DNA of 32,000 nt from Massilicoli timonensis (GCF_900199515.1 NZ_LT963434.1:1173272-1205271), one strand, 5' to 3'. Positions 1 through 32,000 are shown, counted from the first letter of the stretch. Translations and numbers: made by a program. The notes: generated by a model not told the origin, from the sequence alone.

Positions 1-469
1 GTCCATCGCCCGGACCGGTAATGCTCATGATTCCGCCCATTGCCTGCACGATCGCATCATAAGCAGGACGTTTGGAGAACGGACCGCTGTGACCGAATCC
101 GGATACACAGGTATAAATGATTTCCGGATTGATCTTCTTCAGATCTTCATAGCCCATTCCCAGTTTTTCCATCGTTCCCGGCTTAAAGTTTTCCACAACG
201 ACATCAGCCTTCTTGATCAATTCTTTTACCAGTTCCACACCGTTAGGGTCTTTGGTATTGACCGTAATGCTCTTTTTGTTGCGGTTGATGCTCATGTAAT
301 AAGCACTTTCACCGTTCACATAAGGGCCGTATGCACGGGAATCATCACCGGTTCCCGGCATCTCAACTTTAATGACTTCTGCTCCGAAGTCTGCCAAGAT
401 CATCGTACAATATGGTCCTGACAATACACGTGTCAAATCGACGACTTTTACTCCCTCTAATGGCAGCAT
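1..469 (-). CDS. Family III CoA-transferase (CaiB/BaiF/Frc-like), N-terminal part; C-terminus lies beyond the window edge
   Basis: Absent from the ORF track because it runs off the window edge. My reverse-strand translation from the ATG at 469-467 reads [50 protein letters not shown]...[14 protein letters not shown]...[36 protein letters not shown]. This is the typical N-terminal signature of family III CoA-transferases. AAGGAGGT (reverse complement of 481-488) lies upstream. The + strand ORFs 89-421 and 372-590 are antisense shadows. Confidence 0.85.
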
Positions 470-758
470 AAAAAATTCTAACCTCCTTCTCGCATGTATA
501 TGGATACATGGCTTTTCTATAGTTAGAATTATAAAGACCTTAATAAAGGAACTAAACAGGATAAAAAACCGTTATAAAAGCATAAAATAAAGCCGTTATG
601 TAAAAAAATCACACAATTTTTCCATAAATTAGCAGAACTCTCTGTACGTTCTTTCAAATAATTTCCTTAATCAAAGGACATTTATATATTCAGTATGCGC
701 TTACATCTTTTTTTCATGCTTCACCTGACGAAAAAACCTGTAAAAATGCCGCTGTTAA

Positions 759-802
759 AGGTAAACCTATAAGTATCGTTCGGGTTTACTAAATGGTAAA
801 AT
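759..802 (+). promoter_or_regulatory. Putative BirA operator (bioO-like inverted repeat) overlapping an extended -10 promoter of birA-bioY
   Basis: Perfect inverted repeat GTAAACC (761-767) - 15 nt - GGTTTAC (783-789). It has the same half-site as the E. coli bioO palindrome (TGTAAACC...GGTTTACA). It is followed by TGGTAAAAT (794-802, TGnTAnAAT-type extended -10) and an AAATGAGGTG RBS before the birA ATG at 830. Confidence 0.6.
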
Positions 803-829
803 GTAGATGATAAGAAATGAGGTGCTGCT

Positions 830-1777
830 ATGCTGGTAATTGAATTATTGGAAAAAAGCAGAGGGCGTTATTTATCAGGAGAACTGATCGCACAATACTG
901 CGGCATTACCCGCGCTGCGGTCTGGAAACAGATCAAATCGTTGAAGGAGCAAGGCTATCAGATCGAAAGCCGCAAAGGTAAAGGCTATTGTCTGGCAAAT
1001 GACTGTGATATTCTGTCACAAGAAGCGATTTCCTCTTATTTGCATGATCCCTCTTTTCAGATCATTGTCAAATCTGAGGTTACTTCCACCAATGATGTAT
1101 TAAAAGAACTCGCTCAGCAGGGATATCCGGAAAAATGTGTATTGATCGCACAGACACAGACAAAAGGGAAAGGGAGAAAGGGACGTTCTTTCTATTCCCC
1201 AAATGATGATGGCTTATATATGAGCCTGCTGCTCAGACCAAAACAGCTCAAACCGGAAGACACGCTGCTGTTAAGCGCCCTCAGCGCCTGTGCCGTACAA
1301 AGCGGCATCAAGCGTGTTACCGGATTAGATACACAGATCAAATGGGTCAATGACATTTATCTGAAAGGGAAGAAGGTCTGCGGCATCTTATGTGAGGGAA
1401 GCTGTTCGATCGAAACAAATGAATTTGACTATATTATCGTCGGCATCGGCATCAACTGCCACAATACCACATTCCCACAGGACATTAAGGGAATTGCCGC
1501 TTCTTTGCAAAGTGCATCTTTCATACGGGCGAAGCTGGCAGCCGCGATCATTGCAGATTTTTTCAAAGATTATCAGACACTGCCAAATCGTGATTTTCTA
1601 TCACATTACCGTAAACACAGCTGTGTGATCGGCAAGATGATCCAAGTGTATCAGGGCAATCAGACTTATCCCGCAAAGGTGCTGGACATTGATGAACATG
1701 GCTATCTGATCATTGAAAAAGACGGTCACTTGGAAACGCTGAGCAGTGGGGAAATCACCATTCGCGTCAAGTCTTGA
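830..1777 (+). CDS. birA: Bifunctional biotin--[acetyl-CoA-carboxylase] ligase / biotin operon repressor
   Basis: 315 aa. It has an N-terminal winged-HTH region (ITRAAVWKQIKSLKEQGYQIES), the biotin-protein-ligase glycine/arginine loop GKGRKGRSFYSP, and KWVNDIYLKGKKVCGIL. A bioY gene follows immediately. Confidence 0.9.
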   Translation: MLVIELLEKSRGRYLSGELIAQYCGITRAAVWKQIKSLKEQGYQIESRKGKGYCLANDCDILSQEAISSYLHDPSFQIIVKSEVTSTNDVLKELAQQGYPEKCVLIAQTQTKGKGRKGRSFYSPNDDGLYMSLLLRPKQLKPEDTLLLSALSACAVQSGIKRVTGLDTQIKWVNDIYLKGKKVCGILCEGSCSIETNEFDYIIVGIGINCHNTTFPQDIKGIAASLQSASFIRAKLAAAIIADFFKDYQTLPNRDFLSHYRKHSCVIGKMIQVYQGNQTYPAKVLDIDEHGYLIIEKDGHLETLSSGEITIRVKS

Positions 1778-1816
1778 CCGTTTGCCTGATCATTTATTGA
1801 AGGAGGAACATGACAA

Positions 1817-2356
1817 ATGAAAACAAAAGATATGATCCAATGCACACTATGCTGTGTTTTAATGATTATCGGGGGACTCTTACATATTTCGATCGGACCG
1901 ATCCCTTTGACTTTGCAGGTCCTGATGCTTTGTATTACGGTATTTCTGCTTCAGAAACAAGCATGGATCAGCGTTGCCCTTTATATTGTGATGGGTTTGA
2001 TCGGACTGCCGGTATTTGCAAGCGGCGGCGGTTTCGGCTATGTCCTGTATCCGTCATTTGGTTTTTTGTTAGGCTTTTTGATTGCAGCCCTTATCGGCGG
2101 CTATCTCTATGCTTATTTGCTTCCTAAAACAAAGTTTGCGGCAATCATGACCGGCATTGCCATGGAAGCGGTTATCTATATTGTGGCGCTGCCGTATTTG
2201 TATGTCATCATGACAACGGTCATGGGAACGACGCTTACTGTTTCCACCTTATTTACCGCTTATTTTCTTACTTTTCTACCGGGAGATCTCGTATCTGTTT
2301 TCATCGCCGCATTGTTTATCCCCCGACTTGCCAAAGTGATAAAGCTACAAAAATAA
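1817..2356 (+). CDS. bioY: Biotin transporter BioY (ECF S-component type)
   Basis: 179 aa polytopic membrane protein with a BioY-like motif (GLPVFASGGGFGYVLYPSFGFLLGF). AGGAGG at 1801-1806 lies 10 nt before the ATG. The gene is linked to birA. The alternative-frame ORF 1810-2127 was rejected. Confidence 0.85.
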   Translation: MKTKDMIQCTLCCVLMIIGGLLHISIGPIPLTLQVLMLCITVFLLQKQAWISVALYIVMGLIGLPVFASGGGFGYVLYPSFGFLLGFLIAALIGGYLYAYLLPKTKFAAIMTGIAMEAVIYIVALPYLYVIMTTVMGTTLTVSTLFTAYFLTFLPGDLVSVFIAALFIPRLAKVIKLQK

Positions 2357-2478
2357 GATTGTATGATAATTCCTAATTTCAAAAAAAAAAGGCCACTGCT
2401 CGGGTAGCTTCCAATAAGACAGTATGAGAACCTTACTGACATAGGGTAGCTGCCGTACAGGGTGCGACAAGAAAAATT

Positions 2479-2516
2479 GGCGATACTTGGTTTTACAACC
2501 AGGTATCGCCTTTTTT
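2479..2516 (+). terminator. Rho-independent terminator
   Basis: 14-bp stem GGCGATACTTGGTT / AACCAGGTATCGCC (one G.U pair), loop TTAC, then TTTTTT (2511-2516). It lies about 120 nt after the bioY stop and just before tnpV. Confidence 0.75.
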
Positions 2517-2560
2517 CATCACTAACACTATTTTTGAACCTATGATTGGAGAGACATACG

Positions 2561-2911
2561 ATGCAAGAACTGAACTATATTCGTTGTGAAGACTACTACA
2601 TTCCCGATATTCGCTTGCCGGAGGGAAGCAGACCCATTGGTCGTTTTGGAAGGATGCACAGGGATTATCTCAAGGAGCATAACCCTATCCTATTTGATAC
2701 TCTGTGCCTTGACAGTACGCTTTGGACTTATTTGGCTGATTTGAACGAGCAGGCGCAAAACCGTCTTGAAGTCATTATTGAGCAGATAAATGCCGTAGAG
2801 GGAGTGACAGAGGAATTGAAAGCTGCTGACCAAATGGCATGAGTTGGTGCCATGAACAGTATTTGCAATCGTGCTGAAGAAATCATAAAATCCGAGATGA
2901 TTCATTGCTAA
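2561..2911 (+). pseudogene. tnpV: TnpV-family transposon protein interrupted by an in-frame TGA (Trp codon TGG to TGA)
   Basis: The frame from ATG 2561 (GGAGAG RBS at 2548-2553) reads MQELNYIRCEDYYIPDIRLPEGSRPIGRFGRMHRDYLKEHNPILFDTLCLDSTLWTYLADLNEQAQNRLE...ELKAADQMA, then TGA (2840-2842). It continues open in the same frame as VGAMNSICNRAEEIIKSEMIHC to TAA at 2909-2911. The PIGxxGxxHxxYLKEH...YLADxxxQAQ pattern and the tail after an expected Trp match my memory of Tn4451-type TnpV. Confidence 0.7.
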
Positions 2912-2923
2912 ATGAATCAAACA

Positions 2924-2967
2924 AAGCAAGTGATGTTTGGCAAATGTTAGACATCACTTGCTTTTTA
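2924..2967 (+). terminator. Rho-independent terminator after the full-length (read-through) tnpV frame
   Basis: Perfect 13-bp stem AAGCAAGTGATGT (2924-2936) / ACATCACTTGCTT (2951-2963) followed by a T run. It sits after 2911 rather than after 2842. This supports 2911 as the original gene end. Confidence 0.8.
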
Positions 2968-3040
2968 CCTATCTAAAAGATATTATGGATAACACAGGCT
3001 TTGTTCACTGTAAAAAGTGTAATTACTTTTCTAAAATTCG

Positions 3041-3069
3041 TTGCATTTTTTGTAATTCCGCGATATACT
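3041..3069 (+). promoter_or_regulatory. Sigma-A-type promoter of the AAA+ ATPase gene
   Basis: TTGCAT (3041-3046), a 17-nt spacer, then TATACT (3064-3069), about 30 nt upstream of the ATG at 3101. Confidence 0.5.
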
Positions 3070-3100
3070 ATATTTGCATTATACTAACGGAGGTGCGTGT

Positions 3101-4399
3101 ATGTACCGAATTGCAATTGAAAAATTGTTAAAATGGAAACAAAACAAACGCCGCAAGCCTTTAATCATCGAAGGTGCACGTCAAGTCGGCAAGACCTGGC
3201 TGATGAAAGAATTTGGTAGGCAGGCGTATGCGGACACAGTATATATCAATTTTGACTCCAATTCCAGAATGGCGGAGTTGTTTGCCTCCGACTTGGATAC
3301 CGACCGTTTGATTATGGGGCTGGAGCTGTATGCAGGTCACAAAATTGATCCGAACAATTCTCTACTGATTTTTGATGAAGTGCAGGAAGTTCCAAGAGCG
3401 TTGGCATCTCTTAAATACTTTTATGAAAATGCACCGCAGTATCACATTGTGTGCGCCGGTTCGCTGCTCGGCATTGCCTTACATCAAGGCACGTCTTTTC
3501 CTGTTGGCAAGGTGGATTTCTTAAAACTGTATCCTCTTTCCTTTAAGGAGTTTTTGATGGCAACCGATAAGGAGCGTTTTGCTGAGCTTCTTGATAAGCA
3601 AGACTTCGATATGGTTACAAGATTTAAGCAAACGTATATTGATGCCTTGAAATATTACTACTTTGTTGGCGGTATGCCCGAAGCCGTGCAGAGCTTTGCG
3701 GAAAATAAAGACTTTAACGAGGTTCGTGAAATTCAAAAACGAATCCTCGCTGCCTATGAACAGGATTTCTCTAAGCACGCTCCAAACGAAATTGTTCCAA
3801 GACTTCGTATGTTGTGGAACAGTATTCCTTCCCAACTTGCCAAGGAAAACAAAAAGTTTATCTACGGTCTTGTTCGTGAAGGCGCTCGTGCAAAAGAGTA
3901 CGAGACTGCTATTATGTGGCTCAGTGATTGTGGTTTGGTTCATAAAGTTAGCCGAGTCAATGCGGCGAGAATCCCTTTACGTGCGTATGAGGACTTGAAA
4001 GCATTTAAGCTGTTTGTGGTGGATGTTGGACTCCTTGGCTGTATGGTGGGACTTCGACAGCGCACCTTGCTTGATGGTAACGACCTGTTTGTAGAGTTCA
4101 AGGGCGCTCTTACAGAGCAATATGTTTGTCAGCAGCTAAAAACCATCGAAGGCTTGGATGTTTACTATTACACCAACGACAGGGGTTCCTGCGAGGTTGA
4201 TTTTGTCGTTGATACGGGTGAGCAGATTGTTCCTATTGAAGTAAAAGCAGAAGTAAACCTCAGAGCTAAGAGTTTGAAAACCTATCAAGAAAAATTCTCA
4301 CCCGAAATTTCTGTTCGTACATCTATGTCGGACTACAAAAAAGAAGAATGGCTCGTTAATCTGCCGCTGTATGCGATAGATCAGATTGACAAGATATAA
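3101..4399 (+). CDS. AAA+ ATPase with C-terminal DUF4143 / PD-(D/E)xK-like domain (COG1373-type ATP-binding protein)
   Basis: The track ORF starts at TTG 3074. ATG 3101 behind the GGAGGTG RBS (3089-3095) is more likely. Walker A is GARQVGKTW and Walker B is LLIFDEVQ. The C-terminal CEVDFVVDTGEQIVPIEVKAE resembles a restriction-endonuclease-fold D...(E)xK core. Confidence 0.8.
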   Translation: MYRIAIEKLLKWKQNKRRKPLIIEGARQVGKTWLMKEFGRQAYADTVYINFDSNSRMAELFASDLDTDRLIMGLELYAGHKIDPNNSLLIFDEVQEVPRALASLKYFYENAPQYHIVCAGSLLGIALHQGTSFPVGKVDFLKLYPLSFKEFLMATDKERFAELLDKQDFDMVTRFKQTYIDALKYYYFVGGMPEAVQSFAENKDFNEVREIQKRILAAYEQDFSKHAPNEIVPRLRMLWNSIPSQLAKENKKFIYGLVREGARAKEYETAIMWLSDCGLVHKVSRVNAARIPLRAYEDLKAFKLFVVDVGLLGCMVGLRQRTLLDGNDLFVEFKGALTEQYVCQQLKTIEGLDVYYYTNDRGSCEVDFVVDTGEQIVPIEVKAEVNLRAKSLKTYQEKFSPEISVRTSMSDYKKEEWLVNLPLYAIDQIDKI

Positions 4400-4413
4400 C
4401 GGTGGGAACAGTT

Positions 4414-4743
4414 ATGAGCATTAAACAACTATCTTCCGACGGCAAAATTGCTTATTTGATTAAACCAATATAGAAACTCTTACAGGAAGCCGGCGCTCAG
4501 TTAGAGCGTTCTGAAATAAAAGCTCGTATTTCTGATTTGGATGACCAAATTGCGGAATTTGCCGAAATTGAAAAGAAATCCAAGAAAACTGGAAACACCT
4601 ATAAGGAATTTAATTTCAAGTTCAATTTTGCGATTAAAGATTTGTTCTTGATCGGCTTGTTGACGTATACGGATACTTCTCCAATCCGGCAACCTTTTTT
4701 ACGGCTTCAAAATAGTTTTTCTGCGATTATCTGCCACTTCTAA
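4414..4743 (+). pseudogene. Decayed ORF remnant of unknown family (in-frame TAG; 3' end runs antisense into the neighbouring gene)
   Basis: ATG 4414 gives MSIKQLSSDGKIAYLIKPI, then TAG (4471-4473). The same frame continues as KLLQEAGAQLERSEIKARISDLDDQIAEFAEIEKKSKKTGNTYKEF... with coiled-coil-like character. Its last ~45 nt overlap the convergent gene 4699-5241. I recognise no family. Confidence 0.3.
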
Positions 4744-5241
4744 CAGATGAAACGCATCGCCAGCCATTGTAAGATACTGACCGACATTTCGATAATCATC
4801 ATTGGGGATCAGCTGTAATTCTTTATCATCTTGTCCAATGATATGCCAATTATATACGGTTCTGCTGTGATTTCTGGCTACGATTATCCTTTTCTTTAAT
4901 TGTATGCTTTTGATTTCATCATAGGCGATCTTCTTTTCGATCCCTTTACGGGTTATGACAAAGATGCCGTATTCATAAAAATCAATGCGATCCTTCATGC
5001 AAAGCAGCGCGAACACAGCTGCGGCAAAGAATACGATGCCCAGCATAATGAGCAAATAACTGCCTGCACCGGCAATTTGTCCCTGCACGCCGGCTAATAT
5101 ACAGAAAAATCCCAATACAGCAAATAAGATCGCACCGGCTAACAGCCATGTCGTATCTCCCTTGCAGGAGGCGATCAAGCCCCCAAAAACCTCGTCATGC
5201 ACCTGTGTTGTATGAGGTGCTGTCAGCTTTCTTCGATACAT
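4699..5241 (-). CDS. Hypothetical membrane protein (two TM helices followed by a small cytoplasmic beta-rich, PH-like domain)
   Basis: 180 aa with two long hydrophobic stretches (WLLAGAILFAVLGFFCILAG; SYLLIMLGIVFFAAAVFALLC). A strong AAGGAGGA RBS lies inside the 3' end of the upstream gene. It overlaps that gene by 19 nt. Confidence 0.65.
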   Translation of the reverse strand: MYRRKLTAPHTTQVHDEVFGGLIASCKGDTTWLLAGAILFAVLGFFCILAGVQGQIAGAGSYLLIMLGIVFFAAAVFALLCMKDRIDFYEYGIFVITRKGIEKKIAYDEIKSIQLKKRIIVARNHSRTVYNWHIIGQDDKELQLIPNDDYRNVGQYLTMAGDAFHLLEVADNRRKTILKP

Positions 5242-5672
5242 GCTGCTTCCTCCTTCTTGCCCTGATCGATTTCCGCAATCAAGTTTTCTAAATATTCCTC
5301 ATGTCCGCTGAAATTACAGATCTTCCCGATTTCCTGCAGCAGCTGTGCTTTTTCTTCTTTTCCCTCTTTTTTTGCGCTCCATGTTCGGATCATCTCAAAA
5401 ACACGTTCTAAATGATGCTGAGTGGGAAAGCGTGCATAGCGTTCTTTATATTCCTTGGCAGCCGTTTTATCGATCTGGGTTCCTCGCATACAGCTTGAAC
5501 AGCCGATAAAATAAGATTTGGTAAACTGTATGATCGGAATGTAGAAAATACTGAAATAGCGTACCTGACGAAAAAGATAATAATGCGTATAGCCGTCGCA
5601 GTTTGCATAAGGGCGCAAACCCAGATAAGTGCTTTTCTTTACTTTTGTTCCCCAACTGTAAAGGATCATCAT
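5223..5672 (-). CDS. Hypothetical protein, zinc_ribbon_15-like N-terminus plus helical C-terminal half
   Basis: 149 aa with an AAGGAGGGG RBS before ATGATG. The N-terminal pattern YSWGTK...C.G......YFSIFYIPIIQF...Y..CSSC resembles the small zinc-ribbon family in which a hydrophobic hairpin separates Cys pairs. This is a pattern-level call only. Confidence 0.55.
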   Translation of the reverse strand: MMILYSWGTKVKKSTYLGLRPYANCDGYTHYYLFRQVRYFSIFYIPIIQFTKSYFIGCSSCMRGTQIDKTAAKEYKERYARFPTQHHLERVFEMIRTWSAKKEGKEEKAQLLQEIGKICNFSGHEEYLENLIAEIDQGKKEEAACIEES

Positions 5673-5875
5673 AGAAATCCCCTCCTTTTTATTATGAACG
5701 ATCGATCATATTCCCATTTATTTCATTACATTGATACCGTTATGCCTATACGTCTTTTTCATCCTCCGGATACACTTTTCTCTTGCTTAATCTCGTCTTG
5801 TTTTATCCTTCCCTCCTTTCAGTCTGTCACAAAACGAGTTTTTCTCGATTATATCGGCTTTCCCCCTTTGCGCGA

Positions 5876-6367
5876 TCATTGCCATTTTACATCGCTTAAA
5901 TCTGCCAGATAGTGCATATTTCTTCTTTCTTTGTGTTCCAAAAAAGTATTGGGCAGCGAAGCATACGCATCACATAGCTCTTCACCGGTAAAGGCAAAAT
6001 GAAACGGACCCGGCGCTTTCCCCTCTTCGACGATCACACATTTGGTAAAGTGATAAAAGATCTTGAGTTTCCCCTCAGTATAAGTATCCGCTTCTCCTAA
6101 TAATGTTTCACATAAGCGAAATAACTGACGCTTGTCGATATTGCTGCGAAAGATCACACAGTATAAATCGTGATAAGGCAAAAATACCGCCTGTTCGGTA
6201 ACAAATGAATCAGCGATGATCTTAGCGATGCGCTGTTTCAGCGTTGCCGCATAATCGCGCCGCAATAATTCCTCATTGCCAAAACCGAAATACAGCGCAA
6301 ATACCTTCGAGCCGTTTTTGTATTTATAGACCGGTTCGGGAATCGTAATTTTTAATAACTTCATCAT
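5876..6367 (-). CDS. Hypothetical protein, distal gene of the citrate synthase-isocitrate dehydrogenase operon
   Basis: The track gives a GTG start at 6373. ATG at 6367 or 6364 behind GAGGTGG is more likely. It lies 19 nt downstream of the icd stop on the same strand. I recognise no confident family. Confidence 0.6.
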   Translation of the reverse strand: MMKLLKITIPEPVYKYKNGSKVFALYFGFGNEELLRRDYAATLKQRIAKIIADSFVTEQAVFLPYHDLYCVIFRSNIDKRQLFRLCETLLGEADTYTEGKLKIFYHFTKCVIVEEGKAPGPFHFAFTGEELCDAYASLPNTFLEHKERRNMHYLADLSDVKWQ

Positions 6368-6392
6368 ATCCACCTCGATTGCCTTTACTATA

Positions 6393-7388
6393 TCATAAAC
6401 AGGCTAAAATAGCATCCGCAAACTGTGTGGTCGTTGCGGTTCCGCCCAGATCTTTGGTGCGTACTTTTTCTTCTTGCAAAACTTTGTCGATCGCATCTGT
6501 TATCCGTTTTGCTTCTTTTGGATAGCCAATATGTTCCAGCATGAAGCAAGATGCCAGCAGCAGCGCCAATGGATTGGCACAGTTTTGCCCGGCAATATCC
6601 GGTGCACTGCCATGTACCGCTTCAAAAATAGCATAGTCGTTCCCAATATTGGCAGACGGCAATACTCCCAGCCCGCCGATCAAGCCGCTGGTAAGATCAG
6701 ATAACAAATCGCCGTATAAATTCGGCATTACCATGACATCAAAGCGATGGGGATCCATGACCAGCTGCATACAGGCATTGTCAACGATCAGATCTTCGCT
6801 TTCGATCATCGGATACGCTTGGGCAATCTCTTGAAAACAGGATAAAAACAAACCATCGCTTTTCTTTAAGATATTCGCCTTATGCACACAGGTTACCTTA
6901 TGTCGCCCTTTGGCACAGGCATAGTCAAAAGCGGCGCGAATGATGCGCTCGCTCGCATGGCGAGTGATCTTTTTGATCGCATGCACCTCATCATCACTGA
7001 TCACGATTTCTTCTCCGGTGTAAAGATCTTCGGTATTTTCCCGAAAGATCACGATATCCACATCACAAAATGGTGTCTTGATCTTTGGCAAAGAGTGTGC
7101 GGGGCGAATGTTTGCGTAAAGATCATAACGCTGGCGCAGCTGCACATTGACGGAACGAAATCCTTTTCCGATCGGTGTTGTGATCGGCGCTTTTAATACC
7201 ACACGATTTTTCTTGATTGAATCATGGACTGCCTGCGGGATCAATTCCCCACAGTTCGCAAACGCGTTCATACCTGCATCAAACACTTCAAATGTGAGCG
7301 GCAGCTTTAGTGCATGCAAGATCCGCAGTACCGCTTCCGTGATTTCCGGGCCGATGCCATCGCCTCTTAATACCGTTATCGTTTTCAT
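6393..7388 (-). CDS. icd: Isocitrate dehydrogenase (isocitrate/isopropylmalate dehydrogenase family, short ~330-aa type)
   Basis: 331 aa. The N-terminus is MKTITVLRGDGIGPEI and the family motif NLYGDLLSDLTSGLIGGLG is present. The substrate assignment rests on context, between citrate synthase and divergent aconitase. Confidence 0.75.
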   Translation of the reverse strand: MKTITVLRGDGIGPEITEAVLRILHALKLPLTFEVFDAGMNAFANCGELIPQAVHDSIKKNRVVLKAPITTPIGKGFRSVNVQLRQRYDLYANIRPAHSLPKIKTPFCDVDIVIFRENTEDLYTGEEIVISDDEVHAIKKITRHASERIIRAAFDYACAKGRHKVTCVHKANILKKSDGLFLSCFQEIAQAYPMIESEDLIVDNACMQLVMDPHRFDVMVMPNLYGDLLSDLTSGLIGGLGVLPSANIGNDYAIFEAVHGSAPDIAGQNCANPLALLLASCFMLEHIGYPKEAKRITDAIDKVLQEEKVRTKDLGGTATTTQFADAILACL

Positions 7389-7406
7389 GCTTTTCCCTCC
7401 ATCCTG

Positions 7407-8717
7407 TCATTTCACATGCTTCAAAGTACCGACGTAGCGGGTTGCCGGTCTGACGATCTTTCCGCTGGCTAGCTGATGCTCGATATTATGCGCAAGCCAG
7501 CCCATGCTGCGGGCACAGGCAAACAAAGGCGTATATAATTCTTCCGGTATCTGTAAAAGCTCATAGACAAACCCGCTGTAATAATCGACATTGGTGCATA
7601 CCGTTATACCTTTTTCTTCTTTCAGCAGCGCTTTGACACATTTCGCAAAGCGTTCATAATAAGCAAACTCTTTCTGTTTTCCTTTGGCAATCGCCAAAGC
7701 CTTCGCCTGGTCTTGCAGCAGCTCGGCGCGTGGATCACTGTATGTATAGATGGCATGTCCAAAACCATAAAGCAAACCGCTTTGATCAAAACCTTCTTTT
7801 CTTAACAGCTGTGCAGCTGCCTCTTTCAGTTCTGCTTCACTTGCATCTAAACCGGTTTTGCGCATCAGTTCTTTCATCATCTGCGCGGCTTTACAGTTTG
7901 CACCGCCATGCTTCGGCCCTTTCAAAGCACCGATCGCTCCCGCAAATGCCGCATATAGATCCGTACCGGTCGATCCCATCACCACATTTACAAAGGTTGA
8001 GTTGTTTCCGCCACCGTGATCGCTGTGCAGCGCAAGCATCAGATCCAATATCTGTGCCTCTTCTTTGGTGTACTTCCGGTCGCTTCTTAACATGCGCAGA
8101 ATATTCTCGGCTGTGGAGCGATCTTTTGCCATCGGATGAATGTATAAAGAATGTCCATGAAGCGCATGCTGCTTGCTTGCGTAATTATAACAGATCAAGG
8201 ACGGCAGCTTGGCGATCAGCGCAATCCCCTGATAAAGCCGCGTTTCATTATCCAAAGCATCGGCATTGTCGTCATATTCATATAAGGTCAATATGTCCTG
8301 CATCAGTTTGTTCATTAGATTTTTTGAGGAGCCGCGCAAAATCTGTTTTTCCAAAAAGCCATCCGGCAAAGCGGCGTGTTCTGCCAAAACGCTCTGCCAT
8401 ACAGATAACTCCTCTTGACTTGGCAAAAAGCCAAACAGCAGCAAAAATCCACATCTCTCATATTGATTACAAGTATCTTCTTTCTCTAATAGTTCCTGTA
8501 TTTCATAGCCGCGATAATACAGTTTCCCTTGCGCATCTTTTTTCATGGTGCCTTTCATCTCATAGCCAACTACATCCGCCACCTTGGTCAAGCCGACCAA
8601 TACGCCGGTCCCATCTTCATTGCGCAGACCGTTTTTTACATGATACATTTGATACCATTCTTTGGGGATCGACTGTTCCTCTAAATAACGCAGATAATAC
8701 TGATGAAGCGTAAACAT
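7407..8717 (-). CDS. Citrate synthase
   Basis: 436 aa with the citrate-synthase motifs LALHSDHGGGNNSTF, LKGPKHGGAN and GFGHAIYT (catalytic His region). An AAAGGAAG RBS precedes the start. Confidence 0.9.
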   Translation of the reverse strand: MFTLHQYYLRYLEEQSIPKEWYQMYHVKNGLRNEDGTGVLVGLTKVADVVGYEMKGTMKKDAQGKLYYRGYEIQELLEKEDTCNQYERCGFLLLFGFLPSQEELSVWQSVLAEHAALPDGFLEKQILRGSSKNLMNKLMQDILTLYEYDDNADALDNETRLYQGIALIAKLPSLICYNYASKQHALHGHSLYIHPMAKDRSTAENILRMLRSDRKYTKEEAQILDLMLALHSDHGGGNNSTFVNVVMGSTGTDLYAAFAGAIGALKGPKHGGANCKAAQMMKELMRKTGLDASEAELKEAAAQLLRKEGFDQSGLLYGFGHAIYTYSDPRAELLQDQAKALAIAKGKQKEFAYYERFAKCVKALLKEEKGITVCTNVDYYSGFVYELLQIPEELYTPLFACARSMGWLAHNIEHQLASGKIVRPATRYVGTLKHVK

Positions 8718-8746
8718 CGCCGCACTTCCTTTCTGATATTGCGTTT

Positions 8747-8755
8747 ATTATAGCA
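8747..8755 (-). promoter_or_regulatory. Extended -10 element (TGCTATAAT) of the citrate synthase operon promoter
   Basis: The reverse complement of 8747-8755 is TGCTATAAT, about 30 nt upstream of the citrate synthase ATG (8717). Confidence 0.5.
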
Positions 8756-8772
8756 TGAATACATGTTGTTTG

Positions 8773-8807
8773 GAAAATATTTCATATGTAATGATTGAAA
8801 TATTTTC
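8773..8807. promoter_or_regulatory. 11-bp perfect inverted repeat in the divergent citrate synthase / aconitase control region (candidate operator)
   Basis: GAAAATATTTC (8773-8783) and GAAATATTTTC (8797-8807) are exact reverse complements separated by 13 nt. Each arm is itself nearly palindromic and is followed by ATAT. The left arm abuts the -35 position (about 8770-8775) of the citrate synthase promoter. Confidence 0.45.
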
Positions 8808-8846
8808 ATATATCATCATTTTTTATTCATTTATTTACAAGAACAG

Positions 8847-8855
8847 TGCTATAAT
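8847..8855 (+). promoter_or_regulatory. Extended -10 element (TGCTATAAT) of the aconitase promoter
   Basis: TGCTATAAT at 8847-8855, about 30 nt before ATG 8886. It is the same 9-mer as the divergent promoter. Confidence 0.5.
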
Positions 8856-8885
8856 ATTGCGTATAAGATGCAAAGGAGGAATTTT

Positions 8886-10805
8886 ATGCCGACATTAAGT
8901 GAGAAAATACTGCGTGCCCATGCGGCGAACAATGCTTTTACAAAAGGAAAGCAGATGCGTTTGAAGATCGATCAGACGCTCACCCAAGATGCGACCGGAA
9001 CGATGGCTTATCTGCAATTAGAAGCAATCGGCATCAAACGGGTAAAAACGGAATTATCGCTCAGTTATGTCGATCATAATACACTGCAAAACGGATATGA
9101 AAACGCGGATGATCACAAATATCTGCAAAGCATTGCCAATGCACATGGCATTCGCTTCTCTAAAGCAGGAAATGGAATTTGTCATCAGGTGCATTTAGAG
9201 CGTTTCGCGAAACCGGGCTGTACGTTATTAGGCAGTGATTCTCATACGCCGACAGCCGGTGGAATCGGCGCATTGGCAATCGGTGCGGGTGGTCTTGATG
9301 TTGCCTGTGCAATGGCGGGTTATCCTTTTACTTTAACTGTTCCAAAGATCATGCAGGTCGTACTGCATGGAAAACTGCAAAAGGGCGTCAGTGCGAAAGA
9401 TGTCATTTTGACACTGCTTGGCATGCTGAGCGTAAAGGGCGGTGTCGGCAAGATCATCGAATACAGTGGTGATGGCATCGCATCCCTAACCATTCCAGAG
9501 CGTGCCACGATCTGCAATATGGGGGCAGAACTGGGTGCGACTACTTCGATCTTCCCAAGCGACGCGATGACCAAAGCTTTTTTGGAAAGTCAGGGGAGAG
9601 GACAAGATTATGTGGAATTGTCAGCTGATGATGACGCGCAATATGATGAACAAATCGAGCTGTATTTAGATCAGATCGAACCGATGATCGCATTGCCGCA
9701 TTCTCCCGATCAGGTAAAAGCGGTTAAAGACAGGATCGGTATGAAGATCGATCAGGTAGCAATCGGCAGCTGTACCAATTCCAGTTATATGGATCTGATG
9801 AAAACAGCCGCCATCTTAAAAGGCAAACATGTGCATCCCGATGTCAGTTTGATCATCTCACCGGGGAGCCGTCAGGTATTGCAGATGATTACGGATAGCG
9901 GCGCTTTGCATACGCTGTTAGCAGCAGGCGCGCGGCTGCTGGAATGCACCTGCGGACCTTGTATCGGCATGGGGCAGTCTCCGCAAACCGACGCCGTATC
10001 TTTGCGTACCTTTAACCGCAACTTTTATGGACGCAGCGGTACACTCAGCGCCAAAGTGTGCTTGGTTTCACCGGAAACAGCTGCTGCCAGTGCTGTGGCC
10101 GGCGTACTGGTCGATCCACGCACCGTATCGTTTGCCATGCCTCAGGACCAGACATCTATTCCGATTGACGATTCTATGATCCTGCTACCGGATCACGATC
10201 TCAGCAAGCCCATTATCCGCGGGCCGAATATCAAACCGCTCCCGATCAATACAACAATGCCCAATCATTTCACCAAACAGGTGCTGATCAAGCTGGGCGA
10301 TCACATCACGACCGATCACATCGCTCCGGCAGGCGCCAAGGTGCTCCCTTATCGCAGCAACATCGAAAAACTATCCGAGTTTGTTTTTCAAAACAATCAA
10401 AAAGATTTCTATTTGAACTGTCAAAGGCATCAAGGCGGCATCGTCGTAGCCGGGGAAAACTATGGCCAGGGTTCTAGTCGTGAACATGCGGCGCTGGCTT
10501 TGATGTATCTGGGCATCAAGGCGGTCATTGCGAAAAGTTTTGCCCGTATTCATCATGCTAACCTGATCAACTTCGGTATTTTGCCGTTGTTGTTTACCAA
10601 AGCGGAAGATCTTGAAAGCATTGATGAATTAGATGAACTGCAATTTCATGATCTTTCCCAATTAAAAGAAGGACAGCCTTTTGTGGTATATAATGCAACC
10701 AAAAAAACGGCTTATACCTGTACCCATCAGTTAAGCGCACATGATATCGCCATACTAAAAGAAGGCGGTCTATTGAATTATATCCGTTCCCACACAGACG
10801 CATGA
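8886..10805 (+). CDS. Aconitate hydratase (~640-aa type)
   Basis: The track start is 8868. ATG 8886 sits 5 nt after AAGGAGGA (8873-8880) and is preferred. Fe-S ligand motifs are DSHTPTAGG, IGSCTNSSY and CTCGPCIGMG. The C-terminal swivel domain has GENYGQGSSREHAA. Confidence 0.9.
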   Translation: MPTLSEKILRAHAANNAFTKGKQMRLKIDQTLTQDATGTMAYLQLEAIGIKRVKTELSLSYVDHNTLQNGYENADDHKYLQSIANAHGIRFSKAGNGICHQVHLERFAKPGCTLLGSDSHTPTAGGIGALAIGAGGLDVACAMAGYPFTLTVPKIMQVVLHGKLQKGVSAKDVILTLLGMLSVKGGVGKIIEYSGDGIASLTIPERATICNMGAELGATTSIFPSDAMTKAFLESQGRGQDYVELSADDDAQYDEQIELYLDQIEPMIALPHSPDQVKAVKDRIGMKIDQVAIGSCTNSSYMDLMKTAAILKGKHVHPDVSLIISPGSRQVLQMITDSGALHTLLAAGARLLECTCGPCIGMGQSPQTDAVSLRTFNRNFYGRSGTLSAKVCLVSPETAAASAVAGVLVDPRTVSFAMPQDQTSIPIDDSMILLPDHDLSKPIIRGPNIKPLPINTTMPNHFTKQVLIKLGDHITTDHIAPAGAKVLPYRSNIEKLSEFVFQNNQKDFYLNCQRHQGGIVVAGENYGQGSSREHAALALMYLGIKAVIAKSFARIHHANLINFGILPLLFTKAEDLESIDELDELQFHDLSQLKEGQPFVVYNATKKTAYTCTHQLSAHDIAILKEGGLLNYIRSHTDA

Positions 10806-10822
10806 TACGCGTCTGTTTGTTA
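10794..10822 (+). terminator. Probable terminator overlapping the aconitase stop codon
   Basis: ACAGACGC (10794-10801) / GCGTCTGT (10809-10816), 7-nt loop, then TTGTT. Confidence 0.5.
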
Positions 10823-10948
10823 ATCTATTGATCGCATCTACGTCTTTCATCATTTAGAAACGCTATACTCCATTGCCATTAAAAAATAAGAAAAACATAT
10901 CTTATATTGTCGATAAAACAGAACCTGCTATGCGTATTCTCATACAAT

Positions 10949-10997
10949 AAAAAGAACGGCAATGCCACTTTCTACATGGGGCCTTGCCATCTTTTTT
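10949..10997. terminator. Possible bidirectional terminator between convergent aconitase and 6-P-beta-glucosidase genes
   Basis: AAAAAGAACGGCAA...TTGCCATCTTTTTT. GGCAA/TTGCC pairing flanks a structured loop, with an A run on one side and a T run on the other. The stem is short. Confidence 0.4.
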
Positions 10998-11042
10998 ATT
11001 TCTGTTTTATATTTCTTTTCCTGATCATTTACGATTCTGCTT

Positions 11043-12575
<1,533 letters not shown>

Positions 12576-12610
12576 CTAGTCCAATTAGAGATCCATCATT
12601 GACTGTTTTT

Positions 12611-12961
12611 TTAATCGATATTCTTTTTTATTTCCTGTATTTCCGCTTTCAGATCATGCACTTCCTTTAACAAAGCCACCATTTGATTGACCGTGTCACG
12701 GACAAGTTCCGCAGATGACAGTTGATCTTCAGCATGAATCAATAACAAAGATAGCTCTACCTTTTCCTTAGCCGCTTCTTTTTGAATCAAAGACGCATGG
12801 ATCTTATGTGCTTCGATGAATAACTGATTGCATTCCTCCATCAGCTTTGCAAACTGTTTGACATCGCCGTTTTGGAAGCAATGCAGCGCTTCATAACATT
12901 TGCTCTTTGCCCCGCCGGCATGACTGATAATTTGAAAACAGATCAATTCAAACTGTTCCAT
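12611..12961 (-). CDS. PTS lactose/cellobiose-family EIIA component
   Basis: 116 aa, all-helical, with LLLIHAEDQL (phospho-His region). Its ATG overlaps the IIB stop codon (TAATG). Confidence 0.85.
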   Translation of the reverse strand: MEQFELICFQIISHAGGAKSKCYEALHCFQNGDVKQFAKLMEECNQLFIEAHKIHASLIQKEAAKEKVELSLLLIHAEDQLSSAELVRDTVNQMVALLKEVHDLKAEIQEIKKNID

Positions 12962-13263
12962 TATGCCTCACCCATCAATTTCAAAGCCTGATGCAAGGTC
13001 TTTTTTCCATCCATCATGCCATAAGCAACCATTTCAATCACATCAAGGGGACATGCGATATATTGTTTCAGATCTTCCTTGCGATAGGCAACCTGTGGAC
13101 CAAGCAGCACACAGTCCGCATCTTTTGCCACTGTCGCAGCCGCATCCACAGAATAAGCCGCAATATCAAATTCCTTACCGATTTCTTTCGCATAGGATTT
13201 CATATTATTTACCAAAATGCTGGTGGACATGCCGCCTGCGCAAAGCAGTACGATTTTTTTCAT
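12961..13263 (-). CDS. PTS lactose/cellobiose-family EIIB component
   Basis: The track start 13302 is probably too long. MKKIVLLCAGGMSTSILV (active-site Cys) starts at 13263, 1 nt after the IIC stop. Confidence 0.85.
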   Translation of the reverse strand: MKKIVLLCAGGMSTSILVNNMKSYAKEIGKEFDIAAYSVDAAATVAKDADCVLLGPQVAYRKEDLKQYIACPLDVIEMVAYGMMDGKKTLHQALKLMGEA

Positions 13264-13264
13264 A

Positions 13265-14521
13265 TTAGTTTTCCTCCTTTGCTGTCTCTTCTGCACATGC
13301 AAATTTATCTTCTCTTTTCATAAACGGAATATAAATGATATAACAAATCACTAATTGAACAAGCTGTGCGATGATTCCCTGCCAGCCGTTTGTAAAGAAT
13401 CCGCCGATGATGACCGGGAAGCCGGTAGGTAAGGTTACTCCGTTTGTATATGGCAAAAAGCCAATAATGGTAAGCAGATAAGCGCTCAATACCGAGGCGG
13501 CCGGTGTCAGGACCAAAGGAATAAGCATACGGATATTCATTACTTGCGGAATACCGAATTTGATCGGTTCACTGATACCGAATAATGCCGGAATCAACCC
13601 CAATTTGCCGGTTGCCTTTAATCGTTCCGATTTACAAGTAAATAAACAATGGAGCGCAACCGCTAAAGATCGGGCACCGCGATTTCCAAGGACAAAACCG
13701 AATGTAAATAAATACGGCAGTGTTTCTTTGGCATTGTATGCCGATAAGTTCGCCATCTGCGGTTCCATCCAAAGCATCATCATGATCGGCATCATGGTAA
13801 TAACACCGTGCATCCCAAAAAACCACAACAATTCAATAAAAGCCACTACCAGCATAGCCGAGAAGATATTATTTCCCAAGTGCATAAACGGCGTCTGGAT
13901 AAAAGTCATCAACATATTGGTTACTGTACCATACGGCGTGAGGCTCATGATCACATTGATGGTCGCAAAAATGACGGCTACCAAACATCCCGGTATAATT
14001 GCGGCGAACGAACTTGCCACAAACGGGGGCACAGAATCAGGCATCTTGATCGTAAACTTATGATCCGTTGCCCAAATATAAAGCCGTGCCGCAAGCAAAG
14101 AGCCAAACAATGCGGTGAAAATACCACTGCTGCCGAAATTACTGATATTGATAAATGTTCCATCTTCTAATACGGAAATCGGGCATAAGATCAGGAAAGA
14201 CATGATTCCCATAATACCGCAGTTCAGTGCATCTTTTTTCATGATATCGCCTAGTTTATAAGCTACTAAGAACGATACATACACTGAAATCGCATCAATC
14301 GTCATTGTAGAGATGACATTACAAACACTTAAAATTCCTGTGCTTCTCAAAATCGCCTGTGAAGAACCGATGTCAATCGCTGCGATCAGCGTGGCAACAG
14401 AGCTGATCATCATCAATGCCATTGTTGCCATCATGCCTTGAGATAACGCCTTCATATAAATATTATTTGAAAATGCTGTAGAAAATTTACCCAGCGCATC
14501 GCGCAATTTATCAAACTTCAT
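13265..14521 (-). CDS. PTS cellobiose-family EIIC permease
   Basis: 418 aa polytopic membrane protein in IIC-IIB-IIA order. Several + strand ORFs (13560-14063, 13808-14170) are antisense shadows. Confidence 0.85.
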   Translation of the reverse strand: MKFDKLRDALGKFSTAFSNNIYMKALSQGMMATMALMMISSVATLIAAIDIGSSQAILRSTGILSVCNVISTMTIDAISVYVSFLVAYKLGDIMKKDALNCGIMGIMSFLILCPISVLEDGTFINISNFGSSGIFTALFGSLLAARLYIWATDHKFTIKMPDSVPPFVASSFAAIIPGCLVAVIFATINVIMSLTPYGTVTNMLMTFIQTPFMHLGNNIFSAMLVVAFIELLWFFGMHGVITMMPIMMMLWMEPQMANLSAYNAKETLPYLFTFGFVLGNRGARSLAVALHCLFTCKSERLKATGKLGLIPALFGISEPIKFGIPQVMNIRMLIPLVLTPAASVLSAYLLTIIGFLPYTNGVTLPTGFPVIIGGFFTNGWQGIIAQLVQLVICYIIYIPFMKREDKFACAEETAKEEN

Positions 14522-14537
14522 AAAAATGTTCCTTTCC

Positions 14538-15320
14538 CTATTGTAAATAATTTTCTCTTATTTTAGTTACTTCTTCTATCGTGAGTCCTAATTCTCGGAT
14601 CACGTAGTTTTCAATACCGTTAAATTGTTCTTCAATCAAATTCAACGCGGCCAATAAAAATTCCTTGCGGGCTTCTTTCAGGTATCGTAATGCCAGTACA
14701 AAATCTTTATTTCCGGTCTTATCATAAACTTCTTTCAAGCTTCGCTCATTTTTCTCTTTTTTATATACGTTGGTCAATAGATAATCTTTGAGCACCGTTT
14801 CTTGATCTACGCCAAGCAGCAGTAAGATCAAAGCAGCACCATAACCGGTACGATCTTTCCCGCCTCGACAATGCTGGACCAATGGACAATTCCCTGTATC
14901 CAGCAGCAGTTTCAATAGTTTACGATAACTGCTCTTGGATGTTTCTGCTAAAACAAATTCTTCATTTTGCCGGTACATGAGCGAATACGCCTGTTTTGAA
15001 GAAATCATCGAACGGTTTTTTTCTAAAATGTCTTTATTTTCGCTGCTGGCTAACGCCGCCACATCAGCTTTCGGATCCAGATAAATGATCGTGCTGCCTT
15101 CGATCGGCACATCTTCATTATCGATCCGTTCCCGCTTCGCACGGTAATCAACGATTGTTTTAATGCCTATTTTCTCCAAAAGAGCAACATCACTTTCGCT
15201 TAGTTTGCTCAGTTCATCAGAACGATATAGAAGACCGGTTTTCACCGTTTTCCCATCCTTTGTCCGATAGCCGCCGATATCGCGAAAGTTATAGGCTCCT
15301 TCCAATTTTATTTTTTCCAT
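14538..15320 (-). CDS. Tyrosine-protein-phosphatase-like protein (CX5R P-loop, Y_phosphatase3-type)
   Basis: 260 aa. NFRDIGGY is near the N-terminus and the catalytic loop is VQHCRGGKDRTG. It sits 14 nt after the PRD regulator and 16 nt before EIIC. Confidence 0.8.
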   Translation of the reverse strand: MEKIKLEGAYNFRDIGGYRTKDGKTVKTGLLYRSDELSKLSESDVALLEKIGIKTIVDYRAKRERIDNEDVPIEGSTIIYLDPKADVAALASSENKDILEKNRSMISSKQAYSLMYRQNEEFVLAETSKSSYRKLLKLLLDTGNCPLVQHCRGGKDRTGYGAALILLLLGVDQETVLKDYLLTNVYKKEKNERSLKEVYDKTGNKDFVLALRYLKEARKEFLLAALNLIEEQFNGIENYVIRELGLTIEEVTKIRENYLQ

Positions 15321-15334
15321 AATTCACCTGCTTT

Positions 15335-17260
15335 TTAATAAGATGCTTTGATCAGTTCATTGATAAATGTTTCATAATCCGGCTGATCGATCATACGATA
15401 TAATACTTCTTGATTTAATAGCATTTTAATGATTCTTTCATATAAGAATACATACTTTTCACTGGATACCTTGCTCATGGAAATCAATAAGATCAAACGA
15501 ACTTTTTGATTTCCCCAATCAATCGATTTCTTTAAGAATGAAACTGAGACAAAGGTAAAATCCGTACAGCTCTCTATCGGATGGGGCAATGCCACATCAG
15601 GCAACAGATCCGTTGTAAACAGTTCCTCTCTTTTTAATACCAACTCCTTAAAATGCTTTGGCAGTTTTACATTTTCGCCCACTCGATCAATGATCCGATC
15701 CAAAGCTTCTTCTTTATCTTTTACATCTAAATTCGTAAAAAATAGACTCGGTCTGAAATATGCGATGGCATCTGATTTTTGAATTTCCTCCGATAATATG
15801 GATTGAATCCTTTTAACGGTTCTTTCATTCAGAAAGAAAGAAAATTCAAAAACGGGAATAGAAGTATCCACATTCAGCGGTACCGTAGTGAAAATGTAAT
15901 CTATTGCATGGTTTTGTAAATAACGCTCTATTTGATTGACATCACAAATATCTGCTTTCTCTATATATTGCTGGAAGTATTGCTGGAAATTGTAAAATAT
16001 CATCTGCGAGGTCGCTCTCCCACTTCCACATACGATCAGTATTTTTTTCTTGCGAATATTTTGGATTTCTTTTTTCAATGCGACATTGAAGTGCAAGGCA
16101 AAATAACTGATCTCTTGTTCCGACAGTTCAAAACCCCACTCGTCTTTTATCACCTCTGCCGCGATCAAAGACAACTCGTACCCGCTTACACATTGTGTTT
16201 TGATCTGTTCACAAATTGGATTCTTTAACACGACATCGTGTTCCAGCCGAAATTTTAGCGGTAACAGATGCAAGCCCAGCATGATGCGCAAATTAAAATC
16301 ATCTAATAAATCAATGCCGATAATATCTCGTATCGTAATTAAGATTTTTTCAACTAGTTGATTGATCGCTTCCGGGATTTGTTGGTTATGTTTTTGATCC
16401 AATTCACGTTTCGATAGGATCTGTAATAAAATATATTCTCTTTCTGAAGCACTGAACGTGATCGCAAATTCATTCTCTAAACAATCAATCAGCTCATCTG
16501 CCAAATCATTCATATTAGAAGATACTTTCTGTTGTCCCAGTGAATAGTCAATTTCTTTCCCTTCCATAATTCTTTTTACACTGATATAGAGGTGTGAGGA
16601 TAATGCTTCTTGTAAATAATCCGGCATGCTGTATTTTTGATCTTCAAAGACCTTTTCAATAATCTGCTTGATCTTGCAGTATGCTTTATCTGACTTACTG
16701 AAATAATAGAAATTATCTTCTACCAGTCTTTGCACATAGTTGCTTGAAATAAATCTCCTCAAATCAAATTCTTCGCCGATGATTCTGATGCCGTAGTGAG
16801 GCTTCATTTGAATTTTCAAATTGTAATTTGCTAAAATATGTCTGATTTTTTTTAATATTTTAGTCAATGTCGATTTAGAGATAAAGAATTCTTCTGTCAA
16901 ATCATCTGACTTTAAGTAGCCGTTTTCTGTGACCAGCCGAGAGAGTATCTGATCTACCAGTTGTTCTTCCGTATAGGGAACATTCGACAACAGCTGATCA
17001 AACAACTGTTGATCTTCAATCACCAGCAAGTAACCGAAACCATGTTTCACTGCAATCTTGGCGCCATAAGATGTCAGTTCATCCTCTAAACAACGAATAC
17101 GGTGTTGAATTGTTTTGGTACTTTTGTCTAATAAAGTTGCAATTTTATTGCCGGACACATAAGCATCGCTCTCCATTAAAATTTTCAAAATTTGATAATC
17201 AATCTTCTCTATCATTTCCTCACCACCTACAGTATAACGAGCGTTGTATTCTTTTTCCAA
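15335..17260 (-). CDS. PRD-domain transcriptional regulator of the LicR/CelR/MtlR type (HTH + PRDs + EIIB-like + EIIA-like)
   Basis: 641 aa. An N-terminal HTH region is followed by long helical PRD-like repeats, an EIIB-like KKILIVCGSGRATSQM and a C-terminal EIIA-like part. The alternative start at 17215 (MIEKIDYQ) has a GGTGGTGAGG RBS and may be the true start. Confidence 0.8.
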   Translation of the reverse strand: MEKEYNARYTVGGEEMIEKIDYQILKILMESDAYVSGNKIATLLDKSTKTIQHRIRCLEDELTSYGAKIAVKHGFGYLLVIEDQQLFDQLLSNVPYTEEQLVDQILSRLVTENGYLKSDDLTEEFFISKSTLTKILKKIRHILANYNLKIQMKPHYGIRIIGEEFDLRRFISSNYVQRLVEDNFYYFSKSDKAYCKIKQIIEKVFEDQKYSMPDYLQEALSSHLYISVKRIMEGKEIDYSLGQQKVSSNMNDLADELIDCLENEFAITFSASEREYILLQILSKRELDQKHNQQIPEAINQLVEKILITIRDIIGIDLLDDFNLRIMLGLHLLPLKFRLEHDVVLKNPICEQIKTQCVSGYELSLIAAEVIKDEWGFELSEQEISYFALHFNVALKKEIQNIRKKKILIVCGSGRATSQMIFYNFQQYFQQYIEKADICDVNQIERYLQNHAIDYIFTTVPLNVDTSIPVFEFSFFLNERTVKRIQSILSEEIQKSDAIAYFRPSLFFTNLDVKDKEEALDRIIDRVGENVKLPKHFKELVLKREELFTTDLLPDVALPHPIESCTDFTFVSVSFLKKSIDWGNQKVRLILLISMSKVSSEKYVFLYERIIKMLLNQEVLYRMIDQPDYETFINELIKASY

Positions 17261-17468
17261 CGATGAAATTTCTCTTACCTAAAAGAACTATTACCCGCTA
17301 AATGTAAGAATAAACAGCATTCCTTTCTTGACTTTTTCTTTTATATGACCGTGATTCACAAAATAACAGATAGGTGCACACGCCGGAAAAAATGTATCCT
17401 ATTCACTATTTGTAAGAGGGCATTTCGTATCGCTTCGTCATTGCAATCAAGTTCCGATAAACGCAAAA

Positions 17469-17510
17469 AAGGACGGTTATTCCACATTATGGAATTGCCC
17501 CTCCTTTTTG
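17469..17510. terminator. Probable bidirectional terminator downstream of purD
   Basis: ATTCCA (17479-17484) / TGGAAT (17490-17495) core, extended by GG/CC pairs. An A6 run lies on the left and a T-rich run on the right. Confidence 0.45.
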
Positions 17511-17558
17511 TTTTACTATTTCGTACGATCTCGCAACAACCTTGTGCCAATCTGTTTT

Positions 17559-18800
17559 TTATTTTTCAGCCATATCTTTTTTACCGATGTCGTTTCGATA
17601 AAACAGCGCATCGCTTTTGATCTTTCTTACATCCGCATAGGTTTTCTCATATGCTTCTTCCAAAGTATCGCCTTTTCCTACAACGATCAATACACGTCCT
17701 CCGGCAGTAATGAGCTGCCCATCTTTCTCATCCGTTCCCATGTGATAAAGCAGTCCTTCCACTTCTTCACAGCCTTTGATCACAGCGCCTTTGGTAGAAG
17801 ATGCCGGATAGTTCGTGCTTGCCAGCACAACGCCTAAGGTAACCTGTGGATCCCATTGCAGTTCCATTTCCCGCTGTTCCATGACCGCTTCGATCACTTC
17901 TATAAAATCACTTTCTAAACGCGGCAAGATCACTTCCGCTTCCGGATCGCCGAAACGGGCATTAAATTCAATTACCTTGACGCCCTCTTTGGTAAGCATC
18001 AGCCCTCCGTATAAGAAACCGGTAAATGGACACCTCTCTTTTACCATCGCTTCCGCTACCGGATACATGATTGTCTGCATCGTTTCTTCCACGATTTCTT
18101 TGGTAATCTTCTTGACCGGTGAATAGACGCCCATACCGCCCGTATTCGGACCTGCATCATTGTCATAAGCACGTTTATGATCCTGTGCGATTTCCATCGG
18201 GATCAGCGTCGTTCCACATGCAAAGCAAAGCAGTGAAAATTCAAATCCTTCCAAATATTCTTCGATCACGACTTTGTTTTGCGGTAAGGCAAAAGCAATA
18301 TCTAAAGCCTCTAACGCATCTTCCATCGTCATTGCCACGGTAACGCCTTTCCCTGCCTTTAAGCCATCTTCTTTAATAACGATCGGCACCCCTTGTTTCT
18401 TGACATAAGCAGCCGCTTCCTCATAATGTGCAAATGTCGCATAGGCAGCCGTCGGCACATGGTACTTCGCCATCAGCCGTTTCGTAAAATCCTTGCTTGC
18501 CTCTAACTGGGTCGCCGCCTTGCTTGGCCCAAAGATCTTTAATCCCGCTTCTTGAAACGCATCGACAACACCAAGTGAAAGACTTGCCTCCGGTCCGACG
18601 ATCGTTAAATCAATCTGTTCCTGTTTCGCAAACGCTACTAATCCTGCCACATCCTGATCGCTTACCTGCACACATGTGGCAATATCACGCATGCCGACAT
18701 TCCCCGGCGCCACAAATACCTTTGTTACTTTTTTACTTCTGCTCGCGGCATGAGCAATCGCATGTTCCCGTCCGCCTTTTCCGATTACCAGTACCTTCAT
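17559..18800 (-). CDS. purD: Phosphoribosylamine--glycine ligase
   Basis: 413 aa with N-terminus MKVLVIGKGGREHAIA. ATP-grasp body motifs EEYLEGFEFS and VIEFNARFGDPE are present. Confidence 0.92.
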   Translation of the reverse strand: MKVLVIGKGGREHAIAHAASRSKKVTKVFVAPGNVGMRDIATCVQVSDQDVAGLVAFAKQEQIDLTIVGPEASLSLGVVDAFQEAGLKIFGPSKAATQLEASKDFTKRLMAKYHVPTAAYATFAHYEEAAAYVKKQGVPIVIKEDGLKAGKGVTVAMTMEDALEALDIAFALPQNKVVIEEYLEGFEFSLLCFACGTTLIPMEIAQDHKRAYDNDAGPNTGGMGVYSPVKKITKEIVEETMQTIMYPVAEAMVKERCPFTGFLYGGLMLTKEGVKVIEFNARFGDPEAEVILPRLESDFIEVIEAVMEQREMELQWDPQVTLGVVLASTNYPASSTKGAVIKGCEEVEGLLYHMGTDEKDGQLITAGGRVLIVVGKGDTLEEAYEKTYADVRKIKSDALFYRNDIGKKDMAEK

Positions 18801-18854
18801 GATATCCTCCTGTCCTTTTTCTTACCATTTCATTTTACTTGATATTATGATCAA

Positions 18855-19334
18855 TTACAATGCTTTGTCACTATCCTCATATATCATATCTTCCGGTTTC
18901 CATGCCTGAATCACTTGCAAATAATCCTGCGCATAGCGTTTTGCCTGTTGTAAGTCATGGTCTAAATAATTTCCGCACTCGGCGCTGCAGGACGCTCCGG
19001 GAATTTCCCCTTCATAGTCTTTTATAAACGCGCATGCCGCTTGCAATAAAGCGATCACTTCCTGCTTGCTGACACGATCCCGACATAAGAAATAGAAACC
19101 GGTACGGCATCCCATCGGTCCCGCATAGATGACCTGATCTCGATATACACTGTTGCGTACATAAGTCGCAAGCAGATGTTCAAACGTATGAAGTCCTGCA
19201 TTTTCTAAATAGACACCTTGATTCGGCACACACATGCGCATATCATACGTAACGACATCCCCATCGATCCTAGAAAGATACAAGCCTTTCTTTAACCGGT
19301 CATGATCGATGCAAAAACTGGTAATTCGCTCCAT
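18855..19334 (-). CDS. luxS: S-ribosylhomocysteine lyase (AI-2 synthesis)
   Basis: HTFEHL metal-binding motif and GPMGCRTGFY are present. The track start is 19376. ATG 19334 (MERITSF) behind GAGGAGGAAAG is preferred. Confidence 0.9.
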   Translation of the reverse strand: MERITSFCIDHDRLKKGLYLSRIDGDVVTYDMRMCVPNQGVYLENAGLHTFEHLLATYVRNSVYRDQVIYAGPMGCRTGFYFLCRDRVSKQEVIALLQAACAFIKDYEGEIPGASCSAECGNYLDHDLQQAKRYAQDYLQVIQAWKPEDMIYEDSDKAL

Positions 19335-19650
19335 CACACTTTCCTCCTCTTTTTTTATTAGAAACACCATTGTCATAAAAACGCTGTTCCCTTTATCATT
19401 TCTTTTTATTACATTGAACGCTTCTCCATTATAACAGATTTATCCCAACAAAATTATAACAAAATTTTTATCATTGCCATTTCAAATCCATATTTTCATC
19501 AGTATTTTCTTATTTTTACCGCTGTTGCAATCCTACCGCTCCTTTTCTGCCTTTGCCATATCGCTCATGCTAAAATGATCGCTTTTCCATTTATCAATAA
19601 AAAAACAAGTGCAATAAGGAACTTCCCTATCCACACCTGCTTTTTTTCGG

Positions 19651-19947
19651 TTATGCGTTTGCTTCTGCGTATGTTCTGCGCTCCGGGCTTAAGTTATCCA
19701 CATAGTAGCGAATCGTCAAAGCATAAGCACATTTCGATTTGCTTTTCGGCTCTACTACAAAGTAATCCCCTTCCAGCATCTCACTCAGCATTGCCTTACA
19801 AGCCGCATTCAAATTTTTAACACCCGGCTCATATTCTTCGATCAAATCTTTTGCGTTCACTTCAATGTATAACCATTCCTTATTGTGAGCATCCTGTTTT
19901 TTAGATTGTAGACGTGCTTTGTAATCTTCCATCGTAAATTTTTCCAT
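19651..19947 (-). CDS. Hypothetical small protein
   Basis: 98 aa from ATG 19947, with a GAGGAG RBS within the longer track ORF. I recognise no family. Confidence 0.5.
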   Translation of the reverse strand: MEKFTMEDYKARLQSKKQDAHNKEWLYIEVNAKDLIEEYEPGVKNLNAACKAMLSEMLEGDYFVVEPKSKSKCAYALTIRYYVDNLSPERRTYAEANA

Positions 19948-20116
19948 ATGATTTTCTCCTCTCATATATGGATTATTATAACACTTTTTTAATCAAATGT
20001 ATTTATTTTCAAAGTATTTCTTCATTGAAAGGGATACCAAACGCATTTTTTATGTAGATTTTATGAAAAAAAGAGCAAATTTTGTCTGATCTGCTCCCTT
20101 TTTGTCTGTTTTCCTC

Positions 20117-20986
20117 TTACTGTGAAATGATTTCTACGCCTTTTTCCGTAATTAAAATCGTGTGTTCCCACTGTGCGGAAAGGCTGCCGTCCTTCGTATA
20201 AGAGGTCCAGCCATTATCGGCATCAATATAAAGATGCCAGTCTCCCGCATTGATCATCGGTTCAATGGTAATGACCATGCCCGGTACCAGCATCATGCCG
20301 GTTCCTTTGACATTGATGTGTGATACGATCGGATCTTCATGAAACTCCTTGCCAACACCATGCCCCGCAAAATCGCGCACGACACTGTATCCGTGTTTAT
20401 GTGCATGTTCGGCAATAGCGGCACCGATATCACCGACATGCCCCCATGGCTTAACTGCCGCAATTCCGATCTGTAAACATTCTTTTGTTACTTCGACCAG
20501 TTTTCTGGCTTCTTCGCTGACTTCTCCGATCATGAACATACGGGAAGCATCGCTGTAATAGCCATGATAAATGGTCGATACATCGACATTGATGATATCG
20601 CCTTCTTTTAAGATGATGGATTCATCGGGGATCCCATGACACACTTCATCATTGATCGAAGTACAGATGCTTTTTGGGAAACCGCCATATCCAAGCGGCG
20701 CGGGAATGGCTCCATGCGAAACGGTATAGTCATAGGCGAGCTGGTCCAACTGAGCCGTGCTCATACCTGCCTTGATCTTGCTTGCGATCAGATCCAGCAC
20801 ACCGTTGTTGATTGCCGCGCTTTTCTTGATGCCGATGATATCTTTTTTATTTTTGATCAAGCTGCGATCCGGCATAATATTGCCTTTGGCTGCGTAATAT
20901 GCCATTTTCTCATCAAATTTTTCATGACAGTTTTTATATTTGAGCCCGCTGCCGCACCAGCACGGACTGTTTCTTTTCATTTCCAT
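20117..20986 (-). CDS. map: Type I methionine aminopeptidase with N-terminal SEC-C zinc-binding motif
   Basis: 289 aa. SEC-C motif CWCGSGLKYKNCH at residues 9-21. MetAP motifs are EVCHGIP, DVSTIYHGYYSD, GHGVG, TIEPMI and WEHT. Confidence 0.9.
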   Translation of the reverse strand: MEMKRNSPCWCGSGLKYKNCHEKFDEKMAYYAAKGNIMPDRSLIKNKKDIIGIKKSAAINNGVLDLIASKIKAGMSTAQLDQLAYDYTVSHGAIPAPLGYGGFPKSICTSINDEVCHGIPDESIILKEGDIINVDVSTIYHGYYSDASRMFMIGEVSEEARKLVEVTKECLQIGIAAVKPWGHVGDIGAAIAEHAHKHGYSVVRDFAGHGVGKEFHEDPIVSHINVKGTGMMLVPGMVITIEPMINAGDWHLYIDADNGWTSYTKDGSLSAQWEHTILITEKGVEIISQ

Positions 20987-21129
20987 ATGATCGCCTCTTT
21001 CATTACGTCAAACAGTATAACACAATTACCGATAAAAAGCACTTGAGCAAATGATTTTTACACACGTTTTAAGGATCTCTTTTCATATGTGCTGTTGCCT
21101 TTCCCTTATGCCATCTATTCTTCGCAGCT

Positions 21130-21163
21130 AAAAAAAGCATGCCTTTTCAGCACATGCTTTTCA
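21130..21163 (-). terminator. Probable terminator of the 21168-22109 gene
   Basis: On the minus strand the sequence is AGCATG-loop-CATGCT followed by T7 (A run at 21130-21136 on the + strand). Confidence 0.5.
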
Positions 21164-21167
21164 TCTC

Positions 21168-22109
21168 TTATTTTTTCGGTGCAGTTCCCAACTGGTCCAT
21201 ATAGGCAAGCAAGAACTGATATACTTTTTCGATCCGATCAAAATCAGCCTTGGAATCTTTGCGGGAACGCGTATGTGCAATCGCAACCTGACGATCGTCC
21301 ACTTTTTTTCCGCTGGTAACATAGGTCAGCTTTCTGAATAAGCCAAATACCCCTGCCGCATCGGTATAATCCAAAGTCTGAATATCTCCGTCGATCTGCT
21401 TTAACGACATTGCGCATTCTTTCCCGCCGTTGTTATAAGCCGCAAACAATTCTCCTTCGCTCGCAATACAATCTAAGATCACGATATTCTTATTGGAAAT
21501 CTCCCGCATCTGTGACAACTGGCGATAGCCCATAAAAGAAGCACTTGAGAAATCCGTAAAGACGAATGCCACATTTTCATACTTTTTATCAACAGACTGC
21601 GTTAACAACGTCATCGCTACGCTTAACGCCGCATTGTTTTTATTAAAGTTGTATTTATTGGCAGCCCCTTTGCCAAACAGATACGCCGCCACCAGCAAAA
21701 CAGCGGAACCGATCACACAGCCGATCTTAAGCCAAATATTGTAGCCGCTCCAGCCGCGGATCAAAAAGAACAGTGCGATCAATACGATAAACGACATCAA
21801 CAGCTGAATGACCAAAGAAAGCATTTCCATCTTATGATCTTTCTTTTCATCAAAAGGATAGTACTGATAACCCGGAATATACACTTTGCTTGGCGTATCG
21901 TAACCGGCCACAAACACCACATCCGCATGTTTCAGATCCCCGCAGATCAGATTGGTGGAAGTCATGCGCTTTTCCGTTTTTTCATCCACCTTGTGCTTCA
22001 CTTTCATCTGCTTGCAGTTTTCCATCATCCATTTCAAAAAATTCTTTTTACGAACCGGCGTATTGCGCTTCGCAAAACGAATACATAACATCGCAAATAA
22101 ATCTTTCAT
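21168..22109 (-). CDS. Hypothetical membrane protein (possibly a degenerate M28-peptidase-like fold split by two TM helices)
   Basis: 313 aa with two central hydrophobic helices (MLSLVIQLLMSFIVLIALFFLI; LKIGCVIGSAVLLVAAYLF). The flanks faintly resemble M28 blocks (see findings). Confidence 0.6.
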   Translation of the reverse strand: MKDLFAMLCIRFAKRNTPVRKKNFLKWMMENCKQMKVKHKVDEKTEKRMTSTNLICGDLKHADVVFVAGYDTPSKVYIPGYQYYPFDEKKDHKMEMLSLVIQLLMSFIVLIALFFLIRGWSGYNIWLKIGCVIGSAVLLVAAYLFGKGAANKYNFNKNNAALSVAMTLLTQSVDKKYENVAFVFTDFSSASFMGYRQLSQMREISNKNIVILDCIASEGELFAAYNNGGKECAMSLKQIDGDIQTLDYTDAAGVFGLFRKLTYVTSGKKVDDRQVAIAHTRSRKDSKADFDRIEKVYQFLLAYMDQLGTAPKK

Positions 22110-22237
22110 TTCTATCTCTACCTTTCAAACGTCTGTTTTATTATAGCATACTATCATAACGCTTTCAAAACAAGAAATGCGATCATACAAGCTTTTCCTA
22201 CGCTTTCTTTATTTTACAGATACTTTCTGCCTCTCTC

Positions 22238-23443
22238 CTATGGATAAAACAGCAGGCGATTTTCTTTGATGTCTGCTTTTGCGATGGCATGGACAATAGA
22301 GGAAACCTGCGACAGTTCCACGATGCTGCCATCTGCTTTCCATACCCAAATGTTATGACCGTTTTCGCTGCGATACGGCTGATAAGGTTTTTGGATAGCG
22401 CGGTCGAAATAACAATAATAGTCCGGATCCAAGCCTTTTTCCGCAAGCTCTTTTTTGATCATCGGAATACGGCTTTCCGTTAATGTTTCATAGCGAAATA
22501 AATGTCTATTTAATAAGCGCCCTGCCAGATCCGCAAGAATCTCATCTTCACTTTTCGTAAGTACATGGAACCCATACTGCACGCTGCTTTCATCCATGAA
22601 AAAGAAATCGTCGATCGAAATTTCTCCCGCTTTCAGAAATGGAAAAAACAGTTCGGCGCCGGAAAGCTTAGCAGGATCTTTTTGATACAATACCTGCATG
22701 CGCTTAAAAAACAAAGTCAGCACTGCCTCAAAGCTTCGTGAGATCGGATGATAATAAATCTGCCAATACATGTGATAACGCGCCATGATATAGTTTTCGA
22801 CCGCATAGATGCCGCTTTCTTTTACGACTAAGCGATGCTGCTTGATCGTCATTGCCCGCAGCACTTTTTCCATATCAAAACGTCCATAGCTCGTACCGGT
22901 AAAATAAGCGTCGCGCAATAGATAATCCATGCGATCTGCATCTAACTGTCCGCTTACCAACTGATTCAGCAGTTCATTGGGATGCGTGTAGGAAATCACA
23001 CTTGCGACATCTTTGGGAAGATCGGGATGCGCGCTTTTTAAGATGGCATTGATCTCACTGTCCTCTAATATGATACGCTGCGTAAAACGCTCATGCGAGC
23101 AATGGCTGATGGTTTCAAATACATGGGAATAAGGACCGTGTCCGATATCATGCAGTAAGCCTGCCAGCATGACCGTTACCTGCTCATATTCGCTTAATTC
23201 TTCTTTTAAGCCTTTCACTTCCGCAATCATTCTTCTGACGATCTCATAAACACCGACCGAATGGGAAAACCGCGAATGCTCCGCAGTATGGAAGATCTGA
23301 AAACTTCCGCCCAGCTGACGGATCCGGCGCAGCCTTTGAAATTCTTTGGCATTGATGCAATCCCATATTACCTGATAAGAAATATGGATATAGTCGTGGA
23401 TCGGATCACGCATGACTTCCGGTTCCTGATACTTTACAAACAT
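22238..23443 (-). CDS. HD-domain phosphohydrolase, dGTPase/SAMHD1-like (COG1078 type)
   Basis: 401 aa with HSRFSHSVGV, LLHDIGHGPYSH and DADRMDYLLRD. Confidence 0.85.
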   Translation of the reverse strand: MFVKYQEPEVMRDPIHDYIHISYQVIWDCINAKEFQRLRRIRQLGGSFQIFHTAEHSRFSHSVGVYEIVRRMIAEVKGLKEELSEYEQVTVMLAGLLHDIGHGPYSHVFETISHCSHERFTQRIILEDSEINAILKSAHPDLPKDVASVISYTHPNELLNQLVSGQLDADRMDYLLRDAYFTGTSYGRFDMEKVLRAMTIKQHRLVVKESGIYAVENYIMARYHMYWQIYYHPISRSFEAVLTLFFKRMQVLYQKDPAKLSGAELFFPFLKAGEISIDDFFFMDESSVQYGFHVLTKSEDEILADLAGRLLNRHLFRYETLTESRIPMIKKELAEKGLDPDYYCYFDRAIQKPYQPYRSENGHNIWVWKADGSIVELSQVSSIVHAIAKADIKENRLLFYP

Positions 23444-23561
23444 CTGATCACCTGCTTTTCCCTATTGATTACCAATATTATACATGATTTCACAGAAAAG
23501 CGAAAATAAGTACATGATCGGCTGTGATTATGATATAGTATAGGCAAGGAGCGTGAAACAT

Positions 23562-24554
23562 ATGAAAGTCGCAACGGTGGGAACCGGTTTTATCGTAGAA
23601 TGGTTTTTGACATCTGTGGAACGAAATGAAGGTGCGAAGTGTGTCGCCGTATATTCCAGGAAAGAAACGACCGGCAGAAAGCTGGCAGATCAATATCATG
23701 TGGAAAAGGTCTATACGGATTTTACGGAAATGTTGAAAGATGCGGAGATTGATACGGTTTATGTGGCATCGCCTAATTCACTGCATTATCATTATGCGCT
23801 GGAAGCATTGCAGGCGGGGAAGCATGTGATCTGTGAAAAGCCGTTTACTTCTACTGTAGATGAATTAAAGCATTTGATCCAGGTCGCAAAAGCAAAGCGT
23901 TTGTTTTTGTTTGAGGCAATCGTAACCAGACATATGCCAAACTATCGGATCATCCGGGAACATGTCGAACAACTGGGGAAGATTCACATGGTACAGTGTA
24001 ATTTTTCACAGTATTCCTCCCGCTATGACAAGTTTCTCGCCGGAGAAAATCCTAATGTTTTCAATCCTGCTTTTTCCGGCGGGGCGCTGATGGATCTCAA
24101 TATTTATAATCTTCATTTTGTGATGGGCTTGTTTGGAAAACCGCAGGAAGTTCGCTATGAGCCAAGTCTTGCTGCTAACGGGATCGATACTGCAGGCGTG
24201 CTGCTTTTGACTTATCCGGACTTTCAGGCTGTCTGCATCGCCTGTAAAAACTGTGAAGCGGCGAATTATACCCAGATTCAGGGTGAGAATGGCTATCTGC
24301 TTGTAAACGGTGCGACTTCTTTATTACAGGAGGTCATGCTTAACCTGAAACAAAAACAGACAAATATCGGAACAGAGGAGATCATGCCGGGCTTGTACTA
24401 TGAGGTAAAAGCATTTGTTTCAATGATGAAGCAGGGAGATCTAGACGCATGTTATCGGGAATTGGAAAACTCATTGGCGGTATTTGAGGTGCTGTATGAA
24501 GCCAGAGTAAAGGCCGGGATCCATTTCGCGGCAGATGAAGAAACATTATCCTAA
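23562..24554 (+). CDS. Gfo/Idh/MocA-family NAD(P)-dependent oxidoreductase
   Basis: The Rossmann N-terminus is MKVATVGTGFI and the family motif VICEKPF is present. ATG 23562 lies 9 nt after AAGGAG; the track start is GTG 23553. Confidence 0.85.
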   Translation: MKVATVGTGFIVEWFLTSVERNEGAKCVAVYSRKETTGRKLADQYHVEKVYTDFTEMLKDAEIDTVYVASPNSLHYHYALEALQAGKHVICEKPFTSTVDELKHLIQVAKAKRLFLFEAIVTRHMPNYRIIREHVEQLGKIHMVQCNFSQYSSRYDKFLAGENPNVFNPAFSGGALMDLNIYNLHFVMGLFGKPQEVRYEPSLAANGIDTAGVLLLTYPDFQAVCIACKNCEAANYTQIQGENGYLLVNGATSLLQEVMLNLKQKQTNIGTEEIMPGLYYEVKAFVSMMKQGDLDACYRELENSLAVFEVLYEARVKAGIHFAADEETLS

Positions 24555-24569
24555 AACATTCATAAAAAA

Positions 24570-24610
24570 TGCAGGCAATCGAGCAAAATATCGTGCCTGC
24601 ATTTTCTTTT
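24570..24610. terminator. Bidirectional rho-independent terminator between convergent genes
   Basis: AAAAAA-TGCAGGCA (24570-24577) - 16-nt loop - TGCCTGCA (24594-24601) - TTTTCTTTT. Confidence 0.75.
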
Positions 24611-24670
24611 ATCTTTTAATTGTATCCAAAACAATTCGTTGTACGCACTTGCGCTTACATGAAATGATCG

Positions 24671-25153
24671 TTATGCTTCTTCCCAGTCCTTGCAAACATC
24701 GACCCATTCTTTTGCCTGTGCATATCGTTCCAATTCAGGCAATGTCATCTTGATCATGCTGTTGGCGCTTCCGGCAGCCGGATAAACTTCTGTAAATCGC
24801 CGCAGCGAGACATCTAAATATACATCGATTCCGTCGTTGATGCCAAACGGACAAACGCCACCGACATCATGACCGATCAGCTTTTCCACTTGATCTGATG
24901 GAATCATCTTCGCTTTTACCTGAAAACAGGCCTTATATTTGCGGTTGTCGATTTTCGCATCACCTGCGGTTACGATCAAAAGCGGCTTCCCTTCTACTAA
25001 AAAGGACATGGTCTTGGCAATTTCCTTAGGCGAACAGCCGATCACCGCCGCTGCTAACGCGACAGTGGCGCTGGAGTCAGACAGCACGCAGATACGATCT
25101 GCCATATCAAACTGTCCAAAATAATGAATCACCCGCTCTAAAGACATCACCAT
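24671..25153 (-). CDS. YbaK/EbsC-family aminoacyl-tRNA editing domain protein
   Basis: 160 aa with the family-typical GHDVGGVCPFG. The start may be the third codon (25147) given AGGAGG spacing. Confidence 0.75.
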   Translation of the reverse strand: MVMSLERVIHYFGQFDMADRICVLSDSSATVALAAAVIGCSPKEIAKTMSFLVEGKPLLIVTAGDAKIDNRKYKACFQVKAKMIPSDQVEKLIGHDVGGVCPFGINDGIDVYLDVSLRRFTEVYPAAGSANSMIKMTLPELERYAQAKEWVDVCKDWEEA

Positions 25154-25218
25154 TCCTCCTATTCCTCATTTCAAATAAGACAGAAAACTTTTTTCGTCGT
25201 TTATGGATCACAGAAACA

Positions 25219-25980
25219 CTAACCGAATAAACGCTTATAATTTGCGAGAACTGCCTCAGACAGCGCTTCGCTGTCGCAATGCTTCAGTTCGCAGATTTTT
25301 TCAAACGTATATGTGACATAGCGCGGCTCATTGCGCTTGCCGCGATGCGGATGCGGCGTTAAATAAGGCGCATCTGTTTCCACCAGAATATGATCGAGCG
25401 GTACGACCGGCGGCACTTCTACCAAAGCTCTTGCATTTTTGTAAGTGATCGGCCCCGCAAAGGAAATATCCATGCCTGCTTTCATCAGTACTTTCGCACT
25501 CTCGGCACTGCCGCTGTAACAGTGCATCAAGCCTTTTCCTTGCAGATGGGTCTGAATGATCGCAATCGTATCCTGCATCGCTTCCCGACTGTGAACGATG
25601 ATCGGTTTTTGCAGTTTTTGGGCCTGCTTGATCTGGCGGATAAACCCTTCCTTTTGTAACTGTGCATGTTCCTTATCCCAATGATAGTCTAAACCGATCT
25701 CACCGATCGCCTTGACATCCTCATCTTGCGTGATCGCATAAAACGCATTCCAGTCCGCCTCTGTCATTTCGTGCAGATCGCTGGGAAAAAGACCGTAAGC
25801 AATATCTAACAGATCATGATACTTTGCTTTTAACTGCTTTGCCCGCTGAAATTCCTCCGGATTCAAAGTAATCACCATCATCTTAACGATGCCTGCCGCC
25901 TGTGCATTGGCGATGATTTCCTCTGCGTCCTCATATAAGCCATCGCTTGCCAGATGCACATGTGAATCTACCAGTTTCAT
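25219..25980 (-). CDS. tatD: TatD-family metal-dependent hydrolase/DNase
   Basis: 253 aa with DSHVHL, GEIGLDYHW, VHSR, HCYSG and ETDAPYLTP. Confidence 0.88.
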   Translation of the reverse strand: MKLVDSHVHLASDGLYEDAEEIIANAQAAGIVKMMVITLNPEEFQRAKQLKAKYHDLLDIAYGLFPSDLHEMTEADWNAFYAITQDEDVKAIGEIGLDYHWDKEHAQLQKEGFIRQIKQAQKLQKPIIVHSREAMQDTIAIIQTHLQGKGLMHCYSGSAESAKVLMKAGMDISFAGPITYKNARALVEVPPVVPLDHILVETDAPYLTPHPHRGKRNEPRYVTYTFEKICELKHCDSEALSEAVLANYKRLFG

Positions 25981-26037
25981 CCTATTCCTCCTTTGCTCTT
26001 GCTGTATGTTTGCGCATGCGTCTTTTGATCCTACCGT

Positions 26038-27369
26038 TTATTTTCCTAAGCAGAAATTGGAGAACAGCGCGTCTAACAGATCTTCTCGATGCACTTCACC
26101 CAGAATTTCTTTTAATGCCGAATAGGCTTCCTGTATGTCGATCGCCACCAGATCCAGCTCCATGCCCGCTTCCATTGCCGTGATTGCCTGCGTCATTGCC
26201 TGCTGCGCTTTCATCATCAAGGCGATCTGGCGATCATTGGCTAAGGAAGGCTCCTTCAATACGATCAGATGCTCGTCATAGCGACGGTGGATCTCTTTGA
26301 TCAGCGCATCGATCTCGCCGTTCGCCGCACTGATCCAGATGCCTTCTTTGGAAGGCGCTTGGCTGATGTCCTTTTTATTATAAACGATGATGCGGTTTTT
26401 ATCGGCAGTCTTTTCCAATAATTCCTGATCCTGCTGATCTGCTTCTTTACTGCCGTCCAGCACCACGATCACCAACTGTGCTTCTTCGATCGCTTTCAGT
26501 GAACGCGCAATGCCGATTTTCTCAACGGTATCCTGTGTTTCCCGAATTCCGGCAGTGTCGATCAAATGCAAAGTAAATGCGCCTAAGTGAATGCTTCCTT
26601 CCACGATGTCCCGTGTAGTACCGGCAATATCGGTTACAATGGCTTTTTCTTCTTCCAACAAAGCATTCAAAAGACTGCTTTTCCCAACATTCGCCTGTCC
26701 GACGATCGCCGTGGAAATCCCTTCTTTTACGATCTTTCCGCTATTGGCGCGCGCTAAGATTGCATTGATCTTCTGCGCCCAGTCTCTTGCCTTCGGCAAC
26801 AACACCTCATTGGTTAATTGTTCGACATCATCATATTCCGGATAGTCGATGTTCACTTCAATATGTGCAATGATGTCCAACAGCTCTTCTAAAAAAGGAT
26901 CCAGCAGTTTTTTGATGCTGCCGCGGATTCCCTGCACCGCAAGCTTTGCTTCCGATGCGCCTTCGGCAGCGATCATATCATTGATGGCCTCTGCTTGGGT
27001 AAGATCGATCCTGCCGTTCAAAAAAGCGCGCTGGGTAAATTCACCGCGTGTCGCCAATCTCGCTCCATTTGCCAATAAAAGCCGCAATATTTTTCTGGTG
27101 ATGTAAATACCGCCATGGCAGTTGATCTCCACCATATCCTCTCTGGTAAATGTCTTAGGGGCGCGAAATACCGATATCAGCACTTCATCTAGCACTTCTT
27201 CGCTTTGTGGATCTTTGATATAGCCATAGTGAATGGTATGACTTGGCGCATCATGCAAAGAGCAGGTGCATAGCGTATCTGCAATGGCAATCGCATCTTC
27301 TCCGCTCATACGCACGATGGAAATGGCTCCTTGATCAAGTGCTGTTGAAATCGCAGCTATCGTATCCAT
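26038..27369 (-). CDS. mnmE: tRNA modification GTPase MnmE (TrmE)
   Basis: 443 aa. G1 is GQANVGKSSLLNAL and G3 is DTAGIR. The C-terminal FCLGK (CxGK) motif is present. Confidence 0.92.
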   Translation of the reverse strand: MDTIAAISTALDQGAISIVRMSGEDAIAIADTLCTCSLHDAPSHTIHYGYIKDPQSEEVLDEVLISVFRAPKTFTREDMVEINCHGGIYITRKILRLLLANGARLATRGEFTQRAFLNGRIDLTQAEAINDMIAAEGASEAKLAVQGIRGSIKKLLDPFLEELLDIIAHIEVNIDYPEYDDVEQLTNEVLLPKARDWAQKINAILARANSGKIVKEGISTAIVGQANVGKSSLLNALLEEEKAIVTDIAGTTRDIVEGSIHLGAFTLHLIDTAGIRETQDTVEKIGIARSLKAIEEAQLVIVVLDGSKEADQQDQELLEKTADKNRIIVYNKKDISQAPSKEGIWISAANGEIDALIKEIHRRYDEHLIVLKEPSLANDRQIALMMKAQQAMTQAITAMEAGMELDLVAIDIQEAYSALKEILGEVHREDLLDALFSNFCLGK

Positions 27370-27394
27370 ACTATCATCCTTCTTCCTGCTCTAC

Positions 27395-27423
27395 ATTTTA
27401 ACATAGAATAAGCGGATTGCCTA
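27395..27423 (-). promoter_or_regulatory. Candidate mnmE promoter
   Basis: On the minus strand: TAGGCA (rc of 27418-27423), a 17-nt spacer, then extended -10 TGTTAAAAT (rc of 27395-27403). It lies about 25 nt upstream of the ATG, with GGAAGAAGGA as RBS. Confidence 0.4.
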
Positions 27424-27774
27424 ATGATAGCTGCACATAAAACGATATCAGCCAATCAGTCGAAAGCGGACTGCCGCGCGTCATTCCTTATCGGCTAAAG
27501 CGTACCGGAAAACAACAGAAAAAGTCATCAGGTATATGAACAGTAATTTTTGAACGCTTTGCTACTATAACATGCTTTATAACAGCGCTTCTATCTACAT
27601 CAGATTATCTTTTGTGTCAGTCATGCATCATAACTCTACACGCGAAGTTCTATGCGATACCAAAAGGCAGATAGACAAGAATCATCAGTCCGTATAAAAC
27701 TAAACTGTTACCAGAAAATCATTTCGATGCTATTTTAGGAAGCGCATCCGAATCATGAATCTTTTTCGTTCTAC

Positions 27775-28578
27775 CTAGGAGGGCTGTATTTTTAATTGAC
27801 ACCATAACAGATTATGATCGGAAAAGGAGCTTTGCAGCGTTCCCTTGTCTAACAAGGTAAAATGATCGGCATAGAAAATGTTGTCTGGGAAACCGAAATC
27901 ACGGAATGTAAGCAACGGTGCAGCGGCATTATTGATCTGTTCATAGCCGTCAATGGTAAAAAAATCATCGGCGGTGAATGTATTGAAGTCCCCCATGAGG
28001 ATCGTGTTACGCTCATTTTGCAGTTCCTCTTTTAAGTAGTCGATCTGCTCCCATCTGACGTCGCGTTCTTTATAACTTAAATGAGTGAGATAAACAGAAA
28101 GGATTTCTTCGCCTGCCTGAATCTTTGCGCCGGCAAGAATACGCGGCTCCTTTAACAGTTCATTAGGCAAAGAATGAGAAGATACGGAAAGGATCGGATA
28201 ACGGCTCAAAATGCCCAACCCATAATAACCGTCCACCATCCACATCGTTTCGTAAAAGTAATAATAAGGATAGTCAGCGGCAGCGGCTAATTCTTTTACC
28301 ATTTCCATCTCATTTGAACGAAAAGCGCTCTCATCCACTTCCTGCAATACTAAAATATCAGCCTGCGCCGTTTTTAGATCTTGTACGCACGCATGCAGAT
28401 CTTCTCCCTGGTTCAGCGTCTTGATGTTATAGGTGGCAATCTTTATTGTTTCAGGCGTTTTGATGTTTTCCTTATTGCCTAATTCGCGATTATAATTGCG
28501 GCTGTTGTGGCGCCACAAGGCAAAAACGCCGATCGCTGCTATAACAATCAGAATGCCGATCACTACTTTTCGTTTCAC
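27775..28578 (-). CDS. Endonuclease/exonuclease/phosphatase (EEP) family protein with N-terminal membrane anchor or signal
   Basis: 267 aa. The N-terminal hydrophobic helix is VVIGILIVIAAIGVFALW. EEP blocks are IATYNIK, LVLQEVD, MGDFN and SDHNLLW. It ends in TAG. Confidence 0.8.
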   Translation of the reverse strand: MKRKVVIGILIVIAAIGVFALWRHNSRNYNRELGNKENIKTPETIKIATYNIKTLNQGEDLHACVQDLKTAQADILVLQEVDESAFRSNEMEMVKELAAAADYPYYYFYETMWMVDGYYGLGILSRYPILSVSSHSLPNELLKEPRILAGAKIQAGEEILSVYLTHLSYKERDVRWEQIDYLKEELQNERNTILMGDFNTFTADDFFTIDGYEQINNAAAPLLTFRDFGFPDNIFYADHFTLLDKGTLQSSFSDHNLLWCQLKIQPS

Positions 28579-28657
28579 ACTGCCACCTCACTTTCCTGTT
28601 TTTCTTATTTTAACACGTTCCATTTGCACATAATAGTTGCAAAGCATAAATTTTTGA

Positions 28658-28686
28658 TTGATTTTTTTAATGATGCGCGTTACAAT
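28658..28686 (+). promoter_or_regulatory. Candidate promoter of tRNA-Thr
   Basis: TTGATT (28658-28663), a 17-nt spacer, then TACAAT (28681-28686), about 17 nt upstream of the mature tRNA 5' end. Confidence 0.5.
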
Positions 28687-28703
28687 AAGAAGGCAAAGAA
28701 AAT

Positions 28704-28779
28704 GCCGACTTAGCACAGTTGGTAGTGCAACGCACTCGTAACGCGTAGGTCGTAGGTTCAAGTCCTATAGTCGGCACCA
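28704..28779 (+). tRNA. tRNA-Thr (anticodon CGU), CCA encoded
   Basis: Manual fold. Acceptor is GCCGACT/AGTCGGC. D arm is GCAC-AGTTGGTA-GTGC. The anticodon arm is ACGCA-CTCGTAA-CGCGT (one A.C mismatch) with CGT at positions 34-36. The T arm is GTAGG-TTCAAGT-CCTAT, with a 3' ACCA tail. Confidence 0.9.
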
Positions 28780-28791
28780 TTTAATATATAG

Positions 28792-28818
28792 CACCTCTCA
28801 TTTTGAGGGGTGTTTTTT
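28792..28818 (+). terminator. Rho-independent terminator after tRNA-Thr
   Basis: 8-bp stem CACCTCTC / GAGGGGTG (one G.U pair), loop ATTTT, then TTTTTT (28813-28818). Confidence 0.8.
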
Positions 28819-28917
28819 AGTTTATATATATTTTTTTAATTTTGAACAAAATCATAAATATTTCCAACAAATATAGCAAGAAGTTGCGATATTTTATTAT
28901 AAAAGCAATTGAACATA

Positions 28918-28946
28918 TTGAAAAAACGGCTTTGTAATAATATAAT
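28918..28946 (+). promoter_or_regulatory. Near-consensus sigma-A promoter of the island cassette
   Basis: TTGAAA (28918-28923), a 17-nt spacer, then TATAAT (28941-28946). An imperfect palindrome TAATAATATAATTA overlaps the -10. The HTH gene ATG is at 28979 behind AAGAGGTAGAG. Confidence 0.6.
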
Positions 28947-28978
28947 TAAACTGTATTTTTAAGATAAGAGGTAGAGAA

Positions 28979-29188
28979 ATGAAAATCAGTTATAAAAAAC
29001 TATGGATATTGCTTATTGAAAAAGAAATTTCTCCAGTATCATTAAGAGCTGATTTAAATATCGCAACTGGTACAATGACTAAGTTGAGAAGAAATGAAGA
29101 AGTCGCACTATCTGTATTATTGCGTATCTGCGGTTATTTAGATTGTAATATTGGAGATATATGCGATGCTATTAAAACTGAAGAATAA
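28979..29188 (+). CDS. Small XRE/Cro-type helix-turn-helix transcriptional regulator
   Basis: 69 aa. MKISYKKLWILLIEKEISPVSLRADLNIATGTMTKLRRNEEVALSVLLRICGYLDCNIGDICD matches the common ~70-aa HTH family (KLW.LL..K......L....GI...T..KL...E.VS..VL.KIC..L.C.I.DI). Confidence 0.8.
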   Translation: MKISYKKLWILLIEKEISPVSLRADLNIATGTMTKLRRNEEVALSVLLRICGYLDCNIGDICDAIKTEE

Positions 29189-29211
29189 AATATACAAAGG
29201 AGGATAAATGA

Positions 29212-29863
29212 ATGAAGGTTTGCATGAATTGCGGAAAAGAATTAAATGAAGATGATAAATTTTGTTCTAATTGTGGAAAATCAACTTTAGATGACAATAG
29301 CAAACGGAAAACAGTTTATGAAGGTGAAATACATAAATGCCCAAATTGTGGTAACACGATAAATGCCTATGAAATGGTGTGTACAACTTGTGGGCATGAA
29401 ATCAGAGGAAGACAAATTACAAGTCAAGTACATAAGTTATCATTAAAATTAGAAAACACTAATAATGTGCAAAAAAAAAGAAGAATTAATTCGAACTTTT
29501 TATATTCCAAATACTAAAGAAGAAATTTATGAATTTTTTATTCTTGCAAGTTCAAATATTAAAATTGGCGGTATGAATACAAATGCATGGATGGTTAAAA
29601 TTGAACAAGCATATCAAAAGGCAGAATTATCTTTTGGAAATACCAGTGAATTTGAACGTTTGAAATCAATGTATGTTCAAATAAAAAAAATGAATAAGAA
29701 AAACTATGCATTCAATTTTTTTAAATCAAAATATGCGTGGGCGTTAATCTTTTTTATCATAGGAATTTTCTTTTTTTTAGTATACTCAGCATCTAATAAT
29801 GAAAACATTGGTGTTATTAGTCTTATGTTTATTGTTATAGCAGCGGGGGTAGCAATTGAGTGA
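29212..29863 (+). pseudogene. Double zinc-ribbon protein with two C-terminal TM helices, split into two track ORFs by a frameshift in an A9 tract
   Basis: ORF 29212-29517 carries CMNCGKELNEDDKFCSNCG and CPNCGNTINAYEMVCTTCG. ORF 29465-29863 (the +1 frame) continues with KKEELIRTFYIPNTKEEIYEFFILASSNI... and ends in two hydrophobic helices (WALIFFIIGIFFFLVY; IGVISLMFIVIAAGVAI). Removing one A from 29471-29479 joins them as ...NNVQKKEELIRTFYIPNTKEE... into one 216-aa protein. Confidence 0.7.
29471..29479 (+). repeat. A9 homopolymer at the frameshift point
   Basis: gtgc-AAAAAAAAA-gaag. A length of 8 or 11 would be in frame. Confidence 0.95.
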
Positions 29864-29922
29864 TAAAAAATAGAAAATATTAAAGTTATAAAAGACATTA
29901 GACATAGAATGGAGGATATATT

Positions 29923-31251
29923 ATGTCAATATTCAATAGGAAAAATAAAACTGGAGGATTTATGGATGAAATTAGATGTGATGAAAAGTCATATTTAATA
30001 TGGAAATGGCATCCATCTGGAAAAGAGTTAGGAGAAGGAAATAGAGAAAATGCTATTAGATATGGTTCATCGTTACGAGTAAAAGATGGTGAAGTTGCTG
30101 TATTTGTTTATAAACAAAAAGATGAAACTATGCAAGAGTTTATTGAAGGACCATATGATGAAATCATCAAAACAAATAACTTTCCTATCCTTGCAAGTAT
30201 TGTGGGCTTAGCATACGAGGGGGGAACTCCTTTCCAAGCAGAAATTTACTTTATAAATCTTGCTCGTATTATCCAAGTAAAATTTGGTGTTCCATTTTTT
30301 GATGTATATGATCCTAGATTTATGGATTTTGGTGTCCCAACTGCTGTTAGAGGAACTATAAGTTTCAAGATTAACGATTACAGAGAATTTATTAAATTAC
30401 ATCGACTTAATACTTTTAATTTAGATGATTTTCAAAGAGAAATTAGAGATGCGGTTTGTCGTTATGTTAAAGATATCGTAGCAAATGCACCAGCTCAAAA
30501 TAATATTCCTTTAGTTCAAATTGAAACAAAAACTTCTCAAATAAATGATGTTGTAGAATTACATATTGAAGAAAGATTGAATGAAGATTTTGGTGTGACA
30601 GTATCTGGAGTAGACATATCTGCAATTGAACTAGATAAATCAAGTGATGGATTTAAACAATTAATGAGTGTAACGAAAGATATTGATATTGTTAAAGTAC
30701 AAGCACAAACAGAAGATTATGTTGAAAGACTTCGTATTCAAAGAGAAGAAGGTCAATATGCACAACATAAACAAACTCAAACTGCTAATATTGGGGCTTT
30801 CCAAGTCGAAAAACAGGCAGAAGTTGGTGTTGCTGGTGCTGAAGCATTAGGTCAAATGGGAACTAATGAAGCAGGAGATATTAATTTAGGTGATAATGGA
30901 GATGGATTTAATATGGCAGCAATGATGGCCAGTATGGCTGTTGGAGGTGCTGTTGGACAAAATATTGCAGGTTCAATAAGTAATATGATGTCTGGAATAA
31001 ACCAGCCTAACCAAATCGGAATAACACCACCACCTTTACCTACTGTAATGTATTATGTTGCAGTAAACGGCGAAGCAACTGGTCCTTTTGATTTAAATAC
31101 ATTATCTCAAATGATTGTGCAAGGAACATTGACTAAAGATACTCTTGTTTGGAAGCAAGGAATGGATAATTGGGATAGAGCAGGAAATATTATTGAAATA
31201 TTATCTTTATTTAATGTTAATAACGTTCCTCCACTTCCAGAGAAATTTTAG
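29923..31251 (+). CDS. SPFH-domain protein of the YdjI / COG4260 (Band_7_1, 'virion core protein-like') type with a C-terminal GYF_2-type domain
   Basis: 442 aa with GGAGG at 29909-29913. The N-terminus MSIFNRKNKTGGFMDEIRCDEKSYLIWKWHP...GSSLRVKDGEVAVFV...FQAEIYFINL follows the YdjI-family pattern. It continues with a charged helical stretch (RLRIQREEGQYAQHKQ), a G/A/M-rich linker, then MYYVAVNGEATGPFDLNTLSQMIVQGTLTKDTLVWKQGMDNWDRAGNI (GYF_2/DUF4339 pattern). Confidence 0.8.
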   Translation: MSIFNRKNKTGGFMDEIRCDEKSYLIWKWHPSGKELGEGNRENAIRYGSSLRVKDGEVAVFVYKQKDETMQEFIEGPYDEIIKTNNFPILASIVGLAYEGGTPFQAEIYFINLARIIQVKFGVPFFDVYDPRFMDFGVPTAVRGTISFKINDYREFIKLHRLNTFNLDDFQREIRDAVCRYVKDIVANAPAQNNIPLVQIETKTSQINDVVELHIEERLNEDFGVTVSGVDISAIELDKSSDGFKQLMSVTKDIDIVKVQAQTEDYVERLRIQREEGQYAQHKQTQTANIGAFQVEKQAEVGVAGAEALGQMGTNEAGDINLGDNGDGFNMAAMMASMAVGGAVGQNIAGSISNMMSGINQPNQIGITPPPLPTVMYYVAVNGEATGPFDLNTLSQMIVQGTLTKDTLVWKQGMDNWDRAGNIIEILSLFNVNNVPPLPEKF

Positions 31252-31446
31252 ATGGAGAGCAAAATCATGAGTAATTGGAAAAGTATAAAAAATTTCAGTA
31301 GAGATATTATTGAAGAAGTAAGAGAAAGAAATAGGCAAAGATTTAATGATGCTCAAATAGAAATTCAGATAGAAGATATAAAGAAAATAGTTTATGTATT
31401 GAAAGAACTTGATATAGAAAACGATAAGATCATTCGAATTTTGTAG
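31252..31446 (+). CDS. Small hypothetical protein directly abutting the SPFH gene; possibly truncated by TAG (open frame continues to 31503)
   Basis: The ATG at 31252 directly follows the SPFH stop codon (31249-31251). The 64 aa are charged and helical. After TAG (31444-31446) the same frame reads KHWDLRLSEAEYFLNNME then TAA. Confidence 0.45.
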   Translation: MESKIMSNWKSIKNFSRDIIEEVRERNRQRFNDAQIEIQIEDIKKIVYVLKELDIENDKIIRIL

Positions 31447-31536
31447 AAGCATTGGGATTTAAGATTAAGTGAAGCTGAATACTTTTTAAATAATATGGAA
31501 TAAAACGAACGGTTTAGCTAGTTAGGAGGTGTTTTT

Positions 31537-31683
31537 ATGGAAGAAAAATTAAACAAAAATATTCTCTCATCTTCTCACATTAATTTTTTGTTCGGTGTGG
31601 GTGTGAATAGAAGTGCATTCCCTCAACTTAAAGGATTTATTAAAACTATAATGTTATTTTATTTGGGAATAGGGGGATTTTAA
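31537..31683 (+). pseudogene. 48-codon stub resembling the N-terminus of SIR2_2/DUF4917-type Rossmann-like defence proteins (probable deletion remnant)
   Basis: Not in the track because it is under 60 aa. AGGAGGTG at 31524-31531, ATG at 31537. The product is MEEKLNKNILSSSHINFLFGVGVNRSAFPQLKGF, followed by the unrelated hydrophobic tail IKTIMLFYLGIGGF and a stop. The hydrophobic strand plus F-G-x-G-x-N loop resembles the FLGAGxS start of such proteins. This is a weak, pattern-level call. Confidence 0.25.
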
Positions 31684-31715
31684 ATGAATCAAAAGATGAG
31701 AAAGAGGATGATTAA

Positions 31716-32000
31716 ATGAGTGCAGAGCAAGAATATTACATTAGTTTAATAGAAAGGCTATGTCATTTTTCTAACGAAACAGAGTGGTTAGAATTTAAAG
31801 TCAACAATGATGAACCATCTCTAATTGGCGAATATGTTTCTGCGTTAAGCAATTCTGCTACTATATGCGAAAAAGAAAAAGCATATATGATTTGGGGGAT
31901 TGATGATAGCACTCATGAAATCGTTGGTACTAGTTTTAGTCCGAAACAGACGAAAATTGGTAACGAAGAATTAGAAAATTGGCTATTAAGAGCATTAAAG
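31716..32000 (+). CDS. AlbA_2 (Schlafen-like, 'divergent AAA / putative DNA-binding') domain ATP-binding protein, N-terminal part only
   Basis: Not in the track because it runs off the edge. ATG at 31716 gives MSAEQEYYISLIERLCHFSNETEWLEFKVNNDEPSLIGEYVSALSNSATICEKEKAYMIWGIDDSTHEIVGTSFSPKQTKIGNEELENWLLRALK. The E.LEFK.....IGEY.SALSNSA....AY.IWG.DD.TH..VGT pattern is typical of AlbA_2 N-termini. Confidence 0.7.
   Translation, partial: MSAEQEYYISLIERLCHFSNETEWLEFKVNNDEPSLIGEYVSALSNSATICEKEKAYMIWGIDDSTHEIVGTSFSPKQTKIGNEELENWLLRALK

Follow-up and report, generated by a model that had tools for sequence, protein, structure and literature searches.

The stretch of DNA analyzed here (hereafter the window) comprises 32,000 nucleotides of Massilicoli timonensis, an Erysipelotrichaceae-like bacterium of the human gut, and all the features described below lie on its plus strand. 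The MnmE of this bacterium groups with proteins bearing the same species label. A tRNA-Thr gene with anticodon CGU was located at positions 28704–28779 (ARAGORN; Rfam tRNA, 68 bits), and a low-GC islet occupies the remainder of the window, from 28780 to 32000, as delimited by change-point analysis and by alignment of an occupied contig (L006) with an empty one (L025). A maximum-likelihood single-change-point scan over the whole window peaked at 28778, one base before the 3′ end of the tRNA, with a log likelihood ratio of 100 and a G+C content of 0.427 on the left against 0.300 on the right. The original prediction, which had placed a compositional step right after the tRNA CCA end and had staked the island on that step, was thus confirmed by a formal scan. 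Compared with all core windows of its own length, the right segment lies 5.5 standard deviations lower (z = −5.5; core minimum 0.365). The hand counts per 60 nt behind the prediction were correct for the islet (16–18) and somewhat high for the core (29–37), as the core in fact averages about 26 per 60. The G+C profile and codon-usage comparison that had been proposed as a check was run and pointed the same way, with GC3 of 0.47–0.53 in five core genes and 0.15–0.25 in six island ORFs. Over its full length the islet has a G+C content of 0.306, compared with 0.437 and 0.435 in its flanks. A boundary at a tRNA 3′ end and a deviant composition and codon usage, both expected of a classical tRNA-integrated island, were therefore found.

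The left part of the islet begins with a terminator-like hairpin followed by a T-run at 28790–28820 (terminator scan and comparison of three alleles), which came with the allele present in the window (allele A) in place of the native post-tRNA terminator. Then comes a block of three genes, hereafter the cassette, constituted of an HTH_26 regulator, a double-zinc-ribbon membrane protein and an SPFH-GYF protein, whose association is conserved in six independent contexts. The cassette upstream region (28869–28978, blastn) is kept along with the cassette in L017 and L018, to which the segment 28869–29206 shows 73% identity, and contains a sigma-70-like promoter, TTGAAA-17-TATAAT, at 28918–28946 (promoter scan, 11/12 matches). 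Cassette gene 1 (28979–29188) encodes a small XRE/Cro-type regulator (Pfam HTH_26, E = 1.5e-16) with a weak VanU-like match below the cutoff; an HTH_26 gene was also called upstream in every other cassette context whose contig extends far enough. Similarity to the other cassettes at the nucleotide level is confined to 28869–29654 and 29911–31197.

The second gene (29212–29863; Pfam Zn_Ribbon_1 and DZR) is split by a frameshift into a Zn-ribbon/DZR ORF of 101 aa (29212–29517, Pfam) and a transmembrane ORF of 132 aa (29465–29863). The break is caused by a homopolymer of nine A read at 29471–29479, and the removal of one A (A8) restores a single protein of 216 aa, which combines two zinc ribbons and a conserved helical domain with hydrophobic segments at its C-terminus. 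Once corrected, the ORF can be aligned through the break with a 481-aa protein of L019 (E = 5e-45) and with a 236-aa protein of L048 (51% identity, E = 8e-57); its zinc-ribbon part gives a weak match to the N-terminus of TcaA. Besides the window, three independent assemblies carry the A9 tract. As the gene for the membrane anchor is frameshifted, the cassette is probably off or impaired in the window strain, unless slippage restores A8.

The third gene (29923–31251) encodes a protein of 442 aa that combines SPFH (Pfam Band_7_1, E = 4e-23) and GYF (GYF_2, E = 1e-18) domains. Its invariant features are a TPPP motif before the GYF domain, a C-terminal PPxP and a hydrophobic stretch rich in Gly, Ala and Met (alignment A1). 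The structure model, with a mean pLDDT of 41, was too poor to be used. Balaji and Aravind (2007; PMC2034487) noted proline-rich stretches on the flanks of bacterial GYF domains, as well as the SPFH+GYF architecture.

Two orphan ORFs follow. The one at 31252–31446 encodes 64 aa, or 59 counted from the ATG that the gene caller chose, has no family match and shows no similarity to the other loci compared; its frame stays open for 18 further codons after the TAG stop. The other, of 48 aa (31537–31683), is preceded by a good ribosome-binding site and is absent from the alternative allele B described below. It had been proposed as a SIR2-like stub; this assignment found no support, as the ORF matched nothing in Pfam (E ≤ 5), NCBIfam, PHROGs or PADLOC, and its sole tblastn match in a plasmid collection was at chance level (E = 10). 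The other genes predicted to be of accessory type (HTH, ZnR-TM, SPFH-GYF and AlbA_2 ATPase) were all recognized by Pfam.

The last gene, of which the window holds the 5′ part (31716–32000, residues 1–95; Pfam AlbA_2), encodes a Schlafen-type AlbA_2 protein with a HATPase_c_4 domain. In full, the protein has 486 aa and its gene extends to about window-equivalent position 33176; in a full-length copy (L002:1855-3315) both domains were detected by Pfam (AlbA_2, E = 3e-20; HATPase_c_4, E = 3e-17). PADLOC returned weak partial matches only for this protein (Aga_SIR2-PNTD, 4.5e-8; pAgo, 3e-6; PDC-S50, 2e-4), and no relative of solved structure was found by sequence search. In one context, a homologue with 79% identity adjoins Lamassu-like (LmuB_C) and Eco57I-type restriction-modification (RM) genes.

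Longer conspecific contigs allowed us to follow the islet beyond the window. Allele A is 4778 bp long in all. Its right end falls at about window-equivalent position 33550, 86 bp beyond the stop codon of the TMEM164-like gene, and there the core genes resume (TMEM164-like, addB, addA). The window therefore holds the left two-thirds of the islet, about 1.55 kb of which lies past its edge, and the island was rightly described as partial. At the same site and within one species, at least three states coexist. The empty site (L025/L026) consists of a spacer of 150 bp between flanks with 99.2% and 98.7% nucleotide identity, and allele B (L032–L039) measures 4691 bp and carries a different cargo, without cassette genes 1–3. 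The tRNA-Thr is the conserved left anchor of this variable site, with the same sequence in the empty, A and B alleles. One nucleotide after its CCA end, allele A departs from the others and everything beyond is replaced. What alleles A and B have in common is limited to the AlbA_2/HATPase_c_4 gene on the right and the non-coding DNA 3′ of it: blastn and a side-by-side reading of L030 (A) and L032 (B) show that they become one sequence at a junction at 31701–31715, about 15 nt upstream of the AlbA_2 start codon.

One could suppose that the AT-rich block is ancestral and that the empty allele is a secondary deletion, with no horizontal acquisition. The AlbA_2/HATPase_c_4 proteins of alleles A and B are identical and their genes differ by only six synonymous changes, so some form of the block is older than the A/B split. 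However, the empty allele has about 98 nt of unique spacer and has the native post-tRNA terminator in common with allele B, and the GC3 values of the block are far from those of the core genes. Also, the SPFH-GYF homologues in other classes of Bacillota (Faecalicoccus, Faecalimonas, Peptoniphilus) are 74–82% identical, whereas the neighboring core Exo_endo_phos gene does not exceed 55% identity outside the species, and a relative at 53% identity shows no synteny here. We thus consider an ancestral block very unlikely. Had the same genes stood here in all relatives, the idea of an island would have fallen; instead, presence varies among close strains whose flanks are 98–99% identical, L025 and L026 being empty and L032–L039 carrying another cargo. 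Positions 28780–32000 are part of real, horizontally acquired accessory DNA that some strains lack.

An assembly chimera, in which two organisms would have been joined at the conserved tRNA, was also considered, as several Logan contigs (L008, L009, L012, L015) stop inside the tRNA. Against it, the window and three independent metagenome assemblies run continuously over the tRNA, the islet, TMEM164 and addBA with 99.5% identity; one of the spanning assemblies is a contig of 220 kb, and core genes resume on the far side. The probability of such an artifact is negligible. These comparisons very probably place the islet at a recombination hotspot between the tRNA-Thr(CGU) and the TMEM164-like/addBA core block.

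How the islet arrived was examined through its mobility genes and junctions. Among the genes of the whole 4.78 kb (L006/L030) there is no integrase or recombinase and no relaxase, so that the pairing of an integrase with a relaxase or oriT that defines an integrative and mobilizable element (IME) is lacking. Across the 8 kb downstream, matches to the tRNA reached at most 10 nt, a length at chance level, and neither terminal repeats nor a target-site duplication were found at the islet. The statement that no integrase or tRNA-end repeat is visible thus holds up to the true end of the block, and the rightward search that had been suggested yielded neither; the supposition that an integrase and attR might lie beyond 32000 is not supported, as the block ends at core genes about 1.55 kb further on. 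The junctions are replacements, in which 150 bp are swapped for 4778 bp, and not a clean insertion with duplication.

Replacement junctions of this kind leave site-specific integration followed by deletion equally possible. The islet could therefore be a decayed IME, inserted by a tyrosine integrase into the 3′ end of the tRNA-Thr, with later loss of the integrase, the relaxase, attR and the native spacer. The departure of allele A one nucleotide past the CCA end, with its own terminator, is as expected at an attL junction, and close cassette relatives stand beside integrase and relaxase/primase genes in L017, L022–24 and L045–47. A parallel is offered by L048, where the cassette lies by guaA without an integrase, and L022–24, where an integrase lies directly beside guaA. 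Yet neither a fragment of an integrase nor a relaxase is present in the 4.78 kb, repeats of the tRNA end do not exceed 10 nt, and no tRNA was found in any cassette-bearing locus. Within intact elements the cassette occupies an inner position, after the relaxase and TnpV genes, and not an end, so two precise deletions would be needed. The A/B junction, exactly at the start of AlbA_2, looks like an exchange of modules and not like decay. In view of this balance, a decayed IME appears rather improbable. The overall explanation that we favor, and hold to be likely, is a non-autonomous acquired islet that carries a mobile cassette with a proposed membrane mechanism.

The mobility of the cassette is indicated by its distribution elsewhere. 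In a sample of six contexts only, taken without background statistics, four place it beside integrase, relaxase or primase genes, and the other two are guaA-adjacent or resolvase-adjacent. A frequent fourth gene is a lipoprotein of 322–339 aa; allele B carries a copy of it, with 62% identity to the one encoded after SPFH-GYF in L017 and L048. Other partner genes encode DUF6591/DUF4839 proteins. Defense genes occur downstream of the cassette in three of the six contexts of this small sample, or three of the five outside the window, namely AbiGi/AbiGii, ThsB_TIR/PDC-M50A/TIR_2/ToxN, or RM with Gabija-like genes. The link with defense is one of association only, as it consists in relatives of the cassette and of AlbA_2 that adjoin defense genes elsewhere. 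PADLOC recognized no known defense system in the window and gave no significant system-level match for any island protein, and none of the papers searched links SPFH proteins to an anti-phage system. A defense role of the islet is plausible but unproven.

The cassette might instead serve to maintain the envelope under stress, as a module of the YdjG/H/I (SamGHI) type that mobile elements happen to carry, with no role in defense, in which case "defense island" would be a misnomer. The architecture fits, a soluble Band_7_1 SPFH protein being encoded downstream of a zinc-ribbon membrane protein; the weak VanU and TcaA matches of the regulator and of the zinc ribbons are both to proteins named for glycopeptide-resistance loci; and the partners encoded alongside are lipoproteins and DUF6591/DUF4839 proteins, with no PADLOC match. 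On the other hand, no PspA gene occurs in the contexts seen, the downstream neighbors just listed are of defense type, and a spread across classes at 74–82% identity is what selfish or conflict cargo typically shows. We regard such a purely maintenance role as possible, though doubtful. The parts of the cassette are all envelope-associated and resemble the YdjG/YdjI stress module no less than they do any known defense system. An envelope-acting function of the cassette, whether stress protection or exclusion, is about as likely as not; a true anti-phage function seems unlikely.

In the favored explanation, the HTH_26 regulator would control the operon from the conserved promoter at 28918–28946. 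In Bacillus subtilis, the zinc-ribbon membrane protein YdjG, together with YdjH, recruits the cytoplasmic Band-7 protein YdjI (PMC8581546; bioRxiv 10.1101/2021.02.15.431232). By analogy, we infer that the zinc-ribbon membrane protein would recruit SPFH-GYF to the membrane, as YdjG/H do with YdjI, and that the predicted binding of the GYF domain to the invariant flanking PPxP motifs would build an oligomeric scaffold. This scaffold may then protect or gate the envelope when an invader or an insult to the membrane threatens it.

Genomic islets at recombination hotspots are an already known kind of locus. With tRNA-associated islands and core-flanked hotspots, the islet shares an abrupt break in G+C and codon usage at a tRNA 3′ end, presence or absence and alternative cargo among conspecifics, core flanks, and a cargo related to that of mobile elements. 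It differs from them in its size of only 4.8 kb, in the lack of an integrase, flanking direct repeats and mobility genes, in its replacement junctions and in having no defense system recognized by PADLOC. The AlbA_2/HATPase_c_4 protein has the same architecture as COG2865-type proteins ("putative DNA-binding" or "RecG-like"), with AlbA_2 at the N-terminus and HATPase_c_4 at the C-terminus. Makarova et al. are said to have found in 2011 that COG2865 is enriched in defense islands. Among Bacillota IMEs (integrase, NikA-like, AAA_25/primase, relaxase, TnpV), cassette relatives with 75–82% nucleotide identity are carried in L017, L022–24, L041 and L045–47; unlike these elements, the window locus has no integration or mobilization genes. 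Finally, the cassette and the YdjG/YdjH/YdjI (SamGHI)-PspA system present the same order, the gene of a zinc-ribbon membrane protein standing upstream of that of a soluble Band_7_1 SPFH protein, a comparison that concerns shared Pfam-level domains only. No PspA/Snf7-type gene was found in the islet or in the six cassette contexts, and the analogy with YdjGHI is thus architectural only. The cassette has no pspA or recognizable ydjH and possesses its own HTH_26 regulator; its SPFH protein ends in a GYF domain with PPxP flanks, whereas the YdjI type ends in a zinc finger; and SamGHI is a chromosomal sigma-W operon, whereas the cassette is cargo of mobile elements.

The tRNA-Thr(CGU) gene at 28704-28779 (forward strand; Rfam score of 68 bits), the sole tRNA gene in the window, stands at an abrupt change of composition. 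In sliding windows, a G+C content of 0.41-0.48 gave way to one of 0.28-0.33, which began at about 28800 and lasted to the window end. In a single-change-point likelihood scan of all 32 kb, the peak was at 28778 (log likelihood ratio of 100), with a G+C content of 0.427 before this position and of 0.300 after it. The segment after it was 5.5 standard deviations under core windows of equal length, the lowest of which reached 0.365 at about 14.5 kb. Also, GC3 amounted to 0.47-0.53 in five neighbouring core genes versus 0.15-0.25 in six ORFs past the tRNA. The sliding G+C profile, the GC3 values and the change point thus confirm that the break announced by the original prediction directly 3' of the tRNA is real, sharp and correctly placed; the G+C counts made by hand had located it well, and were a little high for the core. 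A second, milder dip (G+C of 0.35-0.37) was observed at 14500-17500. A Y_phosphatase3 gene and the gene of a PRD/Mga/EIIA-type PTS regulator lie in it, with genes for PTS EIIC and a glycoside hydrolase of family 1 adjoining; the stretch may represent a sugar-utilisation cluster acquired on its own. The MnmE protein shares a 90% identity cluster with proteins that carry the label Massilicoli timonensis, a tentative assignment: 3.1 Mb and 53% G+C were published for the type strain, compared with about 43% G+C for this sequence and 2.09 Mb for the longest contig encoding its proteins, so that either the label or the published values may be in error.

Features past 32000 are known from conspecific contigs alone, which were found by exact-protein look-ups. 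Contig L006, taken out of a contig of 220 kb, is 99.5% identical to the window over 24001-32000, without gaps. It contains the full AlbA_2 gene (486 aa, AlbA_2 and HATPase_c_4 domains). The next 370 bp or so are AT-rich and non-coding; beyond them the G+C content is again 0.42-0.48, and a TMEM164-like gene, addB and addA succeed one another. The low-G+C block totals 4778 bp and ends at about window-equivalent position 33550. It had been proposed that an integrase and an attR site might lie beyond 32000. The block was traced to its true end and neither was found: no integrase, recombinase or relaxase is encoded in the whole 4778 bp, the longest match of the tRNA in the 8 kb downstream is 10 nt, with no longer copy of its 3' end, and a repeat scan of the islet returned short two-copy families only.

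The conspecific contigs revealed three alleles at this site. An empty allele was detected on L025 and L026, which carry a 97% identical variant of the Exo_endo_phos flank protein and whose flanks are 99.2% and 98.7% identical to L006; there, a 150-bp spacer alone separates the tRNA from the TMEM164-like gene. The 137-bp stretch of this spacer that BLAST left unaligned matched the islet over at most 13 nt, and no attR or target-site duplication was found. The allele of the window (allele A) is replaced in L032-L039 by another cargo of 4691 bp with a G+C content of 0.30 (allele B), which was the commoner among the contigs read at this site. The alternative cargo of allele B (L032, 4140-6985) comprises the gene of a 373-aa lipoprotein in opposite orientation, then those of a 113-aa HTH protein, a 43-aa ORF and a 316-aa lipoprotein; it is followed by an AlbA_2 gene whose protein is identical to that of allele A. 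The relatives thus do not all carry the same genes here, which makes the block accessory DNA and its site a hotspot, in agreement with the original prediction.

The breakpoints could be placed to the base. Allele A departs from the empty allele and from allele B one nucleotide past the CCA end. The first 52 nt or so 3' of the tRNA, which contain the native terminator, are common to the latter two; allele A shares none of them and supplies its own terminator hairpin at 28790-28814. At the other side, identity between alleles A and B starts about 15 nt 5' of the AlbA_2 start codon (window 31701) and continues to the core flank, with six differing sites in the AlbA_2 gene, all synonymous. Alleles appear to be exchanged at the level of modules, and the locus itself encodes no recombinase. 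Four conspecific Logan contigs (L008, L009, L012 and L015) stop inside the tRNA-Thr gene after 53, 46, 53 and 27 nt. These ends precede the point of allele divergence, and a second partial tRNA copy or low coverage may be involved.

All genes of the islet in the window lie on the forward strand. A promoter-like sequence (TTGAAA-17-TATAAT) at 28918-28946, inside the upstream part conserved with other cassettes, precedes an HTH_26 regulator (28979-29188). A Zn-ribbon/DZR ORF (29212-29517) follows, overlapping a hydrophobic ORF in another frame (29465-29863), then a protein with Band_7_1 (SPFH) and GYF_2 domains (29923-31251), two orphan ORFs of 64 aa (31252-31446) and 48 aa (31537-31683), and the first 95 codons of the AlbA_2 gene, from 31716. 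The 48-aa ORF had been read as a SIR2-like stub; it gave no match, even at a Pfam E-value of up to 5. The frame of the 64-aa ORF remains open for 18 codons past its TAG stop (KHWDLRLSEAEYFLNNME, window 31444-31503) and ends with TAA, and this ORF with its extension may be a gene broken by a nonsense mutation. The possibility that the 450 bp specific to allele A (31252-31700) are a decayed copy of the allele B lipoprotein gene was not supported, as neither tblastn nor tblastx gave a signal. The SPFH-GYF protein was called at 442 aa in the window and in L001 and L002, and at 429 aa in L006 and L007 (L006, 7328-8617), the DNA being 99.5% identical, which looks like a start-codon polymorphism.

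The overlap of the Zn-ribbon/DZR and hydrophobic ORFs results from a run of nine A (A9, 29471-29479), which splits a gene for a Zn-ribbon membrane protein into ORFs of 101 and 132 aa. When one A is removed (A8), a single protein of 216 aa is obtained, which aligns with its relatives across the break (E = 5e-45; 51% identity, E = 8e-57). The ORFs at 29212-29517 and 29465-29863 are therefore parts of one broken gene. The A9 run was present in 4/4 sampled copies (the window and three independent assemblies) and is thus not a sequencing error; it could be a fixed pseudogene mutation or a slippage-based phase switch. As the gene of the presumed anchor is out of frame in this strain, the module is probably inactive here, except where slippage turns A9 into A8. 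In L048, a contig from another organism, the Zn-ribbon protein is intact (236 aa).

Immediately after the AlbA_2 stop codon (L030, 8459-8572; window-equivalent about 33174-33287), we observed two 28-nt direct repeats 86 nt apart, each with the motif TCGTTGA-N4-TCGTTGA, in which the heptamers recur at a distance of 11 nt. Between the two repeats lies a hairpin whose arms measure 19 nt, and the region as a whole folds at z = -4.5. This arrangement was present in every allele A or B locus reaching the region and in no other locus fetched. It may serve as an array of protein-binding sites or as a terminator. The AlbA_2 protein had no match among PDB sequences.

The homologues of the SPFH-GYF protein with 74-82% identity are labelled Faecalicoccus (Erysipelotrichia), Faecalimonas (Clostridia) and Peptoniphilus (Tissierellia), and those of the AlbA_2 protein (74-81%) Clostridium, Traorella, Lachnospiraceae and Oscillospiraceae. 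Identity of the adjacent core protein (Exo_endo_phos) drops from 97% to at most 55% outside the species, and in genome and metagenome contig collections this protein had only relatives of 28-32% identity, without synteny. The high identity of the cargo across classes, set against at most 55% for the core gene, points to horizontal transfer. Taken together, our data demonstrate that the islet is non-autonomous, horizontally acquired and strain-variable.

We inspected six independent contexts of the cassette, the window among them, and the HTH_26, Zn-ribbon/DZR and SPFH-GYF genes occurred together in 6/6. In L017, the cassette follows integrase, NikA-like, AAA_25, relaxase and TnpV genes and precedes a 322-aa protein and AbiGi/AbiGii. 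In L022-24 and L041-44, it comes after guaA, integrase, primase, DUF5906 and MobA, and before ThsB_TIR, PDC-M50A, TIR_2, DUF1016 and, in some, ToxN. In L045-47, integrase, NikA, AAA_25, Mob_Pre and TnpV precede it and a ZnR-DUF6591-DUF4839 protein follows, and in L019-21 it stands after AlbA_2/HATPase_c_4, DUF6414, AAA_2 and resolvase genes. In mobilisable elements, the cassette recurrently stands first in the region of cargo or defence genes. Attachment repeats were looked for in the L022 and L045 elements and were not found. L048 (6122-20624) offers a parallel to the window locus: guaA, a 1.4-kb gap without called gene, and the cassette with a 339-aa lipoprotein, followed by an AlwI-type RM system, NOV_C and Gabija-like genes (AAA_15/TOPRIM and UvrD helicase), with no integrase between guaA and the cassette. 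The SPFH-GYF protein had no match in a viral contig collection and only relatives of at most 30% identity in a plasmid collection, so the cassette is not evidently phage- or plasmid-borne. The SPFH-GYF family is sizeable, with 190 representative clusters at E<=1e-30, a number that rises to 855 at E<=1e-10.

At the nucleotide level, the window resembles the outside cassettes over 28869-29654 and 29911-31197 only. In L017 and L048, the gene 3' of SPFH-GYF encodes a protein 62% identical to the 316-aa lipoprotein of allele B. An extended cassette is thereby divided between the alleles, genes 1-3 in A and gene 4 in B, each before the same AlbA_2 gene, which suggests either an ancestral common island with differential loss or repeated exchange of modules. 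The 373-aa lipoprotein of allele B has one domain in common with the ZnR-DUF6591-DUF4839 protein of L045.

With respect to the classical features of tRNA islands, the locus shows the composition, the tRNA boundary and the variability between strains, and has neither integrase nor att site. It is a tRNA-flanked accessory islet or hotspot, ordinary as a genomic feature. Nevertheless, it constitutes a clean natural case of three alleles at one site with base-resolved breakpoints, in an uncultured-type gut Erysipelotrichaceae population, and it points to an uncharacterised cassette that is both widespread and highly conserved. PADLOC detected no known defence system, and no SPFH-based anti-phage system was found in PADLOC or in the literature searched; the term "defence" in the original prediction therefore reflects neighbourhood association only.

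We hypothesize that the small HTH_26 protein regulates the operon, that the Zn-ribbon membrane protein would hold the soluble SPFH-GYF protein at the membrane, and that the GYF domain would bind the TPPP and PPxP motifs on either side of it; neither motif varies among 19 SPFH-GYF homologues. Such binding to flanking proline motifs was proposed for bacterial GYF proteins by Balaji and Aravind, who also listed the SPFH and GYF architecture (PMC2034487). Against PDB sequences, the SPFH-GYF protein matched in its GYF domain only (AglX/GltJ-type, E = 0.003), and its AlphaFold2 model, built with 19 close homologues, had a mean pLDDT of 41. As the partner genes encode lipoproteins or ectodomain proteins, the module looks envelope-directed, for stress protection or for exclusion of DNA or phage. 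That the cassette and its optional lipoprotein form an undescribed envelope-level defence or exclusion system spread on mobile elements appears to us rather unlikely. In such a system, a membrane-anchored SPFH scaffold built via GYF-PPxP contacts would sense or block the entry of phage or conjugative DNA, or set off an abortive membrane collapse, and phase variation at the A8/A9 tract of the anchor gene would turn the system on and off. If true, this would extend the known mechanistic classes by one and assign a function to bacterial SPFH-GYF proteins.

The closest known architecture is that of Bacillus subtilis, where the cytoplasmic Band-7 protein YdjI is recruited by YdjG, a Zn-ribbon transmembrane protein, and YdjH (PMC8581546; bioRxiv 10.1101/2021.02.15.431232). 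The cassette resembles YdjG/YdjI in this arrangement, and differs from it in that it is mobile, is without pspA, and includes a regulator of its own as well as a GYF domain.

Follow-up and report, generated by a model that had tools for sequence, protein, structure and literature searches.

The question raised by this locus of Massilicoli timonensis is what purpose is served by four consecutive ORFs that follow a tRNA gene near the end of the window, the whole 32-kb stretch of DNA that was analyzed, and that encode a small regulator, a zinc-ribbon membrane protein, an SPFH protein with a GYF domain, and a further small protein. An earlier note on this DNA had proposed a mobile membrane-integrity sensing or abortive-infection module, an interpretation that is partly supported here. 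The reading that is favored, with a probability of about 0.45, is that the locus represents a degenerate version of a three-gene module that is portable and self-regulated, acts in anti-phage or anti-invader membrane surveillance, and is carried on integrative mobilizable and conjugative elements (IMEs and ICEs) of gut Firmicutes. The cassette module itself is very widespread and uncharacterized.

The cassette resides in a low-GC islet of ~4.7 kb, the left border of which is tRNA-Thr(CGU) (28704–28779, plus strand; ARAGORN). Directly past this gene, the GC content drops from ~43% to ~30%, and on contig L101, the right end of the islet is observed at ~33,550 (window numbering), followed by TMEM164-like and addB/addA genes. 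No tRNA-derived direct repeat of ≥11 nt marks the islet end, and no integrase or mobility gene is found in the contig annotation of the islet, which has lost all mobility genes. A terminator-like hairpin (28790–28814, plus strand) just 3′ of tRNA-Thr shields the cassette from transcription upstream; it is the sole plus-strand hairpin of this kind found between 28500 and 32000, with none inside the cassette. The top-scoring promoter-like site in the same interval is a sigma-70-type promoter (28918–28946, plus strand), matched at 11 of 12 positions, in which TTGAAA (28918–28923) is separated by a 17-nt spacer from TATAAT (28941–28946). The TTGAC(A) and TATAAT columns are conserved across 62 aligned upstream regions. 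The earlier description of four same-strand ORFs behind one promoter, with gaps of 23, 59, and 0 nt and no terminator between them, is thus borne out by the promoter and hairpin scan and by the ORF coordinates, as are, by Pfam, all domain assignments of the three cassette proteins. The claim that the module is mobile and lies in AT-rich DNA agrees with the GC drop at the tRNA and with the contexts of related loci, which are MGE integration sites.

The first gene of the unit (28979–29188, plus strand) encodes a 69-residue HTH_26 regulator of the XRE/Cro-C1 type (PF13443; 1.5e-16; 60.8 bits versus a gathering cutoff of 22). Upstream of the promoter lies the palindrome TAGCAA-GAAG-TTGCGA (28874–28889), which corresponds to a family consensus of TCGCAA-N4-TTGCGA and is the single match in the whole window, ~0.3 matches being expected by chance. 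At GTDB loci, the palindrome is located 5′ of the HTH gene in 47 of 64 HTH-bearing cases and in 0 of 10 cases that lack the gene; it is also present at 70 of 78 metagenome loci. The occurrence of this palindrome upstream of the promoter, tied to the HTH gene, is a new finding, and the element is proposed, from its sequence and position, to be the HTH_26 operator. Measured from the predicted start of transcription, its center lies ~72 nt upstream, an unusual position for a simple autorepressor.

SPFH proteins are universal membrane scaffolds, the bacterial roles of which are poorly understood. The SPFH-GYF protein of the cassette (29923–31251) is a soluble protein of 442 residues, for which no transmembrane (TM) segment is predicted. 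It comprises a Band_7_1 domain (nt 30046–30639, residues 42–239; PF13421, the YdjI/COG4260-type SPFH domain; 4e-23; 82.5 bits versus a gathering cutoff of 24), a long helix (30646–30864), a conserved Gly/Ala/Met-rich segment (30904–30996), a first polyproline motif (31024–31041), a GYF_2 domain (nt 31051–31197, residues 377–425; PF14237; 1e-18; 67.1 bits versus a gathering cutoff of 25.8), and a C-terminal polyproline motif (31225–31248), all on the plus strand. The order of SPFH domain, charged helix, Gly/Ala/Met-rich linker, and GYF_2 domain noticed earlier is therefore confirmed by Pfam, by alignments, and by an AlphaFold2 (AF2) model searched with Foldseek. Alignments show that G387, P388, W410, G413, and W417 of the GYF_2 domain are invariant or nearly so, that P369, P436, and P439 are near-invariant in homologues down to 31% identity, and that the protein is under strong purifying selection. 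The near-invariant polyproline motifs on both sides of the GYF domain are a new finding. With the AF2 model as the query, Foldseek matches the SPFH part to stomatin, flotillin, HflK/C, prohibitin, and QmcA, and the GYF part to the GYF domains of GltJ, GIGYF1, and Smy2. In the model, the predicted fold of the SPFH part and the long helix resembles that of SPFH proteins that form cages, and the GYF part resembles GYF domains that bind peptides.

The gene for the membrane partner (29212–29863, plus strand) is present in two frames here (ORFs 29212–29517 and 29465–29863), split by a +1 frameshift at an A9 run (29471–29479). An A8 allele would give an intact protein of 216 residues that is colinear with intact homologues of 230–250 residues. 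The two zinc ribbons, helical middle, and two TM helices that had been recognized in the split gene were recovered by Pfam (Zn_Ribbon_1, 1.5e-13; DZR, 8e-10) and in an AF2 model of the A8-repaired protein (pLDDT 86.9), which contains an all-helical middle domain, a helical bundle, and TM helices at residues 173–194 and 197–215. The helical domain has no significant match in the PDB (best E 0.4), and matches of the zinc-ribbon protein to TcaA and LmuB were discarded as noise from the ribbons only.

The A9 run might itself be functional, as a phase-variation switch or a site of programmed slippage that adjusts how much membrane anchor is made, rather than a sign of decay. RNA-polymerase slippage is known for A runs of ~9, the run sits in a conserved Lys-Lys codon pair, and a Streptococcus genome carries an independent frameshift at the same tract, with A5 where A6 keeps the frame. 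Against such a switch, frameshifted zinc-ribbon-TM (ZnR-TM) genes are found in 2 of ~80 species, and no intact allele from M. timonensis is present in a collection of 5.8 billion proteins. As the main reading, phase variation was rejected because the independent contigs of the species (L001, L101, and L102) all have A9, the tract showing no length polymorphism, and programmed frameshifting was rejected because the site is not conserved, the intact homologues (n = 65) all being in one frame with tracts of A3–A6, plus one in-frame A8. The adjacent ORF4 bears an unrelated nonsense mutation as well, and a switch at this tract is improbable.

ORF4 (31252–31503, plus strand; 83 codons; start placed at 31267 by gene callers) is interrupted by a premature in-frame TAG (31444–31446), so that it spans 31252–31446 in the absence of read-through. 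A homologue in the same position at locus L022 is 35% identical across the stop and has Gln at the TAG codon; the TAG is therefore a nonsense mutation, and read-through or recoding was rejected for the same reason. Although ORF4 had been counted as part of the cassette, it is not conserved: homologues are found only in M. timonensis and L022 among the 80 species loci, and it has no family match in Pfam, NCBIfam, PADLOC, or PHROGs. The same four collections return no match for the 48-residue ORF that follows (31537–31683, plus strand), and its earlier designation as a SIR2-like stub is not confirmed by them. Further downstream, the 5′ part of a gene for a 486-residue AlbA_2 (Schlafen-like) protein with a HATPase_c_4 domain (31716–32000, plus strand) represents neighboring cargo outside the cassette. 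The full gene is contained in contigs L001 and L101 (PF04326 and PF13749), and there is a weak match to PDC-S50 (1.7e-4); the AlbA_2 ATPase proposed to lie beside the cassette is thereby verified on the longer contig L001. The A9 frameshift, the nonsense codon of ORF4, and an islet devoid of mobility genes make it probable that the M. timonensis copy does not function in its encoded form; judged from its sequence, it is probably inactive or only leaky.

The trio of HTH, ZnR-TM, and SPFH-GYF genes recurs in the same order on one strand at 64–78 of 80 species-level loci, which belong to Clostridia, Erysipelotrichia, Streptococcus, and Gardnerella. The HTH gene is found upstream at 64 of the 80 loci (78–90% identity), the ZnR-TM gene at 78 (25–57% identity, often duplicated), and any further gene cluster at no more than 15; the identity of the SPFH-GYF proteins is 65–79%. 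The trio is more than a chance association. Relatives number 172 among species-level genomes and thousands among metagenomic protein clusters. The ZnR-TM gene is also directly upstream of the SPFH-GYF gene in clades of 38–43% identity, and the persistence of this adjacency at such distances is a new finding. Distant clades hold the pair in non-MGE-like operons, and in S. sanguinis and S. gordonii the cassette lacks the HTH gene and is flanked by mutS and mutL.

The related cassettes are cargo of IMEs and ICEs, and their surroundings vary. At guaA, the cassette travels in IMEs whose cargo includes AbiGi/AbiGii or ThsB-TIR/ToxN; in ICEs equipped with a T4SS, its neighbors are Dnd, type I RM, or AlbA_2 genes; and serine-recombinase elements also carry it, including some small serine-recombinase/TnpV elements, of a type usually bearing resistance genes, in which the cassette is the main cargo. 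It is AT-richer than its flanks at 59 of 72 loci, and in some element families it is constant while the adjacent defense cargo is exchanged. Enrichment of known defense genes directly beside the cassette is modest: matches to defense models account for only ~6–9% of the two nearest downstream neighbors, and an excess over generic MGE cargo is not established. Consistent with the earlier remark that no named defense system has this composition, the PADLOC-DB v2 HMMs, a comparison that included defense-island-derived candidate families, return no match for the HTH, SPFH-GYF, and ORF4 proteins and only noise-level matches for the zinc-ribbon protein. A phage-borne gene or a role in superinfection exclusion was rejected (one unverified record among 50,697 phage records and three among 2.9 million IMG/VR contigs), as was a plasmid-borne origin, plasmids containing only distant SPFH proteins of 19–30% identity.

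An HTH-anchored survey of 66 evaluable loci identifies the cassette at 54 and, at 11, a BnzB homologue (4e-102) together with PDC-M09A (3e-69), the palindrome and promoter that precede them being the same. The flanks are held in common: L132, which contains the cassette, matches both sides of L159, which contains the Bunzi-related pair, and L111 and L173 match at 96% over 2.4 kb downstream. That the same regulator and flanks hold either the cassette or the Bunzi-related pair in one element family is a new finding. In the M. timonensis window itself, PADLOC detects neither a BnzA nor a BnzB homologue. Bunzi is a validated anti-phage system for which a mode of action by surveying the membrane has been proposed (bioRxiv 10.1101/2022.05.11.491447), and exchange with a relative of this system makes the module a good candidate for a novel defense based on membrane surveillance. 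A variable neighborhood, MGE linkage, and same-locus exchange with relatives of known defense systems, which define defense-island or MGE-hotspot cargo, are all present. An anti-phage or anti-invader role was chosen because the same regulatory head and slot alternatively hold the Bunzi-related pair.

The steps by which such a module might act are mostly inferred. The HTH_26 protein would bind TCGCAA-N4-TTGCGA and set expression of the operon, likely with a burst in a naive cell on arrival and autoregulation thereafter. The partner, with one to five membrane-spanning helices, would set its two zinc ribbons and helical domain on the cytoplasmic face, would in many relatives expose a variable ectodomain, often DUF6591, and would anchor the TM-less SPFH-GYF protein; it is probably the sensor. 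Beneath the membrane, SPFH-GYF may assemble as a ring or cage, like stomatin, flotillin, or HflK/C, with the GYF domain and its two flanking polyproline motifs serving as a self-binding latch or cross-link, and the assembly could monitor or stabilize a membrane under attack.

The main rival is envelope-stress tolerance, in which the cassette would be a PspA-independent analogue of SamGHI (YdjGHI), a mobile fitness or resistance trait rather than immunity, that stabilizes the cytoplasmic membrane when it is exposed to bile, to bacteriocins, to agents of the lipopeptide or glycopeptide type, or to conjugation stress. This alternative is considered possible, if on the unlikely side. The closest characterized relative, YdjI/SamI, to which the Band_7_1 domain is homologous, functions in envelope-stress homeostasis and not immunity, and YdjG-YdjI is likewise a pair made up of a ZnR-TM and a soluble SPFH protein (PMC11237479); the cassette pairing is, moreover, ancient and extends beyond the MGE clade. 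The purifying selection on SPFH-GYF, a degree of SPFH-GYF and HTH conservation that is unusually high for immune proteins, the role as main cargo of small serine-recombinase/TnpV elements, the resemblance of the HTH protein to VanU, and the lack of a PADLOC match and of any recognizable toxic or enzymatic effector in the cassette all favor tolerance or count against defense. The constancy of the cassette beside exchanged defense cargo, its position between mutS and mutL in the two Streptococcus species, the low share of defense matches downstream, and the distance of the palindrome from the start site likewise weigh against a defense role. Against tolerance, the VanU similarity is well under the family cutoff, pspA, lia, and TPM genes are absent nearby, a Bunzi-related defense pair fills the same slot behind the same regulator, Abi, TIR, ToxN, RM, or Dnd genes often adjoin, and the membrane partner is duplicated and diversifies fast among relatives.

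A function centered on the element, such as entry or surface exclusion, a role in establishment once transfer is complete, or regulation of the neighboring cargo, with ZnR-TM variants matched to different transfer machineries, would account for the proximity of cassettes to relaxase/TnpV modules or T4SS genes, for their constancy as adjacent cargo changes, and for a strong promoter with a tiny first-gene regulator, which fits expression on entry. It is, however, hard to reconcile with the occurrence of the cassette on four or more unrelated backbones and on T4SS-free IMEs, with the lack of mobility genes here and in Streptococcus, and with the non-MGE-like operons of the distant clades, and it is regarded as quite unlikely.

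Membrane-surveillance immunity remains the preferred reading, and if it holds, the module would be a mechanistically new surveillance system and would offer access to the signal sensed by SPFH proteins of the Band_7_1/YdjI type. A more far-reaching version, advanced tentatively, is that the cassette represents a new and widespread immunity of gut Firmicutes against phages and invaders, the first built on an SPFH cage protein, in which fast-evolving ZnR-TM sensors would trigger or release SPFH-GYF held by a GYF-polyproline latch; the portable HTH_26/palindrome head would also drive Bunzi-like systems and would therefore mark a new class of exchangeable defense slot on IMEs and ICEs. If the cassette is instead an envelope-tolerance trait, it would be a mobile resistance determinant against membrane-active agents in the gut microbiota. 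In either case, mobile elements transfer between phyla a cassette whose parts are strongly conserved and whose putative sensor is exchangeable, the HTH_26/palindrome head provides a practical search key for more cargo slots, and the GYF-polyproline arrangement is a candidate assembly mechanism that is directly testable.

Like VanU, the XRE regulator of the vanG operon, and other small HTH_26 regulators, the HTH protein is a single-domain protein of ~70 residues encoded by the first gene of its operon; the VanU equivalog (NF000090) is its best NCBIfam match, but at 66.8 bits, well under the cutoff of 150, and the cargo is unrelated. SPFH-GYF shares with the cage-forming proteins stomatin, flotillin, HflK/C, prohibitin, and QmcA an SPFH fold followed by a long helix (top Foldseek matches 7e-9 to 1e-5, obtained with a monomer model only), and differs from them in lacking an N-terminal membrane anchor, in being encoded in an operon without an NfeD or FtsH partner, and in having a C-terminal GYF domain. 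A Band 7 + GYF architecture with the same two domains was listed by Balaji and Aravind in 2007, without an operon, partner, regulator, mobility, or function (PMC2034487), and no functional description was found in the literature on SPFH + GYF, PF13421, COG4260, GYF_2/DUF4339/Band_7_1, or SPFH proteins in anti-phage defense. Bunzi/PDC-M09 is likewise a two-gene membrane-associated module and shares slot, head, and flanks with the cassette in one element family, but the cassette proteins have no sequence similarity to BnzA, BnzB, or PDC-M09, the link being positional and regulatory only.

The closest parallel is the PspA-YdjGHI (SamGHI) system of Bacillus subtilis, in which soluble YdjI reaches the membrane only with the membrane proteins YdjG and YdjH (PMC8581546; bioRxiv 10.64898/2026.02.06.704340). 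In both systems, the gene for a soluble Band_7_1 SPFH protein adjoins one for a membrane protein whose N-terminus bears two zinc ribbons (PMC8581546, PMC11237479), and a Gly/Met-rich low-complexity stretch lies past the helix of YdjI and of SPFH-GYF. The Band_7_1 domain is 22% identical to YdjI over 208 residues (E 2e-9; the ends of the YdjI query agree with published primers, PMC8581546). The cassette has neither pspA nor a YdjH/TPM protein. As anticipated by the earlier note, PspA is absent: tblastn with a B. subtilis PspA probe finds none in the window, nor in 1.59 Mb from 100 related loci, and the PspA, lia, and TPM families are missing from the Pfam counts of nearest neighbors, TPM also from the annotated contexts, so that the conserved pspA/lia-type core neighborhood, named at the outset as evidence against a mobile module, is not found among the neighbors. 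Of the features of a YdjG-type protein, the cassette partner has the two zinc ribbons and TM segments; its middle domain, NTF2-like in YdjG, is modeled as a helical bundle. Because the partner aligns with YdjG in the ribbons only and its middle domain is all-helical in the model, a reduced YdjGHI is better read as an analogy than as orthology. YdjI ends in a zinc ribbon and SPFH-GYF in a GYF_2 domain with flanking polyproline motifs; SamGHI is under sigma-W control, whereas the cassette has its own HTH_26 regulator and palindrome and rides mobile elements.

Past a tRNA-Thr(CGU) gene (28704–28779) and a terminator-like hairpin (28790–28814), the GC content falls from approximately 43% to approximately 30%, and four ORFs on the same strand follow a sigma-70-like promoter, TTGAAA (28918)–17 nt–TATAAT (28946), which has 11/12 matches and is the top site of its kind within 28500–32000. 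The first ORF (28979–29188) encodes an HTH_26 protein (Pfam, 1.5e-16). The second, the zinc-ribbon/TM gene ORF2, occupies two frames (29212–29517 and 29465–29863) and matches Zn_Ribbon_1 (1.5e-13) and DZR (8e-10). The third (29923–31251) encodes an SPFH-GYF protein composed of a Band_7_1 domain (aa 42–239, 4e-23) and a GYF_2 domain (aa 377–425, 1e-18), and the small ORF4 abuts it from 31252. No + strand terminator-like site was found beyond the hairpin up to 32000. The promoter, ORFs and domain calls of the earlier note are confirmed, with Pfam backing the domain assignments. The DNA comes from Massilicoli timonensis or a near relative. A second promoter-like site, TTTTCA–17 nt–TATAAT (28896–28924, − strand, 10/12 matches), overlaps the −35 region of the cassette promoter; it is directed away from the cassette and has no obvious gene before the tRNA.

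The cassette of HTH_26 regulator, zinc-ribbon/TM (ZnR-TM) partner and SPFH-GYF protein is real and widespread. Clustered at 90%, the relatives of SPFH-GYF number over 8000; the best 120, drawn from different Firmicutes classes, all have the same two-domain architecture (74–100% identity). A one-genome-per-species scan yielded 172 relatives, and the 80 loci retained include Clostridia, Erysipelotrichia, Streptococcus sanguinis and gordonii, and Gardnerella. By tblastn with the window proteins as queries, SPFH-GYF is present in 80/80 loci (65–79% identity), the ZnR-TM protein in 78/80, often as two tandem copies (25–57%), and the HTH protein, upstream on the same strand, in 64/80 (78–90%). In an all-against-all clustering of the roughly 1700 ORFs of these loci, only the clusters of these three proteins are conserved, each remaining cluster occurring in at most 15/80 loci. 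The AT content of the cassette exceeds that of its flanks in 59/72 loci.

Three features recur upstream of the HTH gene: a TTGAC(A) −35 box, a TATAAT −10 box and, approximately 30 nt upstream of these boxes, a palindrome, TCGCAA-GAAG/CTTC-TTGCGA. Allowing at most one mismatch, the palindrome lies no more than 200 nt ahead of the HTH gene in 47/64 HTH-bearing loci; it is present in 70/78 metagenome loci and in 0/10 HTH-less loci. The 33 off-site occurrences in 1.29 Mb all have other spacers, and all but three are intragenic; the window contains a single match, at 28874–28889. The natural operator candidate for HTH_26 is the palindrome (TCGCAAGAAGTTGCGA); centred approximately 72 nt before the predicted start, it could serve in activation or in repression. 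Four HTH-less loci of S. sanguinis/gordonii (L041, L045, L047, L049) contain an XRE-HTH protein fused to TM helices (~13997–14503, − strand), encoded approximately 2.6 kb downstream on the opposite strand and belonging to a cluster found in 13 loci; this protein could be an alternative regulator.

No TM segment is predicted in SPFH-GYF. Its AF2 model contains a confident SPFH domain, a 70-residue helix, a low-confidence Gly/Ala/Met-rich stretch and a confident GYF domain. Foldseek matches include stomatin, flotillin, HflK/C, prohibitin, QmcA and major vault protein, and, for the C terminus, the GYF domains of GltJ, GIGYF1 and Smy2. The “linker” motif NPAxMMxGMxxGGAVG is kept in alignments down to 31% identity, and the GYF domain is bracketed by two polyproline motifs that hardly vary (P369; P436 and P439). 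As GYF domains bind proline-rich peptides (PMC2034487), the domain and its flanking motifs may form a self-binding latch or a cross-link.

The partner has two ribbons, each CxxC-11-CxxC, and its model (pLDDT 86.9) shows a four-helix domain, which is conserved, together with a long helix and a pair of TM helices; no PDB structure resembling it was found. Its relatives have one to five TM helices and variable C-terminal ectodomains, including DUF6591 in 26/106, and in approximately 20 loci an additional downstream gene combines one zinc ribbon, TM helices and DUF6591. Many of the ~320-aa homologues (P0292, P0332, P0340–P0384) are annotated with a C-terminal DnaJ_C (PF01556) past the TM helices, which is unexpected for an extracytoplasmic position. 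A ZnR and TM gene lies directly upstream of SPFH-GYF even in clades of 38–43% identity, which are found in unrelated operons with DUF6175 and without the HTH; the ZnR-TM/SPFH-GYF pairing is the ancient core. Two such operons (L105:3383-9612 and L107:172-3860) contain DUF6175 and several proteins without a Pfam family, and the TM protein directly upstream is single-ribbon.

The window copy of the cassette is a decaying, degenerate remnant, as judged from a frameshift in ORF2, a nonsense codon in ORF4 and an islet without an integrase. The halves of ORF2 are split by a +1 frameshift in an A9 run (29471–29479). An A8 allele yields a 216-aa protein colinear with intact 230–250-aa homologues (57–66% identity), and the repaired alignment spans a nearly invariant Lys-Lys-Glu-Leu stretch. 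The A9 run is unchanged across independent metagenome contigs (L001, L101, L102), and the split form alone (P0285) represents the species in the protein collection. A conserved programmed frameshift at this site is disfavoured by the homologues, which are read in one frame with tracts of A3–A6 (65 proteins) or A8 (one). The tract is also frameshifted in a Streptococcus genome (L077), which has A5 instead of the in-frame A6. We read the A9 lesion as slippage-prone mutational decay; transcriptional slippage at the run could allow leaky expression of ORF2.

The earlier note had also counted ORF4 into the cassette and seen a SIR2-like stub beside the cassette; ORF4 is not a member, and the SIR2 call gained no support. 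ORF4 has a homologue in 1/80 loci (L022, 35% identity), in the same place after SPFH-GYF. The TAG at 31444–31446 is a nonsense mutation, given that L022 has Gln at that codon and that the similarity runs past the stop (KHWDLRLSEAE in the window, KHWNLRLSEAE in L022). The “SIR2 stub”, a 48-aa ORF (31537–31683), had zero profile matches in every library searched and is placed outside the cassette. As seen on the longer contig L101, the low-GC islet spans just approximately 4.7 kb and ends with a 486-aa AlbA_2+HATPase_c_4 gene, followed by TMEM164-like, addB and addA genes; neither an integrase nor a tRNA-derived repeat was found in it. Left of the tRNA, an Exo_endo_phos family gene (27775–28578) and mnmE (26038–27369), both on the − strand, match L001 at 99.96% identity; the junction of the islet is therefore stable within the species.

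On annotated contigs, the cassette lies among the cargo of mobile elements. IMEs at the guaA 3′ end encode an integrase, HTH_3, primase, NikA, relaxase, in some cases TnpV, and the cassette, with AbiGi/AbiGii, or ThsB-TIR, DUF1016/YhcG and ToxN, 3′ of it. On one contig (L093:3799-21326), guaA is the site of two related IMEs in tandem. Both encode an integrase, NikA, AAA_25 or PrimPol, a relaxase and TnpV, and the first carries the cassette and then AbiGi/AbiGii. In ICEs, the resolvase comes first, then the cassette, a DUF6591 lipoprotein and T4SS genes, and the upstream cargo swaps among Dnd, type I RM and AlbA_2/AAA. In the Faecalicoccus-type ICE (L083–L087), cassette and resolvase (L083:6879-7514) are identical and the segment upstream encodes AlbA_2+DUF6414+AAA_2, DndE/AAA_23/cysteine desulfurase or type I RM HsdR, which looks like a cargo-exchange hotspot. 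Small serine-recombinase elements adjoining serS carry the cassette as their main cargo. The HTH-less pair of S. sanguinis and S. gordonii is located between mutS and mutL, the region at which S. pyogenes chromosomal islands integrate. Frequent neighbours in the 80 loci are a rumA-like methyltransferase (12 loci), a known MGE target, TnpV, recombinases, relaxases, ParB and primases. Phages and plasmids are nearly devoid of the cassette: it was found in 3 of 2.9 million IMG/VR contigs, in 1/50,697 phage records, and on no plasmid, where only distant SPFH proteins matched. The sole phage record with the full cassette (MT835670.1, “UNVERIFIED Bacteriophage sp.”, 13225–15881, unannotated) may be a misclassified integrative element.

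A reciprocal test started from the HTH, whose 81–90% identical homologues in metagenome contigs gave 66 evaluable loci. The ZnR-TM and SPFH-GYF genes follow the HTH in 54/66; the other 12 lack them and all keep the palindrome and promoter. In 11 of these 12, a 482-aa BnzB homologue (PADLOC, 4e-102) and a 378-aa glycine-zipper membrane protein (PDC-M09A, 3e-69) are present instead (L159:5220-7779; also L136, L144, L155, L158, L161, L165, L166, L169, L173 and L177). The flanks of L132, which has the cassette, match those of L159 on both sides, and L111 and L173 are 96% identical over 2.4 kb downstream, a pattern that indicates cargo replacement within one element family. The HTH/palindrome head may serve more generally for finding exchangeable cargo slots.

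The anti-phage activity of Bunzi has been validated by experiment, and its discoverers tie the system to membrane surveillance (bioRxiv 10.1101/2022.05.11.491447); the swap with the Bunzi-related pair is the strongest, albeit indirect, argument that the cassette is an immune module too. An envelope-tolerance role is a serious rival. PspA, Lia and TPM families are absent from the neighbour counts, and a B. subtilis PspA probe found no homologue in the window or across 1.59 Mb of loci. Neighbours matched by PADLOC, among the two nearest, are a minority (roughly 6–9% of the downstream set) and comprise PtuA/LmuB-type ATPases, PDC-S22, PDC-S01, methyltransferases and AbiD. The interpretation of the earlier note is supported in part: the PspA-free, mobile, membrane-associated and unnamed character of the module stands. 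The module is also interchangeable with a defence pair, and neither ORF4 nor the “SIR2 stub” belongs to it.

The YdjGHI system of B. subtilis comprises YdjI, a soluble Band-7 protein whose C terminus is a zinc ribbon, YdjG, which combines two ribbons with an NTF2-like domain and a TM segment, and the TPM-domain protein YdjH; YdjI and PspA reach the membrane through YdjG and YdjH (PMC8581546, PMC11237479, bioRxiv 10.64898/2026.02.06.704340). Compared with B. subtilis sequences whose ends agree with published primers, the SPFH domain of the cassette is homologous to that of YdjI (22% identity, E 2e-9), and the ribbons alone of the partner align with YdjG. The cassette thus plausibly works like YdjG–YdjI, with a membrane protein that would recruit a soluble SPFH protein; it is not a member of the YdjGHI system.
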